IMG/VR virus record: IMGVR_UViG_2529292913_000006 | Length of the DNA stretch: 50,227 nt | Strand: one strand, 5' to 3' | Source: a virus | Taxonomy: Duplodnaviria > Heunggongvirae > Uroviricota > Caudoviricetes | Shown here: piece by piece, positions 1 to 50,227 of the stretch | How the letters are laid out: each line of letters opens with the position of its first letter | Position numbering within the stretch: the stretch's first letter is position 1 | Position numbers and translations under genes: made by a program | Notes under the pieces: model-generated | Told to the model about the DNA's origin: nothing | Databases searched by the model: none | The model's input: only the letters and a program-made list of their open reading frames with translations

Positions 1-1143
1 CTATGCTGTTTTGATATCTACGATAATCCAGTCTTTACCACGATCATCATTGTATCGGTCGGTCATTTTTCTGGATTTATGGCCTAACAATTTTTGCGTA
101 TCCAGACCCTGTTCCCGATATAACCGTTCTGACAGAGATCGCTGCTCATGAAATGTGGGCGCAGTTCCTTGCTCCCATTTTATGCCACATTTTTCCCGGG
201 CCTTTTTAAAAGCCGTTGTCAGAGTATTTGCAGAAACCTGGTCTCCTCTGTTTGCTTGAGAGGTAGTGTGACGGTAATGGACCAGATATTTACTAACAAC
301 AGCATCCCTGCACTGAGATATAACTTCACGAAGGGTAATATTCAGAGCATCGCATTTCAGGTTAAGCGGAATAGCAAGTTTTGAACCGGTTTTTTCCTGA
401 GTAATGTGCAACATGTCGTCCCATATATCAGAGAATTTCAAATTGCAGATATCGCCTAAACGTTGTCCAGTAACAAGAGCAAGTAGCATGCCGCATTTTA
501 AATAGGGCTGCCGTCTGCTTACGCTTTCAAATATTGCCTGCCATTCGGGCAGTGACAATCTTTGGCGGTTTACTCGATTTCGCGGTTGTTTTGTTGCCTG
601 CGCTGGGTTAAATCCTGGCGGAACATGTCCTGCGTGTTGTGCTTCTTTGAAGACGTCGATCAACACCATTCTCACGACTTGCGCCATCCTGTTATGACCT
701 TCAGCCTTTACAGCATCAATTATTTCGGCAATATCAAGTGCGGTAATATCCTTGAGGTGTTGCATTCCACAATGCTCACGGAAAAGACGAATGGGTTTGC
801 CTTTTTGCCGATAGGAGTTGGGTCTTAGTTCATTATGTTGCAGCCTGTCCTCCTGGATAGAAATATATTTATCAAGCCATTCTGTCACCGTAATGTCTGA
901 GCGCCTGCCTTTCATTCTTTCCAGACGCTCATTGACGCTTAATATTTGTCGGGTACGTTGTTCAGCAATAATGGTATTTGCTTCAGTAGCAACTTGTTTT
1001 GCTTCATTCTCATCAGTTCCTAAGCTATGAAAACGACCGGATAGTGGATGTTTGTATTGCCAATATACCTTTCCGGTTCGCTTATCTAATTTGCAATATA
1101 AATTGGGTATAGAGATTTTGTGAGATCGGGGTCTAGCAGCCAT
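1..1143 (-). CDS. int: Phage tyrosine integrase (lambdoid, icd-targeting type)
   Basis: 380-aa ORF, ATG at 1143, stop at window edge; C-terminal tyrosine-recombinase motifs; xis immediately upstream; icd 3' fragment at the other prophage end. Confidence 0.9.
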   Translation of the reverse strand: MAARPRSHKISIPNLYCKLDKRTGKVYWQYKHPLSGRFHSLGTDENEAKQVATEANTIIAEQRTRQILSVNERLERMKGRRSDITVTEWLDKYISIQEDRLQHNELRPNSYRQKGKPIRLFREHCGMQHLKDITALDIAEIIDAVKAEGHNRMAQVVRMVLIDVFKEAQHAGHVPPGFNPAQATKQPRNRVNRQRLSLPEWQAIFESVSRRQPYLKCGMLLALVTGQRLGDICNLKFSDIWDDMLHITQEKTGSKLAIPLNLKCDALNITLREVISQCRDAVVSKYLVHYRHTTSQANRGDQVSANTLTTAFKKAREKCGIKWEQGTAPTFHEQRSLSERLYREQGLDTQKLLGHKSRKMTDRYNDDRGKDWIIVDIKTA

Positions 1144-1369
1144 CAGCGATTATCCGTTGGAGTTTTGGGTTTGCGTTTATTGGGAGTTGCGGTTCTGCAA
1201 GCGTTCCTACAAAACGGGAATTTCGGTCAATCATCCAGTAGCGACCAACTTTTATAGCGGGTGGGGCCATCATTTTCCCTTGCGCGTATTTTTTCAGAAC
1301 TCGCTCACTTGGTGCTAAGTCCCCAAATTCTTCTTTAGCCCAGTCCTGTAAAGTGATTAGTCGAGACAT
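1133..1369 (-). CDS. xis: Excisionase
   Basis: 78-aa ORF overlapping int start by 11 nt; strong SD (GAGGAGG) upstream; position and size typical of lambdoid Xis. Confidence 0.7.
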   Translation of the reverse strand: MSRLITLQDWAKEEFGDLAPSERVLKKYAQGKMMAPPAIKVGRYWMIDRNSRFVGTLAEPQLPINANPKLQRIIADGC

Positions 1370-1508
1370 TTGTCCTCCTCTTAGCTGCTGAGGGAGTTTG
1401 TGACCGATATATCTGACATGATATTAAGCTCATGGCAGGTACATCTCTTGACTGGTCATAGAGATAAATTTAATGCTGAGAAATGCAGTATTGAATTTAT
1501 CAATTTTT

Positions 1509-1748
1509 CTATTTTCTGCGTATGGCACGTAACTTCTTAATGTGTTCTGCCGTTTCGATCTCTTCTGCTATCCGATCTGCATCAGCTTTATTCACAGGTT
1601 CAAAGTCATGATTAAAGCGGAACATGCTGGCGATACATGTTCTGCCTTTTCGGATGTAGTGAACTTTGTTGTGGGTAGAACGCAGGATTTTGCAGGGAGT
1701 GCCGTGGTGGTCGACGTACCAGGTGTTAGGAAAAATGATTCTGAACAT
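1509..1748 (-). CDS. Hypothetical small phage protein
   Basis: 79-aa ORF with ATG start, co-oriented with the early-left operon. Confidence 0.45.
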   Translation of the reverse strand: MFRIIFPNTWYVDHHGTPCKILRSTHNKVHYIRKGRTCIASMFRFNHDFEPVNKADADRIAEEIETAEHIKKLRAIRRK

Positions 1749-1795
1749 TTTTACACCTCAGTTGGACGATGTTGAAATTTGCTGCTTTGAGGCCA

Positions 1796-2014
1796 TCACA
1801 ATCCCCATTGTTTGTTCTTAAGTTCGATCTCCTCCTGGCAACTTGCACAAGTCCGACAACCCTGAACGACCAGGCGTCTTCGCTCATCTATCGGATCGCC
1901 ACACTCACAACAATGAGTGGCAGATACAGTCTGGTAGTTCAGACGACGCATTTTTATTGCTGTATTGCGCTGTAATTCTTCGATTTCTGATGCTGAATCA
2001 ATGATGTCTGCCAT
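1796..2014 (-). CDS. TraR/DksA-family C4 zinc-finger protein
   Basis: 72 aa with CxxC...CxxC (CCECGDPIDERRR...CRTCASC), typical of phage TraR-like proteins. Confidence 0.75.
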   Translation of the reverse strand: MADIIDSASEIEELQRNTAIKMRRLNYQTVSATHCCECGDPIDERRRLVVQGCRTCASCQEEIELKNKQWGL

Positions 2015-2112
2015 CTTCCATTAATCCCTGAATTGTTGGTTAATACGCTTGAGGGTGAATGCGAATAATAAAAAAGGAGCCTGTAGCTCCCTGATGATTT
2101 TGCTTTTCATGT

Positions 2113-2394
2113 TCACCGTTCCTTAAAGACGCCGTTTAACATGCCGATTGCCAGACTTAAGTGAGTCGGTGTGAATCCCATCAGCGTTACCGTTTCGCGG
2201 TGCTTCTTCAGTACGCTACGGCAAATGTCATCGACGTTTTTATCCGGAAACTGCTGTCTGGCTTTTTTGATTTCAGAATTAGCCTGACGGGCAATACTGC
2301 GAAGGGCGTTTTCTTGCTGAGGTGTCATTGAACAAGTCCCATGTCGGCAAGCATAAGCACACAGAATATGAAGCCCGCTGCCAGAAAAATGCAT
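2113..2394 (-). CDS. Hypothetical phage protein
   Basis: 93-aa ORF, ATG start, co-oriented; no recognisable motif. Confidence 0.4.
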   Translation of the reverse strand: MHFSGSGLHILCAYACRHGTCSMTPQQENALRSIARQANSEIKKARQQFPDKNVDDICRSVLKKHRETVTLMGFTPTHLSLAIGMLNGVFKER

Positions 2395-2404
2395 TCAGTG
2401 GTTG

Positions 2405-2962
2405 TCATGCAGCCTCCCGACGGGCAAGAATCCTTGAGCCGAACGCCATCAACTCTCCACGATCAACGGTCGTAAAGTGGCAGTGTGTACGGGGGTATGG
2501 GTGCCAGATAATGAGCATCGAGCCTTTATTATTTCCACTGACGGGTTTCTCAGTGAGTGGGTTAATAAATGCCAGTCGTCCTGCCGTGATGAATCTGACC
2601 TCACTGGCGGTTTGTATCGCTTCATGAAACCATCCGACAGATGTGTCAGCAGGCAATAACATTACACATCCCACACTACTGAATTTGTTTTCAGTGGCTG
2701 CCTTTTTCACAAAAGGGGAAATATTGCTGTATGGTGGATTCAACCAGACATAACCAGAGGCATATCCCATTGCTTCAGGCCATGAAGTGGTTAATGTGTT
2801 CTGCTCCTGTGAGATAAAAAGCCGACATAGTCGGTTTTTTTCGCTGGCGGCAGCATCAAGTTGAAAAACGAACTCTGCATTAAGCGCAGCAAAAATCTCT
2901 GGTGGTGTGCGCCAGCTGTCGCGATGTTCGGCAGGAGTATTGCTTCCGGTGAAATCAGTCAT
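2405..2962 (-). CDS. Phage DNA N6-adenine methyltransferase (Dam-like)
   Basis: 185 aa containing the NPPY motif (WLNPPYSNISPF) of N6-adenine MTases. Confidence 0.8.
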   Translation of the reverse strand: MTDFTGSNTPAEHRDSWRTPPEIFAALNAEFVFQLDAAASEKNRLCRLFISQEQNTLTTSWPEAMGYASGYVWLNPPYSNISPFVKKAATENKFSSVGCVMLLPADTSVGWFHEAIQTASEVRFITAGRLAFINPLTEKPVSGNNKGSMLIIWHPYPRTHCHFTTVDRGELMAFGSRILARREAA

Positions 2963-3112
2963 ACAGCCCCCGTTTATTATTTATCTCCTCAGCCAGCCGC
3001 TGTGCTTTCAGGGGATTTCGGATAACAGAAAGGCCGGGAAATATCCAGCCTCGCTTTGTAACGGAGTAGACGAAAGTGATCGTGCCTACCCGGATATTAT
3101 CGTGAGGATGCT

Positions 3113-3793
3113 TCATCGCCATTGCTCCCCAAATACAAAACCAATTTCAGCCAGTGCCTCGTCCATTTTTTCGATGAACTCCGGCACCATCTCGTCAAAA
3201 CTCGCCATGTACTTTTCATCCCGCTCAACCACGACATAATGCAGGCCTTCACGCTTCATACGCGGGTCATAGTTGGCAAAGTACCAGGCATCTTTTCGCG
3301 TCACCCACATGCTGTACTGCACCTGGGCCATGTAAGCCGACTTTATGGCCTCGAAACCACCGAGCCGGAACTTCATGAAATCCCGGGAGGTAAACGGGCA
3401 TTTCAGCTCAAGGCCATTGCCGTCACTGCATAAACCATCGGGAGAGCAGGCGGTGCGCATACTTTCGTCGCGATAGATGATCGGGGATTCAATAACATTT
3501 ACGCCGGAAGTGAACTCAAACAGGGTTCTGGCGTCGTTCTCGTACTGTTTTCCCCAGGCCAGCGCTTTAGCGTTAACTTCCAGAGCCACACCGGTGCAAA
3601 CCTCAGCCAGCAGGGTGTGGAAGTAGGACATTTTCATGTCAGGCCACTTCTTTCCTGATCGGGGCTTTGCTATCACGTTGTGAACTTCTGAAGCGGTGAT
3701 GACGCCGAGCCGTAATTTGTGCCATGCATCATCCCCCTGTTCGACAGCTCTCACGTCGATCCCGGTACGCTGCAGGATAATGTCCGGTGTCAT
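3113..3793 (-). CDS. exo: Lambda exonuclease (Red-alpha)
   Basis: 226-aa protein recognised as near-identical to lambda Exo ([39 protein letters not shown]...). Confidence 0.95.
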
Positions 3794-4575
3794 GCTGCCA
3801 CCTTCTGCTCAGTGGCTTTCTGTTTCAGGAATCCAAGAGCTTTCACTGCTTCGGCCTGTGTCAGTTCTGACGATGCGCGAATGTCGCGGCGAAATATCTG
3901 GGAACAGAGCGGCAATAAGTCGTCATCCCATGTTTTATCCAGGGCGATCAGCAGAGTGTTAATCTCCTGCATGGTTTCATCGTTAACCGGAGTGATGTCG
4001 CGTTCTGGCTGACGTTCTGCAGTGTATGCAGTATTTTCGACAATGCGCTCGGCTTCATCCTTGTCATAGATACCAGCAAATCCGAAGGCCAGACGGGCAC
4101 ACTGAATCATGGCTTTATGCCGTAACATCCGTTTGGGATGCGACTGCCACGGCCCCGTGATTTCTCTGCCTTCGCGGGTTTTGAATGGTTCGCGGCGGCA
4201 TTCATCCATCCATTCGGTAACGCAGATCGGATGATTACGGTCCTTGCGGTAAATCCGGCATGTACAGGATTCATTGTCCTGCTCAAAGTCCATGCCATCA
4301 AACTGCTGGTTTTCATTGATGATGCGGGACCAGCCATCAACGCCCACCACCGAAACAATGCCGTTCTGCTTATCAGGGAAGGCGTAAATTTCTTTCGTCC
4401 ACGGATTAAGGCCGTACTGGTTGGCGACGATCAACAATGCGATGAACTGCGCATCGCTGGCATCACCTTTAAATGCCGTCTGGCGAAGAGTGGTGATCAG
4501 TTCCTGTGGGTCGACAGAATCCATGCCGACACGTTCAGCCAGCTTCCCTGCCAGCGTTGCGAGTGCTGTACTCAT
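3790..4575 (-). CDS. bet: Recombination protein Bet (Red-beta)
   Basis: 261-aa protein recognised as lambda Bet; 4-nt overlap with exo. Confidence 0.95.
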
Positions 4576-4580
4576 CCGTT

Positions 4581-4877
4581 TTATACCTCTGAATCAATAT
4601 CAAACTGGTGGTGAGCAATGGTTTCAACCATGTACCGGATGTGTTCTGCCATGCGCTCCTGAAACTCAACATCGTCATCAAACGCACGGGTAATGGCTTT
4701 TTTGCTGGCCCCGCAGCGTTGCAAATGATCGATACAGAGTGATTCAAACAGGTGCTGTGGAAGACCTTTTTCCATGTCGTCTGCCAGTTCTGCCTCTTTC
4801 TCTTCACGGGCGATCTGCTGGTAGTGACGTGCCCAGCTCTGAGCCTCAAGACGATCCTGAATGTAATAAGCGTTCAT
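4581..4877 (-). CDS. gam: Host nuclease inhibitor Gam (short form)
   Basis: 98-aa protein matching lambda GamS ([21 protein letters not shown]...); ATG at 4877. Confidence 0.9.
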
Positions 4878-4953
4878 GGCTGAACTCCTGAAAATGGCTG
4901 TGAAAATATCGCCCGCGAAATGCCAGGCTGATTAGGAAAACAGGAAAGAGGGG

Positions 4954-5160
4954 TTAGTGATTCAGGCCGTTACCGCGTCCGTCGAGAAAAACTTCTACGA
5001 GCAAATCACGGGTATAAGTGCGCTCGATGCCGCGATGCAGATAAAGCCGTCCGCGTAAATTAGCTGATGCAGTCCAGGTACCATCTTTGTGTTTGACCAG
5101 CATTCCTGGCATGACCGCACCGCGATTAACGGTCTGCGTTCCGTAATGTTGATGAACCAT
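4954..5160 (-). CDS. Small hypothetical protein, first gene leftward of OL (kil/N position)
   Basis: 68 aa from ATG at 5160 preceded by AGGAG SD; the longer 136-aa track ORF starts at TTG and is probably over-extended. Confidence 0.4.
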   Translation of the reverse strand: MVHQHYGTQTVNRGAVMPGMLVKHKDGTWTASANLRGRLYLHRGIERTYTRDLLVEVFLDGRGNGLNH

Positions 5161-5435
5161 AAAAACTCCTGCCCGTAAGCTGGGCTGCTGAACATATAAA
5201 GACTTCTGCGCGTATTCAGGCGGTGGATGGCCGCCGGTTGTCATAACTAAGCCGCCTCGTTGAAGCGACTGAGGTATGAAGTGTTGAGTTGATTTCAGCT
5301 GGTCACACCGACGTTCACGCGTCCGCTTCACCCCTCGCACTCCCCGGAGCCTGCTGAAATTCAAGCTGCGGATCTAAGCGGTCATCGCAACGGTGAATCA
5401 GGTGATTGCCGTATCGTTGTGTTGTTGCGACATGG

Positions 5436-5520
5436 TGATAATAGCTATTGCTATTGATGATATCAATACTTATTGCTATTGCTAGATGTGTTTTGATATT
5501 AAATATTTGATAGCAAAAAG
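5436..5520. promoter_or_regulatory. Putative OL/PL operator-promoter region
   Basis: Repeated TTGCTATTG motifs (5448-5456, 5473-5481, inverted copy near 5510) shared with the cI-cro intergenic region; inverted repeat TATTGAT/ATCAATA at 5453-5469. Confidence 0.5.
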
Positions 5521-5611
5521 AATTAATTTTGTGACTTGCATCGCATAGCGATAACTGAAGCGGGGTTGTGGTGGTTTTTTGAACGGTGTGTGTGATGAGG
5601 GGAGGCAAAAG

Positions 5612-5645
5612 AAAACCCGGCACGGTGGCCGGGACGTTTTATTTC
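5612..5645 (-). terminator. Rho-independent terminator ending the immunity-region operon
   Basis: Stem CCCGGC/GCCGGG (5616-5633) followed on the minus strand by a T-run; sits immediately downstream of the DUF4411 stop. Confidence 0.6.
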
Positions 5646-6151
5646 AAAGAAAAATTATGACTAGCGTATCTTGGAAGAAATTCATATAGTGTTAATGTCT
5701 TAACGCCGTGAGAAGCAGCAGCATCCGGGATCATTATTCTTTTTTTAGGTTTGCCACCGGATGGTTTCTCATGGGTAATAATAGTATATCCATGTGTCAT
5801 CGCATGGGCTATTAAAAAAGCATCTGCTTTTTCATGGCTTGCAAAATCAAACTTTGCCTTTTCGGTAACATCTAATTTAGTTGACCAATTTATTAACTTT
5901 GCATAATTTTCTATTGAACTATGCTCATCTTCGAAGAATGATGATGGTAACTCTTCTTTAATCCATTTACACAATGGATCATCTTTTGCACATAGTTCTT
6001 TTTTTACAGCATTAATGCTATAAATCAGACCATTAATGTGTAAAGCGAGAAGAAAATCCCAAAATATTTTGCAATAATTGAAGTTATATGCAAAGTTTTT
6101 TGCCTCTATGAAGACATTACTATCAATTAAGAATTTTCCATTATGAATCAT
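5639..6151 (-). CDS. DUF4411-family protein (predicted PIN-like nuclease), candidate toxin/effector
   Basis: 170-aa ORF; ATG overlaps the stop of the upstream ImmA-like gene (ATGA coupling); family assignment from memory of sequence features. Confidence 0.75.
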   Translation of the reverse strand: MIHNGKFLIDSNVFIEAKNFAYNFNYCKIFWDFLLALHINGLIYSINAVKKELCAKDDPLCKWIKEELPSSFFEDEHSSIENYAKLINWSTKLDVTEKAKFDFASHEKADAFLIAHAMTHGYTIITHEKPSGGKPKKRIMIPDAAASHGVKTLTLYEFLPRYASHNFSLK

Positions 6152-7287
6152 AGAGATTCTCGTTTTTTATAAAATTCAACAACTGTATCTGCTTTTACAT
6201 TTAGCAGTACGCCTGCTTCCCTTAATGGTAATTGTTGAGACATTGCTTTGGAAATTATTATATTCGTAAGTTTTGGACTGTTACGAACAGGTAATGTGTT
6301 AAAGAAAGAACCACCATTGGATTCTTTTTTGGGCTTATTGTAAGCTTGATCTTTAATTATCTCCAAAGTGTTTCTTTCTATCAAATCTAATTGTAACGCT
6401 TTGATTGCACAAGCGAAATCACTAACCTTAAATAACTTAGAAACCTCTTTTACTCGATAATAATTATTATCGCTGGATGCATTAAGCCAGAAAGATTTGA
6501 AGAGATTATCAGGCATTAAGATTTCAGCAGCAACTTTATTACAAAAAGATTCTATGTTTTTTTCTGTGTCCCACCCAGAGACTCCATCGACTCCAAGCCA
6601 AAGATGAGCCACCTCATGAAATAATGTAAATACCTGCGCAGATAACGCGTCCGAGCTATTTACAAAAATGATCGGAGCAACGCTATCAGATATACAGAAA
6701 CCACGAAACTCTCGCGTGTCAAGTTTTCTTTTATTATTATTACCCACAACACCATTCTTGAAAACTAATACGCCAGTGTCTTCTATTAGTTTTGCCACTT
6801 TAGAAAAATAGCTCTCAAAAGTGACATTTTTTATCTCTTTTTGTATATCAAAATGTATTGTGTTTGCTATGTCTGTAGCAACAACCTTATAATTTAATTT
6901 TCTATTAAATTTAAATTTACCAATAAAATCGAGTGGATCATCATTACCATTTTCTCTTAAATAGTCTTTGTACCACTCAAGTTTATATTCTATATCATAG
7001 TAAACATCAAAAAAATCTTTTCCTAACTCACGGCTATTTATAGCTTGCCTTAAGTCAGGGATCTTGGGTTTGGCTGGAGTTGGTGGCGTTTCAAGAAATA
7101 AAAAACCGAAAGGGATTCCTCCAATTTTTGCCAGTTTTTCTGCTGCGGATTTACTTACCACTCCGTTAAGAAATTTATTAATCTTTTTGGGCATGACTTG
7201 GTCAGCAAGAGTTTCGATAGAAACTCCTTGAGAATTTGCTATCCAATCAATCATCTTCCTAGACAATTGAAATTCAACCGCTGCCAT
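6148..7287 (-). CDS. HTH (XRE-type) plus ImmA/IrrE-family zinc metallopeptidase (COG2856-like)
   Basis: 379 aa; HEXXH motif (FHEVAHLWLG) in central region; N-terminal HTH-like segment; good SD (AGGTGA) upstream. Confidence 0.8.
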   Translation of the reverse strand: MAAVEFQLSRKMIDWIANSQGVSIETLADQVMPKKINKFLNGVVSKSAAEKLAKIGGIPFGFLFLETPPTPAKPKIPDLRQAINSRELGKDFFDVYYDIEYKLEWYKDYLRENGNDDPLDFIGKFKFNRKLNYKVVATDIANTIHFDIQKEIKNVTFESYFSKVAKLIEDTGVLVFKNGVVGNNNKRKLDTREFRGFCISDSVAPIIFVNSSDALSAQVFTLFHEVAHLWLGVDGVSGWDTEKNIESFCNKVAAEILMPDNLFKSFWLNASSDNNYYRVKEVSKLFKVSDFACAIKALQLDLIERNTLEIIKDQAYNKPKKESNGGSFFNTLPVRNSPKLTNIIISKAMSQQLPLREAGVLLNVKADTVVEFYKKRESL

Positions 7288-7316
7288 GTTATCACCTAGT
7301 TAAAAAACCTATTATT

Positions 7317-7354
7317 CAACAATTATTGTTGTGCACCTGATAGCTAACGTCAAG
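7317..7354 (-). promoter_or_regulatory. Putative promoter and palindromic operator upstream of the ImmA-like gene
   Basis: 15-bp palindrome CAACAAT-A-ATTGTTG at 7317-7331; TTGACG -35-like hexamer on minus strand at 7349-7354. Confidence 0.35.
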
Positions 7355-7415
7355 CCTAATTTATTGCCTTACTACAGTAAGCTGAAAAGCGAAGTGCATA
7401 ATTTTGTTCTGATTT

Positions 7416-8108
7416 CTACCCATGCTTTCTATATGTCTGCGGCATGCTCCCGATGACTTTCCCGAAGATGAACACGCGGTTCATCTCGTCTTTCTCGATC
7501 GGGTCCCACGGTGAGTAGCTCTTGTTATCAGAGATAACCAGCAGCTTATCCTTCATCATTTGCAGGCGTTTTACATGGGCGGTGTCGTCATACAGAAACG
7601 CATAGATACCATCACCGTCGAAAGATTTAACCGTGATATCAACGAACAGCAGATCACCTGGTTCGATCGTTCCTGACATGCTGTCACCACGCACGTTAAT
7701 GATGCGGATATTTTCCGCCTTCCTGCCATCGAACATGTGACGAGCATCGTCAAACGAGTATTCAACCGAGCGTAGAACTTCTACAAACTCACGGTTGATT
7801 ACACCCGGCCCGGCACTGACTTCTATATCAAGAACGTCAATTTTGAAGTATTTGGAATGGCTGACAGCAGGCTTCCCTGATTGTTGACCGTCATTTCTCA
7901 TCGGGCCTATGCCTGAAGAGAGCCATTCTGTTCGAACACCCAATGCATTAGCTATTTCAACAATTTTTGTTGAGCCGCGCGCGTTGCCGCTTGTCAGTCT
8001 CCAGATTGTGGGTTGAGCTACGCCAGACGCCTTTGCAAGAGCGCCTTGAGACATTCCAGATTGTTCCATCGCTAGATTTAAGCGATCAGCAAGAGTTTCT
8101 TTTTTCAT
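7416..8108 (-). CDS. cI: Prophage repressor cI (HTH plus LexA-like S24 autopeptidase)
   Basis: N-terminal HTH (MSQGALAKASGVAQPTIWRL), C-terminal S24 domain (GDSM serine, KRL lysine); ATG at 8108 preferred over the track TTG at 8144. Confidence 0.85.
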   Translation of the reverse strand: MKKETLADRLNLAMEQSGMSQGALAKASGVAQPTIWRLTSGNARGSTKIVEIANALGVRTEWLSSGIGPMRNDGQQSGKPAVSHSKYFKIDVLDIEVSAGPGVINREFVEVLRSVEYSFDDARHMFDGRKAENIRIINVRGDSMSGTIEPGDLLFVDITVKSFDGDGIYAFLYDDTAHVKRLQMMKDKLLVISDNKSYSPWDPIEKDEMNRVFIFGKVIGSMPQTYRKHG

Positions 8109-8148
8109 AAGTTTTAATTTATACGCTTGCGTATTGATGGTCAAAACA

Positions 8149-8212
8149 CGTTTTGCTATTGCTTGGATTAATACTCATTGCTATTATTCATTCATTGCAA
8201 TACCAATAGGAA
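8149..8212. promoter_or_regulatory. Putative OR operator region with divergent PRM/PR
   Basis: TTGCTATTG at 8153-8161 and related repeats at 8177-8187 and 8193-8210, between divergent cI and cro. Confidence 0.5.
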
Positions 8213-8218
8213 TTGATA

Positions 8219-8446
8219 ATGACAAATCAAACCATTCAACTCGCAATCAGTATTACAGGTAGTCAAAAACGACTGGCAGATCTATGCGGTGTAGCCCAAC
8301 CCACAGTTTGGCGTTGGCTACACGGTGGCGGAATTGATGCCCGCTATGTAATGAAAATTGTCTCAGCCACTGGTGGAAAGATTAAACCAGCAGATATTCG
8401 TCCCGACCTCGCACCATTGTTTAACGCGAGTAATTCTGCCGCCTAA
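8219..8446 (+). CDS. cro: Cro/YdaS-like HTH regulator
   Basis: Divergent from cI; HTH (SQKRLADLCGVAQPTVWRWL) resembles the cI recognition helix; ATG at 8219 with AGGA SD; track start at 8213 is TTG. Confidence 0.7.
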   Translation: MTNQTIQLAISITGSQKRLADLCGVAQPTVWRWLHGGGIDARYVMKIVSATGGKIKPADIRPDLAPLFNASNSAA

Positions 8447-8470
8447 ACTGCGGCGTTAACTGATAAGGCA

Positions 8471-9016
8471 ATGACTATGCAACCACTTACATACCAACAG
8501 ACTAGCGGATTTAGCCCGACTGCGGTGATAAATCGTTCTCAAACAAAACAAGCTCCAGGCCACGAAAAAATCCGTGATGCCGTCCGCGCCTGGTCGGCTG
8601 TAGATAATCAGGATGTCGTTGCCGCACTCATTGTGAATGAGTATCGGGAGCAGGGCGGCGGCACCATCGATTTCCCTGATGATGTCAGCCGTGCACGCCA
8701 GAAGCTGTTCCGCTTCCTCGATAACAAATTCGATTCTGAAAAATACCGAAATAACGTGCGTGAATTGACCCCGGCAATTCTGGCGGTACTACCGCTGGAA
8801 TATCGCGGCCACCTGGTTGAGCAGGATAGCTTCATGGCTCGGCTGGCTGAAATGGAAAAGGAACTCAGTGAGGCAAAACAGGCTGTCATTCTCAACGCAC
8901 CACGCCACCAGAAACTGAAGGAGATGAGTGAAGGCATTGTGTCGATGTTTCGTGTGGACCCGGATTTGGCTGGTCCACTGATGGCGATGGTCACCACCAT
9001 GCTGGGGGCAATATGA
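8471..9016 (+). CDS. YdaT-like protein (cII position)
   Basis: 181 aa; motifs EYREQGGG and LTPAILAVLPLEYR resemble Rac prophage YdaT. Confidence 0.55.
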   Translation: MTMQPLTYQQTSGFSPTAVINRSQTKQAPGHEKIRDAVRAWSAVDNQDVVAALIVNEYREQGGGTIDFPDDVSRARQKLFRFLDNKFDSEKYRNNVRELTPAILAVLPLEYRGHLVEQDSFMARLAEMEKELSEAKQAVILNAPRHQKLKEMSEGIVSMFRVDPDLAGPLMAMVTTMLGAI

Positions 9017-9102
9017 CAGGTTCGGAAATGGCGAAAGCCGGTCTGCGCGAACAGAACCGACTTTCAGGTGCAAATCGTAACACACTCATTGCGGGAGGAA
9101 TT

Positions 9103-10032
9103 ATGGCAAACACTGCTGAGATATTCAATTTTCCAGTGCCGGATGTGGCACAAAAGGAGCCGCGCGTGGCAGATCTCGACGATGGTTATACGCGCATTGC
9201 AAATGAGTTGCTGGAAGCTGTGATGCTGGCCGGATTAACACAGCACCAGCTTCTGGTCTTCCTGGCTGTCATGCGCAAAACATATGGCTTTAATAAAAGA
9301 CTGGATTGGGTGAGCAACGAGCAACTTTCCGAATTGACCGGGATATTGCCGCACAAGTGTTCTGCTGCAAAAAGCGTTCTGGTAAAGCGTGGGATTCTTA
9401 TTCAGAGCGGGCGGAATATCGGCATTAATAATGTGGTCAGTGAATGGTCAACATTACCCGAATCAGGTAAGAAAAATAAAGTTTACCTGAAAGAGGTAAA
9501 TTTACCTGAATCAGGTAAGAAAAGTTTACCCAAATCAGGTAAAGGCGTTTACCCGAATCAGGTAAACACAAAAGACAAACTAACAAAAGACAATATAAAA
9601 CCTTTTTCGTCCGAGAATTATGGCGAATCCTCTGACCAGCCAGAAAATGCCCTTCCTGTGGTGAAACCGGATGCTGCAATTCAGAGCGGCAGCAAGTGGG
9701 GGACAGCAGAAGACCTGACCGCCGCAGAGTGGATGTTTGACATGGTGAAGACCATCGCGCCATCAGCCAGAAAACCGAATTTTGCAGGGTGGGCTAACGA
9801 TATCCGCCTGATGCGTGAACGTGACGGACGTAACCACCGCGACATGTGTGTACTGTTCCGCTGGGCATGCCAGGACAACTTCTGGTCCGGTAACGTGCTG
9901 AGTCCGGCCAAACTCCGCGACAAGTGGACCCAGCTCGAAATCAACCGAAACAAGCAACAGGCTGGCGTGACAGCCGGCAAACCAAAACTCGACCTGACAA
10001 ACACAGACTGGATTTACGGGGTGGATCTATGA
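9103..10032 (+). CDS. O: Replication initiator O
   Basis: N-terminus (MANTAEIFNFP...VADLDDGYTRIANELLEA) matches lambda O; GGAGG SD before ATG 9103; iterons inside the gene. Confidence 0.85.
   Translation: MANTAEIFNFPVPDVAQKEPRVADLDDGYTRIANELLEAVMLAGLTQHQLLVFLAVMRKTYGFNKRLDWVSNEQLSELTGILPHKCSAAKSVLVKRGILIQSGRNIGINNVVSEWSTLPESGKKNKVYLKEVNLPESGKKSLPKSGKGVYPNQVNTKDKLTKDNIKPFSSENYGESSDQPENALPVVKPDAAIQSGSKWGTAEDLTAAEWMFDMVKTIAPSARKPNFAGWANDIRLMRERDGRNHRDMCVLFRWACQDNFWSGNVLSPAKLRDKWTQLEINRNKQQAGVTAGKPKLDLTNTDWIYGVDL
9455..9610. repeat. Replication origin: four iterons plus AT-rich region inside O
   Basis: Repeated ATCAGGTAA-containing 18-20 bp units at about 9460-9560, followed by an A-rich stretch. 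Confidence 0.75.
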
Positions 10033-10742
10033 AAAACATCGCCGCACAGATGATTAACTTTGACCGTGAGCAGATGCGCCGGATCGCCAACAACATGCCG
10101 GAACAGTACGACGAAAAGCCGCAGGTACAGCAGGTAGCGCAGATCATCAACGGTGTATTCAGCCAGTTGCTGGCAACTTTCCCTGCGAGCCTGGCTAACC
10201 GTGACCAGAACGAACTGAACGAAATTCGCCGCCAGTGGGTTCTGGCTTTCCGGGAAAACGGGATCACCACAATGGAACAGGTTAACGCTGGAATGCGCGT
10301 AGCCCGTCGGCAGAATCGACCATTCCTGCCGTCGCCCGGCCAGTTCGTAGCGTGGTGTAAGCAGAGTGGCGGGGCGTTAGGTATCACTGTTGACCAAGTC
10401 ATAACCGAATACTGGGATTGGCGTAATCGTTCCTTCGAATTCACTTCCAGCGAGCATTTCCCGTGGTCACAGCCTGTCATGTACCACATCTGCGTCGAAC
10501 TGCGCCACCGCAGCACAGAGCGCCAGTTAACGCATGGTGAGCTGGCGCGTGAAGCCGGCGATCTGCTGGACATGTGGGAGAGGCGCGTCACCGAGGGCAA
10601 ACCAGTACCGCCTGTGCGCCGGGCGATTGCAGCACCGGCTGCCGAGCATGGCCCGACGCCAATCCAGCTGCTTCAGGCGAAGTACAACCGCAACAAGTCG
10701 AACGGGATGGTGCGAAGTGGTAAAGAAGATAATAAAGAATAA
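10029..10742 (+). CDS. P: Replication protein P (DnaB helicase loader)
   Basis: N-terminal half matches lambda P (MKNIAAQM.NFDREQMRRIANNMPEQYDEKPQVQQ...); ATGA overlap with O stop. Confidence 0.85.
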   Translation: MKNIAAQMINFDREQMRRIANNMPEQYDEKPQVQQVAQIINGVFSQLLATFPASLANRDQNELNEIRRQWVLAFRENGITTMEQVNAGMRVARRQNRPFLPSPGQFVAWCKQSGGALGITVDQVITEYWDWRNRSFEFTSSEHFPWSQPVMYHICVELRHRSTERQLTHGELAREAGDLLDMWERRVTEGKPVPPVRRAIAAPAAEHGPTPIQLLQAKYNRNKSNGMVRSGKEDNKE

Positions 10743-10820
10743 TATTTAGGGTTATAGGTCTTAGCCCATTTTAAATGGAAGGCAGACATGCAGCCATGCA
10801 TACTTCGCATGGCAACATAA

Positions 10821-11249
10821 TTATTTAGACAAACTATCTAATTTTTGCGTCGCTTTTTGTGTTAGGTCGCTGTAACTGATAAACCCTACGTTAGCACCTA
10901 CAATTAACACTAAGAACACTAAGCTGCATATGGATAGAGTGGCAGATTTATGCTTATGGAAAACAAAATATGCTACTATTGCACTTAATATGAAGGAAAT
11001 GAATAGAAATATAGATGTTGATGTTTTTAGATATTTTTCAGGAAATAATGGGTGAGCAATAATGTATACAAGATTAAGTAGTATATAAATTGCTACCGGA
11101 ATGAAAATCATGCTCCAGTGTGTATCTTTTTTGGGAGGGATTGGCTGCAAATAATCAGACACCGTTTTTCCATCAGTTTCAAGAAGAATTACTAGATCTC
11201 TTACTTCACCACTGACTTGAGTGCCATCCTTAGTAGTAATGTTAATCAT
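10821..11249 (-). CDS. Small membrane protein (about 3 TM helices), second gene of an AT-rich cargo pair
   Basis: ATG at 11249 overlaps the TGA of the upstream gene; hydrophobic segments (IFIPVAIYILLNLVYII, IFLFISFILSAIVAYFVF, ICSLVFLVLIVGANVGFI). Confidence 0.55.
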   Translation of the reverse strand: MINITTKDGTQVSGEVRDLVILLETDGKTVSDYLQPIPPKKDTHWSMIFIPVAIYILLNLVYIIAHPLFPEKYLKTSTSIFLFISFILSAIVAYFVFHKHKSATLSICSLVFLVLIVGANVGFISYSDLTQKATQKLDSLSK

Positions 11250-11623
11250 TTTTTCCCTCCAAATACGATGCCCTCTACGTCTTTGGAAGCTTTTTGTGAT
11301 GACCACTCCTCTGAATCAGGTGATTTAATTAAAAATATTGTATCTCCATCAAAAATCGTATTTGTTCCGTAAAAATTTACATTTGATAGATCACCACCAA
11401 AAACCCTCTGCCCACTCGAGGTAATTGCCTCACCTAATTTAGTAAAATTACCTGCAATAGATGATTTTCTTTTTCCACTTCTATTCAAAGTGGCTTTAAT
11501 TACACCACCACCATCCTTAGAGTTAAATAATTGAATGTCCACTCCAGCAGTTGGTTGTATATATTTTGAAAGCTCTTTCTTGAACTTGTTAATATATTTA
11601 TCTTTGTTTTCTTTGTTGGTCAT
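11246..11623 (-). CDS. Hypothetical soluble protein, first gene of the AT-rich cargo pair
   Basis: 125-aa ORF with ATG start, Lys/Gly-rich, no recognisable domain; antisense to the replication module. Confidence 0.55.
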   Translation of the reverse strand: MTNKENKDKYINKFKKELSKYIQPTAGVDIQLFNSKDGGGVIKATLNRSGKRKSSIAGNFTKLGEAITSSGQRVFGGDLSNVNFYGTNTIFDGDTIFLIKSPDSEEWSSQKASKDVEGIVFGGKK

Positions 11624-11887
11624 TGGTTAGATCCATAGTTCTGGCTGTGATTAGGTGAAAGTATACAAGGTTTTTAAAGCGAAGATCACTGTTTTGGCTT
11701 CAAGATAGTTTTGATTTATCGTAATCAATCCGCCATAATCCTCTCATCGGAGCCTGAACAACTCCGGTGACTTCTGCGCATTTAAGGGGACTTAAATGCG
11801 ACCACAATCTGAACTCATCACCTTGTCACAGATGCAGAAATGCACCTGCGATTTTCTGCATTCTGCGGTTTCCGTTAGGGAGGCCGT

Positions 11888-12343
11888 ATGACTCTGCCAG
11901 TAGACGGCATCAAACTCCATCGCGGTAACTTCGCGGCCATCGGCCAGCAGATTCAGCCATTGCTGGATGCCGGGCAATGCTTACGCCTGCAGGTTAAGCC
12001 GTGGCGCGAGAAGCGCAGCCTGTCGCAGAACGCGCTCAGCCACATGTGGTACACGGAGATCAGCGAATATCTCATCGCCCGCGGCAAGACCTTCGCTACG
12101 CCTGAGTGGGTCAAAGACGCGATGAAGCACACCTATCTCGGCTACGAAAGCAAAGACCGTGTAGATGTCGTGTCCGGCGAGGTCACCACCGTCCAATCCC
12201 TCCGCCATACGTCAGAGCTGGAAACCGGCGAGATGTACATCTTCCTGTGCAAAGTCGAAGCCTGGGCGATGAATATCGGCTGCCACCTGACAATTCCGCA
12301 GAGCTGTGAATACCAGCAGCTGCGCGATAAGCAGGAGGCGTAA
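11888..12343 (+). CDS. ninB: NinB-family recombination protein
   Basis: 151 aa in the nin region with an NinB-like motif (SLSQNALSHMWY). Confidence 0.65.
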   Translation: MTLPVDGIKLHRGNFAAIGQQIQPLLDAGQCLRLQVKPWREKRSLSQNALSHMWYTEISEYLIARGKTFATPEWVKDAMKHTYLGYESKDRVDVVSGEVTTVQSLRHTSELETGEMYIFLCKVEAWAMNIGCHLTIPQSCEYQQLRDKQEA

Positions 12344-12513
12344 TGGCTACACCGCTTATTCGTGTCATGAACGGGCACATCTACAGAGTATCAAATCGTC
12401 GTAAGCGTAAGCCTGAGCTGAAGCCATCCGAAATACCAACACTGCTCGGATATACCGCTAGCCTGGTTGATAAAAAATGGTTGCGACTGGCAGCAAGGAG
12501 GAATCATGGCTGA
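12343..12513 (+). CDS. ninE: NinE-like small protein
   Basis: 56-aa ORF not in the track (MATPLIRVMNGHIYRVSNRRKRKPELKPSEIP...); GGAGG SD; TAATG overlap with ninB. Confidence 0.6.
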   Translation: MATPLIRVMNGHIYRVSNRRKRKPELKPSEIPTLLGYTASLVDKKWLRLAARRNHG

Positions 12514-12796
12514 TTTGAGAAAAGCAGCGCGTGGTCGGGAATGCCAGGTAAGAATCCCTGGCGTATGTAATGGCAATCCTGAAACGTCAGTACTGGCACA
12601 TATCCGGCTGGCTGGATTGTGCGGTACCGGTATCAAACCGCCAGACCTGATTGCCACCATTGCATGTTCTGCCTGTCACGACGAAATCGACCGCCGCACA
12701 TATTTTGTCGATGCTGAGTATGCAAAAGAATGCGCGCTGGAAGGTATGGCGAGAACGCAGGTTATCTGGCTGAAAGAGGGGGTTATTAAGGCGTGA
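12506..12796 (+). CDS. DUF1364-family nin-region protein (cysteine-rich)
   Basis: ATG at 12506 with AGGAGG SD; precedes rusA as in DLP12. Confidence 0.6.
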
Positions 12797-13155
12797 ATAC
12801 CTACAGCATCACATTACCCTGGCCTCCGAGCAATAACCGCTATTACCGCCATAATCGCGGGCGCACACACATCAGCGCAGAAGGGCAGGCATACCGCGAT
12901 AACGTCACCCGAATCATTAAAAACGCAATGCTGGATATCGGCCTGGCTATGCCAGTGAAAATCCGTATTGAGTGCCACATGCCGGATCGCCGTCGCCGTG
13001 ACCTGGATAATCTGCAAAAAGCCGCTTTTGACGCACTCACCAAAGCAGGTTTCTGGCTGGATGATGCTCAGGTCGTTGATTACCGCGTTGTGAAGATGCC
13101 TGTTACCAAAGGTGGGAGGCTGGAACTGACCATCACCGAAATGGGGAATGAATGA
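12793..13155 (+). CDS. rusA: Holliday junction resolvase RusA
   Basis: 120 aa recognised as RusA ([26 protein letters not shown]...[28 protein letters not shown]); GTG start. Confidence 0.95.
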
Positions 13156-13377
13156 TGTTTGAGTTTTATATGGCAGAACTTCTTCGCCACCGCTGGGGGC
13201 ATCTGCGCTTATATCGTTTCCCCGGTTCTGTTTTGACCGATTACCGAATACTGAAGAATTACGCCAAAACCCTGACAGGAGCAGGAGTATGAAGTCAGAG
13301 ATAACAATCAACTAATACTGTTTTGTTGATTTTTGCTTGTAATTGGCGTTCTGGTCTGATTTTTGTGGAGTAAGTTG

Positions 13378-13761
13378 ATGCGTGATATTCAGATGGTTCT
13401 TGAGCGTTGGGGAGCGTGGGCGGCTAATAATCATGAAGATGTGACCTGGTCGTCCATTGCCGCCGGTTTTAAGGGATTAATTACTTCAAAAGTAAAATCT
13501 CGCCCGCAATGTTGTGACGATGACGCGATGATTATTTGCGGGTGCATGGCCCGTCTGAAAAAGAACAACAGCGATTTGCACGATTTATTAGTAGATTATT
13601 ATGTAGTCGGTATGACATTCATGTCACTGGCAGGTAAGCATTGCTGCTCTGATGGTTATATCGGGAAAAGGTTACAGAAGGCTGAGGGCATAATTGAAGG
13701 GATGTTAATGGCATTAGATATCCGGTTAGAGATGGATATCGTTGTTAATAACTCTAATTAA
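13378..13761 (+). CDS. Q: Late-gene antiterminator Q
   Basis: 127 aa ([22 protein letters not shown]...) recognised as the DLP12 QuuD-type Q; GGAG SD. Confidence 0.8.
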
Positions 13762-13779
13762 TATGCCAATTGTTTACTA

Positions 13780-13812
13780 AAAATTATTAAAAATGGGGCG
13801 TTGCAACGCCCC
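13780..13812 (-). terminator. Rho-independent terminator of the porin gene
   Basis: GGGGCG-TTGCAA-CGCCCC hairpin followed on the minus strand by a T-rich tract. Confidence 0.45.
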
Positions 13813-13949
13813 CAAAAATAAAGGGTAATATATAACAGAAGGTTTATATAGTTAGAAGCAAGGTTGTGCTCCTAAAGGAAGTGGCTTGAGGGAGCCACTT
13901 ATATGTTGGGGAGGCAAAGCCTCCCGCAACATATCTTTTAGTAATCAAA

Positions 13950-15032
13950 TTAGAACTGGTAAACCATACCTACAGCAACGATATCATCGGTAGCAACGCC
14001 AGATGCTTTCGTGAAATCGCTCTTATCAATCAGGTTGATTTTGTAATCAACAAAAGTGGACATATTTTTGTTGAAGTAATAGGTTGCACCTACATCAATA
14101 TATTCAACCAGGTCCTGATCACCCCACGCACCCAAGTCTTTTCCTTTAGATTGCAGGTAAGCAACGGACGGACGCAGACCGAAGTCGAACTGATATTGTG
14201 CAACTACTTCGAAGTTTTGTGCTTTGTTGGCAATATGGTTATTACCAAAAACAGTCATGTTCTGGGTTTCAGAATAGGTGGTAGCCAGATAGATGTTGTT
14301 CGCATCATATTTCAGACCAGCTGCCCATACTTCAGCATTTTGACCAGATGCATTCAGGCTGTTGTTACCGTAGATAACCTGATTATTAGTGCGGTCAGAT
14401 TTAGCATAGGTTGCACCTACACCGAATCCTTCATACTCATAAGTAGTGGAGAAACCGAAACCATCACCATTAGCTTCAGTTACGTCAGTGCGGTCATTTT
14501 TACCCTGATACTGAGCAGCAAAGTTCAGACCATCAACCAGACCAAAGAAGTCGTTGTTACGATAAGTTGCAACACCAGTGGTGCGACCAGTCATGAACAC
14601 ATCTGTTTGGGTCCAGGTATCGCCACCGAATTCTGGCAGAACGTCAGTCCACGCACCGATGTCATATGCTACACCGTAGTTACGGCCGTAATCGATTGAG
14701 CCGTAGTCCCCGAATTTCAGGCCTGCAAATGCAAGACGGGTTTTGTCTTTGGAGGAGCCTTGAGATTCAGCGCGGTTGCCTTTGAATTCATATTCCCACT
14801 GACCGAAACCAGTCAGTTGATCGTTGATTTGGGTTTCACCTTTGAAGCCAAGACGGGCATAAGTAGTATCACCATCATCTGCATCATTAGAGGAGAAGTA
14901 GTGCTTGGCATTAACTTTCCCATATAGATCCAGCTTGTTACTGTCTTTATTATAAATTTCAGCTGCCTGAGCAGACATCGCCATCAGTACTGATGCAGCT
15001 ACAGCAGAAATTGCCACTGTTAATTTTTTCAT
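13950..15032 (-). CDS. nmpC: OmpC/OmpF-family general porin (NmpC/Lc-type, prophage-encoded)
   Basis: 360 aa with signal peptide ([23 protein letters not shown]), porin hallmarks and C-terminal MVYQF; antisense between Q and the lysis cassette. Confidence 0.9.
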
Positions 15033-15462
15033 CGTGAGCCCTTTTTTTTGAACTATTATTAAAAAATGATGTCACTGCGCGATAAATATTCATCTAATCA
15101 ATGTGATTATTTCAAGATGTAAGTTTTGGTTTCTCGTTTGATTTGTGAAGTAGATCTCTATTTTTATCTGAACTTTTTTCTATCGAATCCTATTCATGGC
15201 TCTTGGCTGAATAAAAATAAATCTATTAGCCAATTTATATTAACGGCTGTTATTTATAAGTGCTCTGTAATTTGAAGGTTCAATTTAAATCGGCTAAAAA
15301 TAACGCTGGAAATTATTTGCTGGTTATTTATTGAGATTTGCTTATGTATTTGTAGTGGTGTTTTCAATACTCGGTAGCATTCTCGCAAATATCATTTTGT
15401 GGTTTACGTACGTAAAAAATTGGTTATGCTGTTAAGAGTGGTTACTTCGTCACACAGCTTAA

Positions 15463-15490
15463 ACCCGCCGTCGAGCGGGTTTTTCCATTT
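15463..15490 (+). terminator. Candidate tR'-like terminator upstream of the lysis genes
   Basis: Hairpin ACCCGC-CGTCGA-GCGGGT followed by TTTTCC. Confidence 0.4.
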
Positions 15491-15605
15491 TTTGAGTCTC
15501 GATATTAGCTGATAACCCAATACCTGAGTTATTCACTGACTCCGAGTCTGTTACGTTTCGTAGTATTCCCTCAATTTACACCCGCTTTGTCTGCGAGGTG
15601 GGGTT

Positions 15606-15821
15606 ATGAAATCCATGGATAAGTTAACAACGGGTGTCGCCTATGGCACCTCAGCAGGTAGTGCCGGTTACTGGTTTTTACAGCTGCTCGATAAAGTCAC
15701 GCCCTCACAGTGGGCAGCAATAGGTGTGCTGGGTAGCCTGGTATTTGGCCTGCTGACGTACCTGACAAACCTTTATTTCAAGATTAAAGAAGATAAGCGC
15801 AAGGCTGCGAGAGGTGAATAA
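15606..15821 (+). CDS. S: Class II holin (phage-21 S-type pinholin)
   Basis: 71 aa ([25 protein letters not shown]...); two TM segments; TAATG overlap with the endolysin. Confidence 0.9.
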
Positions 15822-16251
15822 TGCCTCCATCATTACGAAAAGCCGTTGCTGCTGCTATTGGTGGCGGAGCAATTGCTATAGCATCAGTGTTAATCACTGG
15901 CCCAAGTGGTAACGATGGTCTGGAAGGTGTCAGCTACATACCATACAAAGATATTGTTGGTGTATGGACTGTATGTCACGGGCATACAGGAAAAGACATC
16001 ATGCTCGGTAAAACGTATACCAAAGCAGAATGCAAAGCACTCTTGAATAAAGACCTTGCCACTGTCGCCAGACAAATTAACCCGTACATCGAAGTCGATA
16101 TACCGGAAACAACGCGCGGCGCTCTTTACTCATTCGTTTACAACGTGGGTGCTGGCAATTTAGACTGGCCCCCTGAATCTCCAGACAACCAATATCACTT
16201 ATTTAAGTGATAGTCTTAATACTAGTTTTTAGACTAGTCATTGGAGAGCAG

Positions 16252-16617
16252 ATGATTGATGTCTTAGGACCGGAGAAACGCAGACGGCGTACTACACAGG
16301 AAAAGATCGCTATTGTTCAGCAGAGTTTTGAACCGGGAATGACAGTCTCCCTTGTTGCCCGGCAACACGGTGTGGCAGCCAGCCAGTTATTTCTCTGGCG
16401 CAAGCAATACCAGGAGGGAAGTCTTACTGCTGTGGCCGCAGGAGAACAGGTCGTTCCTGCCTCTGAACTTGCTGCCGCCATGAAGCAGATTAAAGAACTC
16501 CAGCGCCTGCTCGGCAAAAAAACGATGGAAAATGAACTCCTTAAAGAAGCCGTTGAATATGGGCGTGCAAAAAAGTGGATAGCGCACGCGCCCTTATTGC
16601 CCGGGGATGGGGAGTAA
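16252..16617 (+). CDS. insC: IS2 transposase OrfA (InsC)
   Basis: 121 aa ([41 protein letters not shown]...); SD GGAGAG. Confidence 0.9.
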
Positions 16618-17480
16618 GCTTAGTCAGCCGTTGTCTCCGGGTGTCGCGTGCGCAGTTGCACGTCATTCTCAGACGAACCGATGACTGGAAAGATGGTCGC
16701 CGCAGCCGTCACTCAGATGATACGGATGTGCTTCTCCGTATACACCATGTTATCGGAGAGCTGCCCACATATGGTTATCGTCGGGTATGGGCGCTGCTTC
16801 GCAGACAGGCCGAACTTGATGGTATGCCTGCGATCAATGCCAAACGTATTTACCGGATCATGCGCCAGAATGCGCTGTTGCTTGAGCGAAAACCCGCTGT
16901 ACCGCCATCGAAACGGGCACATACCGGCAGAGTGGCTGTGAAAGAAAGTAATCAGCGATGGTGCTCTGACGGGTTCGAGTTCCGCTGTGATAACGGAGAA
17001 AAACTGCGAGTCACGTTCGCGCTGGACTGCTGTGACCGTGAGGCACTGCACTGGGCGGTCACTACGGGCGGCTTCAACAGTGAAACAGTACAGGACGTCA
17101 TGCTGGGAGCGGTGGAACGCCGTTTCGGCAACGAGCTTCCGGCGTCTCCAGTAGAGTGGCTGACGGATAATGGTTCATGCTACCGGGCTAATGAAACACG
17201 GCAGTTTGCCCGGATGTTGGGGCTTGAACCGAAGAACACGGCGGTGCGGAGTCCGGAGAGTAACGGCATAGCAGAGAGCTTCGTGAAAACGATAAAGCGT
17301 GACTACATCAGTGTCATGCCCAAACCAGACGGGTTAACGGCAGCAAAGAACCTTGCAGAGGCATTCGAGCATTATAACGAATGGCATCCGCATAGTGCAC
17401 TGGGTTATCGCTCGCCACGGGAATATCTACGGCAGCAAGCCAGTAATGGGTTAAGTGATAACAGGTGTCTGGAAATATAG
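16575..17480 (+). CDS. insD: IS2 transposase OrfB (InsD), DDE integrase core
   Basis: 301 aa overlapping insC in the -1 frame, the usual IS3-family arrangement. Confidence 0.9.
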
Positions 17481-17650
17481 GGGCAAATCCACAATTTCAG
17501 AACATCGACGCTTCTTCGCAAAATAAACCAGGGCGATATCAAAGGCGCATGTGATCAGCTACGTCGCTGGACATATGCTGGCGGTAAGCAATGGAAAGGT
17601 CTCATGACTCGTCGTGAGATTGAGCGTGAAATCTGTTTGTGGGGTCAGCA

Positions 17651-18112
17651 ATGAACAGAGTAACCGCGATTATCTCCGCTCTGGTTATCTGCATCATCGT
17701 CTGCCTGTCATGGGCTGTTAATCATTACCGTGATAACGCCATTACCTACAAAGCCCAGCGCGACAAAAATGCCAGAGAACTGAAGCTGGCGAACGCGGCA
17801 ATTACTGACATGCAGATGCGCCAGCGTGATGTTGCTGCACTGGATGAAAAATACACGAAGGAGTTAGCTAATGCGAAAGCTGAAAATGATGCTCTGCGTG
17901 ATGATGTTGCCGCTGGTCGTCGTCGGTTGCACATCAAAGCAGTCTGTCAGTCAGTGCGTGAAGCCACCACCGCCTCCGGCGTGGATAATGCAGCCTCCCC
18001 CCGACTGGCAGACACCGCTGAACAGGATTATTTCACCCTCAGAGAGAGGCTGATCACTATGCAAAAACAACTGGAAGGAACCCAGAAGTATATTAATGAG
18101 CAGTGCAGATAG
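17651..18112 (+). CDS. Rz: Spanin inner-membrane subunit Rz
   Basis: ATG 17651 overlaps the endolysin stop; N-terminal TM segment then coiled-coil region. Confidence 0.85.
17871..18053 (+). CDS. Rz1: Spanin outer-membrane lipoprotein Rz1 (embedded in Rz, +1 frame)
   Basis: 60 aa with lipobox (LVVVGC) and proline-rich body ([20 protein letters not shown]). Confidence 0.8.
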
Positions 18113-18143
18113 AGCTGCCCATATCGATGGGCAACTCATGCAA

Positions 18144-18437
18144 TTATTGTGAGCAATACACACGCGCTTCCAGCGGAGTATAAATGCCTAAAGTAATAAA
18201 ACCGAGCAATCCATTTACGAATGTTTGCTGGGTTTCTGTTTTAACAACATTTTCTGCGCCGCCACAAATTTTGGCTGCATCAACAGTTTTCTCCTGTCCA
18301 ATTCCCGAAACGAAGAAGTGATGGGTGATGGTTTCCTTTGGTGTTACTGCTGTCGGTTTGTTTCCAACAGTAAACGTCTGTTGAGCACATCCTGTAATAA
18401 GCATTGCCAGAGCGGCAGAAAACAACATTTTTTTCAT
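18144..18437 (-). CDS. bor: Bor lipoprotein (serum-resistance moron)
   Basis: 97 aa from ATG at 18437 (MKKMLFSAALAMLITGC...); antisense to the lysis genes as in lambda. Confidence 0.85.
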   Translation of the reverse strand: MKKMLFSAALAMLITGCAQQTFTVGNKPTAVTPKETITHHFFVSGIGQEKTVDAAKICGGAENVVKTETQQTFVNGLLGFITLGIYTPLEARVYCSQ

Positions 18438-18799
18438 CTTATTATCCTGCATTGTTAAAAACGGCAGAATCCTATGTGACAACAATTAAACGATAGTTAA
18501 ATGGATTGATGAAAATTAAAACTATATAGGTGTACGCTCAGACTATTGGAGGAAGTTGGGGACACTCAGAATCCTGTGGAATGAAATAAACCGGTCTATC
18601 CGTCTATTACCCTTTTAGCTGCGCTGTATCGTCGCCGTATTCCCGCATTAACCATGACCGTAGCCCGACGGGGAATTCCTTCTGCGTGAGTGTGCGGGAA
18701 TAATCAAAAACGATGCACACCGGGTTTTACTGTGCTGACAGACGCAGGGTTACCCTCATAGTCGCTTTTCCGGTGCGATGGTGGAAGAAACCGGGATGT

Positions 18800-18994
18800 T
18801 CATCCATCATCACTTTGGATTGATGTATATGCTCTCTTTTCTGACGTTAGTCTCCGACGGCAGGCTTCAATGACCCAGGCTGAGAAATTCCCAGACCCTT
18901 TTTGCTCAAGAGCGATGTTAATTTGTTCAATCATTTGGTTAGGAAAGCGGATGTTGCGGGTTGTTGTTCTGCGGGTTCTGTTCTTCGTTGACAT
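18800..18994 (-). CDS. Small hypothetical protein near the genome right end (DUF3950/YlcI-like)
   Basis: 64-aa ORF between bor and cos. Confidence 0.5.
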   Translation of the reverse strand: MSTKNRTRRTTTRNIRFPNQMIEQINIALEQKGSGNFSAWVIEACRRRLTSEKRAYTSIQSDDG

Positions 18995-19149
18995 GAGGTT
19001 GCCCCGTATTCAGTGTCGCTGATTTGTATTGTCTGAAGTTGTTTTTACGTTAAGTTGATGCAGATCAATTAATACGATACCTGCGTCATAATTGATTATT
19101 TGACGTGGTTTGATGGCGTAGATGCACGTTGTGACATGTAGATGATAAT

Positions 19150-19382
19150 TATTATCATTTTGCGGGTCCTTTCCGGCGATCCGACAGGTTACGGGGCGGC
19201 GACCTCGCGGGTTTTCGCTATTTATGAAAAATTTCCGGTTTAAGGCGTTTCCGTTCTTCTTCGTCATAACTTAATGTTTTTATTTAAAATACCCTCTGAA
19301 AAGAAAGGAAACGACAGGTGCTGAAAGCGAGCTTTTTGGCCTCTGTCGTTTCCTTTCTCTGTTTTTGTCCGTGGAATGAACA
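19150..19382. other. cos site region (cosQ-cosN-cosB); cohesive-end sequence GGGCGGCGACCT at 19194-19205
   Basis: Recognised lambda terminal sequences: ...CCGACAGGTTACG followed by GGGCGGCGACCTCGCGGGTTTTCGCTATTTATGAAAA...; directly upstream of Nu1. Confidence 0.8.
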
Positions 19383-19902
19383 ATGGAAGTCAACAAAAAG
19401 CAGCTGGCTGACATTTTCGGTGCGAGTATCCGTACCATTCAGAACTGGCAGGAACAGGGAATGCCCGTTCTGCGAGGCGGTGGCAAGGGTAATGAGGTGC
19501 TTTATGACTCTGCCGCCGTCATAAAATGGTATGCCGAAAGGGATGCTGAAATTGAGAACGAAAAGCTGCGCCGGGAGGTTGAAGAACTGCGGCAGGCCAG
19601 CGAGGCAGATCTCCAGCCAGGAACTATTGAGTACGAACGCCATCGACTTACGCGTGCGCAGGCCGACGCACAGGAACTGAAGAATGCCAGAGACTCCGCT
19701 GAAGTGGTGGAAACCGCATTCTGTACTTTCGTGTTGTCGCGGATCGCAGGTGAAATTGCCAGTATTCTCGACGGGCTCCCCCTGTCGGTGCAGCGGCGTT
19801 TTCCGGAACTGGAAAACCGACATGTTGATTTCCTGAAACGGGATATTATCAAAGCCATGAACAAAGCAGCCGCGCTGGATGAACTGATACCGGGGTTGCT
19901 GA

Positions 19903-19928
<26 letters not shown>
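19383..19928 (+). CDS. nu1: Terminase small subunit Nu1
   Basis: 181 aa recognised as lambda Nu1 (MEVNKKQLADIFGASIRTIQNWQEQGMPV...). Confidence 0.95.
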
Positions 19929-23609
<3,681 letters not shown>

Positions 23610-23629
<20 letters not shown>

Positions 23630-24929
23630 TCTCCCGCATATTGCCAGCATGGCTTTTAATGAGCCGCTGATGCTTGAACCCGCCTATGCGCGGGTTTTCT
23701 TTTGTGCGCTTGCAGGCCAGCTTGGGATCAGCCGCCTGACGGATGCGGTGTCCGGCGACAGCCTGACTGCCCAGGAGGCACTCGCGACGCTGGCATTATC
23801 CGGTGATGATGACGGACCACGACAGGCCCGCAGTTATCAGGTCATGAACGGCATCGCCGTGCTGCCGGTGTCCGGCACGCTGGTCAGCCGGACGCGGGCG
23901 CTGCAGCCGTATTCGGGGATGACCGGTTACAACGGCATTATCGCCCGTCTGCAACAGGCTGCCAGCGATCCGATGGTGGACGGCATTCTGCTGGATATGG
24001 ACACACCGGGCGGGATGGTGGCGGGAGCATTTGACTGTGCTGACATCATCGCCCGTGTGCGAGACATAAAACCGGTATGGGCGCTGGCCAACGACATGAA
24101 CTGCAGTGCAGGTCAGCTGCTTGCCAGCGCCGCCTCCCGGCGTCTGGTCACGCAGACCGCCCGGACAGGCTCCATCGGCGTCATGATGGCTCACAGTAAT
24201 TACGGTGCTGCGCTGGAGAAACAGGGCGTGGAAATCACGCTGATTTACAGCGGCAGCCATAAGGTGGATGGCAACCCCTACAGCCATCTACCGGATGATG
24301 TCCGGGAAACACTGCAGTCCCGGATGGATGCAACCCGCCGGATGTTTGCACAGAAGGTGTCGGCATATACCGGCCTGTCCGTGCAGGCTGTGCTGGATAC
24401 CGAGGCTGCAGTGTACAGCGGTCAGGAGGCCATTGATGCCGGACTGGCTGATGAACTTGTGAACAGTACCGATGCGATCACCGTCATGCGTGATGCACTG
24501 GATGCACGTAAATCCCGTCTCTCAGGAGGGCGAATGACCAAAGAGACTCAATCAACAACTGTTTCAGCCACTGCTTTGCAGGCTGACGTTACTGGCGTAG
24601 TGCAAGCGACGGAGGGCGAGAACGCCAGCGCTGCGCAGCCGGACGTGAACGCGCAGATCACCGCAGCGGTTGCGGCAGAAAACAGTCGCATTATGGGGAT
24701 CCTCAACTGTGAGGAGGCTCACGGACGCGAAGAACAGGCATGCGTGCTGGCCGAAACCCCCGGTATGACCGTGGAAACGGCCCGCCGTATTCTGGCCGCA
24801 GCACCACAGAGTGCACAGGCGCGCAGTGACACTGCGCTGGATCGTCTGATGCAGGGGGCACCGGCACCGCTGGCTGCAGGTAACCCGGCATCTGATGCCG
24901 TTAACGATTTGCTGAACACACCAGTGTAA
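23610..24929 (+). CDS. C: Head maturation protease C
   Basis: GTG start at 23610 (MTAELRNLPHIASMAFNEPLMLEPAYARVFF...), 439 aa. Confidence 0.9.
24324..24929 (+). CDS. nu3: Scaffold protein Nu3 (in-frame internal start within C)
   Basis: In-frame ATG at 24324 at the position expected from lambda gene organisation. Confidence 0.5.
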   Translation: MDATRRMFAQKVSAYTGLSVQAVLDTEAAVYSGQEAIDAGLADELVNSTDAITVMRDALDARKSRLSGGRMTKETQSTTVSATALQADVTGVVQATEGENASAAQPDVNAQITAAVAAENSRIMGILNCEEAHGREEQACVLAETPGMTVETARRILAAAPQSAQARSDTALDRLMQGAPAPLAAGNPASDAVNDLLNTPV

Positions 24930-24938
24930 GGGATGTTT

Positions 24939-25271
24939 ATGACGAGCAAAGAAACCTTTACCCATTACCAGCCGCTGGGCAACAGTGACCCGGCTCATAC
25001 CGCAACCGCGCCCGGCGGGTTGAGTGCGAAAGCGCCTGCAATGACCCCGCTGATGCTGGACACCTCCACCCGTAAGCTGGTTGCGTGGGATGGCACCACC
25101 GACGGTGCTGCCGTTGGCATTCTTGCAGTTGCTGCTGACCAGACCAGCACCACACTGACGTTCTACAAGTCCGGCACGTTCCGTTATGAGGATGTGCTCT
25201 GGCCGGAGGCTGCCAGCGACGAGACGAAAAAACGGACCGCGTTTGCCGGAACGGCAATCAGCATCGTTTAA
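24939..25271 (+). CDS. D: Head decoration protein D
   Basis: 110 aa ([27 protein letters not shown]...) matching lambda gpD. Confidence 0.9.
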
Positions 25272-25326
25272 CCTGACCCTTCATCACTAAAGGCCGCCTG
25301 TGCGGCTTTTTTTACGGGATTTTTTT

Positions 25327-26352
25327 ATGTCGATGTACACAACCGCCCAGCTGCTGGCGGCAAATGAGCAGAAATTTAAGTTTGATCCGCTGTTTCTGCG
25401 TCTCTTTTTCCGTGAGAGCTATCCCTTCACCACGGAAAAAGTCTATCTCTCACAAATTCCTGGACTGGTAAACATGGCGCTGTACGTTTCGCCAATTGTT
25501 TCCGGTGAGGTTATCCGTTCCCGTGGCGGCTCCACCTCTGAATTTACGCCGGGTTATGTCAAGCCGAAGCATGAGGTGAATCCGCAGATGACCCTGCGTC
25601 GCCTGCCGGATGAAGATCCGCAGAATCTGGCGGACCCGGCTTACCGCCGCCGTCGCATCATCCTGCAGAACATGCGTGACGAAGAGCTGGCCATTGCTCA
25701 GGTCGAAGAGATGCAGGCAGTTTCTGCCGTGCTCAAGGGCAAATACACCATGACCGGTGAAGCCTTCGATCCGGTTGAGGTGGATATGGGCCGCAGTGAG
25801 GCGAATAACATCACGCAGTCCGGCGGCACGGAGTGGAGCAAGCGTGACAAGTCCACGTATGACCCGACCGACGATATCGAAGCCTACGCGCTGAACGCCA
25901 GCGGTGTGGTGAATATCATCGTGTTTGATCCGAAAGGCTGGGCGCTGTTCCGTTCCTTCAAAGCCGTCAAGGAGAAGCTGGATACCCGTCGCGGCTCTCA
26001 TTCCGAGCTGGAGACAGCGGTAAAAGACCTGGGCAAAGCGGTGTCCTATAAGGGAATGTATGGCGATGTGGCCATCGTCGTGTATTCCGGACAGTACGTG
26101 GAAAACGGCGTCAAAAAGAACTTCCTGCCGGACAACACGATGGTGCTGGGGAACACTCAGGCTCGCGGTCTGCGCACCTATGGCTGCATTCAGGATGCGG
26201 ACGCACAGCGCGAAGGCATTAACGCCTCTGCCCGTTACCCGAAAAACTGGGTGACTACCGGCGATCCGGCGCGTGAGTTCACCATGATTCAGTCAGCACC
26301 GCTGATGCTGCTGGCTGATCCTGATGAGTTCGTGTCCGTTCAACTGGCGTAA
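25327..26352 (+). CDS. E: Major capsid protein E
   Basis: 341 aa from ATG 25327 (MSMYTTAQLLAANEQKFKFDPLF...). Confidence 0.95.
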   Translation: MSMYTTAQLLAANEQKFKFDPLFLRLFFRESYPFTTEKVYLSQIPGLVNMALYVSPIVSGEVIRSRGGSTSEFTPGYVKPKHEVNPQMTLRRLPDEDPQNLADPAYRRRRIILQNMRDEELAIAQVEEMQAVSAVLKGKYTMTGEAFDPVEVDMGRSEANNITQSGGTEWSKRDKSTYDPTDDIEAYALNASGVVNIIVFDPKGWALFRSFKAVKEKLDTRRGSHSELETAVKDLGKAVSYKGMYGDVAIVVYSGQYVENGVKKNFLPDNTMVLGNTQARGLRTYGCIQDADAQREGINASARYPKNWVTTGDPAREFTMIQSAPLMLLADPDEFVSVQLA

Positions 26353-26393
26353 TCATGGCCCTTCGGGGCCATTTTCTCTCTGTGGAGGAGTTC

Positions 26394-26789
26394 ATGACGA
26401 AAGATGAACTGATTGCCCGTCTTCAGGTGCTGGGTGAGCAACTGAACCGTGATGTCAGCCTGACGGGGACGAAAGAAGAACTGGTGCTCCGTGTGGCAGA
26501 GCTGGAAGAGGAGCTTGATGACACGGATGACGCTGCCGGTCAGGACACATCTGTCAGCCCGGAAAATGCGCTGACCGGACATGAAAATGAGGTGGTATCA
26601 GCGCAGCCGGATACCGTGATTGATACGGCTGCTCTGGTCACGGTTGTGGCACTGGTGACGCTGCATACTGATGCACTTCACGCCACGCGGGATGAGCCTG
26701 TGGCATTTGTGCTGCCGGGAACGGCGTTTCGTGTCTCTGCCGGTGTGGCAGCCGAAATGACAGAACATGGCCTGGCCAGAATGCAATAA
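26394..26789 (+). CDS. FI: DNA packaging protein FI
   Basis: ATG 26394 with GGAGG SD; lambda FI-like (MTKDELIARLQVLGEQLNRDVSLTG...). Confidence 0.85.
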   Translation: MTKDELIARLQVLGEQLNRDVSLTGTKEELVLRVAELEEELDDTDDAAGQDTSVSPENALTGHENEVVSAQPDTVIDTAALVTVVALVTLHTDALHATRDEPVAFVLPGTAFRVSAGVAAEMTEHGLARMQ

Positions 26790-26800
26790 CGGGAGGCGCT

Positions 26801-27154
26801 GTGGCTGATTTCGATAACCTGTTCGATGCTGCCATTGCCCGCGCCGATGAAACGATACGCGGGTACATGGGAACGTCAGCCACCATGACATCCGGTGAGC
26901 AGTCAGGTGCGGTGATACGTGGTGTTTTTGATGACCCTGAAAATATCAGCTATGCCGGACAGGGCGTGCGCGTTGAAGGCTCCAGCCCGTCCCTGTTTGT
27001 CCGGACTGATGATGTGCGGCAGCTGCGGCGTGGAGACACACTGACCATCGGCGAGGAAAACTTCTGGGTGGACCGGATTTCGCCGGATGATGGCGGAAGC
27101 TGTCATCTCTGGCTTGGGCGTGGCGTGCCGCCTGCCGTTAACCGTCGCCGCTGA
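26801..27154 (+). CDS. FII: Head completion protein FII
   Basis: 117 aa, GTG start with GGGAGG SD. Confidence 0.85.
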   Translation: MADFDNLFDAAIARADETIRGYMGTSATMTSGEQSGAVIRGVFDDPENISYAGQGVRVEGSSPSLFVRTDDVRQLRRGDTLTIGEENFWVDRISPDDGGSCHLWLGRGVPPAVNRRR

Positions 27155-27165
27155 AAGGGGGATGT

Positions 27166-27744
27166 ATGGCCATAAAAGGTCTTGAGCAGGCCGTTGAAAA
27201 CCTCAGCCGTATCAGCAAAACGGCGGTGCCTGGTGCCGCCGCAATGGCCATTAACCGCGTTGCGTCATCCGCGATATCGCAGTCGGCGTCACAGGTTGCC
27301 CGTGAGACAAAGGTACGCCGGAAACTGGTAAAGGAAAGGGCCAGGCTGAAAAGGGCCACGGTCAAAAATCCGCAGGCCAGAATCAAAGTTAACCGGGGGG
27401 ATTTGCCCGTAATAAAGCTGGGTAACGCGCGGGTTGTCCTGTCCCGACGCAGGCGTCGTAAAAAGGGGCAGCGTTCAGCCCTGAAAGGTGGCGGCAGTGT
27501 GCTTGTGGTGGGAAACCGTCGTATTCCCGGCACGTTTATTCAGCAACTGAAAAACGGCCGGTGGCATGTTATGCAGCGTGTGGCCGGGAAAAACCGTTAC
27601 CCCATTGATGTAGTGAAAATCCCGATGGCGGTGCCGCTGACCACGGCGTTTAAACAGAATATTGAACGGATACGGCGTGAACGTCTTCCGAAAGAGCTGG
27701 GCTATGCGCTGCAGCATCAACTGAGGATGGTAATAAAGCGATGA
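27166..27744 (+). CDS. Z: Tail completion protein Z
   Basis: 192 aa, lambda order. Confidence 0.85.
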   Translation: MAIKGLEQAVENLSRISKTAVPGAAAMAINRVASSAISQSASQVARETKVRRKLVKERARLKRATVKNPQARIKVNRGDLPVIKLGNARVVLSRRRRRKKGQRSALKGGGSVLVVGNRRIPGTFIQQLKNGRWHVMQRVAGKNRYPIDVVKIPMAVPLTTAFKQNIERIRRERLPKELGYALQHQLRMVIKR

Positions 27745-28136
27745 AACATACTGAACTCCGTGCAGCCGTACTGGATGCACTGGAGAAGCATGACACCGGG
27801 GCGACGTTTTTTGATGGTCGCCCCGCTGTTTTTGATGAGGCGGATTTTCCGGCAGTTGCCGTTTATCTCACCGGCGCTGAATACACGGGCGAAGAGCTGG
27901 ACAGCGATACCTGGCAGGCGGAGCTGCATATCGAAGTTTTCCTGCCTGCTCAGGTGCCGGATTCAGAGCTGGATGCGTGGATGGAGTCCCGGATTTATCC
28001 GGTGATGAGCGATATCCCGGCACTGTCAGATTTGATCACCAGTATGGTGGCCAGCGGCTATGACTACCGGCGCGACGATGATGCGGGCCTGTGGAGTTCA
28101 GCCGATCTGACTTATGTCATTACCTATGAAATGTGA
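27741..28136 (+). CDS. U: Tail terminator protein U
   Basis: 131 aa, ATGA overlap with Z. Confidence 0.85.
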
Positions 28137-28143
28137 GGACGCT

Positions 28144-28884
28144 ATGCCTGTACCAAATCCTGTAATGCCGGTGAAAGGTGCCGGGACCACCCTGTGGGTT
28201 TATAAGGGGAGCGGTGACCCTTATGCGAATCCGCTTTCAGACGTTGACTGGTCGCGTCTGGCAAAAGTTAAAGACCTGACGCCCGGCGAACTGACCGCTG
28301 AGTCCTATGACGACAGCTATCTCGATGATGAAGATGCAGACTGGACTGCGACCGGGCAGGGGCAGAAATCTGCCGGAGATACCAGCTTCACGCTGGCGTG
28401 GATGCCCGGAGAGCAGGGGCAGCAGGCGCTGCTGGCGTGGTTTAATGAAGGCGATACCCGTGCCTATAAAATCCGCTTCCCGAACGGCACGGTCGATGTG
28501 TTCCGTGGCTGGGTCAGCAGTATCGGTAAGGCGGTGACGGCGAAGGAAGTGATCACCCGCACGGTGAAAGTCACCAATGTGGGACGTCCGTCGATGGCAG
28601 AAGATCGCAGCACGGTAACAGCGGCAACCGGTATGACCGTGACGCCAGCCAGCGCTTCCGTAGTGAAAGGGAAGAGCACCACGCTGACCGTGGCATTCCA
28701 GCCGGAAGGCGCAACCGACAAGAGCTTCCGTGCGGTGTCAGCGGATAAAACAAAAGCCACCGTGTCGGTCAGTGGTATGACCATCACCGTGAATGGCGTT
28801 GCTGCAGGTAAGGTCAACATTCCGGTCGTATCCGGTAATGGTGAGTTTGCTGCGGTTGCAGAAATCACCGTCACCGCCAGTTAA
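28144..28884 (+). CDS. V: Major tail protein V
   Basis: 246 aa from ATG 28144 ([22 protein letters not shown]...); C-terminal Ig-like domain. Confidence 0.9.
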
Positions 28885-28899
28885 TCCGGAGAGTCAGAG

Positions 28900-29322
28900 A
28901 TGTTCCTGAAAACCGAATCATTTGAACATAACGGCGTGACCGTCACGCTTTCTGAACTGTCAGCCCTGCAGCGTATTGAGCATCTCGCCCTGATGAAACG
29001 GCAGGCAGAACAGGCGGAGTCAGACAGCAACCGGCAGGTTACTGTGGAAGACGTCATCAGAACCGGTGCTTGTGTGGTGGCGATGTCCCTGTGGCATAAC
29101 CATCCGAAGAAGACGCAGATGCCGTCCATGAATGAAGCCGTTAAACAGATTGAGCAGGAAGTGCTTACCACCTGGCCTACAGAGGCAATTTCTCATGCTG
29201 AAAACGTGGTGTACCGGCTGTCCGGTATGTATGAGTTTGTGGTGAATGATGCCCCTGAACAGGCAGAGGACGCTGGGCCTGCAGAGCCTGTTTCTGCGGG
29301 AAAGTGTTCGACGGTGAGCTGA
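28900..29322 (+). CDS. G: Tail assembly chaperone G
   Basis: 140 aa, lambda order. Confidence 0.85.
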   Translation: MFLKTESFEHNGVTVTLSELSALQRIEHLALMKRQAEQAESDSNRQVTVEDVIRTGACVVAMSLWHNHPKKTQMPSMNEAVKQIEQEVLTTWPTEAISHAENVVYRLSGMYEFVVNDAPEQAEDAGPAEPVSAGKCSTVS

Positions 29323-29738
29323 GTTTTGCCCTGAAACTGGCGCGCGAGATGGGGCGACCCGACTGGCGTGCCATGCTTGCCGGGATGTCATCCACGGAGT
29401 ATGCCGACTGGCACCGCTTTTACAGTACCCATTATTTTCATGATGTTCTGCTGGATATGCACTTTTCCGGGCTGACGTACACCGTGCTCAGCCTGTTTTT
29501 CAGCGATCCGGATATGCATCCGCTGGATTTCAGTCTGCTGAACCGGCGTGAGGCTGACGAAGAGCCTGAAGATGATGTGCTGATGCAGAAAGCGGCAGGG
29601 CTTGCCGGAGGCGTTCGTTTTGGCCCGGACGGGAATGAAGTTATCCCCGCTTCCCCGGATGTGGCGGACATGACGGAGGATGACGTAATGCTGATGACAG
29701 TATCAGAAGGGATCGCAGGAGGAGTCCGGTATGGCTGA
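28900..29738 (+). CDS. T: Tail assembly chaperone G-T fusion via programmed -1 frameshift
   Basis: Slippery heptamer GGGAAAG at 29298-29304 near the G 3' end; T frame open from 29304 to 29738. Confidence 0.7.
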
Positions 29739-32310
29739 ACCGGTAGGCGATCTGGTCGTTGATTTAAGTCTGGATGCGGCCAGATTTGACGAGCAGATGG
29801 CCAGAGTCAGGCGTCATTTTTCCGGTACGGAAACTGATGCGAAAAAAACAGCGGCAGTCGTTGAACAGTCGCTGAGCCGACAGGCGCTGGCTGCACAGAA
29901 AGCGGGGATTTCCGTCGGGCAGTATAAAGCCGCCATGCGTATGCTGCCTGCACAGTTCACCGACGTGGCCACGCAGCTTGCAGGCGGGCAAAGTCCGTGG
30001 CTGATCCTGCTGCAACAGGGTGGTCAGGTTAAGGACTCCTTCGGCGGGATGATCCCCATGTTCAGGGGGCTTGCCGGTGCGATCACCCTGCCGATGGTGG
30101 GGGCCACCTCGCTGGCGGTGGCGACCGGTGCGCTGGCGTATGCCTGGTATCAGGGCAACTCAACCCTGTCCGATTTCAACAAAAGGCTGGTCCTTTCCGG
30201 CAATCAGGCGGGACTGACGGCAGATCGTATTCTGGCCCTGTCCAGAGCCGGGCAGGCGGCAGGGCTGACGTTTAACCAGACCAGCGAGTCACTGACGGCG
30301 CTGGTGAATGCCGGTGTGCGTGGTGGTGAGCAGTTTGAGGCGATCAGCCAGAGTGTGGCGCGTTTCTCCTCTGCATCCGGCGTGGAGGTGGACAAGGTCG
30401 CTGAAGCCTTCGGGAAGCTGACCACAGACCCGACGTCGGGACTGACAGCGATGGCACGTCAGTTCCATAACGTGACGGCGGAGCAGATTGCGTATGTTGC
30501 TCAGTTGCAGCGTTCCGGAGATGAAGCCGGGGCATTGCAGGCGGCGAACGAGGCCGCAACGAAAGGGTTTGATGACCAGACCCGCCGCCTGAAAGAGAAC
30601 ATGGGCACGCTGGAGACCTGGGCAGACAGGACAGCACGGGCATTCAAATCCATGTGGGATTCGGTGCTGGATATTGGTCGCCCGGACACTGCCCAGGGAA
30701 TGCTGGAGAAAGCAGAAAAGGCTTTTGATGAGGCGGACAAAAAATGGCAGTGGTATCAGAGCCGGAGCCACCGGCGCGGTAAAACCTCAGCATTTCTTGC
30801 CAATCTCCGGGGAGCATGGGAGGACAGAGCGAATGCGCAACTTGGGCTTTCAGCCGCCACGTTGCAGGCCGATCTTGAAAAGGCCAGAGAGATGGCAGCA
30901 AAGGACTGGGCCGAGTCTGAGGCATCACGGCTGAAATATACCGAAGAGGCGCAGAAGGCTTACGAACGCCTGCAGACGCCGCTGGAGAAATATACCGCCC
31001 GTCAGGAAGAACTGAACAAGGCACTGAAAGACGGGAAAATCCTGCAGGCAGATTACAACACGCTGATGGCGGCGGCGAAAAAGGATTATGAAGCGACGCT
31101 GAAAAAGCCGAAACAGTCCGGCGTGAAAGTGTCTGCGGGCGATCGTCAGGAAGACAGTGCTCATGCTGCCCTGCTGACGCTTCAGGCTGAACTCCGGACG
31201 CTGGAGAAGCATGCCGGAGCAAATGAGAAAATCAGCCAGCAGCGCCGGGATTTGTGGAAGGCGGAGAGTCAGTTCGCGGTACTGGAGGAGGCGGCGCAAC
31301 GTCGCCAGCTGTCCGCACAGGAGAAATCCCTGCTGGCGCATAAAGATGAGACGCTGGAGTACAAACGCCAGCTGGCTGCACTTGGCGACAAGGTTACGTA
31401 TCAGGAGCGCCTGAACGCGCTGGCGCAGCAGGCGGATAAATTCGCACAGCAGCAACGGGCAAAACGGGCCGCCATTGATGCGAAAAGCCGGGGGCTGACT
31501 GACCGGCAGGCAGCGCGGGAAGCCACGGAACAGCGCCTGAAGGAACAGTATGGCGATAATCCGCTGGCGCTGAATAACGTCATGTCAGAGCAGAAAAAGA
31601 CCTGGGCGGCTGAAGACCAGCTTCGCGGGAGCTGGATGGCAGGCCTGACGTCCGGCTGGAGTGAGTGGGAAGAGAGCGCCACGGACAGTATGTCGCAGGT
31701 AAAAAGTGCAGCCACGCAGACCTTTGATGGTATTGCACAGAATATGGCGGCGATGCTGACCGGCAGTGAGCAGAACTGGCGCAGCTTCACCCGTTCCGTG
31801 CTGTCCATGATGACAGAAATTCTGCTTAAGCAGGCAATGGTGGGGATTGTCGGGAGTATCGGCAGCGCCATTGGCGGGGCTGTTGGTGGCGGCGCATCCG
31901 CGTCAGGCGGTACAGCCATTCAGGCCGCTGCGGCGAAATTCCATTTTGCAACCGGAGGATTTACGGGAACCGGCGGCAAATATGAGCCAGCGGGGATTGT
32001 TCACCGTGGTGAATTTGTCTTCACAAAGGAGGCAACCAGCCGGATTGGCGTGGGGAATCTCTACCGGCTGATGCGCGGCTATGCCACCGGTGGTTATGTC
32101 GGTACACCGGGCAGTCTGGCTGACAGCCGATCGCAGGCGTCCGGGACGTTTGAGCAGAATAACCATGTGGTGATTAACAACGACGGCACGAACGGGCAGA
32201 TAGGTCCGGCTGCTCTGAAGGCGGTGTATGACATGGCCCGCAAGGGTGCCCGTGATGAAATTCAGACACAGATGCGTGATGGTGGACTGTTCTCCGGAGG
32301 TGGACGATGA
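29731..32310 (+). CDS. H: Tail tape measure protein H
   Basis: 859 aa, Ala/Gln-rich coiled region; about 6 aa longer than lambda H as recalled. Confidence 0.9.
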   Translation: MAEPVGDLVVDLSLDAARFDEQMARVRRHFSGTETDAKKTAAVVEQSLSRQALAAQKAGISVGQYKAAMRMLPAQFTDVATQLAGGQSPWLILLQQGGQVKDSFGGMIPMFRGLAGAITLPMVGATSLAVATGALAYAWYQGNSTLSDFNKRLVLSGNQAGLTADRILALSRAGQAAGLTFNQTSESLTALVNAGVRGGEQFEAISQSVARFSSASGVEVDKVAEAFGKLTTDPTSGLTAMARQFHNVTAEQIAYVAQLQRSGDEAGALQAANEAATKGFDDQTRRLKENMGTLETWADRTARAFKSMWDSVLDIGRPDTAQGMLEKAEKAFDEADKKWQWYQSRSHRRGKTSAFLANLRGAWEDRANAQLGLSAATLQADLEKAREMAAKDWAESEASRLKYTEEAQKAYERLQTPLEKYTARQEELNKALKDGKILQADYNTLMAAAKKDYEATLKKPKQSGVKVSAGDRQEDSAHAALLTLQAELRTLEKHAGANEKISQQRRDLWKAESQFAVLEEAAQRRQLSAQEKSLLAHKDETLEYKRQLAALGDKVTYQERLNALAQQADKFAQQQRAKRAAIDAKSRGLTDRQAAREATEQRLKEQYGDNPLALNNVMSEQKKTWAAEDQLRGSWMAGLTSGWSEWEESATDSMSQVKSAATQTFDGIAQNMAAMLTGSEQNWRSFTRSVLSMMTEILLKQAMVGIVGSIGSAIGGAVGGGASASGGTAIQAAAAKFHFATGGFTGTGGKYEPAGIVHRGEFVFTKEATSRIGVGNLYRLMRGYATGGYVGTPGSLADSRSQASGTFEQNNHVVINNDGTNGQIGPAALKAVYDMARKGARDEIQTQMRDGGLFSGGGR

Positions 32311-32636
32311 AAACCTTCCGCTGGAAAGTGAAACCCGGTATGGATGTGGCTTCGGCCCCTTCTGTAAGAAAGGTGCGCTTTGGTGATGGCTATTCCCAGC
32401 GAGCGCCTGCCGGGCTGAATGCCAACCTGAAAACGTACAGCGTGACGCTTTCTGTCCCCCGTTGGGAGGCCACGGCGCTGGAGTCGTTTCTGGAAGAGCA
32501 CGGGGGCTGGAAAGCCTTTCTGTGGACGCCGCCTTATGAGTGGCGGCAGATAAAGGTGACTTGCGCAAAATGGTCGTCGCGGGTCAGTATGCTGCGTGTT
32601 GAGTTCAGCGCAGAGTTTGAACAGGTGGTGAACTGA
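32307..32636 (+). CDS. M: Tail tip protein M
   Basis: 109 aa, ATGA overlap with H. Confidence 0.85.
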   Translation: MKTFRWKVKPGMDVASAPSVRKVRFGDGYSQRAPAGLNANLKTYSVTLSVPRWEATALESFLEEHGGWKAFLWTPPYEWRQIKVTCAKWSSRVSMLRVEFSAEFEQVVN

Positions 32637-33334
32637 TGCAGGATATCCGACAGGAAACACTGAATGAATGCACCCGTGCGGAGCAGTCGGCCAGCGTGGT
32701 GCTCTGGGAAATCGACCTGACAGAGGTCGGTGGAGAACGTTATTTTTTCTGTAATGAGCAGAACGATAAAGGTGAGCCGGTCACCTGGCAGGGGCGACAG
32801 TATCAGGCGTATCCCATTCAGGGGACGGGATTTGAACTGAACGGCAAAGGCAGTGCTGCCCGTCCGACACTGACGGTTTCTAACCTGCACGGCATGGTCA
32901 CCGGGATGGCGGAAGATCTGCAGAGTCTGGTCGGCGGAACGGTGGTCCGGCGTAAGGTTTACGCCCGTTTTCTGGATGCGGTGAACTTCGTCAACGGAAA
33001 CAGTGACGCCGATCCGGAGCAGGAGGTGATCAGCCGCTGGCGCATTGAGCAGTGCAGCGAACTGAGCGCGGTGAGTGCCTCTTTTGTACTGTCCACGCCG
33101 ACGGAAACGGACGGCGCTGTTTTTCCGGGACGTATCATGCTGGCCAACACCTGCACCTGGACCTATCGCGGCGATGAGTGCGGTTATCACGGTCCGGCGG
33201 TCGCGGATGAATATGACCAGCCAACGTTCGATATCACGAAGGATAAATGCAGCAAATGCCTGAGTGGCTGTAAGTTTCGCAATAACGTCGGCAACTTTGG
33301 CGGCTTCCTTTCCATTAACAAACTTTCGCAGTAA
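32636..33334 (+). CDS. L: Tail tip protein L
   Basis: 232 aa, TGATG overlap with M. Confidence 0.85.
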   Translation: MQDIRQETLNECTRAEQSASVVLWEIDLTEVGGERYFFCNEQNDKGEPVTWQGRQYQAYPIQGTGFELNGKGSAARPTLTVSNLHGMVTGMAEDLQSLVGGTVVRRKVYARFLDAVNFVNGNSDADPEQEVISRWRIEQCSELSAVSASFVLSTPTETDGAVFPGRIMLANTCTWTYRGDECGYHGPAVADEYDQPTFDITKDKCSKCLSGCKFRNNVGNFGGFLSINKLSQ

Positions 33335-33338
33335 TCCC

Positions 33339-34082
33339 ATGACAGAGACAGAATCAGCGATTCTGGCGCACGCCCGGCGATGTGCGCCAGCGGAGTCGTG
33401 CGGCTTCGTGGTGAGAACGCCGGAGGGGGAAAGATATTTTCCCTGCGTGAATATTTCCGGTGAGCCGGAGGATTATTTCCGGATGGCTCCGGAGGACTGG
33501 CTGCAGGCAGAAATGCAGGGTGAGATTGTGGCGCTGGTCCACAGCCACCCCGGTGGTCTGCCCTGGCTGAGTGAGGCCGACCGGCGGCTGCAGGTGCAGA
33601 GTGATTTGCCGTGGTGGCTGGTCTGCCGGGGGACGATTCATAAGTTCCGCTGTGTGCCGCATCTCACCGGGCGGCGCTTTGAGCACGGTGTGACGGACTG
33701 TTACACACTGTTCCGGGATGCTTATCATCTGGCGGGGATTGAGATGCCGGACTTTCATCGTGAGGATGACTGGTGGCGTAACGGCCAGAATCTCTATCTG
33801 GATAATCTGGAGGCGACGGGGCTGTATCAGGTGCCGTTGTCAGCGGCACAGCCGGGCGATGTGCTGCTGTGCTGTTTTGGTTCATCGGTGCCGAATCACG
33901 CCGCAATTTACTGCGGCGACGGCGAGCTGCTGCACCATATTCCTGAACAACTGAGCAAACGAGAGAGGTACACCGACAAATGGCAGCGACGCACACACTC
34001 CCTCTGGCGTCACCGGGCATGGCGCGCATCTGCCTTTACGGGGATTTACAACGATTTGGTCGCCGCATCGACCTTCGTGTGA
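33339..34082 (+). CDS. K: Tail tip assembly protein K (MPN/JAMM plus NlpC/P60 domains)
   Basis: ATG 33339 (MTETESAILAHARRC...); JAMM motif HSHPGG...SEAD; the lambda annotation as recalled starts at the internal Met equivalent to 33483. Confidence 0.8.
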   Translation: MTETESAILAHARRCAPAESCGFVVRTPEGERYFPCVNISGEPEDYFRMAPEDWLQAEMQGEIVALVHSHPGGLPWLSEADRRLQVQSDLPWWLVCRGTIHKFRCVPHLTGRRFEHGVTDCYTLFRDAYHLAGIEMPDFHREDDWWRNGQNLYLDNLEATGLYQVPLSAAQPGDVLLCCFGSSVPNHAAIYCGDGELLHHIPEQLSKRERYTDKWQRRTHSLWRHRAWRASAFTGIYNDLVAASTFV

Positions 34083-34651
34083 AAACGGGGGCTGAAGCCA
34101 TCCGGGCACTGGCCACACAGCTCCCGGCGTTTCGTCAGAAACTGAGCGACGGCTGGTATCAGGTACGGATTGCCGGGCGGGACGTCAGCACGTCCGGGTT
34201 GACGGCGCAGTTACATGAGACTCTGCCTGATGGCGCTGTGATTCATATTGTTCCCAGAGTCGCCGGGGCCAAGTCAGGTGGCGTATTCCAGATTGTCCTG
34301 GGAGCAGCCGCCATTGCCGGATCATTCTTTACTGCCGGAGCCACCCTTGCAGCATGGGGGGCAGCCATTGGGGCCGGTGGTATGACCGGCATCCTGTTTT
34401 CTCTCGGTGCCAGTATGGTGCTCGGTGGTGTGGCGCAGATGCTGGCACCGAAAGCCAGGACGCCCACGGCAGCCAGTACAGATAACGGCAAACAGAACAC
34501 GTATTTCTCGTCACTGGATAACATGGTTGCCCAGGGCAATGTTCTGCCTGTTCTGTACGGGGAAATGCGCGTGGGATCACGTGTGGTTTCTCAGGAGATC
34601 AGCACGGCAGACGAAGGGGATGGTGGTCAGGTTGTGGTGATTGGTCGCTGA
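33980..34651 (+). CDS. I: Tail tip assembly protein I
   Basis: 223 aa overlapping the K 3' end as in lambda. Confidence 0.85.
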   Translation: MAATHTLPLASPGMARICLYGDLQRFGRRIDLRVKTGAEAIRALATQLPAFRQKLSDGWYQVRIAGRDVSTSGLTAQLHETLPDGAVIHIVPRVAGAKSGGVFQIVLGAAAIAGSFFTAGATLAAWGAAIGAGGMTGILFSLGASMVLGGVAQMLAPKARTPTAASTDNGKQNTYFSSLDNMVAQGNVLPVLYGEMRVGSRVVSQEISTADEGDGGQVVVIGR

Positions 34652-34669
34652 TGCAAAACATTTTATGTG

Positions 34670-34692
34670 AAACCGCCTGCGGGCGGTTTTGT
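34670..34692 (+). terminator. Hairpin between I and J
   Basis: AACCGCC-TGCG-GGCGGTT followed by TTTT. Confidence 0.4.
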
Positions 34693-34711
34693 CGTTTATG
34701 GAGCGTGACGA

Positions 34712-37700
34712 ATGGGTAAAGGCAGCAGTAAGGGGCATACCCCGCGCGAAGCAAAGGACAACCTGAAGTCCACGCAGTTGCTGAGTGTGATCGATGCCAT
34801 CAGCGAAGGGCCGATTGAAGGTCCGGTGGATGGATTAAAAAGCGTGCTGCTGAACAGTACACCGGTGCTGGACAGTGAGAGGAATACTAACATCTCCGGT
34901 GTCACGGTGGTGTTCCGGGCAGGTGAGCAGGAACAGACACCGCCGGAGGGATTTGAATCATCAGGTTCCGAGACGGTACTGGGTACGGAAGTGAAATACG
35001 ACACGCCGATCACCCGGACCATCACGTCGGCAAACATTGACCGTCTGCGCTTTACCTTCGGTGTGCAGGCACTGGTGGAAACCACCTCAAAGGGGGACAG
35101 GAATCCGTCGGAAGTCCGCCTGCTGGTTCAGATACAACGTAACGGTGGCTGGGTGACGGAAAAAGACATCACCATTAAGGGCAAAACCACCTCGCAGTAT
35201 CTGGCCTCGGTAGTGGTGGATAATCTGCCGCCGCGCCCGTTCAACATCCGGATGCGCAGGATGACGCCGGACAGCACCACAGACCAGCTGCAGAACAAAA
35301 CGCTCTGGTCGTCATACACCGAAATCATCGATGTGAAACAGTGCTACCCGAACACGGCACTGGTCGGCGTACAGGTGGATTCGGAGCAGTTCGGCAGCCA
35401 GCAGGTGAGCCGTAATTATCATCTTCGCGGGCGTATTCTGCAGGTGCCGTCGAATTATAACCCGCAGACGCGGCAATACAGCGGTATCTGGGACGGAACG
35501 TTTAAACCGGCATACAGCAATAACATGGCCTGGTGTCTGTGGGATATGCTGACCCACCCGCGCTACGGCATGGGTAAACGTCTTGGTGCGGCAGATGTGG
35601 ATAAATGGGCGCTGTATGTCATCGGCCAGTGTTGCGACCAGTCGGTGCCGGACGGTTTTGGCGGCACGGAGCCGCGCATCACCTGTAATGCCTGGCTGAC
35701 CACACAGCGTAAGGCGTGGGATGTTCTCAGTGATTTCTGCTCGGCGATGCGCTGTATGCCGGTATGGAACGGGCAGACGCTGACGTTCGTGCAGGACCGA
35801 CCATCAGATAAGGTGTGGACCTATAACCGCAGTAATGTGGTGATGCCGGATGATGGCGCGCCGTTCCGCTACAGCTTCAGCGCCCTGAAGGACCGCCATA
35901 ATGCCGTTGAGGTGAACTGGATTGACCCGGATAACGGCTGGGAGACGGCGACAGAGCTTGTGGAGGACACGCAGGCCATTGCCCGTTACGGTCGTAACGT
36001 CACGAAGATGGATGCCTTTGGCTGTACCAGCCGGGGGCAGGCACACCGCGCCGGGCTGTGGCTGATTAAAACGGAACTGCTGGAAACGCAGACCGTGGAC
36101 TTCAGCGTGGGTGCCGAAGGGCTTCGCCATGTACCAGGTGATGTCATTGAAATCTGTGATGATGACTATGCGGGGATCAGCACCGGCGGGCGCGTGCTGG
36201 CGGTGAACAGCCAGACCCGGACGCTGACGCTCGACCGTGAAATCACGCTGCCATCCTCCGGTACCACGCTGATAAGCCTGGTTGACGGAAGTGGCAATCC
36301 GGTCAGCGTGGAGGTCCAGTCCGTCACCGACGGCGTGAAGGTAAAAGTGAGCCGTGTTCCTGACGGCGTTGCCGGATACAGCGTGTGGGGGCTGAAGCTG
36401 CCGACGCTGCGCCAGCGCCTGTTCCGCTGCGTGAGTATCCGTGAGAACGATGACGGTACGTATGCCATCACTGCCGTGCAGCATGTACCGGAAAAAGAAG
36501 CCATCGTGGATAACGGGGCGCACTTTGACGGCGACCAGAGCGACACGGTGAATGGTGTCACGCCGCCAGCAGTGCAGCACCTGACTGCCGAAGTCACCGC
36601 AGACAGTGGGGAGTATCAGGTACTGGCCCGCTGGGATACGCCGAAGGTGGTGAAGGGCGTGAGTTTCATGCTTCGCCTGACCGTGGCAGCGGATGACGGC
36701 AGTGAGCGGCTGGTCAGCACAGCCCGGACGGCGGAAACCACATACCGCTTCACACAACTGGCGCTGGGGAACTACAGGCTGACAGTCCGGGCAGTAAATG
36801 CGTGGGGGCAGCAGGGCGATCCGGCATCGGTATCGTTCCGGATTGCCGCACCGGCAGCGCCGTCGCAGATTGAGCTGACACCGGGGTATTTTCAGATAAC
36901 CGCCACGCCGCATCTTGCGGTTTATGATCCGACGGTACAGTTTGAGTTCTGGTTCTCGGAAACGCGGATTACCGATATCAGGCAGGTTGAAACCACAGCC
37001 CGCTACCTTGGCACGGGGCTGTACTGGATAGCCGCCAGTATCAATATCAAACCGGGCCATGATTATTACTTTTATATCCGCAGTGTGAACACCGTTGGCA
37101 AATCGGCATTCGTGGAGGCCGTCGGTCGGGCGAGCGATGATGCGGAAGGTTACCTGGATTTTTTCAAAGGCAAGATAACCGAATCCCATCTCGGTAAAGG
37201 GCTGCTGGAAAAAGTCGACCTGACGGAAGATAACGCCAGCAGACTGGATCAGTTTTCGAAAGAGTGGAAAGACGCCAACGATAAATGGAATGCCATGTGG
37301 GGCGTCAAAATTGAGCAGACCGAAGACGGTAAGCATTATGTCGCGGGACTTGGCCTCAGCATGGAGGATACAGAGGAAGGCAAACTGAGCCAGTTTCTGG
37401 TTGCCGCTAACCGTATCGCGTTTATTGACCCGGCAAACGGGAATGAAACGCCGATGTTTGTGGCGCAGGGCAACCAGATATTCATGAACGAAGTGTTCCT
37501 GAAACGCCTGACGGCCCCCACCATTACCAGTGGTGGAAATCCACCGGTATTTTCCCTGACACCGGACGGAAAGCTGACCGCTAAAAATGCGGATATCAGT
37601 GGCAGTGTGAATGCGAACTCCGGGACGCTCAACAACGTCACGATAAATGAAAACTGTACGATTAAGGGTATGCTGGAGGCGAATCAGGTCAGAGGTGATT

Positions 37701-38125
37701 TTGTTAAAACAGTATCCAAATCATTCCCGAAAAAGGCTGGTACGTGGGGTAACACGGAAACACCAGACGGGACGGTTACAGTCACCATCAGCGATGATCA
37801 TAACTTTGACCGTCAAATCATTATTCCGCCCATTATCTTTAACGGTATAGCGTATGACGATCCGGGAAGTGGTGATAACCCGGGAGGTACAAGGTACACG
37901 GGGTATGGTTTTGAAGTTCGCAAAAACGGCGTATTAATCGCATCCAGAGAAACTAAAGGGGCCATTCCCGGTAGTTACAGTGCGGTTATTGATATGCCGA
38001 GTGGCAGGGGAAGCGTCACTCTGGAGTTTAAGATTTTCCAGAAAGGCAATCAGGGGGCAGGCAATATCACCGACTGTACGGTGATTGTGACCAAAAAGGC
38101 TGCTTCCGGCATCAGTATTCGTTGA
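34712..38125 (+). CDS. J: Central tail fibre / host specificity protein J
   Basis: 1137 aa, lambda J-like over its length. Confidence 0.9.
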
Positions 38126-38195
38126 AATTGTTATAACCCCAATAAAGGGCGTCAGGAATGACGCCTTTTTTATTGCAGAAAAGCGAGAGGTAATT

Positions 38196-38795
38196 ATGCG
38201 TAAAGTTTGTGCAGCCATTTTGTCCGCAGCCATCTGTCTGGTCGTATCCGGTGCGCCTGCATGGGCGTCTGAACATCAGTCCACGCTGAGCGCGGGGTAT
38301 CTTCATGCCTCGACGAACGTTCCCGGCAGCGATGATCTTAACGGGATTAACGTGAAATACCGTTATGAGTTTACGGACACGCTGGGGATGGTGACGTCAT
38401 TCAGCTATGCAGAAGACAAGAATCGCCAGCTGACTCATTACAGCGATACCCGCTGGCATGAAGATTCCGTGCGTAACCGCTGGTTCAGCGTGATGGCGGG
38501 GCCGTCTGTGCGCGTGAATGAATGGTTCAGCGCGTATGCGATGGCGGGTGTGGCTTACAGCCGTATTTCGACTTTCTCCGGGGATTATCTCCGCGTAACT
38601 GACAACAAGGGGAAAACGCACGAAGTGCTGACCGGAAGTGATGACGGTCGCCGCAGCAACACGTCTCTGGCGTGGGGAGCTGGCGTGCAGTTTAACCCGA
38701 CCGAATCCGTGGCCATTGATGTCGCTTATGAAGGCTCCGGCAGTGGTGACTGGCGCACTGACGGGTTCATCGTGGGTGTTGGTTATAAATTCTGA
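38196..38795 (+). CDS. lom: Outer-membrane protein Lom (Ail/OmpX family moron)
   Basis: 199 aa with signal peptide and C-terminal aromatic residue (GVGYKF). Confidence 0.85.
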   Translation: MRKVCAAILSAAICLVVSGAPAWASEHQSTLSAGYLHASTNVPGSDDLNGINVKYRYEFTDTLGMVTSFSYAEDKNRQLTHYSDTRWHEDSVRNRWFSVMAGPSVRVNEWFSAYAMAGVAYSRISTFSGDYLRVTDNKGKTHEVLTGSDDGRRSNTSLAWGAGVQFNPTESVAIDVAYEGSGSGDWRTDGFIVGVGYKF

Positions 38796-38821
38796 TTAGC
38801 CAGGTAACACAGTGTTATGAC

Positions 38822-38850
38822 AGCCCGCCGGTTCAGGCGGGCTTTTTTGT
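38822..38850 (+). terminator. Rho-independent terminator after lom
   Basis: AGCCCGCC-GGTTCA-GGCGGGCT followed by TTTTTTG. Confidence 0.6.
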
Positions 38851-38859
38851 GGGGTGAAT

Positions 38860-41800
38860 ATGGCAGTAAAAATTTCAGGTGTACTGAAAGACGGTGCAGG
38901 TAAACCGGTACAGAACTGCACAATCCAGCTGAAAGCAAAACGTAACAGCACCACGGTGGTGGTGAACACGGTGGCATCTGAAAATCCGGATGAAGCAGGG
39001 CGTTACAGCATGGACGTTGAGTACGGTCAGTACAGCGTTATTCTGTTGGTGGAAGGCTTCCCGCCATCGCATGCCGGGACCATCACCGTGTATGAAGATT
39101 CTCAACCCGGTACGCTGAATGATTTTCTCGGTGCCATGACGGAGGATGATGCCCGTCCGGAGGCACTGCGCCGCTTTGAACTGATGGTGGAAGAGGTGGC
39201 GCGTAACGCGTCCGCAGTGGCACAGGACACGGCAGCCGCGAAGAAGTCAGCCAGCGATGCCGGCACATCAGCCCGTGAGGCGGCAACCCATGCGACTGAT
39301 GCTACAGGCTCAGCACGCGCAGCCAGCACGTCAGCCGGACAGGCCGCGTCGTCGGCTCAGTCAGCGTCTTCCAGCGCAGGAACGGCATCAACAAAGGCTA
39401 CTGAAGCATCAAAAAGTGCTGCCGCTGCAGAGTCCTCAAAAAGCGCGGCGGCCACCAGTGCCGGTGCGGCGAAAACGTCAGAAACGAATGCGGCAGCGTC
39501 ACAACAATCAGCCGCCACTTCTGCATCCACCGCGACCACGAAAGCGTCAGAAGCTGCCACCTCAGCCCGGGATGCGGCGGCCTCAAAAGAGGCAGCGAAA
39601 TCATCAGAAACGAACGCATCATCAAGTGCCAGTAGTGCAGCTTCCTCGGCAACGGCGGCAGGAAATTCCGCGAAGGCCGCAAAAACGTCTGAGACGAATG
39701 CGGATAACAGCGCACAGGCGGCAGCGGCCTCACAAACTGCATCGGCAAACTCCGCGACAGCAGCCAAAAAATCAGAAACCAACGCGAAAAATAGCGAGGC
39801 AGCAGCAAAGAGCAGCGAAACAAACGCTAAAGCCAGCGAAACTAATGCTAAATCCAGTGAAACAAACGCGGCGAAATCTGCGGCGGACGCACTTAATTAT
39901 CGCAACCAGGCGCAAGTAATTGTTGGCGATAATATCGGTCTTGGCTCAGCCCCGCGTGATTGTCCTGATATTTCCGGCAACCCATCAGGGTATATCGGAT
40001 TTATGCGCATTATGAGTAATGCAAAAGGCTTTCCATCGATTGCATCCGGTGAAAGCAGTCTTACGGGGTTTATTAGTCAGGTAGATGGAACACCAGCGTA
40101 TACAGGTGTATTTCAGGGATGGGCTACGCGCTCGCTTTATACTTATCGCTGGAATCCGACAATAGGCCCGCAGTGGACGCGTCACGCAAGAAAAGATGCA
40201 GTGGACAGGCTTACTCAACTAACAGGTAATACACGCGTATATTGTCAAAATGCAAGCAAATTTTTTAGTATCTACGATTCAGGAACATGGGGTTATTACG
40301 ATGCAGAGAATAGCGAATGGATTCCGCTTTCGATCGCGGCCGGAGGTACTGGTGCGGCAACTATTGATGGTGCCAGAACGAATCTTGGCTTAGGTAGGAA
40401 CAACAGCCCTCAACTTAACAGTCTATTTCTTGATAGATATAGTGATTCGACCAATACATACACATCTAGTGGAATTCTCCATACAAGACTGTTAGCAACT
40501 GACAGCACTGTGCGTCTTGGTGCTGATATGTATGTTGAGACTTTATCAAATGAGCCAGGTCAATTAACAATAAGGTTTACATACGATGGTTCAACTGGTG
40601 CTTCAAAATATCTAAACCTTAACTCAGAAGGTAATTTAATTGTAGATAGTGCGATACTGAGATCAACGGTTGAAAAACCTTTACAAATAAGGAGCGCTAA
40701 CCCAGCAATAAGATTTAATGAAACAGATCGCCCGGCTAACACGCCTACTTATACTCTCATTGCTAATGCTGGCGACTGGTTTATTCAGAAACGCGATTAT
40801 GATGATGCCGGAAGCGTTAGTAACGCAATTGCATATAATTTCGCAAACGACAGAATTGATGTGCAAAATCTTAAAGCGTCTGGGTTAATTACAGCTAACT
40901 CAGGAATCGCAACATTAACAGGTCATGACTGGAACTCTCAGCATACTGATAACGTCGACAAATTTAGACCAATCGCAGGCAGTACAAACGGCCCGGCAGG
41001 CTCTATGGTTCTTGGCGGCATTCATGTTCAATTTAGTAAAAATTATGCTGTGCAGTTCGGAGGCCGCAATTCCGGTTTTTGGGGAAGAACAATTGAAAAT
41101 GGAACGACGCAGGAATGGAAGAAATTACTAACAGTAGACGATCTCAATTCATCTACCGATCTTGCTGTCAGGTCATTAACCACATCTAACCCGGTAAAAT
41201 CTGGCGGAGGGCGAATTGATGTCCTTGGAAGCACGTCAGACTATAGCAAAATGGATTGCTTTGTACGTGGGTTTGATAGCACCGGTAATTCTCTCGCGTG
41301 GGCGTTGGGTTCATCAGTCGGCGTAAGTAAGATGCTGTCGCTAAAAAATTTCTTTAGCGGAGCTGAGATACTGCTAAATGGTAATGACGGCGCGGTTCAA
41401 CTCAAAACAGGTGCTGTTAACGGGGCTAAAGCGCAGGCGCTCACTATCAACAAGGATGAGGTTAACTCAACTGTTGATTTAACTCTTACAAAACAAACAG
41501 GGACTGGAAATCGTTTTGTTTTACAGAACTTAGGTAATACAGAACTATCATTTGCCGCAAAAGTATGGGGATCAAGTGATCGACAAAACGTTTTTGAGGT
41601 TGGAACGTCTGCTGCGTATCTGTTTTATGCGCAAAAAACGTCAGCAGGCCAGTTGTTTGATGTAAATGGCGCTATTAATTGCACAACGCTGAATCAGTCA
41701 TCAGACCGCGACCTTAAAGACGATATTCTCGTTATCAGCGACGCGACGAAAGCAATCCGTAAAATGAACGGATACACCTACACGCTCAAGGAAAACGGGA

Positions 41801-42135
41801 TGCCTTATGCTGGCGTTATTGCACAGGAAGTAATGGAGGCGATACCAGAAGCTGTGGGATCGTTTACTCATTATGGTGAAGAGTTGCAAGGTCCGACCGT
41901 TGACGGCAACGAGCTACGCGAAGAAACTCGCTATCTTAATGTTGACTACTCCGCCGTGACGGGTTTACTTGTTCAGGTCGCCCGTGAAACAGATGATCGC
42001 GTTACCGCGCTGGAAGAGGAAAACACAACGCTACGTCAAAATCTGGCAACAGCAGGCACCCGGATCAGCACTCTGGAAAATCAGGTAAGCGAACTGGTTG
42101 CACTTGTCCGGCAGTTAACAGGAAGCGAACATTGA
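38860..42135 (+). CDS. stf: Side tail fibre: lambda Stf N-terminus fused to a distal region ending in an S74-type intramolecular chaperone domain
   Basis: ATG 38860 (MAVKISGVLKDGAGKPVQNCTIQLKAK...); Ala/Ser-rich SETNA repeats at about 39230-39900; C-terminal SDRDLKDDI... coiled-coil tail. Confidence 0.8.
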   Translation: MAVKISGVLKDGAGKPVQNCTIQLKAKRNSTTVVVNTVASENPDEAGRYSMDVEYGQYSVILLVEGFPPSHAGTITVYEDSQPGTLNDFLGAMTEDDARPEALRRFELMVEEVARNASAVAQDTAAAKKSASDAGTSAREAATHATDATGSARAASTSAGQAASSAQSASSSAGTASTKATEASKSAAAAESSKSAAATSAGAAKTSETNAAASQQSAATSASTATTKASEAATSARDAAASKEAAKSSETNASSSASSAASSATAAGNSAKAAKTSETNADNSAQAAAASQTASANSATAAKKSETNAKNSEAAAKSSETNAKASETNAKSSETNAAKSAADALNYRNQAQVIVGDNIGLGSAPRDCPDISGNPSGYIGFMRIMSNAKGFPSIASGESSLTGFISQVDGTPAYTGVFQGWATRSLYTYRWNPTIGPQWTRHARKDAVDRLTQLTGNTRVYCQNASKFFSIYDSGTWGYYDAENSEWIPLSIAAGGTGAATIDGARTNLGLGRNNSPQLNSLFLDRYSDSTNTYTSSGILHTRLLATDSTVRLGADMYVETLSNEPGQLTIRFTYDGSTGASKYLNLNSEGNLIVDSAILRSTVEKPLQIRSANPAIRFNETDRPANTPTYTLIANAGDWFIQKRDYDDAGSVSNAIAYNFANDRIDVQNLKASGLITANSGIATLTGHDWNSQHTDNVDKFRPIAGSTNGPAGSMVLGGIHVQFSKNYAVQFGGRNSGFWGRTIENGTTQEWKKLLTVDDLNSSTDLAVRSLTTSNPVKSGGGRIDVLGSTSDYSKMDCFVRGFDSTGNSLAWALGSSVGVSKMLSLKNFFSGAEILLNGNDGAVQLKTGAVNGAKAQALTINKDEVNSTVDLTLTKQTGTGNRFVLQNLGNTELSFAAKVWGSSDRQNVFEVGTSAAYLFYAQKTSAGQLFDVNGAINCTTLNQSSDRDLKDDILVISDATKAIRKMNGYTYTLKENGMPYAGVIAQEVMEAIPEAVGSFTHYGEELQGPTVDGNELREETRYLNVDYSAVTGLLVQVARETDDRVTALEEENTTLRQNLATAGTRISTLENQVSELVALVRQLTGSEH

Positions 42136-42174
42136 TATCCTTCAAGCCCTGAAGGAGGCTGTTCCTGGTACGTT

Positions 42175-42306
42175 CAGACTGTTGCTGAGCTGGAGATCGC
42201 AACGGAGGAAGAGAAAGCGTTTCTGGCCGCATGGAAAACATATCGGGTATTGCTGAACCGTGTTGATACAGTAAACCCCGTCTGGCCTCCACCTTCGAAG
42301 CGATAG
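42175..42306 (+). pseudogene. tfa: Remnant 3' end of a tail fibre assembly gene
   Basis: Open frame ...[40 protein letters not shown] resembling Tfa C-termini; no start codon or 5' portion. Confidence 0.45.
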
Positions 42307-42610
42307 CCCAGCAACTCCTAAATAGCTGCGCATAATACCGCTACACCTGCCGTTTTACTGACATTTGGAATATTGCGTGAGGGCAACATATCGAGGGGCA
42401 GATACAGCTCGGTCAAATAGAAAAACAGCCCCACTATTTACCATGCAATAGCTGGTCAAAAGGAGAGCACTATTCCGCTCCGCGTAGTATTTTGTGTTTA
42501 TAGTGATAACTTAGGTAATGCTTAGTCACTAAGATACTTTGCTATTGGAGAGCGATTTATAATGTGGGCGCAACAGATTTTTACTATTGCGCCACTTGCT
42601 CTTGTGAGTA

Positions 42611-43699
42611 CTATTCGCTATAAGTTAATGTTGGTTTTGAAAGTCTTTTGGATATTGTTTTTCCGATATTAATGAATGGAGTTTCAATATATTTATAAAT
42701 AAAGAATGATAAGAACAAGCTAAGAGCAATAATGAATGAAAACTTAGAGAACCCAGGTTTTTCATAAAGCGGAATGAAATCCTTAAAATTAATTAAAAAT
42801 AGCATTACTATCGCATGGGATAAATACAGAGAGTAAGAGATATCACCTAGCTTACTGAGTATTTTATTTTCCCTTAATCCGAAGTTAACTTCATAAAGTA
42901 AAACTCCCGTAATTATGGAGGCTGCCCACAATCCGAAGTTTAAAGGGCCATGACCAAATCTGAATTGATAAAAATATGAGCAAACACCAAATGAAACCAA
43001 AAGGAATGATATCGCCTTTGCGTTTTTTATATATTTAAATTTTCTGTGTATTATATACAGAAACATCCCATAAACGAATTCTAACAGCATGGGTGATGAC
43101 ATTAAGTTTAGAAAGCCAATATGCCAATGACCTGTATCACCAATCGTAAACTTACTTGATAGAGAAAGGCTGTTGGAAAATTTCAACTGTATGAGAAGTA
43201 GCGGGACTATCAATGCAATAACTGATATTAATAATCTGTTTTTATGACTCAGCGATATTGCAAGCATAAAAATGAAATAAAAATAGACTTCAAAGGTTAA
43301 TGTCCATGCTGGATAAAGCACGTTGTATCCGAAGAATGGCGCTTCTGAATAATAGTCCAGGTGAAGCAGAAACAATGAACGCAATAATTCACTTTCGGTG
43401 AAGACTGGGTTCAATAAAAAGAATAAGATTGTGCAAATGAAAAATACAGGGTAAATCCTGAAAAAACGCCTGGTCATAAAGTTAATAGGGGAATTTGTTT
43501 CTTTTTTTTGACTCGATAACATTATTATAAATCCACTTATAATAAAAAACAGATCAACCCCAAAACCACCACTAATAAACAATAAATCACCTAGATCTTT
43601 TTGTGCGTAAACTTCATTTAGGTATTGTTTATTGTGATATGCAACAACGAGTAATGCTGCTACACCTCGCAAATAGTGAATTGATTTTACCTTCTTCAT
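42611..43699 (-). CDS. Acyltransferase family 3 integral membrane protein (O-antigen/LPS acetyltransferase-like)
   Basis: 362 aa, about 10 predicted TM segments, conserved N-terminal region (YLRGVAALLVVAYH...FFIISGF); low GC; antisense. Confidence 0.8.
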   Translation of the reverse strand: MKKVKSIHYLRGVAALLVVAYHNKQYLNEVYAQKDLGDLLFISGGFGVDLFFIISGFIIMLSSQKKETNSPINFMTRRFFRIYPVFFICTILFFLLNPVFTESELLRSLFLLHLDYYSEAPFFGYNVLYPAWTLTFEVYFYFIFMLAISLSHKNRLLISVIALIVPLLLIQLKFSNSLSLSSKFTIGDTGHWHIGFLNLMSSPMLLEFVYGMFLYIIHRKFKYIKNAKAISFLLVSFGVCSYFYQFRFGHGPLNFGLWAASIITGVLLYEVNFGLRENKILSKLGDISYSLYLSHAIVMLFLINFKDFIPLYEKPGFSKFSFIIALSLFLSFFIYKYIETPFINIGKTISKRLSKPTLTYSE

Positions 43700-44169
43700 T
43701 TTTATATAATCACTGTTCCAATTTTTTTATTTTACAAACAATTCTATCTAGCTCATTAGTACTCAAAGTCAGATTGGTAGCAATAAAAAAACAAGATATG
43801 TGATGACATGGCGCGGGGCTCAGAACCACTCGTGTATTTTCGCCACTGGCTATGACTGGCTGCACCTGCAAGATCTGCCATTTGTGTGCCAGTATACCCA
43901 AGCTCTGACTTTATGTTTACCAGATCCTCTGGAGTGCCGGGGAGTATAATCGTTGATTAATCGAATCTGCAACTATTTCAGAACGACCTAGGTTAAAGTG
44001 CGCTCTGCAGTCTCTTATATAAGGTGATACTTTAATTGTCTGGAAACTGGACAGGTTAGGAAGGAGCAGGAAACATCTTATTATACTTACCGAGTAGCTG
44101 CGGGTAAGGGGGGGATTTCCGTAGCCTGACAGGTAACATTGACACGTCAACATCGATGGTTTTTTTTAT

Positions 44170-44412
44170 TTTTCCATGTGATGGAGCCCTGGTTGAAATG
44201 AAGCGTGAACTGATTGATGACTGAACAAAAGTTGGACTGGAAGATGCTCGCGCACAGGGAGGAATTGGTGGACGTCGTCCTAAACTTACATCAGAACAAT
44301 GGGCGCAGGCCGGGCGATTAATTGCATCAAAAGTCCCGCGTCAGAAGGTGGCGATCATCTATGATATTGGTGTATCGACTTTGTATAAGAGGTTTCCAGC
44401 CAGGATTATATA
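44170..44412 (+). pseudogene. pin: DNA invertase (Pin/Gin/Hin family) 3' remnant with frameshift
   Basis: Frames encode FFHVMEPWL..., MKRELIDD*, then LEDARAQGGIGGRRPKLTSEQWAQAGRLIASKVPRQKVAIIYDIGVSTLYKRFPAR, matching invertase C-terminal HTH; N-terminal catalytic domain absent. Confidence 0.7.
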
Positions 44413-44736
44413 AAACTGCAGACACGCCGTATGCAAGACGTGCTGCGGTTGGTTGATGCACTTTCGAGAGTGTATGTATTGAATAATTTCCAACCGTCAT
44501 TAATTTTATTTATTTTTTGCATGAGAGGATTTGAACCTCCGAGCCTCGACACCTTATGACAACGCGATATTCCCTTGATGACCGCTATGCGCCAAAATAA
44601 CCAATTGATAAATAAGTTGATTTTAATTGGTTGGAAGCAAGTCAGGTCAAATTCAGCATGCCGCTCTCTGTATCGGGTAGTTAAATTTTTCTATAACTGA
44701 TAGTAATATGTTAAAACTCACACAGATAAATTATCA

Positions 44737-46719
44737 TTGCTCAACAAGTATAATGGAGTTCCCGTGGATACAGCAGAACATGATGGCAAATTTGCTTGGG
44801 CTAGTTTTTATGAGGCTTTTGCCAACGCGTTACTGACTTGGCGAAATCGTAGAGATGAATTAGTCAAAGGTATTCATCTAATTGCCTCAGGTGTGGAAGG
44901 AATGTCCCATCTGCAGGACAAATCTATTATGGGAGAGATCTTTCCCTTAAAAGACATTTGTCCGTTTACTACTATGGGCTTGTTCAATCGTAACTTGACC
45001 GACAGCAATCGCAAAATTATTGCTGCCAAGCTAGCGAATTTGTTGGGCGTGAACGAACCGATTCCTGACTCCTTTGCCGGAATCCCGCTGTTGAATAACC
45101 AAAAATCTTGGTTCTTTGGTTATGAAAAGTCACGCGACCCTAATGACATTGAATGCTTGTGGGAAATGTTCTCGCAGGCAATGACCTTTGCGGATAACCA
45201 GAATACTAACTCTGCAGACTTCACTGCCGCATATGACATCGCTTCTACAGTAATGAATGTCGGTTGGAATCTCACCATGGGGTTGTACTGGACCCGTCCT
45301 TGGTTCTACCCTACTTTAGATAGCCAGTCGCAGTATTACATTCAGACAGTGTTAAACATTAAGATCATTAAAAACGGGGCAAAAGGTCGCTGTAGTGGAC
45401 AAAGTTACCTGAGTCTTATGCGGGCGCTGAACGAGGTCTTTACCCAACCAAACTATCCGGTTCATTCTTTCCCAGAACTTTCTTTATCAGCGTGGAATAC
45501 AGATCTTAGCCAGTCTAAAGATGAGGTGGCAAATAGAACGTGGAAAGCCTCTTTACTGAATAAAATTAAGGCGTTATGCCTGAAAAAAAATGGCCCTTAT
45601 TTCACTGCTTCGGAGTTGGAAGAAAACTACTTGGACGTATTCAAGGTAGAGCATCCTGAGAGCAAAACAGTTACAAGCTCAATCTACTTTTATCTACAGA
45701 AACTATGCAATGATGATGAGTTAAAGTCCCTTGAGTCCGGAAATTATGAATACCTGAATTTTGAGAAAAACGAATCCCAGACGATAACTGAGGAAACTGT
45801 CGAAGAGAGTGCGCCGTTGCCAAAACTCACTCACGTTCCTTATGACATCAGTCATCTGGTGCAGGATGGCTGTTTCTTGGAAGAGGCTAAGATCCAACTC
45901 ACACTTCAGCGCCTGATCGACAAGAAAAACCTGATATTACAAGGACCACCCGGAACTGGAAAAACCTGGTTAGCGCGACGTCTGGCGTACTGCTTGATGG
46001 GAGAAAAAGCACCTGAGCGTATTAGCGCGGTGCAATTTCACCCGAACCTCTCTTACGAAGACTTTATTCGCGGCTGGCGTCCAGGTAAAGAAGGGCAATT
46101 GACGCTAATTGATGGACCTTTTGTAAATGCAATCAAAACTGCAGTCAATAATCCTACCTCGAAATATGTGGTGATAATTGAAGAGATTAATCGTGGCAAT
46201 CCGGCGCAAATCTTCGGTGAAACACTCACGTTGATGGAAGCAGATAAACGCACGCCGACTGAGGCATTATCTCTTTCCTATCCTAAAAATGATGATGAAA
46301 AAATATACATTCCTGAGAATCTATATATCATCGGTACGATGAATATTGCAGACCGCTCACTCGCACTACTTGACCTAGCGCTGCGCCGTCGTTTCGCGTT
46401 TATCGATCTAAAGCCAGCTTTTAATGACGCGTGGAGAAACTGGGTAAATTATAATTACGCAATTGATTTTGACATGTTAGCATTCATCAAATCTCGACTG
46501 ACGGTACTTAACGATATGCTGGCAAAAGATGTTACCTTAGGACCACAGTTTTGTATCGGTCACAGCTATGTCACCCCAGCTATCGGCCAAAAAATCAACG
46601 ATGCCCAGGCTTGGTATGAACAAGTCGTTGATACAGAGATCTGCCCTTTGCTCGCCGAATATTGGTTCGATGCTCCAAATAAAGTCGATGAAGCCAGAAA
46701 AGTGTTATTAGCAAAATGA
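44737..46719 (+). CDS. McrB-like AAA+ GTPase with a long uncharacterised N-terminal domain
   Basis: Walker A GPPGTGKT, Walker B VVIIEEINRGN, McrB-type MNIADRS motif, RRRF arginine finger; about 390 aa of non-canonical N-terminus; start uncertain (track TTG 44737; GTG 44764 has a GGAG SD). Confidence 0.8.
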   Translation: MLNKYNGVPVDTAEHDGKFAWASFYEAFANALLTWRNRRDELVKGIHLIASGVEGMSHLQDKSIMGEIFPLKDICPFTTMGLFNRNLTDSNRKIIAAKLANLLGVNEPIPDSFAGIPLLNNQKSWFFGYEKSRDPNDIECLWEMFSQAMTFADNQNTNSADFTAAYDIASTVMNVGWNLTMGLYWTRPWFYPTLDSQSQYYIQTVLNIKIIKNGAKGRCSGQSYLSLMRALNEVFTQPNYPVHSFPELSLSAWNTDLSQSKDEVANRTWKASLLNKIKALCLKKNGPYFTASELEENYLDVFKVEHPESKTVTSSIYFYLQKLCNDDELKSLESGNYEYLNFEKNESQTITEETVEESAPLPKLTHVPYDISHLVQDGCFLEEAKIQLTLQRLIDKKNLILQGPPGTGKTWLARRLAYCLMGEKAPERISAVQFHPNLSYEDFIRGWRPGKEGQLTLIDGPFVNAIKTAVNNPTSKYVVIIEEINRGNPAQIFGETLTLMEADKRTPTEALSLSYPKNDDEKIYIPENLYIIGTMNIADRSLALLDLALRRRFAFIDLKPAFNDAWRNWVNYNYAIDFDMLAFIKSRLTVLNDMLAKDVTLGPQFCIGHSYVTPAIGQKINDAQAWYEQVVDTEICPLLAEYWFDAPNKVDEARKVLLAK

Positions 46720-47837
46720 CGACAATAACCGGGAGTGAGCAACATACAGCATCACGTATTCCCATGCGAAATATCTGGATGCTGATGCTGTACGCTTCAG
46801 ATCTGTTTCGTCAGTTAGGGCGCAATCAGATCGCAGTAGAAGATAACCCAGCAGAAATCCCCGACCTGGTGGCGACAATCCTCCTTCATGAGATTACGCT
46901 GCGCCGACGTCGCAATTTAAATATGGGATACCAAACTTGTCATGCGGCCCTGAACCGGGTGAGAGGGCGCATTGACATACTGTATACTGCCAGTCATCAA
47001 CTACTGGAACGGGGACAGGTTGCCTGCCATTTTCAAGACATAACCCTCAACACCCCCCGAAATCGCTATGTTCGCTGTGCGTTAGAACGTCTGGCCTCAA
47101 TCATAGTGAAACCGTCTTTGGCGGCAGATTGCCATTTTATGGCAATATCACTTCGCCGTGAGGGGATAAATGGAGGATATCCTGCCCCCCACGAATTACC
47201 CTCAGTGTGGCGTTTTGGACGCCATGATGCCGCAGATAAACCGATGGTCGATGCCGCACGATTAGCTTTTGAACTGCTGATGCCGACCGAAGATCAAGGC
47301 CAATATCTTTTACCTGCGCCCTCAAATAACCTTTACTGGATGAGAAGACTATTTGAAAAAGGTATCGCTGGCTTATATCGTGTACACCTTGCCAAAACAA
47401 CTTGGCAGGTCTCTGCAGGGAAAGAGCTGAAATGGGCGTTGAGCGATCAAAGTGCAGGTAGTGCAGAGATTTTCCCGACAATGAAGTCAGACATTATTCT
47501 GGAACACAAGACTGCCCAGCGGCGTATTATTATCGATACCAAATTTAATTCGATTCTGACAAAGGGTTGGCATCGGGAGCAATCACTACGTAATGGCTAT
47601 ATTTATCAGCTATATACCTACCTTAGAACACAGGAGAACAAGACGGATCCGCTTTCGCTCAATGCCGCTGGTCTTCTACTTCATCCAGCTGTTGGCTATA
47701 TGCTTAATGAGTATGTTGTCACTCAGGGACATAAGATCCATTTTGCTACAGTAGATATGACGGTAGATGCTAAAGCAATTAAAAAACAATTGCTGGCAAT
47801 AGCCCATGATTGTGCAGGAGTCGCGGTTGATGACTAA
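46716..47837 (+). CDS. McrC-like PD-(D/E)xK nuclease partner
   Basis: 373 aa; ATGA overlap with upstream gene; candidate catalytic motif SDIILEH...IIIDTKF. Confidence 0.7.
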   Translation: MTTITGSEQHTASRIPMRNIWMLMLYASDLFRQLGRNQIAVEDNPAEIPDLVATILLHEITLRRRRNLNMGYQTCHAALNRVRGRIDILYTASHQLLERGQVACHFQDITLNTPRNRYVRCALERLASIIVKPSLAADCHFMAISLRREGINGGYPAPHELPSVWRFGRHDAADKPMVDAARLAFELLMPTEDQGQYLLPAPSNNLYWMRRLFEKGIAGLYRVHLAKTTWQVSAGKELKWALSDQSAGSAEIFPTMKSDIILEHKTAQRRIIIDTKFNSILTKGWHREQSLRNGYIYQLYTYLRTQENKTDPLSLNAAGLLLHPAVGYMLNEYVVTQGHKIHFATVDMTVDAKAIKKQLLAIAHDCAGVAVDD

Positions 47838-48539
47838 CCATCCTATAAGGCACTGGCTGTAATATAATCAATAGTTTCAATTAAGTAGCTGTTATCCGTG
47901 CTTAGTCATCATATGACGCACCACGGTCTAATTTTCCTGCTCATACATTGATATATCCTTGTCGAGCCCGGAAAGTCGCAGTCCACTATTAGGTATACCG
48001 ATTGCCAGCACCAAAAGCTTCTTTGTAATTATTATATCGGGGAATGCCTATTTTTTAGTGACAATATCAGATAGCAATTAATAAGCGGTGCCGGTAATGG
48101 ATGTTATGTTTAATGTATAGATACAGTCATCATAAACTAAACGTCTGTTGTTCGCTCATAACCGACATTTATCTCAGTTATGGAAGATAATTATGTATGC
48201 AGATAATGGGGCAGACAGTCGTGGAGTAAACAAGGTTTTGCACTGATTGGCGGCATCGTTATCTTATTTTTAATTATGTGCCTCTTAACATAAGTTGGGA
48301 CAAAACAGAGACACATAAGGTCTCACAAAGGTCTGCAAGGCCTCACATGTATTGAGGTGTTAATAAAATGTAGACTTGTAATTTGGATATAAATGGTAGA
48401 GAAAACCTTTCCCCAAAATAAAAACGAACGTCAATGAAATCAAACGGTTGAATAAAGTTGATTTTGGCTAATAAAAAAACAATAAAATATTTTTTATGAT
48501 TAAATATCAATGACTTGAACTTAATGTTTTTATATACTG

Positions 48540-48701
48540 TTACGCCATATGGGTTGGACTGAAGCGGCTGACCTGATTGTTAAAGGTATGGAAGGCGCAA
48601 TCAATGCCAAGACCGTAACCTATGACTTCGAACGTCTGATGGAAGGCGCTAAATTGCTGAAATGTTCAGAGTTTGGTGACGCGATCATCAAGAATATGTA
48701 A
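48540..48701 (+). pseudogene. icd: icd 3'-terminal fragment at attR (icdC-type remnant)
   Basis: Frame encodes [53 protein letters not shown], the C-terminus of isocitrate dehydrogenase, with no upstream gene body; AT-rich phage DNA to the left. Confidence 0.85.
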
Positions 48702-48724
48702 TCTCTCCATGTGTTAAATATTGA

Positions 48725-48756
48725 AACGGGCGTATAACACGCCCGTTGTTTTATTT
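48725..48756 (+). terminator. icd rho-independent terminator
   Basis: AACGGGCGT-ATAACA-CGCCCGTT followed by a T-run. Confidence 0.65.
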
Positions 48757-48803
48757 ATGTGGATATTATTAATAGCATATCGAGCATATTTATATAAAAC
48801 CCT

Positions 48804-49127
48804 TTACTTGAGCCCATATGGGCATATTTTTATAATGCAACTATTATGCAAACATTTATTTGTTATTTTGCTTTCTCCTGGAGGACACTCTTGACTGCTT
48901 TTGAGTAGACTCCATAAATCCTTGTTGAATGGTGCGATGTTATAAATAGTAATAGGATATTCTTTATCTTTAAGGATAATACCAGATTTAACCGGTTTAA
49001 ATATACTGCCAGGAGGGAGAAATATAGTAGATTGATACCAGATGATCATTTTCATATCACCCCATATGACTGAAAAAGATATACCGCATGTAGGTTGAAT
49101 TACCGTGTCAATTACTATCCACTTCAT
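48804..49127 (-). CDS. iraM: Anti-adaptor protein IraM
   Basis: 107 aa recognised as IraM ([19 protein letters not shown]...[16 protein letters not shown]). Confidence 0.85.
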
Positions 49128-49822
49128 TTGTTATGTCTTATCCCACGGTATTTAATATAGTTCATTTGGATATTCATTTCTTTATTTTGCATATGAGTAT
49201 ATTACCCCTTCAAAAAATAAATTAATTAAAACGATTGCTTATATAAAACAAAATTTAAAGCAAGGAATCTCAATGGATGTTAAACAAAATGAGATTTAGT
49301 GAAAACAATAAATTATTCACTTCGTTTTAGATTTGTTTAGCTATAATGTTATACATTCAAATGACTGAACATCCTGTAATTAAAACATAGCCTTTATGCT
49401 ACTTGGTGCCAATTTGCTAAACATTATGGTTGCTTTTTTATATAACGATAATAATGAATATAAGCATGACATGAGAATAAGGTTCCAATTTTTGAGTTAT
49501 ATAGGAAAGGTTTAACCTGTTCCTGGCTAAAATACATATAACTGGATGATGACTAAACCAAAACACATGTGCGTTAAGTATTGAAACGGGCGTATGGCAC
49601 ACCCGTTGTTTTTATAAATATATTAACCGTTATAAAATAACGTATAGAAAGTCAAGTGATCACATTTCAAATATCAATTTGATAGTATTGGCCTGGTGAT
49701 TATTTATGGGTAGCAATAAAAGGACAGTATTTATCATCCATAGGGATAGTCTCTGTACTTTTATTCCCATTATGCTAATGCCTTACTGAATTATGAAGCA
49801 TTTCTTTAGTATCCAACTTTAG

Positions 49823-50227
49823 CTAGATTAATGGTTTATTATTTTCTACATCTTCAATATATAAAAGCGTATTATCAATGGCGTAGTAACTGCGTTTGTT
49901 ATGATTAACATCAGTAACCCAACGGAAAACGCCCGCGCCTGCTAGTGTTGAACAGTATTCCCGAAATGTAGATTTTCCGCAAATATGAAGCAATGCGGCC
50001 TCTTTTATTTTAGCAGGGTTCTTGGTCGTACTAACTTTTAACAGGTTCCTGGTTCCTCTTAATAACAAAACCGTATCATCGTGAGTAATAATTCTGATGT
50101 TATCCGTAGCCAGATAATAAATGTAATGTGCAATACGGTGATGTTTTAATTCTGAATAAAACCAGGAGAAGTTTTGCTCTTTTCTCACTTGCTCAAACAT
50201 CTTTTGAAAAACAACGACCTGATCCAT
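49823..50227 (-). CDS. ycgX: YcgX-like hypothetical protein
   Basis: 134-aa ORF with ATG at the window end; order after iraM matches E. coli. Confidence 0.65.
   Translation of the reverse strand: MDQVVVFQKMFEQVRKEQNFSWFYSELKHHRIAHYIYYLATDNIRIITHDDTVLLLRGTRNLLKVSTTKNPAKIKEAALLHICGKSTFREYCSTLAGAGVFRWVTDVNHNKRSYYAIDNTLLYIEDVENNKPLI

Follow-up and report, generated by a model that had tools for sequence, protein, structure and literature searches.

An intact AT3-only O-acyltransferase gene carried as a moron by a lambdoid Escherichia coli prophage at icd, with the host O-antigen as its most likely acceptor

The prophage and its cargo beside the side tail fibre gene

The stretch of 50,227 nucleotides analysed here (the window) contains an apparently complete lambda-like E. 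coli prophage integrated at icd. Its genes follow the order lambda-type integrase, repressor, terminase, portal, capsid, tape measure, J, lom and stf, and end with an icd' fragment at attR (Table 1). In the two related loci L001 and L002 this fragment is annotated as 'isocitrate/isopropylmalate family dehydrogenase, missing N-terminus' and is followed by iraM and ycgX. The acyltransferase-3 (AT3) gene that is the subject of this study had been described as prophage-borne in a preliminary description of this DNA, and the series of phage genes from the integrase to icd' at about 48.5-48.7 kb confirms this.

Table 1. Coordinates of the main features in the window, counted from its first nucleotide.
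Feature	Position	Strand	Basis or remarks
Lambda-type integrase, left prophage end	1..1143	-	PF09003 and PF00589; adjoins icd in locus L002
Side tail fibre Stf, 1093 aa	38854..42135	+	PF08400 phage_tail_N 1.2e-71; PF13884 Peptidase_S74 4.5e-13
Tail-fibre-assembly (tfa) remnant without N-terminus	42184..42306	+	RefSeq annotation of the 99.9%-identical locus L001, 12085-12207 shifted by +30099
AT-rich foreign block (moron) around the AT3 gene	42450..43800	.	GC profile; extends ~160 bp 3' and ~100 bp 5' of the gene
AT3-only membrane O-acyltransferase CDS	42611..43699	-	ATG start, 362 aa, intact; PF01757, PHROG 3333
Non-coding region 5' of the AT3 gene, presumed promoter site	43700..43966	-	sole promoter-like site on this strand at 43919..43891
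Serine recombinase/DNA invertase (pin-like) pseudogene without N-terminus, frameshifted	43967..44416	+	RefSeq annotation of L001, 13868-14317 shifted by +30099
McrB-like AAA+ protein (660 aa) and McrC, type IV restriction-like module	44737..47837	+	PF07728, PF10117
icd' fragment, right prophage end (attR)	48537..48704, approximate	+	annotated in loci L001 and L002

The side tail fibre protein Stf consists of a lambda-type N-terminus, a distal tip and a C-terminal S74 intramolecular chaperone. Its gene and the AT3 gene converge, with 476 bp from the end of stf to the AT3 stop codon and the tfa remnant in between, in agreement with the earlier statement that the acyltransferase gene lies antisense just downstream of the tail fibre. 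The tfa scar is also matched in phage mEp460, and an Rfam search of the region returned only a sub-threshold IS009 hit on this scar (42100-42275). On the other side of the AT3 gene lies the pin-like pseudogene, whose DNA matches a phage 'DNA invertase' at 87%. Further towards attR, the McrBC-like module follows as the next cargo; McrC matches its NCBIfam model with 355.6 bits (cutoff 338), while the McrB model is matched over residues 378-654 only. A search for repeats that might bound a cassette around the AT3 gene revealed nothing above chance-level short repeats. A T-arm-like motif (GGATTTGAACC) near 44.52 kb was considered as a tRNA trace and dismissed, as ARAGORN found no tRNA. The AT3 protein is not matched by the PADLOC defence models.

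The AT3 gene is a foreign AT-rich accessory gene (moron) within the prophage. Measured in 100-bp steps, the GC content drops from about 0.50 to 0.24-0.42 inside the block and returns to 0.55 at position 43800; the gene itself has 0.322, compared with about 0.56 in the tail genes (0.558 in J, 0.555 in lom), so that its earlier characterization as AT-rich was correct. Besides the deviant GC content, the typical features of a moron include here the minus-strand orientation amid plus-strand tail genes and the lack of the gene at the same position in mEp460. DNA as AT-rich as this (32% GC) is a typical target of H-NS silencing in E. coli, and expression of the AT3 gene is therefore not assured. The promoter-like site 5' of the gene has the form TAAACA-17-TATACT, and the promoter scan gave 10 sites compared with 8.4 +/- 2.6 in shuffled sequence, i.e. 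chance level. The same scan found no intrinsic terminator for the gene, and its Shine-Dalgarno sequence is weak.

The acyltransferase and its occurrence in E. coli

The product of the AT3 gene is an AT3-only acyltransferase, intact and complete in the catalytic motifs of its family. At 32% GC, stop codons are expected to make up about 7.6% of all codons, and a stop-free run of 362 codons would arise by chance with a probability of about 3e-13, as calculated from base composition. The protein is identical to RefSeq WP_000756238.1 ('acyltransferase family protein') and matches PF01757 (Acyl_transf_3) with 119.2 bits against a cutoff of 31 (E 2.6e-34) over residues 5-335, covering model positions 2-325 of 326; PHROG 3333 ('O-acetyltransferase') is matched at 2e-71. 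The R/K-X10-H motif in TM1 is present as R11-X10-H22, the FFxISG motif in TM2 as F51FIISG56, the RXXR motif before or in TM3 as R78-F-F-R81, and the TM6 glycine as G211. R11 and H22 are shared without exception with Sf6 Oac, phiV10 Oac and NeaT and are conserved in at least 90% of 82 homologues; the other three motifs are likewise invariant in the alignment of the protein with its relatives. In OafA, the equivalent residues R14 and H25 are both essential, and work on OafA and Oac found the residues of all four motifs to be either essential or invariant (PMC7448272). The intact 362-aa frame, the PF01757 score and the full set of family-defining motifs thus bear out the original assignment to the acyltransferase-3 family.

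The AlphaFold2 model of the protein (pLDDT 94.1, pTM 0.92) shows ten long helices at residues 5-22, 36-62, 71-96, 129-150, 155-175, 194-218, 227-244, 255-273, 279-304 and 317-354, matching the roughly ten transmembrane segments proposed before; the hydropathy profile agrees. PF01757 is the single Pfam domain in the 362 residues, and the model stops after TM10, without an 11th TM helix. Neither the Pfam search nor the AlphaFold2 model indicated an SGNH or other fused periplasmic domain, and the architecture is therefore AT3-only, as in Oac and WbaK. Such a protein could in principle form the acetyl-translocating half of a two-protein system that includes a separate periplasmic SGNH/GDSL transferase and acts, for example, on peptidoglycan or another polymer. 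The AT3-only protein WecH can take the place of PatA as partner of the SGNH protein PatB (PMC7448272; PMC9558356), a GDSL protein adjoins the Pseudenterobacter homologue of our protein, and GDSL or SASA domains occur in a few of the tailspikes that neighbour related genes. For the gene in the window we nevertheless consider this arrangement very improbable: the flanking ORFs between 38 and 47 kb include no SGNH/GDSL gene, most homologue contexts lack such a partner, and Oac and WbaK work alone (PMC7448272; PMC9558356).

Carriers of the gene, which comprise commensal, ETEC and environmental strains, account for 42 of 5,426 complete E. coli genomes. About 14 of these 42 copies are interrupted by IS1, frameshifted or truncated, two are vestigial, and about 26 genomes have an uninterrupted copy with at least 99.4% identity. 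The right flank (at least 99% identity) occurs in at least 236 records, compared with the 42 that hold the gene, and IS1 deletions have removed the gene in many more strains while the adjacent McrBC module was retained. Relatives without the gene were examined as a possible never-inserted state, an idea that we rejected, as they arose by IS1-mediated deletion; an 'empty site' with the two flanks joined was found in no genome searched. The disrupted copies, together with the loss of the AT3 gene next to a retained McrBC module, suggest weak selection.

This pattern raises the alternative that the gene is orphaned or silent cargo: the leftover of an older fibre/acetylase cassette that replaced an invertible fibre segment and is now drifting towards loss, either unexpressed in most present hosts or left there without its cognate acceptor sugar. 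The tfa and pin scars on both sides, the disrupted and deleted copies, the lack of a convincing promoter, the absence of the gene from all 50,697 phage records and the decay of the prophage in several carriers are consistent with this view. It is countered by the intact ORF with all catalytic residues in a prophage that looks complete, by the uninterrupted, nearly identical copies in other genomes and by a 100% identity protein cluster with 364 member sequences. On balance, we regard orphaned cargo as a rather unlikely explanation.

Characterized relatives and genomic contexts of the subfamily

No characterized relative of the AT3 protein is closer than about 24-28% identity, and its substrate is therefore not transferable by homology. 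A PDB sequence search gave no match, Foldseek against the PDB gave nothing significant (best 8jkv_A, E 0.06, TMq 0.34), none of the NCBIfam equivalogs (WecH, OpgC or similar) matches, and WP_000756238 is mentioned in none of the papers found. The best identities are at most 36% in phage records and at most 42% in plasmid records.

The most informative comparison is with Oac (OacA) of the Shigella phage Sf6, an O-antigen O-acetyltransferase that causes serotype conversion and superinfection immunity and whose function as a phage O-antigen acetylase is experimentally proven (review PMC9558356). Both proteins are AT3-only, of similar size (333 aa in Oac, 362 aa here) and share the R/K-X10-H, FFxISG and RXXR motifs. 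Both genes lie antisense directly downstream of a receptor-binding gene (the tailspike in Sf6) and near the prophage end. The preliminary description had proposed a profile search for the closest characterized homologue; the subfamily profile aligned with Sf6 Oac over its full length (HHalign, 304 columns, probability 95.5%), but orthology to a characterized Oac was not supported, with 24% identity to the Sf6 enzyme and 18% to that of phiV10. Oac was also not found by tblastn at 1e-3, and the homology is visible at the level of profiles only. The phages differ as well: Sf6 is a P22-like podovirus with an O-antigen-cleaving tailspike, whereas the lambda-like phage in the window has a J tip and a side fibre without enzymatic function. 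In the E. coli O157:H7 phage phiV10, an AT3-only protein annotated as host O-antigen acetylase for superinfection immunity is likewise encoded antisense directly after the tail-fibre gene; at only 18% identity, it represents a different AT3 lineage in an equivalent position.

Closer, uncharacterized homologues reveal where this subfamily resides. The gene for a Salmonella homologue (44% identity) closes an O-antigen cluster and adjoins gnd-ugd-wzz. This position resembles that of WbaK of Salmonella enterica group E1, a chromosomal stand-alone AT3 O-antigen acetylase encoded at the end of the O-antigen gene cluster (PMC9558356); the likeness is one of position, and unlike wbaK the gene in the window is phage-borne. 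An Erwinia homologue (47%) adjoins a gtrA/gtrB/gtrC-like cassette, an E. coli homologue (42%) takes the position of Sf6 oac, between int and a P22-type tailspike, another (48%) takes that of phiV10 oac in a related prophage, between a 735-aa ORF and a holin, and two Serratia homologues (52-54%) are found inside tail-fibre modules. The Pseudenterobacter homologue is chromosomal, with a GDSL esterase and another AT3 gene as neighbours in a flagellar region, and is not obviously O-antigen related. At least 513 relatives were present in IMG/VR contigs. In 80 of 80 viral loci the AT3 gene is more AT-rich than its flanks, in 53 of the 80 its immediate neighbour is an ORF of 450 aa or more, and tail-fibre or tailspike proteins make up at least 38 of the 54 ORFs of this kind. 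The subfamily thus shows a strong linkage to tailspike or tail-fibre genes and to O-antigen loci, and its contexts point to O-antigen modification.

The receptor-specific tips of the neighbouring proteins travel with the acyltransferase gene from phage to unrelated phage. For AT3 pairs with at least 80% identity, similarity extended to the distal 350 aa of the neighbouring protein in 16 of 17 cases, even though the N-terminal anchors and the backbones were unrelated; the same pairwise comparison yielded no case of a similar fibre tip with a dissimilar AT3. Such tight co-transfer with tailspike tips argues for a connection to the phage receptor, although it could be hitch-hiking of adjacent DNA.

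For the enzyme and the fibre in the window, a specific partnership finds no such support. Compared with the window Stf, that of mEp460 has about 90% identity at the two ends, rising to about 100% over the C-terminal part that starts at residue 757, yet mEp460 has a DinI-like gene at the AT3 position and no AT3 gene. Conversely, strain AR_0369 kept the AT3 gene and lost the fibre, and in the window the tfa and pin scars separate the gene from its neighbours. The distal half of the window Stf matches fibres of K-12-isolated phages (mEp460, FritzHoffmann and a T5-like phage); deducing the fibre receptor from these homologues was abandoned, as such matches do not tell whether a glycan is bound. 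The proposal that the acetylase provides receptor-modification immunity matched to this particular fibre is thus not upheld. The broader idea that it acetylates O-antigen or another surface glycan gains from the subfamily contexts and the layout similar to Sf6 and phiV10.

The same observations leave some room for a host-directed role, as known from NeaT (c0970) of the E. coli CFT073 prophage phi-b0847. NeaT is rare among E. coli, promotes fitness in bacteremia and has no known substrate; like our protein it belongs to PF01757, and its gene, with about 30% GC, directly follows the tail-fibre-assembly gene of its prophage and runs opposite to the tail genes on either side (PMC3573123). An envelope factor of this type would acylate a glycan other than O-antigen (ECA, capsule, colanic acid, LPS core or periplasmic glucans) and benefit the bacterium via aggregation, immune evasion or serum behaviour, with phage exclusion absent or incidental. 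AT3-only enzymes do act on many glycans, such as WecH on ECA and others on OPGs (PMC9558356), and the mEp460 fibre tip without an acetylase as well as the flagellar location in Pseudenterobacter would fit. The protein in the window is, however, no NeaT orthologue (21% identity; HHalign probability 19%, E 1.2e-3), and NeaT, with its demonstrated bacteremia-fitness phenotype, resides in a P2-like prophage, whereas ours is lambda-like. The lack of an NCBIfam equivalog match, the location of the closer homologues sampled in O-antigen loci or by receptor-binding genes, and the tight co-transfer with tailspike tips also speak against this alternative, to which we assign a small probability.

Proposed function and meaning of the prophage-borne acetylase

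Considering all these observations, we lean moderately towards O-antigen acetylation: the gene probably encodes an O-acyltransferase whose most likely acceptor is the host O-antigen. Established directly are the ORF, its family, motifs and predicted fold, its place in a prophage, its foreign base composition and the tendency of subfamily members to lie in O-antigen loci or beside receptor-binding genes; our inferences concern the acetyl donor and acceptor, expression by the lysogen and a possible exclusion of phages. In the published AT3 model, acetyl-CoA uses a pore through the membrane domain (PMC9833829). By analogy with this family model, the ten TM helices would form a transient pore that cytoplasmic acetyl-CoA enters from inside, with R11 and the RXXR arginines R78 and R81 binding its phosphates. 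On the periplasmic side, the acetyl group would come to lie close to H22 and would pass to a hydroxyl of a sugar in a surface polysaccharide that is undecaprenyl-linked or nascent. Expression of the gene in a lysogen would consequently give O-acetylated O-antigen, and thus a changed serotype and a changed receptor for phages that depend on the O-antigen. Protection aimed at the prophage's own virions is doubtful, while protection against other O-antigen-binding phages and a simple serotype change are equally compatible with the evidence.

A more far-reaching version of this function, which we put forward tentatively, is that the acetylase and a receptor-specific distal tip form one exchangeable two-gene cassette that hops between unrelated phages. 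The cassette would have moved among P22-like, epsilon15-like, Mu-like and lambdoid backbones and would have been joined to a different virion-anchor domain at each graft. The window would then represent a derived, uncoupled state, in which the acetylase came to lie beside a non-cognate fibre after replacing an invertible alternative-fibre segment, of which the tfa and pin scars may be the traces; the lysogen would be shielded from other phages that bind the O-antigen, but not from its own virions. If this holds true, cognate pairs of tip and acetylase could be read from genomes and would predict the glycan bound by each tip.

Taken on its own, this locus is ordinary, a further instance of lysogenic-conversion genes of a kind known for a long time. 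WP_000756238 belongs to a large, uncharacterized and mainly phage-borne AT3 subfamily, whose strict co-inheritance with tailspike tips could help to pair receptor-binding proteins with their glycan receptors. O-acetylation of the O-antigen alters serotype, antibody recognition and phage susceptibility. If the gene is active, the prophage would convert the serotype of the commensal, ETEC and environmental E. coli strains that carry it, and would give rise to otherwise unexplained resistance to therapeutic phages that depend on the O-antigen.

Gene and prophage setting

We found the acyltransferase-3 (AT3) gene to be an ATG-start reading frame of 362 codons with a composition unlike that of its surroundings. 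Its GC content is 0.322, compared with 0.558 in J, 0.555 in lom and 0.49 in the whole window, and a 100-bp GC profile delimits an AT-rich block at ~42450-43800 with an abrupt rise to 0.55 at 43800. Given this composition, stop codons are expected at ~7.6% of random codons, and by our own arithmetic from composition a 362-codon open run would arise by chance with a probability of ~3e-13. The protein matches Pfam PF01757 (Acyl_transf_3) with 119.2 bits over the entire model (gathering cutoff 31) and PHROG 3333 "O-acetyltransferase" at 2e-71, and is identical to RefSeq WP_000756238.1, an "acyltransferase family protein". An AlphaFold2 model computed with 82 homologues as input (pLDDT 94.1, pTM 0.92) has ten long helices. 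The preliminary description of an AT-rich, antisense AT3 gene of 362 aa with about ten transmembrane segments is thus confirmed.

The window is essentially a single lambda-like prophage with its right chromosomal flank. Near-identical loci of complete E. coli genomes show that the element is integrated in icd, presumably the same attachment site that is used by e14 and phage 21. From the side tail-fibre gene stf towards attR follow a remnant of the tail-fibre-assembly gene tfa, the antisense AT3 gene, a serine-recombinase remnant, and an McrB-like AAA+ protein with McrC. The AT3 gene does lie just downstream of the tail fibre, as first described; the two genes are convergent, with 476 bp between their stop codons. 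From the order stf-tfa'-AT3-pin' we infer that the AT3 block took the place of two parts present in invertible-fibre phages, the 5' end of the invertase and the alternative tfa'/fibre-tip segment.

The prophage also encodes a general porin, another surface-altering cargo gene that could itself change phage receptors. An AT-rich pair adjoins the repressor (GC ~0.32 over 6001-7000), and its Peptidase_M78/ImmA-IrrE-like protein matches capP and RmrA weakly in PADLOC; it is possibly a moron with a regulatory or defence-type role. A sub-threshold Rfam match to IS009 (RF02111; 62.5 bits vs a gathering score of 117) overlaps the stf end and the tfa scar, and probably reflects mere sequence similarity to prophage tfa regions rather than an sRNA. 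In the interval from the pin remnant to the McrB-like gene lies the motif GGATTTGAACC, the reverse complement of a tRNA T-arm consensus; ARAGORN and Rfam found no tRNA or tRNA fragment there, and the motif may be a coincidence or else the relic of a very short att-like site.

Features of the window and of related loci (L006 and L008, loci with AT3 homologues; L093 and L094, AT3-less relatives)
Sequence	Position	Strand	Feature
Window	1-1143		Lambda-type integrase
Window			S24/HTH repressor
Window	5639-7287	-	AT-rich pair: 379-aa Peptidase_M78/ImmA-IrrE-like protein, 170-aa DUF4411 protein
Window	13950-15032	-	Porin (Porin_1, 510 bits, 360 aa), early/late junction region
Window			gpA terminase, lambda-family portal, capsid E, tape measure
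Window			J, Lom
Window	38854-42135	+	stf, 1093-aa side tail fibre; lambda-type N-terminus, C-terminal S74 intramolecular chaperone
Window	42100-42275	+	IS009 match
Window			tfa remnant between stf and AT3 gene, N-terminus missing
Window	42611..43699	-	AT3 gene (exact ORF limits)
Window			Serine-recombinase (pin-type invertase) remnant beyond AT3 gene, frameshifted, N-terminus missing
Window	~44515-44530		GGATTTGAACC motif
Window	44737-47837	+	McrB-like AAA+ protein (660 aa) and McrC, right end of prophage
Window	~48.5-48.7 kb		Leftover icd' fragment, then iraM, ycgX, bluR
L006	5749-7623		Receptor-binding gene with acetyl-esterase domain
L008	7136-7831		GDSL esterase
L093	5984-6681		IS1 at former AT3 site
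L094	6144-6841		IS1 at former AT3 site

Catalytic residues, relatives and probable substrate

As judged from its sequence, the protein has every feature by which functional AT3 carbohydrate acyltransferases are defined (Pearson et al. 2020, PMC7448272). The R/K-X10-H pair of TM1 is R11 and H22, the FFxISG motif F51-F-I-I-S55-G56, the RXXR motif R78-F-F-R81 and the conserved TM6 glycine G211. All are invariant when the protein is aligned with the phage O-antigen acetylases Sf6 Oac and phiV10 Oac and with NeaT, a PF01757 protein of an E. coli CFT073 prophage, and invariant or at least 90% conserved among 82 subfamily members. The published AT3 model combines a transient membrane pore with cytoplasmic acetyl-CoA and a periplasmic acceptor (PMC9833829). 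As a family member, the protein would admit acetyl-CoA through such a pore, hold its phosphates by arginines and, near the TM1 histidine, pass the acetyl group on to an acceptor in the periplasm. Sequence and fold searches found no solved AT3-protein structure. Like Oac, WbaK and WecH, the protein is "AT3-only" in architecture, having neither an 11th helix nor an SGNH domain; that it is an acetyl-translocase dependent on a separate SGNH partner is highly improbable.

Sf6 Oac and phiV10 Oac, the textbook phage AT3 acetylases, lie antisense beside a receptor-binding gene and convert the O-antigen, and phiV10 Oac is annotated "functions in superinfection immunity". The AT3 protein is 24% identical to Sf6 Oac, 18% to phiV10 Oac and 21% to NeaT; it has no close characterised relative and is an orthologue of none of the characterised enzymes. 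The best phage record is 36% identical and the best plasmid record 42%; the protein's 100% E. coli cluster has 364 members, and the next protein cluster is 53-54% identical. The gene belongs to a different, large AT3 lineage and bears the hallmarks of the family. Profile comparison, proposed at the outset for finding the closest characterised homologue, aligned the subfamily with Sf6 Oac over the full length (HHalign 95.5%) and only weakly with NeaT (HHalign 19%). NeaT is likewise an AT-rich, rare, antisense AT3 moron by tail genes in E. coli prophages, with homologues in lambdoid prophages (PMC3573123); that our gene is a factor of the NeaT type for the envelope or for fitness, with a glycan other than the O-antigen as its target, is unlikely.

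We examined the genomic context of seven homologues (42-54% identity). Two from Serratia lie antisense within prophage tail-fibre/baseplate modules; one from E. coli occupies the phiV10 oac slot, between a 735-aa ORF and holin, and another the Sf6 oac slot, with a P22-type tailspike on one side and int on the other. In Salmonella, the homologue marks the gnd end of an O-antigen gene cluster, placed like the AT3-only O-antigen acetylase WbaK, and the Erwinia homologue adjoins a gtrA/gtrB/gtrC-type O-antigen glucosylation cassette. The Pseudenterobacter homologue is chromosomal and has another AT3 gene and a stand-alone GDSL esterase as neighbours. Six of the seven contexts point to the O-antigen or to phage proteins binding it, and context is more informative on substrate than homology to characterised enzymes. 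Most likely, and in our estimate somewhat probably, the gene is a moron for an O-antigen O-acetyltransferase that is active, or was until recently, and would alter serotype and phage receptors.

Maintenance, erosion and expression

Of 5,426 complete E. coli genomes, 42 carry the AT3 gene; every copy is chromosomal and ≥99.4% identical. Some 26 of them are uninterrupted and ~14 have an IS1 or IS3 insertion, a frameshift or a 5' truncation; in two strains just 46 nt are left. The pin' flank is present at ≥99% identity in at least 236 records. Inspection of two AT3-less examples showed an intact McrBC-like module, with IS1 at the junction of the deletion. Erosion of the prophage is evidently due mainly to IS1, and the restriction module has evidently been retained much more often than the acetylase.

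In L093 and L094, IS1 occupies the exact former AT3 site, next to the pin remnant and joined to a truncated terminase gene, and a second IS1 lies a few kb past attR. At least 236 E. coli records have kept the McrBC-like module, which is located where e14 presumably carries mcrA; it persists even in cases in which IS1 deletions took the greater part of the prophage, the AT3 gene with it. The canonical McrB model covers residues 378-654 only, so that the first ~380 residues form a different N-terminal domain.

A promoter scan for the AT3 gene stayed at chance level, no terminator was found for it, and its Shine-Dalgarno sequence is weak. DNA of 32% GC is typically targeted by H-NS. For NeaT, which has a similar layout, 211 bp of native upstream sequence drive expression (PMC3573123). 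Orphaned or silent cargo, drifting to loss, is a rather doubtful explanation of the AT3 gene.

The enzyme and receptor-binding tips

The window Stf and the fibre of phage mEp460 are 90% identical at residues 1-513 and ~100% from 757 to the end, which spans tip and chaperone; the difference is confined to the middle segment. This middle (~460-730, ~270 residues) is unrelated to mEp460, and Stf is 109 aa shorter overall, which suggests a mosaic in which recombination swapped an internal fibre module, not the tip. The AT3 gene is absent from mEp460, where the same tfa scar is followed by a DinI-like gene and then int. Strain AR_0369 has kept AT3-pin'-McrBC-icd' and deleted the fibre, and gene scars stand between the AT3 gene and both neighbours. 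Because the same tip occurs without the enzyme, the enzyme without the fibre, and scars on both sides, the earlier proposal that the enzyme masks the receptor of this prophage's own fibre is unsupported. The earlier interpretation is supported in part: for the subfamily, the link to O-antigen loci and receptor-binding genes is strong, but the specific tie between this enzyme and this fibre is unsupported. The enzyme may have been orphaned from an older cassette; if it protects, it may do so against other phages.

Among at least 513 relatives in IMG/VR contigs, we fetched 80 loci. In all 80, the GC content of the AT3 gene is below that of its flanks (median 0.346 vs 0.49), and the gene lies ≤5 kb from the contig end in 45 of the 58 contigs of ≥20 kb. 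An ORF of ≥450 aa lies within 600 bp in 53/80 loci; in 33 this abutting ORF lies downstream in convergent orientation, the arrangement of the window, and in 18 it is co-directional upstream. At least 38 of 54 neighbour ORFs match tail-fibre PHROGs and 28 the tailspike PHROG, and their Pfam domains include Tail_spike_N (21), beta-helix (11), P22 head-binding (8), S74 (5) and T7 tail-fibre (4). Pairwise comparison was the most revealing part of this survey. In 16 of the 17 AT3 pairs of ≥80% identity, some of which are not independent of one another, the distal 350 residues of the neighbour are similar too; the N-terminal anchor is without similarity in most such pairs, and the rest of the locus in many (for example L047/L062, L049/L061, L069/L076 and L070/L072). 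The pairwise comparison yielded no pair with similar distal domains and an AT3 identity <50%. Enzyme gene and receptor-specific tip thus move as one cassette, as expected if the enzyme modifies the glycan recognised by the tip; hitch-hiking of adjacent DNA is an alternative account.

Some tailspike or tail-fibre genes beside AT3 homologues contain GDSL/SGNH or SASA acetyl-esterase domains (L006, and 3-4 of the 54 receptor-binding neighbours in our alignment A3). Such loci pair an acetyl "writer" with a putative virion-borne acetyl "eraser", prompting the question whether some of these phages depend on the lysogen's modification or take it off. The cassette logic applies only partly to the window locus, which is, if anything, exceptional; as a property of the subfamily, the joint behaviour of AT3 gene and fibre tip may merit separate study.

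What the first reader, a model, noticed from the sequence alone, without database searches (positions are those of the whole stretch)
44737..47837. McrBC-like GTPase/nuclease pair with a non-canonical sensor domain next to attR
A 660-aa protein has the McrB GTPase hallmarks (GPPGTGKT, VVIIEEINRGN, MNIADRS, RRRF) at its C-terminus. Its first roughly 390 aa do not resemble the small DNA-binding domain of E. coli McrB as I recall it. The 373-aa partner overlaps by ATGA and has a candidate PD-(D/E)xK motif. This is a type IV-like modification-dependent restriction system whose target specificity is probably novel. It occupies the cargo slot between tail fibre genes and attR, where e14 carries mcrA. 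The start codon is unclear (no in-frame ATG near the 5' end).
Basis: partly seen in the sequence, partly recalled or inferred. Interest (0 to 1): 0.7.

Follow-up and report, generated by a model that had tools for sequence, protein, structure and literature searches.

The report
Prophage McrBC variant with unusual sensor
An E. coli prophage carries an intact two-gene McrBC-type restriction system whose DNA-reading end is an uncharacterised domain (DUF8425) plus a DpnI-type winged helix instead of the known 5-methylcytosine reader. What foreign DNA it attacks is unknown; the architecture is widespread and already noted in the literature, but has never been tested.

Summary
Window 44764-46719 encodes a 651-aa McrB-family GTPase and 46716-47837 a 373-aa McrC nuclease, overlapping by ATGA. 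They sit between a decayed pin invertase and the icd attR, where K-12 e14 carries mcrA.

The start-codon question is settled: GTG 44764 follows a GGAG, and the Leclercia orthologue starts at the same residue. No trace of a longer N-terminus lies upstream, so the gene is not truncated.

The N-terminal 368 aa are not the EcoKMcrB 5mC domain. They consist of:

The cassette is 99% or more identical in 306 of 5,426 complete E. coli genomes, nearly always at this site.

"NTD-wH-NTPase + McrC" systems were listed in 2024 as uncharacterised. This is therefore an experimentally tractable member of a catalogued but untested McrBC variant. Its target specificity is unknown.

The parts
44755..44758 (+). 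GGAG Shine-Dalgarno, 5 nt before the GTG start of the mcrB-like gene
   Evidence: Sequence read. PGAP uses this start in NZ_CP027140.
44764..46719 (+). mcrB-like gene, 651 aa from GTG 44764 (the listed ORF opens at TTG 44737). Same protein as RefSeq WP_000379042.1, named 'AAA family ATPase'.
   Evidence: The closest orthologues, P0001 and P0002, start MDA(A/V)E at the same residue.
44764..45513 (+). DUF8425 (Pfam PF28527), aa 1-250: a conserved alpha-rich N-terminal module and the presumed DNA or base sensor
45532..45753 (+). DpnI_C-type winged helix (PF17726), aa 257-330. The recognition helix reads ...PESKTVTSSIYFYLQKL...
45754..45867 (+). Low-confidence, acidic linker, aa 331-368, between the sensors and the motor
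   Evidence: pLDDT below 50 for aa 341-357. 18% identity to the Leclercia orthologue, with gaps.
45868..46716 (+). McrB AAA+ GTPase domain and lid, aa 369-651. Walker A K400, Walker B E473/E474, NxxD N527-D530, RRRF 541-544.
   Evidence: 84% identical to the Leclercia orthologue.
46716..47837 (+). mcrC-like gene, 373 aa, ATGA overlap with mcrB-like. PD-(D/E)xK residues D259, D274 and K276 lie at nt 47484-47546.
47838..48542 (.). AT-rich spacer between mcrC and attR. Unrelated to K-12 e14; content unknown.
   Evidence: alignment; no Rfam family; GC 0.34-0.39.
48543..48701 (+). attR core and displaced icd 3' end (icdC equivalent)
43966..44401 (+). Frameshifted, N-terminally truncated pin-type invertase remnant just upstream of the cassette
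   Evidence: tblastn with K-12 PinE. PGAP annotates it as a pseudogene.

Best explanation
This is an intact, prophage-borne McrBC-type (type IV) restriction system.

By homology with EcoKMcrBC, the C-terminal AAA+ domain of the 651-aa protein should form GTP-bound hexamers. McrC inserts into these hexamers, stimulates GTP hydrolysis and supplies the PD-(D/E)xK active site, so cleavage follows GTP-driven translocation. This step is inferred from 55-60% identity of the motor to solved EcoKMcrB and from conserved motifs.

The target-recognition end differs. Two modules are tethered to the ring by a flexible linker:
- DUF8425 (aa 1-250), which occurs N-terminal to McrB motors across bacteria.
- A fast-evolving DpnI-type winged helix (aa 257-330).

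No methyltransferase accompanies the pair. The host and the prophage itself make G6mATC. The winged helix has lost four of DpnI's five 6mA/GATC contact residues. The most likely target is therefore DNA carrying a modification that E. coli lacks, such as a phage hypermodification or a non-Dam, non-Dcm methylation pattern. This is inferred and the specificity is unknown.

The cassette acts as a moron that protects the lysogen, in the same slot where e14 carries the type IV enzyme McrA.
For: - Motor and nuclease homology with conserved motifs.
- Operon with a 4-nt overlap, conserved in the Leclercia orthologue.
- Intact ORFs, 99% or more identical, in 306 of 5,426 complete E. coli genomes; 302 share the mcrC-icd'-iraM junction. 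The exact protein is seen on at least 1,000 contigs.
- DUF8425 was fused to AAA_5/McrB in all 9 sampled long members of a family of 2,552 clusters. It combines with alternative DNA-binding winged helices: DpnI_C, Mrr_N and HTH_24.
- The winged helix is homologous to DpnI_C.
- Identity to the Leclercia orthologue by domain is AAA+ 84%, McrC 77%, DUF8425 65% and wH 45%. That pattern is expected if the N-terminal modules set specificity.
- No methyltransferase lies next to the pair.
- The wH keeps only Q235 of DpnI's E228, K229, R231, Q232 and Q235.
- The prophage encodes a Dam-family methyltransferase.
- The NxxD motif is the canonical McrB type, not the NxD of the RNA-linked CoCoNuT clade (PMC11090510).
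Against: - No experiment exists on this protein or any DUF8425 member. [quoted passage not shown]
- The promoter scan is at chance level, so expression is not established.
- PADLOC-DB does not recognise the pair as a type IV system.
- The cassette is absent from sequenced free phages.
Confidence: 0.68

Rival explanations
1. It is a 6mA-dependent type IV system, as Helbrecht et al. proposed for wH fusions. The winged helix is the primary sensor and reads N6-methyladenine, in a context other than Dam GATC or only in dense or foreign patterns such as those of promiscuous phage adenine methyltransferases.
For: The wH is a true DpnI_C homologue. DpnI and several wH-nuclease fusions read 6mApT (PMC11037411). 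Q235 is invariant in the McrB-linked wH set.
Against: Four of the five DpnI methyl-pocket and base contacts are replaced, by S, S, Y and F. Only about 10% of wH fusions carry the 6mA/GATC motif. The host is Dam+ and the same prophage encodes a Dam-family enzyme. Most DUF8425-McrB proteins have no DpnI_C wH at all: 9 of the 120 listed. The wH is therefore an accessory, not the core sensor.
Confidence: 0.15
2. DUF8425 is an HhH-GPD-derived module that is catalytically active. It excises a modified base, and the abasic site or the glycosylase-DNA complex is what recruits or blocks the McrBC motor.
Against: hhalign finds nothing against E. coli Nth, AlkA or the real Ogg2 HhH-GPD motif. HMMER finds nothing against Pfam (which includes HhH-GPD and OGG-like models) or PDB sequences. 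The position of the Ogg2 catalytic Lys is Asn. The related END sensors are reported as catalytically inactive (PMC12191111).
Confidence: 0.08
3. It is a decaying or silent remnant carried passively by a defective prophage, with no present function.
For: It lies next to a frameshifted pin gene. In some strains the surrounding prophage is heavily degraded. No convincing promoter was found.
Against: Both ORFs are full length with every catalytic motif. They are 99% or more identical in 306 genomes, even where the prophage has decayed around them. Retention of that kind is the opposite of neutral decay.
Confidence: 0.05
4. It is a methylation-sensitive system, like LlaJI. It cuts DNA that lacks a host or prophage methylation mark, and Dam provides the self-protection.
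For: Some McrBC relatives (LlaJI) are of this kind (from memory). A Dam-family gene is present in the prophage.
Against: The methyltransferase lies about 42 kb away, not in the operon. The cassette persists in strains where the prophage is largely deleted. No methyltransferase is adjacent in the Leclercia locus either.
Confidence: 0.04

Closest known systems
EcoKMcrBC (E. coli K-12 type IV restriction enzyme; PDB 6hz4, 6ut6)
   Same: McrB AAA+ GTPase domain with Walker A and B, NxxD and Arg fingers (E 4e-77). McrC with its N-terminal domain and D...DxK nuclease. mcrB lies upstream of mcrC with overlapping genes.
   Different: The 5mC-flipping N-domain (DUF3578/ADAM, about 160 aa) is absent. 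It is replaced by DUF8425, a DpnI-type wH and a linker (368 aa). McrC matches K-12 McrC only weakly (phmmer E 3e-15, 59 bits). The system lies in a prophage at icd, not in the immigration control region.
'NTD-wH-NTPase + McrC-like' putative type IV systems (Helbrecht et al. 2024, PMC11037411)
   Same: [quoted passage not shown] No adjacent methyltransferase.
   Different: That group was only listed, and its purification failed. The paper's hypothesis is 6mA sensing, whereas this wH lacks the 6mA/GATC motif and lives in a Dam+ host. I could not confirm that this E. coli protein was in their set.
R.DpnI C-terminal winged-helix domain (PDB 4esj, 4kyw; Pfam DpnI_C)
   Different: E228, K229, R231 and Q232 are replaced by S, S, Y and F. 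The domain is fused to a GTPase motor, not to a PD-(D/E)xK domain.
END nucleases with iEndoIII/Ogg-like sensors (Yee et al. 2025 preprint, PMC12191111)
   Same: The concept of a repair-glycosylase-like fold reused as a reader of hypermodified phage DNA. The authors note the same sensor fused to McrB-like GTPases. Their END-Mag sensor matches 3FHG and 3KNT, structures that appear among my weak Foldseek hits.
   Different: The END sensors are detectable by HHpred against EndoIII and OGG-like families. DUF8425 gives no sequence-level signal, and its structural match is marginal. Identity of the two domains is not established.
EcoKMcrA in e14
   Same: A type IV restriction function carried as cargo between pin and attR of an icd-integrating prophage. 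The K-12-type mcrA junction is in 330 genomes and this cassette's junction in 302.
   Different: Unrelated proteins. McrA is a single-chain NEco-HNH enzyme.
Thermococcus gammatolerans McrB (YTH-like N-domain)
   Same: A precedent for swapping the McrB N-terminal sensor while keeping the motor and McrC.

Membership tests
McrBC type IV restriction systems (McrB/McrC family) | McrB-type AAA+ GTPase domain with Walker A, Walker B, the NxxD GTP-specificity motif and arginine fingers | tested here: met
   AAA_5 E 3.5e-27. 6hz4_A E 4e-77. Motifs at aa 394, 469, 526 and 541.
McrBC type IV restriction systems (McrB/McrC family) | Partner McrC with PD-(D/E)xK nuclease motif, encoded directly downstream | tested here: met
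   NCBIfam McrC equivalog 355.6 bits against cutoff 338. Pfam McrBC. D259, D274 and K276 align to EcoKMcrC D244, D257 and K259. ATGA overlap.
McrBC type IV restriction systems (McrB/McrC family) | GTP-dependent cleavage of modified DNA only, with no cognate methyltransferase | not testable with these tools
   Only the absence of an adjacent methyltransferase could be checked.
EcoKMcrB orthologue (NCBIfam NF008457 equivalog) | Full-length match including the DUF3578/ADAM 5mC-binding N-domain | tested here: not met
NTD-wH-NTPase/McrC group (Helbrecht 2024) | Order NTD, DpnI-like wH, McrB-like NTPase, plus a separate McrC-like subunit | tested here: met
   AF2 domain map. wH homology. The orthologue's Pfam string is DUF8425, DpnI_C, AAA_5, McrB_lid, followed by a McrBC-family gene.
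DpnI-type 6mA/GATC-reading winged helix | Winged-helix fold homologous to DpnI residues 183-254 | tested here: met
DpnI-type 6mA/GATC-reading winged helix | Methyl-pocket and base-contact residues E228, K229, R231, Q232 and Q235 (PMC3424567) | tested here: not met
   The aligned residues are S, S, Y, F and Q. Only Q235 is kept.
HhH-GPD / Ogg2-like (iEndoIII-type) sensor | HhH-GPD fold | tested here: inconclusive
HhH-GPD / Ogg2-like (iEndoIII-type) sensor | Sequence or profile similarity to HhH-GPD or OGG-like families, including the HhH hairpin and GPD Asp | tested here: not met
   No Pfam or PDB sequence hit. hhalign probability is below 1% against Nth, AlkA and the Ogg2 motif. The by-eye motif GVGWNLTMGLYW-RPW-FPTLD against [25 protein letters not shown] is a lead only.
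CoCoNuT (RNA-linked McrBC branch) | NxD instead of NxxD in the GTPase; coiled-coil and CSD domains | tested here: not met
   The motif is N527-I-A-D530, i.e. NxxD. No coiled-coil or CSD domain was found.

The most novel reading that the evidence does not exclude
DUF8425 is a highly diverged HhH-GPD (Ogg2/EndoIII-like) base-flipping module. It would then be the McrB-linked counterpart of the 'iEndoIII' sensors of END nucleases. Together with a re-specified DpnI-type winged helix it gives this McrBC a two-reader head that recognises hypermodified phage DNA broadly rather than one defined methyl mark. On this reading, one of the largest McrB N-domain families (at least 2,500 clusters) would be a repair-glycosylase derivative, and this E. 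coli prophage copy would be the natural model for studying it.
Probability: 0.3. Interest if true: 0.7.

Novelty: new variant of a known kind. Interest (0 to 1): 0.45.

Why it matters
McrBC is the textbook type IV enzyme, but only a few N-terminal readers have been characterised: EcoK DUF3578, the Thermococcus YTH-like domain, and (from memory) a B3-like domain in a Helicobacter LlaJI-type homologue.

DUF8425 is a very large McrB-linked family with no known function. This copy sits in E. coli itself, in 5.6% of complete genomes, on a prophage, and public annotation calls it only 'AAA family ATPase'. PADLOC does not flag it.

Defining its target would:
- assign a function to thousands of homologues;
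- test whether DpnI-type winged helices can be re-tuned away from 6mA/GATC;
- explain a strain-specific barrier to phages (including therapeutic ones) and to transfer of modified DNA into E. coli.

If the target is an ordinary methyl mark, it would simply be another McrBC specificity variant.

Tried and rejected
- Canonical McrB N-domain: rejected.
- 5' truncation: rejected. Many homologues do carry an extra N-terminal domain of about 160 aa. However, the closest orthologues start at the same residue. Only 19 sense codons lie upstream before a stop. tblastn with five such extensions found no remnant in 43001-45000, apart from read-through of the shared DUF8425 start.
- Sequence-level link of DUF8425 to known families: none found. 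Tried Pfam on 26 members, a profile against PDB sequences, and hhalign against E. coli Nth, AlkA and the verified Ogg2 HhH-GPD motif. PF22014 (DUF6932) matched 3 of the 26 members at E 0.0013 and was treated as noise.
- DpnI-like G6mATC specificity: rejected on contact residues.
- CoCoNuT or RNA-targeting reading: rejected (NxxD motif, no coiled-coil or CSD).
- Presence in sequenced phages: none, by DNA or protein search.
- Structured RNA in 42000-50227: none in Rfam.
- Promoter and terminator scan: not above chance.
- Supplement of PMC11037411 and accession search of the literature: no mention of this protein or of DUF8425.
- The McrB-fused iEndoIII example of Yee et al. could not be retrieved for direct comparison.
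Full report
**Observation.**

The window is E. coli DNA containing a lambdoid prophage integrated in icd. It runs from the integrase at 1-1143 to the displaced icd 3' end at 48549-48701, followed by iraM and ycgX.

The first protein carries GPPGTGKT, VVIIEEINRGN, MNIADRS and RRRF. Its C-terminal 280 residues match:
- Pfam AAA_5, E 3.5e-27;
- positions 176-452 of the NCBIfam EcoKMcrB model, 265 bits, below the full-length cutoff of 637;
- the solved EcoKMcrB motor 6hz4_A, E 4e-77.

The second protein passes the NCBIfam McrC equivalog cutoff (355.6 against 338). It aligns end to end with EcoKMcrC (6hz4_M, E 3e-15) and keeps the D...DxK nuclease residues as D259, D274 and K276. The genes overlap by ATGA.

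**Start codons and the truncation question.**

PGAP starts the McrB-like gene at GTG 44764, giving 651 aa (WP_000379042.1). A GGAG lies 5 nt upstream.

In an alignment of 103 homologues, the two closest begin MDA(A/V)E at exactly this residue. These are P0001 and the 631-aa Leclercia protein P0002. Many more distant members also start within a few residues.

Many other homologues have an additional N-terminal domain of about 160 aa. The window has a stop 19 codons upstream of the GTG. tblastn with five such extensions finds no remnant upstream. The gene is therefore a naturally short form, not a truncation.

For mcrC, PGAP's start (46764) is probably 16 codons too short. The Leclercia McrC is 77% identical and is conserved upstream of that Met. 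It has Val in its place and overlaps its mcrB by 4 nt in the same way.

**What the N-terminal 368 aa are.**

They have no hit in the local Pfam, NCBIfam or PADLOC libraries, nor in PDB sequences. A homology search returned 280 relatives. Their precomputed Pfam strings are resolved as PF28527 = DUF8425, PF17726 = DpnI_C and PF28529 = McrB_lid, plus AAA_5.

AlphaFold2 with this alignment gives confident models: aa 1-369 at pLDDT 89.5 and aa 1-252 at pLDDT 93.2, pTM 0.91. The models show three parts:
- an alpha-rich domain, aa 1-250;
- a classical winged helix, aa 257-330;
- a disordered linker leading to the motor.

**The winged helix.**

DpnI's methyl pockets and base contacts are E228, K229, R231, Q232 and Q235 (PMC3424567). 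PDB numbering is offset by +3. In the window these positions are S, S, Y, F and Q; in the Leclercia orthologue they are H, T, S, H and Q. Only Q235 is retained, so DpnI-like G6mATC reading is not predicted.

That fits the biology. E. coli is Dam+ (my own knowledge), and the same prophage encodes a Dam-family methyltransferase at 2405-2962 (PF05869, E 2e-56).

The winged helix is also the fastest-diverging part. Identity to the Leclercia orthologue is 45% for the wH, 65% for DUF8425, 77% for McrC and 84% for the motor. It is present in only 9 of the 120 listed relatives. Others carry Mrr_N after DUF8425, or HTH_24 before it.

**DUF8425.**

A profile of 26 diverse members searched against 1.84 billion representatives finds 2,552 clusters at E <= 1e-3 and 1,001 at E <= 1e-30. 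All nine long members that I scanned end in AAA_5. Some have TPR arrays or tandem DUF8425 copies. Relatives lie on plasmids and megaplasmids of Deinococcus, Rhodococcus, Clostridium and Proteus. Most are annotated 'AAA family ATPase' or 'McrB family protein', and in Bacteroidales they lie under an 'FRG domain' annotation. It is therefore a dedicated, very common McrB N-terminal module of unknown function.

Evidence for a fold lead:
- Foldseek on the larger model lists Ogg2 (3fhg, 3knt), MutY and hOGG1 at E 0.6-1.6.
- By eye, the invariant stretch VGWNLTMGLYW-RPW-FPTLD has a turn, helix, Pro-rich loop and acidic residue with spacing like the Ogg2 motif. I verified that motif against PDB sequences as [25 protein letters not shown].

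Evidence against it:
- hhalign gives below 1% probability against E. coli Nth, AlkA and that Ogg2 motif.
- HMMER finds nothing.

I therefore treat the HhH-GPD reading as a lead with a probability of about one third, not a result.

**Literature.**

Helbrecht et al. 2024 (PMC11037411) searched for DpnI-like wH fusions. [quoted passage not shown] One purification attempt failed and no activity data exist. They note that only about 10% of wH fusions keep the 6mA/GATC motif.

Yee et al. 2025 (preprint, PMC12191111) show that an inactivated EndoIII/Ogg-like domain senses diverse hypermodified phage DNA in 'END' nucleases. They mention the same sensor fused to McrB-like GTPases, untested. I could not retrieve their example to compare it with DUF8425.

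The McrBC census of Bell et al. 2024 (PMC11090510) does not discuss this domain. No paper in the library mentions DUF8425 or the two RefSeq accessions. Public names are 'AAA family ATPase' and 'McrC'.

**Distribution and context.**

- The 3.5-kb cassette is 99% or more identical in 306 of 5,426 complete E. coli genomes, always on the chromosome.
- 302 genomes share the mcrC-spacer-icd'-iraM junction, so it is essentially always at this attR.
- The K-12 arrangement pinE-mcrA-icdC is found in 330 genomes.
- In strain AR_0369 the surrounding prophage is badly decayed, yet the cassette is intact.
- It is not in the phage genome collection by DNA or protein search.
- The immediate left neighbours are a frameshifted pin remnant (43966-44401) and a low-GC Acyl_transf_3 gene (42611-43699).
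- No methyltransferase is adjacent here or in Leclercia.

**Mechanism.**

Shown by homology: a McrB-type GTPase motor with all catalytic motifs, and a McrC partner with an intact nuclease motif.

Inferred:
- hexamer assembly, McrC-stimulated GTP hydrolysis, translocation and cleavage, as in EcoKMcrBC;
- recognition through the tethered DUF8425 and wH modules;
- self-tolerance because the recognised feature is absent from Dam/Dcm-methylated E. coli DNA.

The target is unknown. Candidates are phage hypermodifications or foreign methylation patterns. The rivals are 6mA reading by the wH, an active glycosylase, a relic, or a methylation-sensitive LlaJI-like system. They are listed with their evidence, and none is favoured.

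**Verdict.**

The novelty claim needs tempering. The sensor is non-canonical relative to every characterised McrB. However, it belongs to a huge catalogued DUF family, and the overall architecture has already been pointed out in print as uncharacterised.

It is best described as a new, untested variant of a known kind. Its practical value is as an E. coli-native model for that variant. Interest is moderate.

Noticed in passing
window 2405-2962 (-): The prophage encodes its own Dam-family N6-adenine methyltransferase (PF05869, E 2e-56). It lies next to YqaJ exonuclease and RecT recombination genes. This bears on self-tolerance of the DpnI-type winged helix.
   Followed up: partly
window 42611-43699 (-): A low-GC (about 33%) Acyl_transf_3 family gene (E 2.6e-34) lies between the tail-fibre region and the pin remnant. 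It is probably an LPS or O-antigen acylation moron and a second cargo gene in the same slot.
   Followed up: partly
window 43966-44401 (+): Pin-type invertase remnant. It matches K-12 PinE aa 36-84 and 84-181 in two frames (65-75% identity), lacks the N-terminus and is frameshifted.
   Followed up: yes
window 46716 vs 46764: The RefSeq/PGAP start of mcrC (357 aa) is probably 16 codons too short. The Leclercia orthologue is conserved upstream and has Val at the PGAP Met. Both the 373-aa and 357-aa versions circulate in databases.
   Followed up: yes
window 5639-7287 (-): An adjacent, 4-nt-overlapping pair encodes a DUF4411 protein (E 1e-37) and a Peptidase_M78/IrrE-like protein (E 1e-13), just beside the S24/HTH repressor gene. 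It may be a toxin-antitoxin or defence module.
   Followed up: no
window 13950-15032 (-) and 16575-17480 (+): A full-length general porin gene (Porin_1, E 3e-153) and an IS3-type transposase (rve) lie inside the prophage.
   Followed up: no
window 47838-48542: A 705-bp AT-rich spacer lies between mcrC and attR. It is unrelated to the K-12 e14 end. It has only ORFs of 40-55 aa and no Rfam match, and its content is unexplained.
   Followed up: partly
window 39000-40000 (inside tail-fibre ORF 38854-42135): A compositional anomaly, with GC up to 0.61 and AT skew about 0.4. It corresponds to a long Ala/Ser/Thr-rich repetitive stretch of the 1093-aa side tail fibre.
   Followed up: no
homologues P0005-P0027, P0121-P0122, P0146, P0089; plasmid hits H42-H44: DUF8425 is highly modular. 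Many McrB relatives add an unassigned N-terminal domain of about 160 aa (motif REWYFYT-R-T-WRV-PGDW). Others have tandem DUF8425 copies, long TPR arrays or Mrr_N. In Bacteroidales plasmids a DUF8425-like stretch lies under an 'FRG domain' annotation.
   Followed up: partly
window 44764-47837: PADLOC-DB v2 does not call this pair a type IV system. McrB hits only 'REase_II' models and McrC hits nothing. Automated defence-system censuses are therefore likely to miss it.
   Followed up: partly
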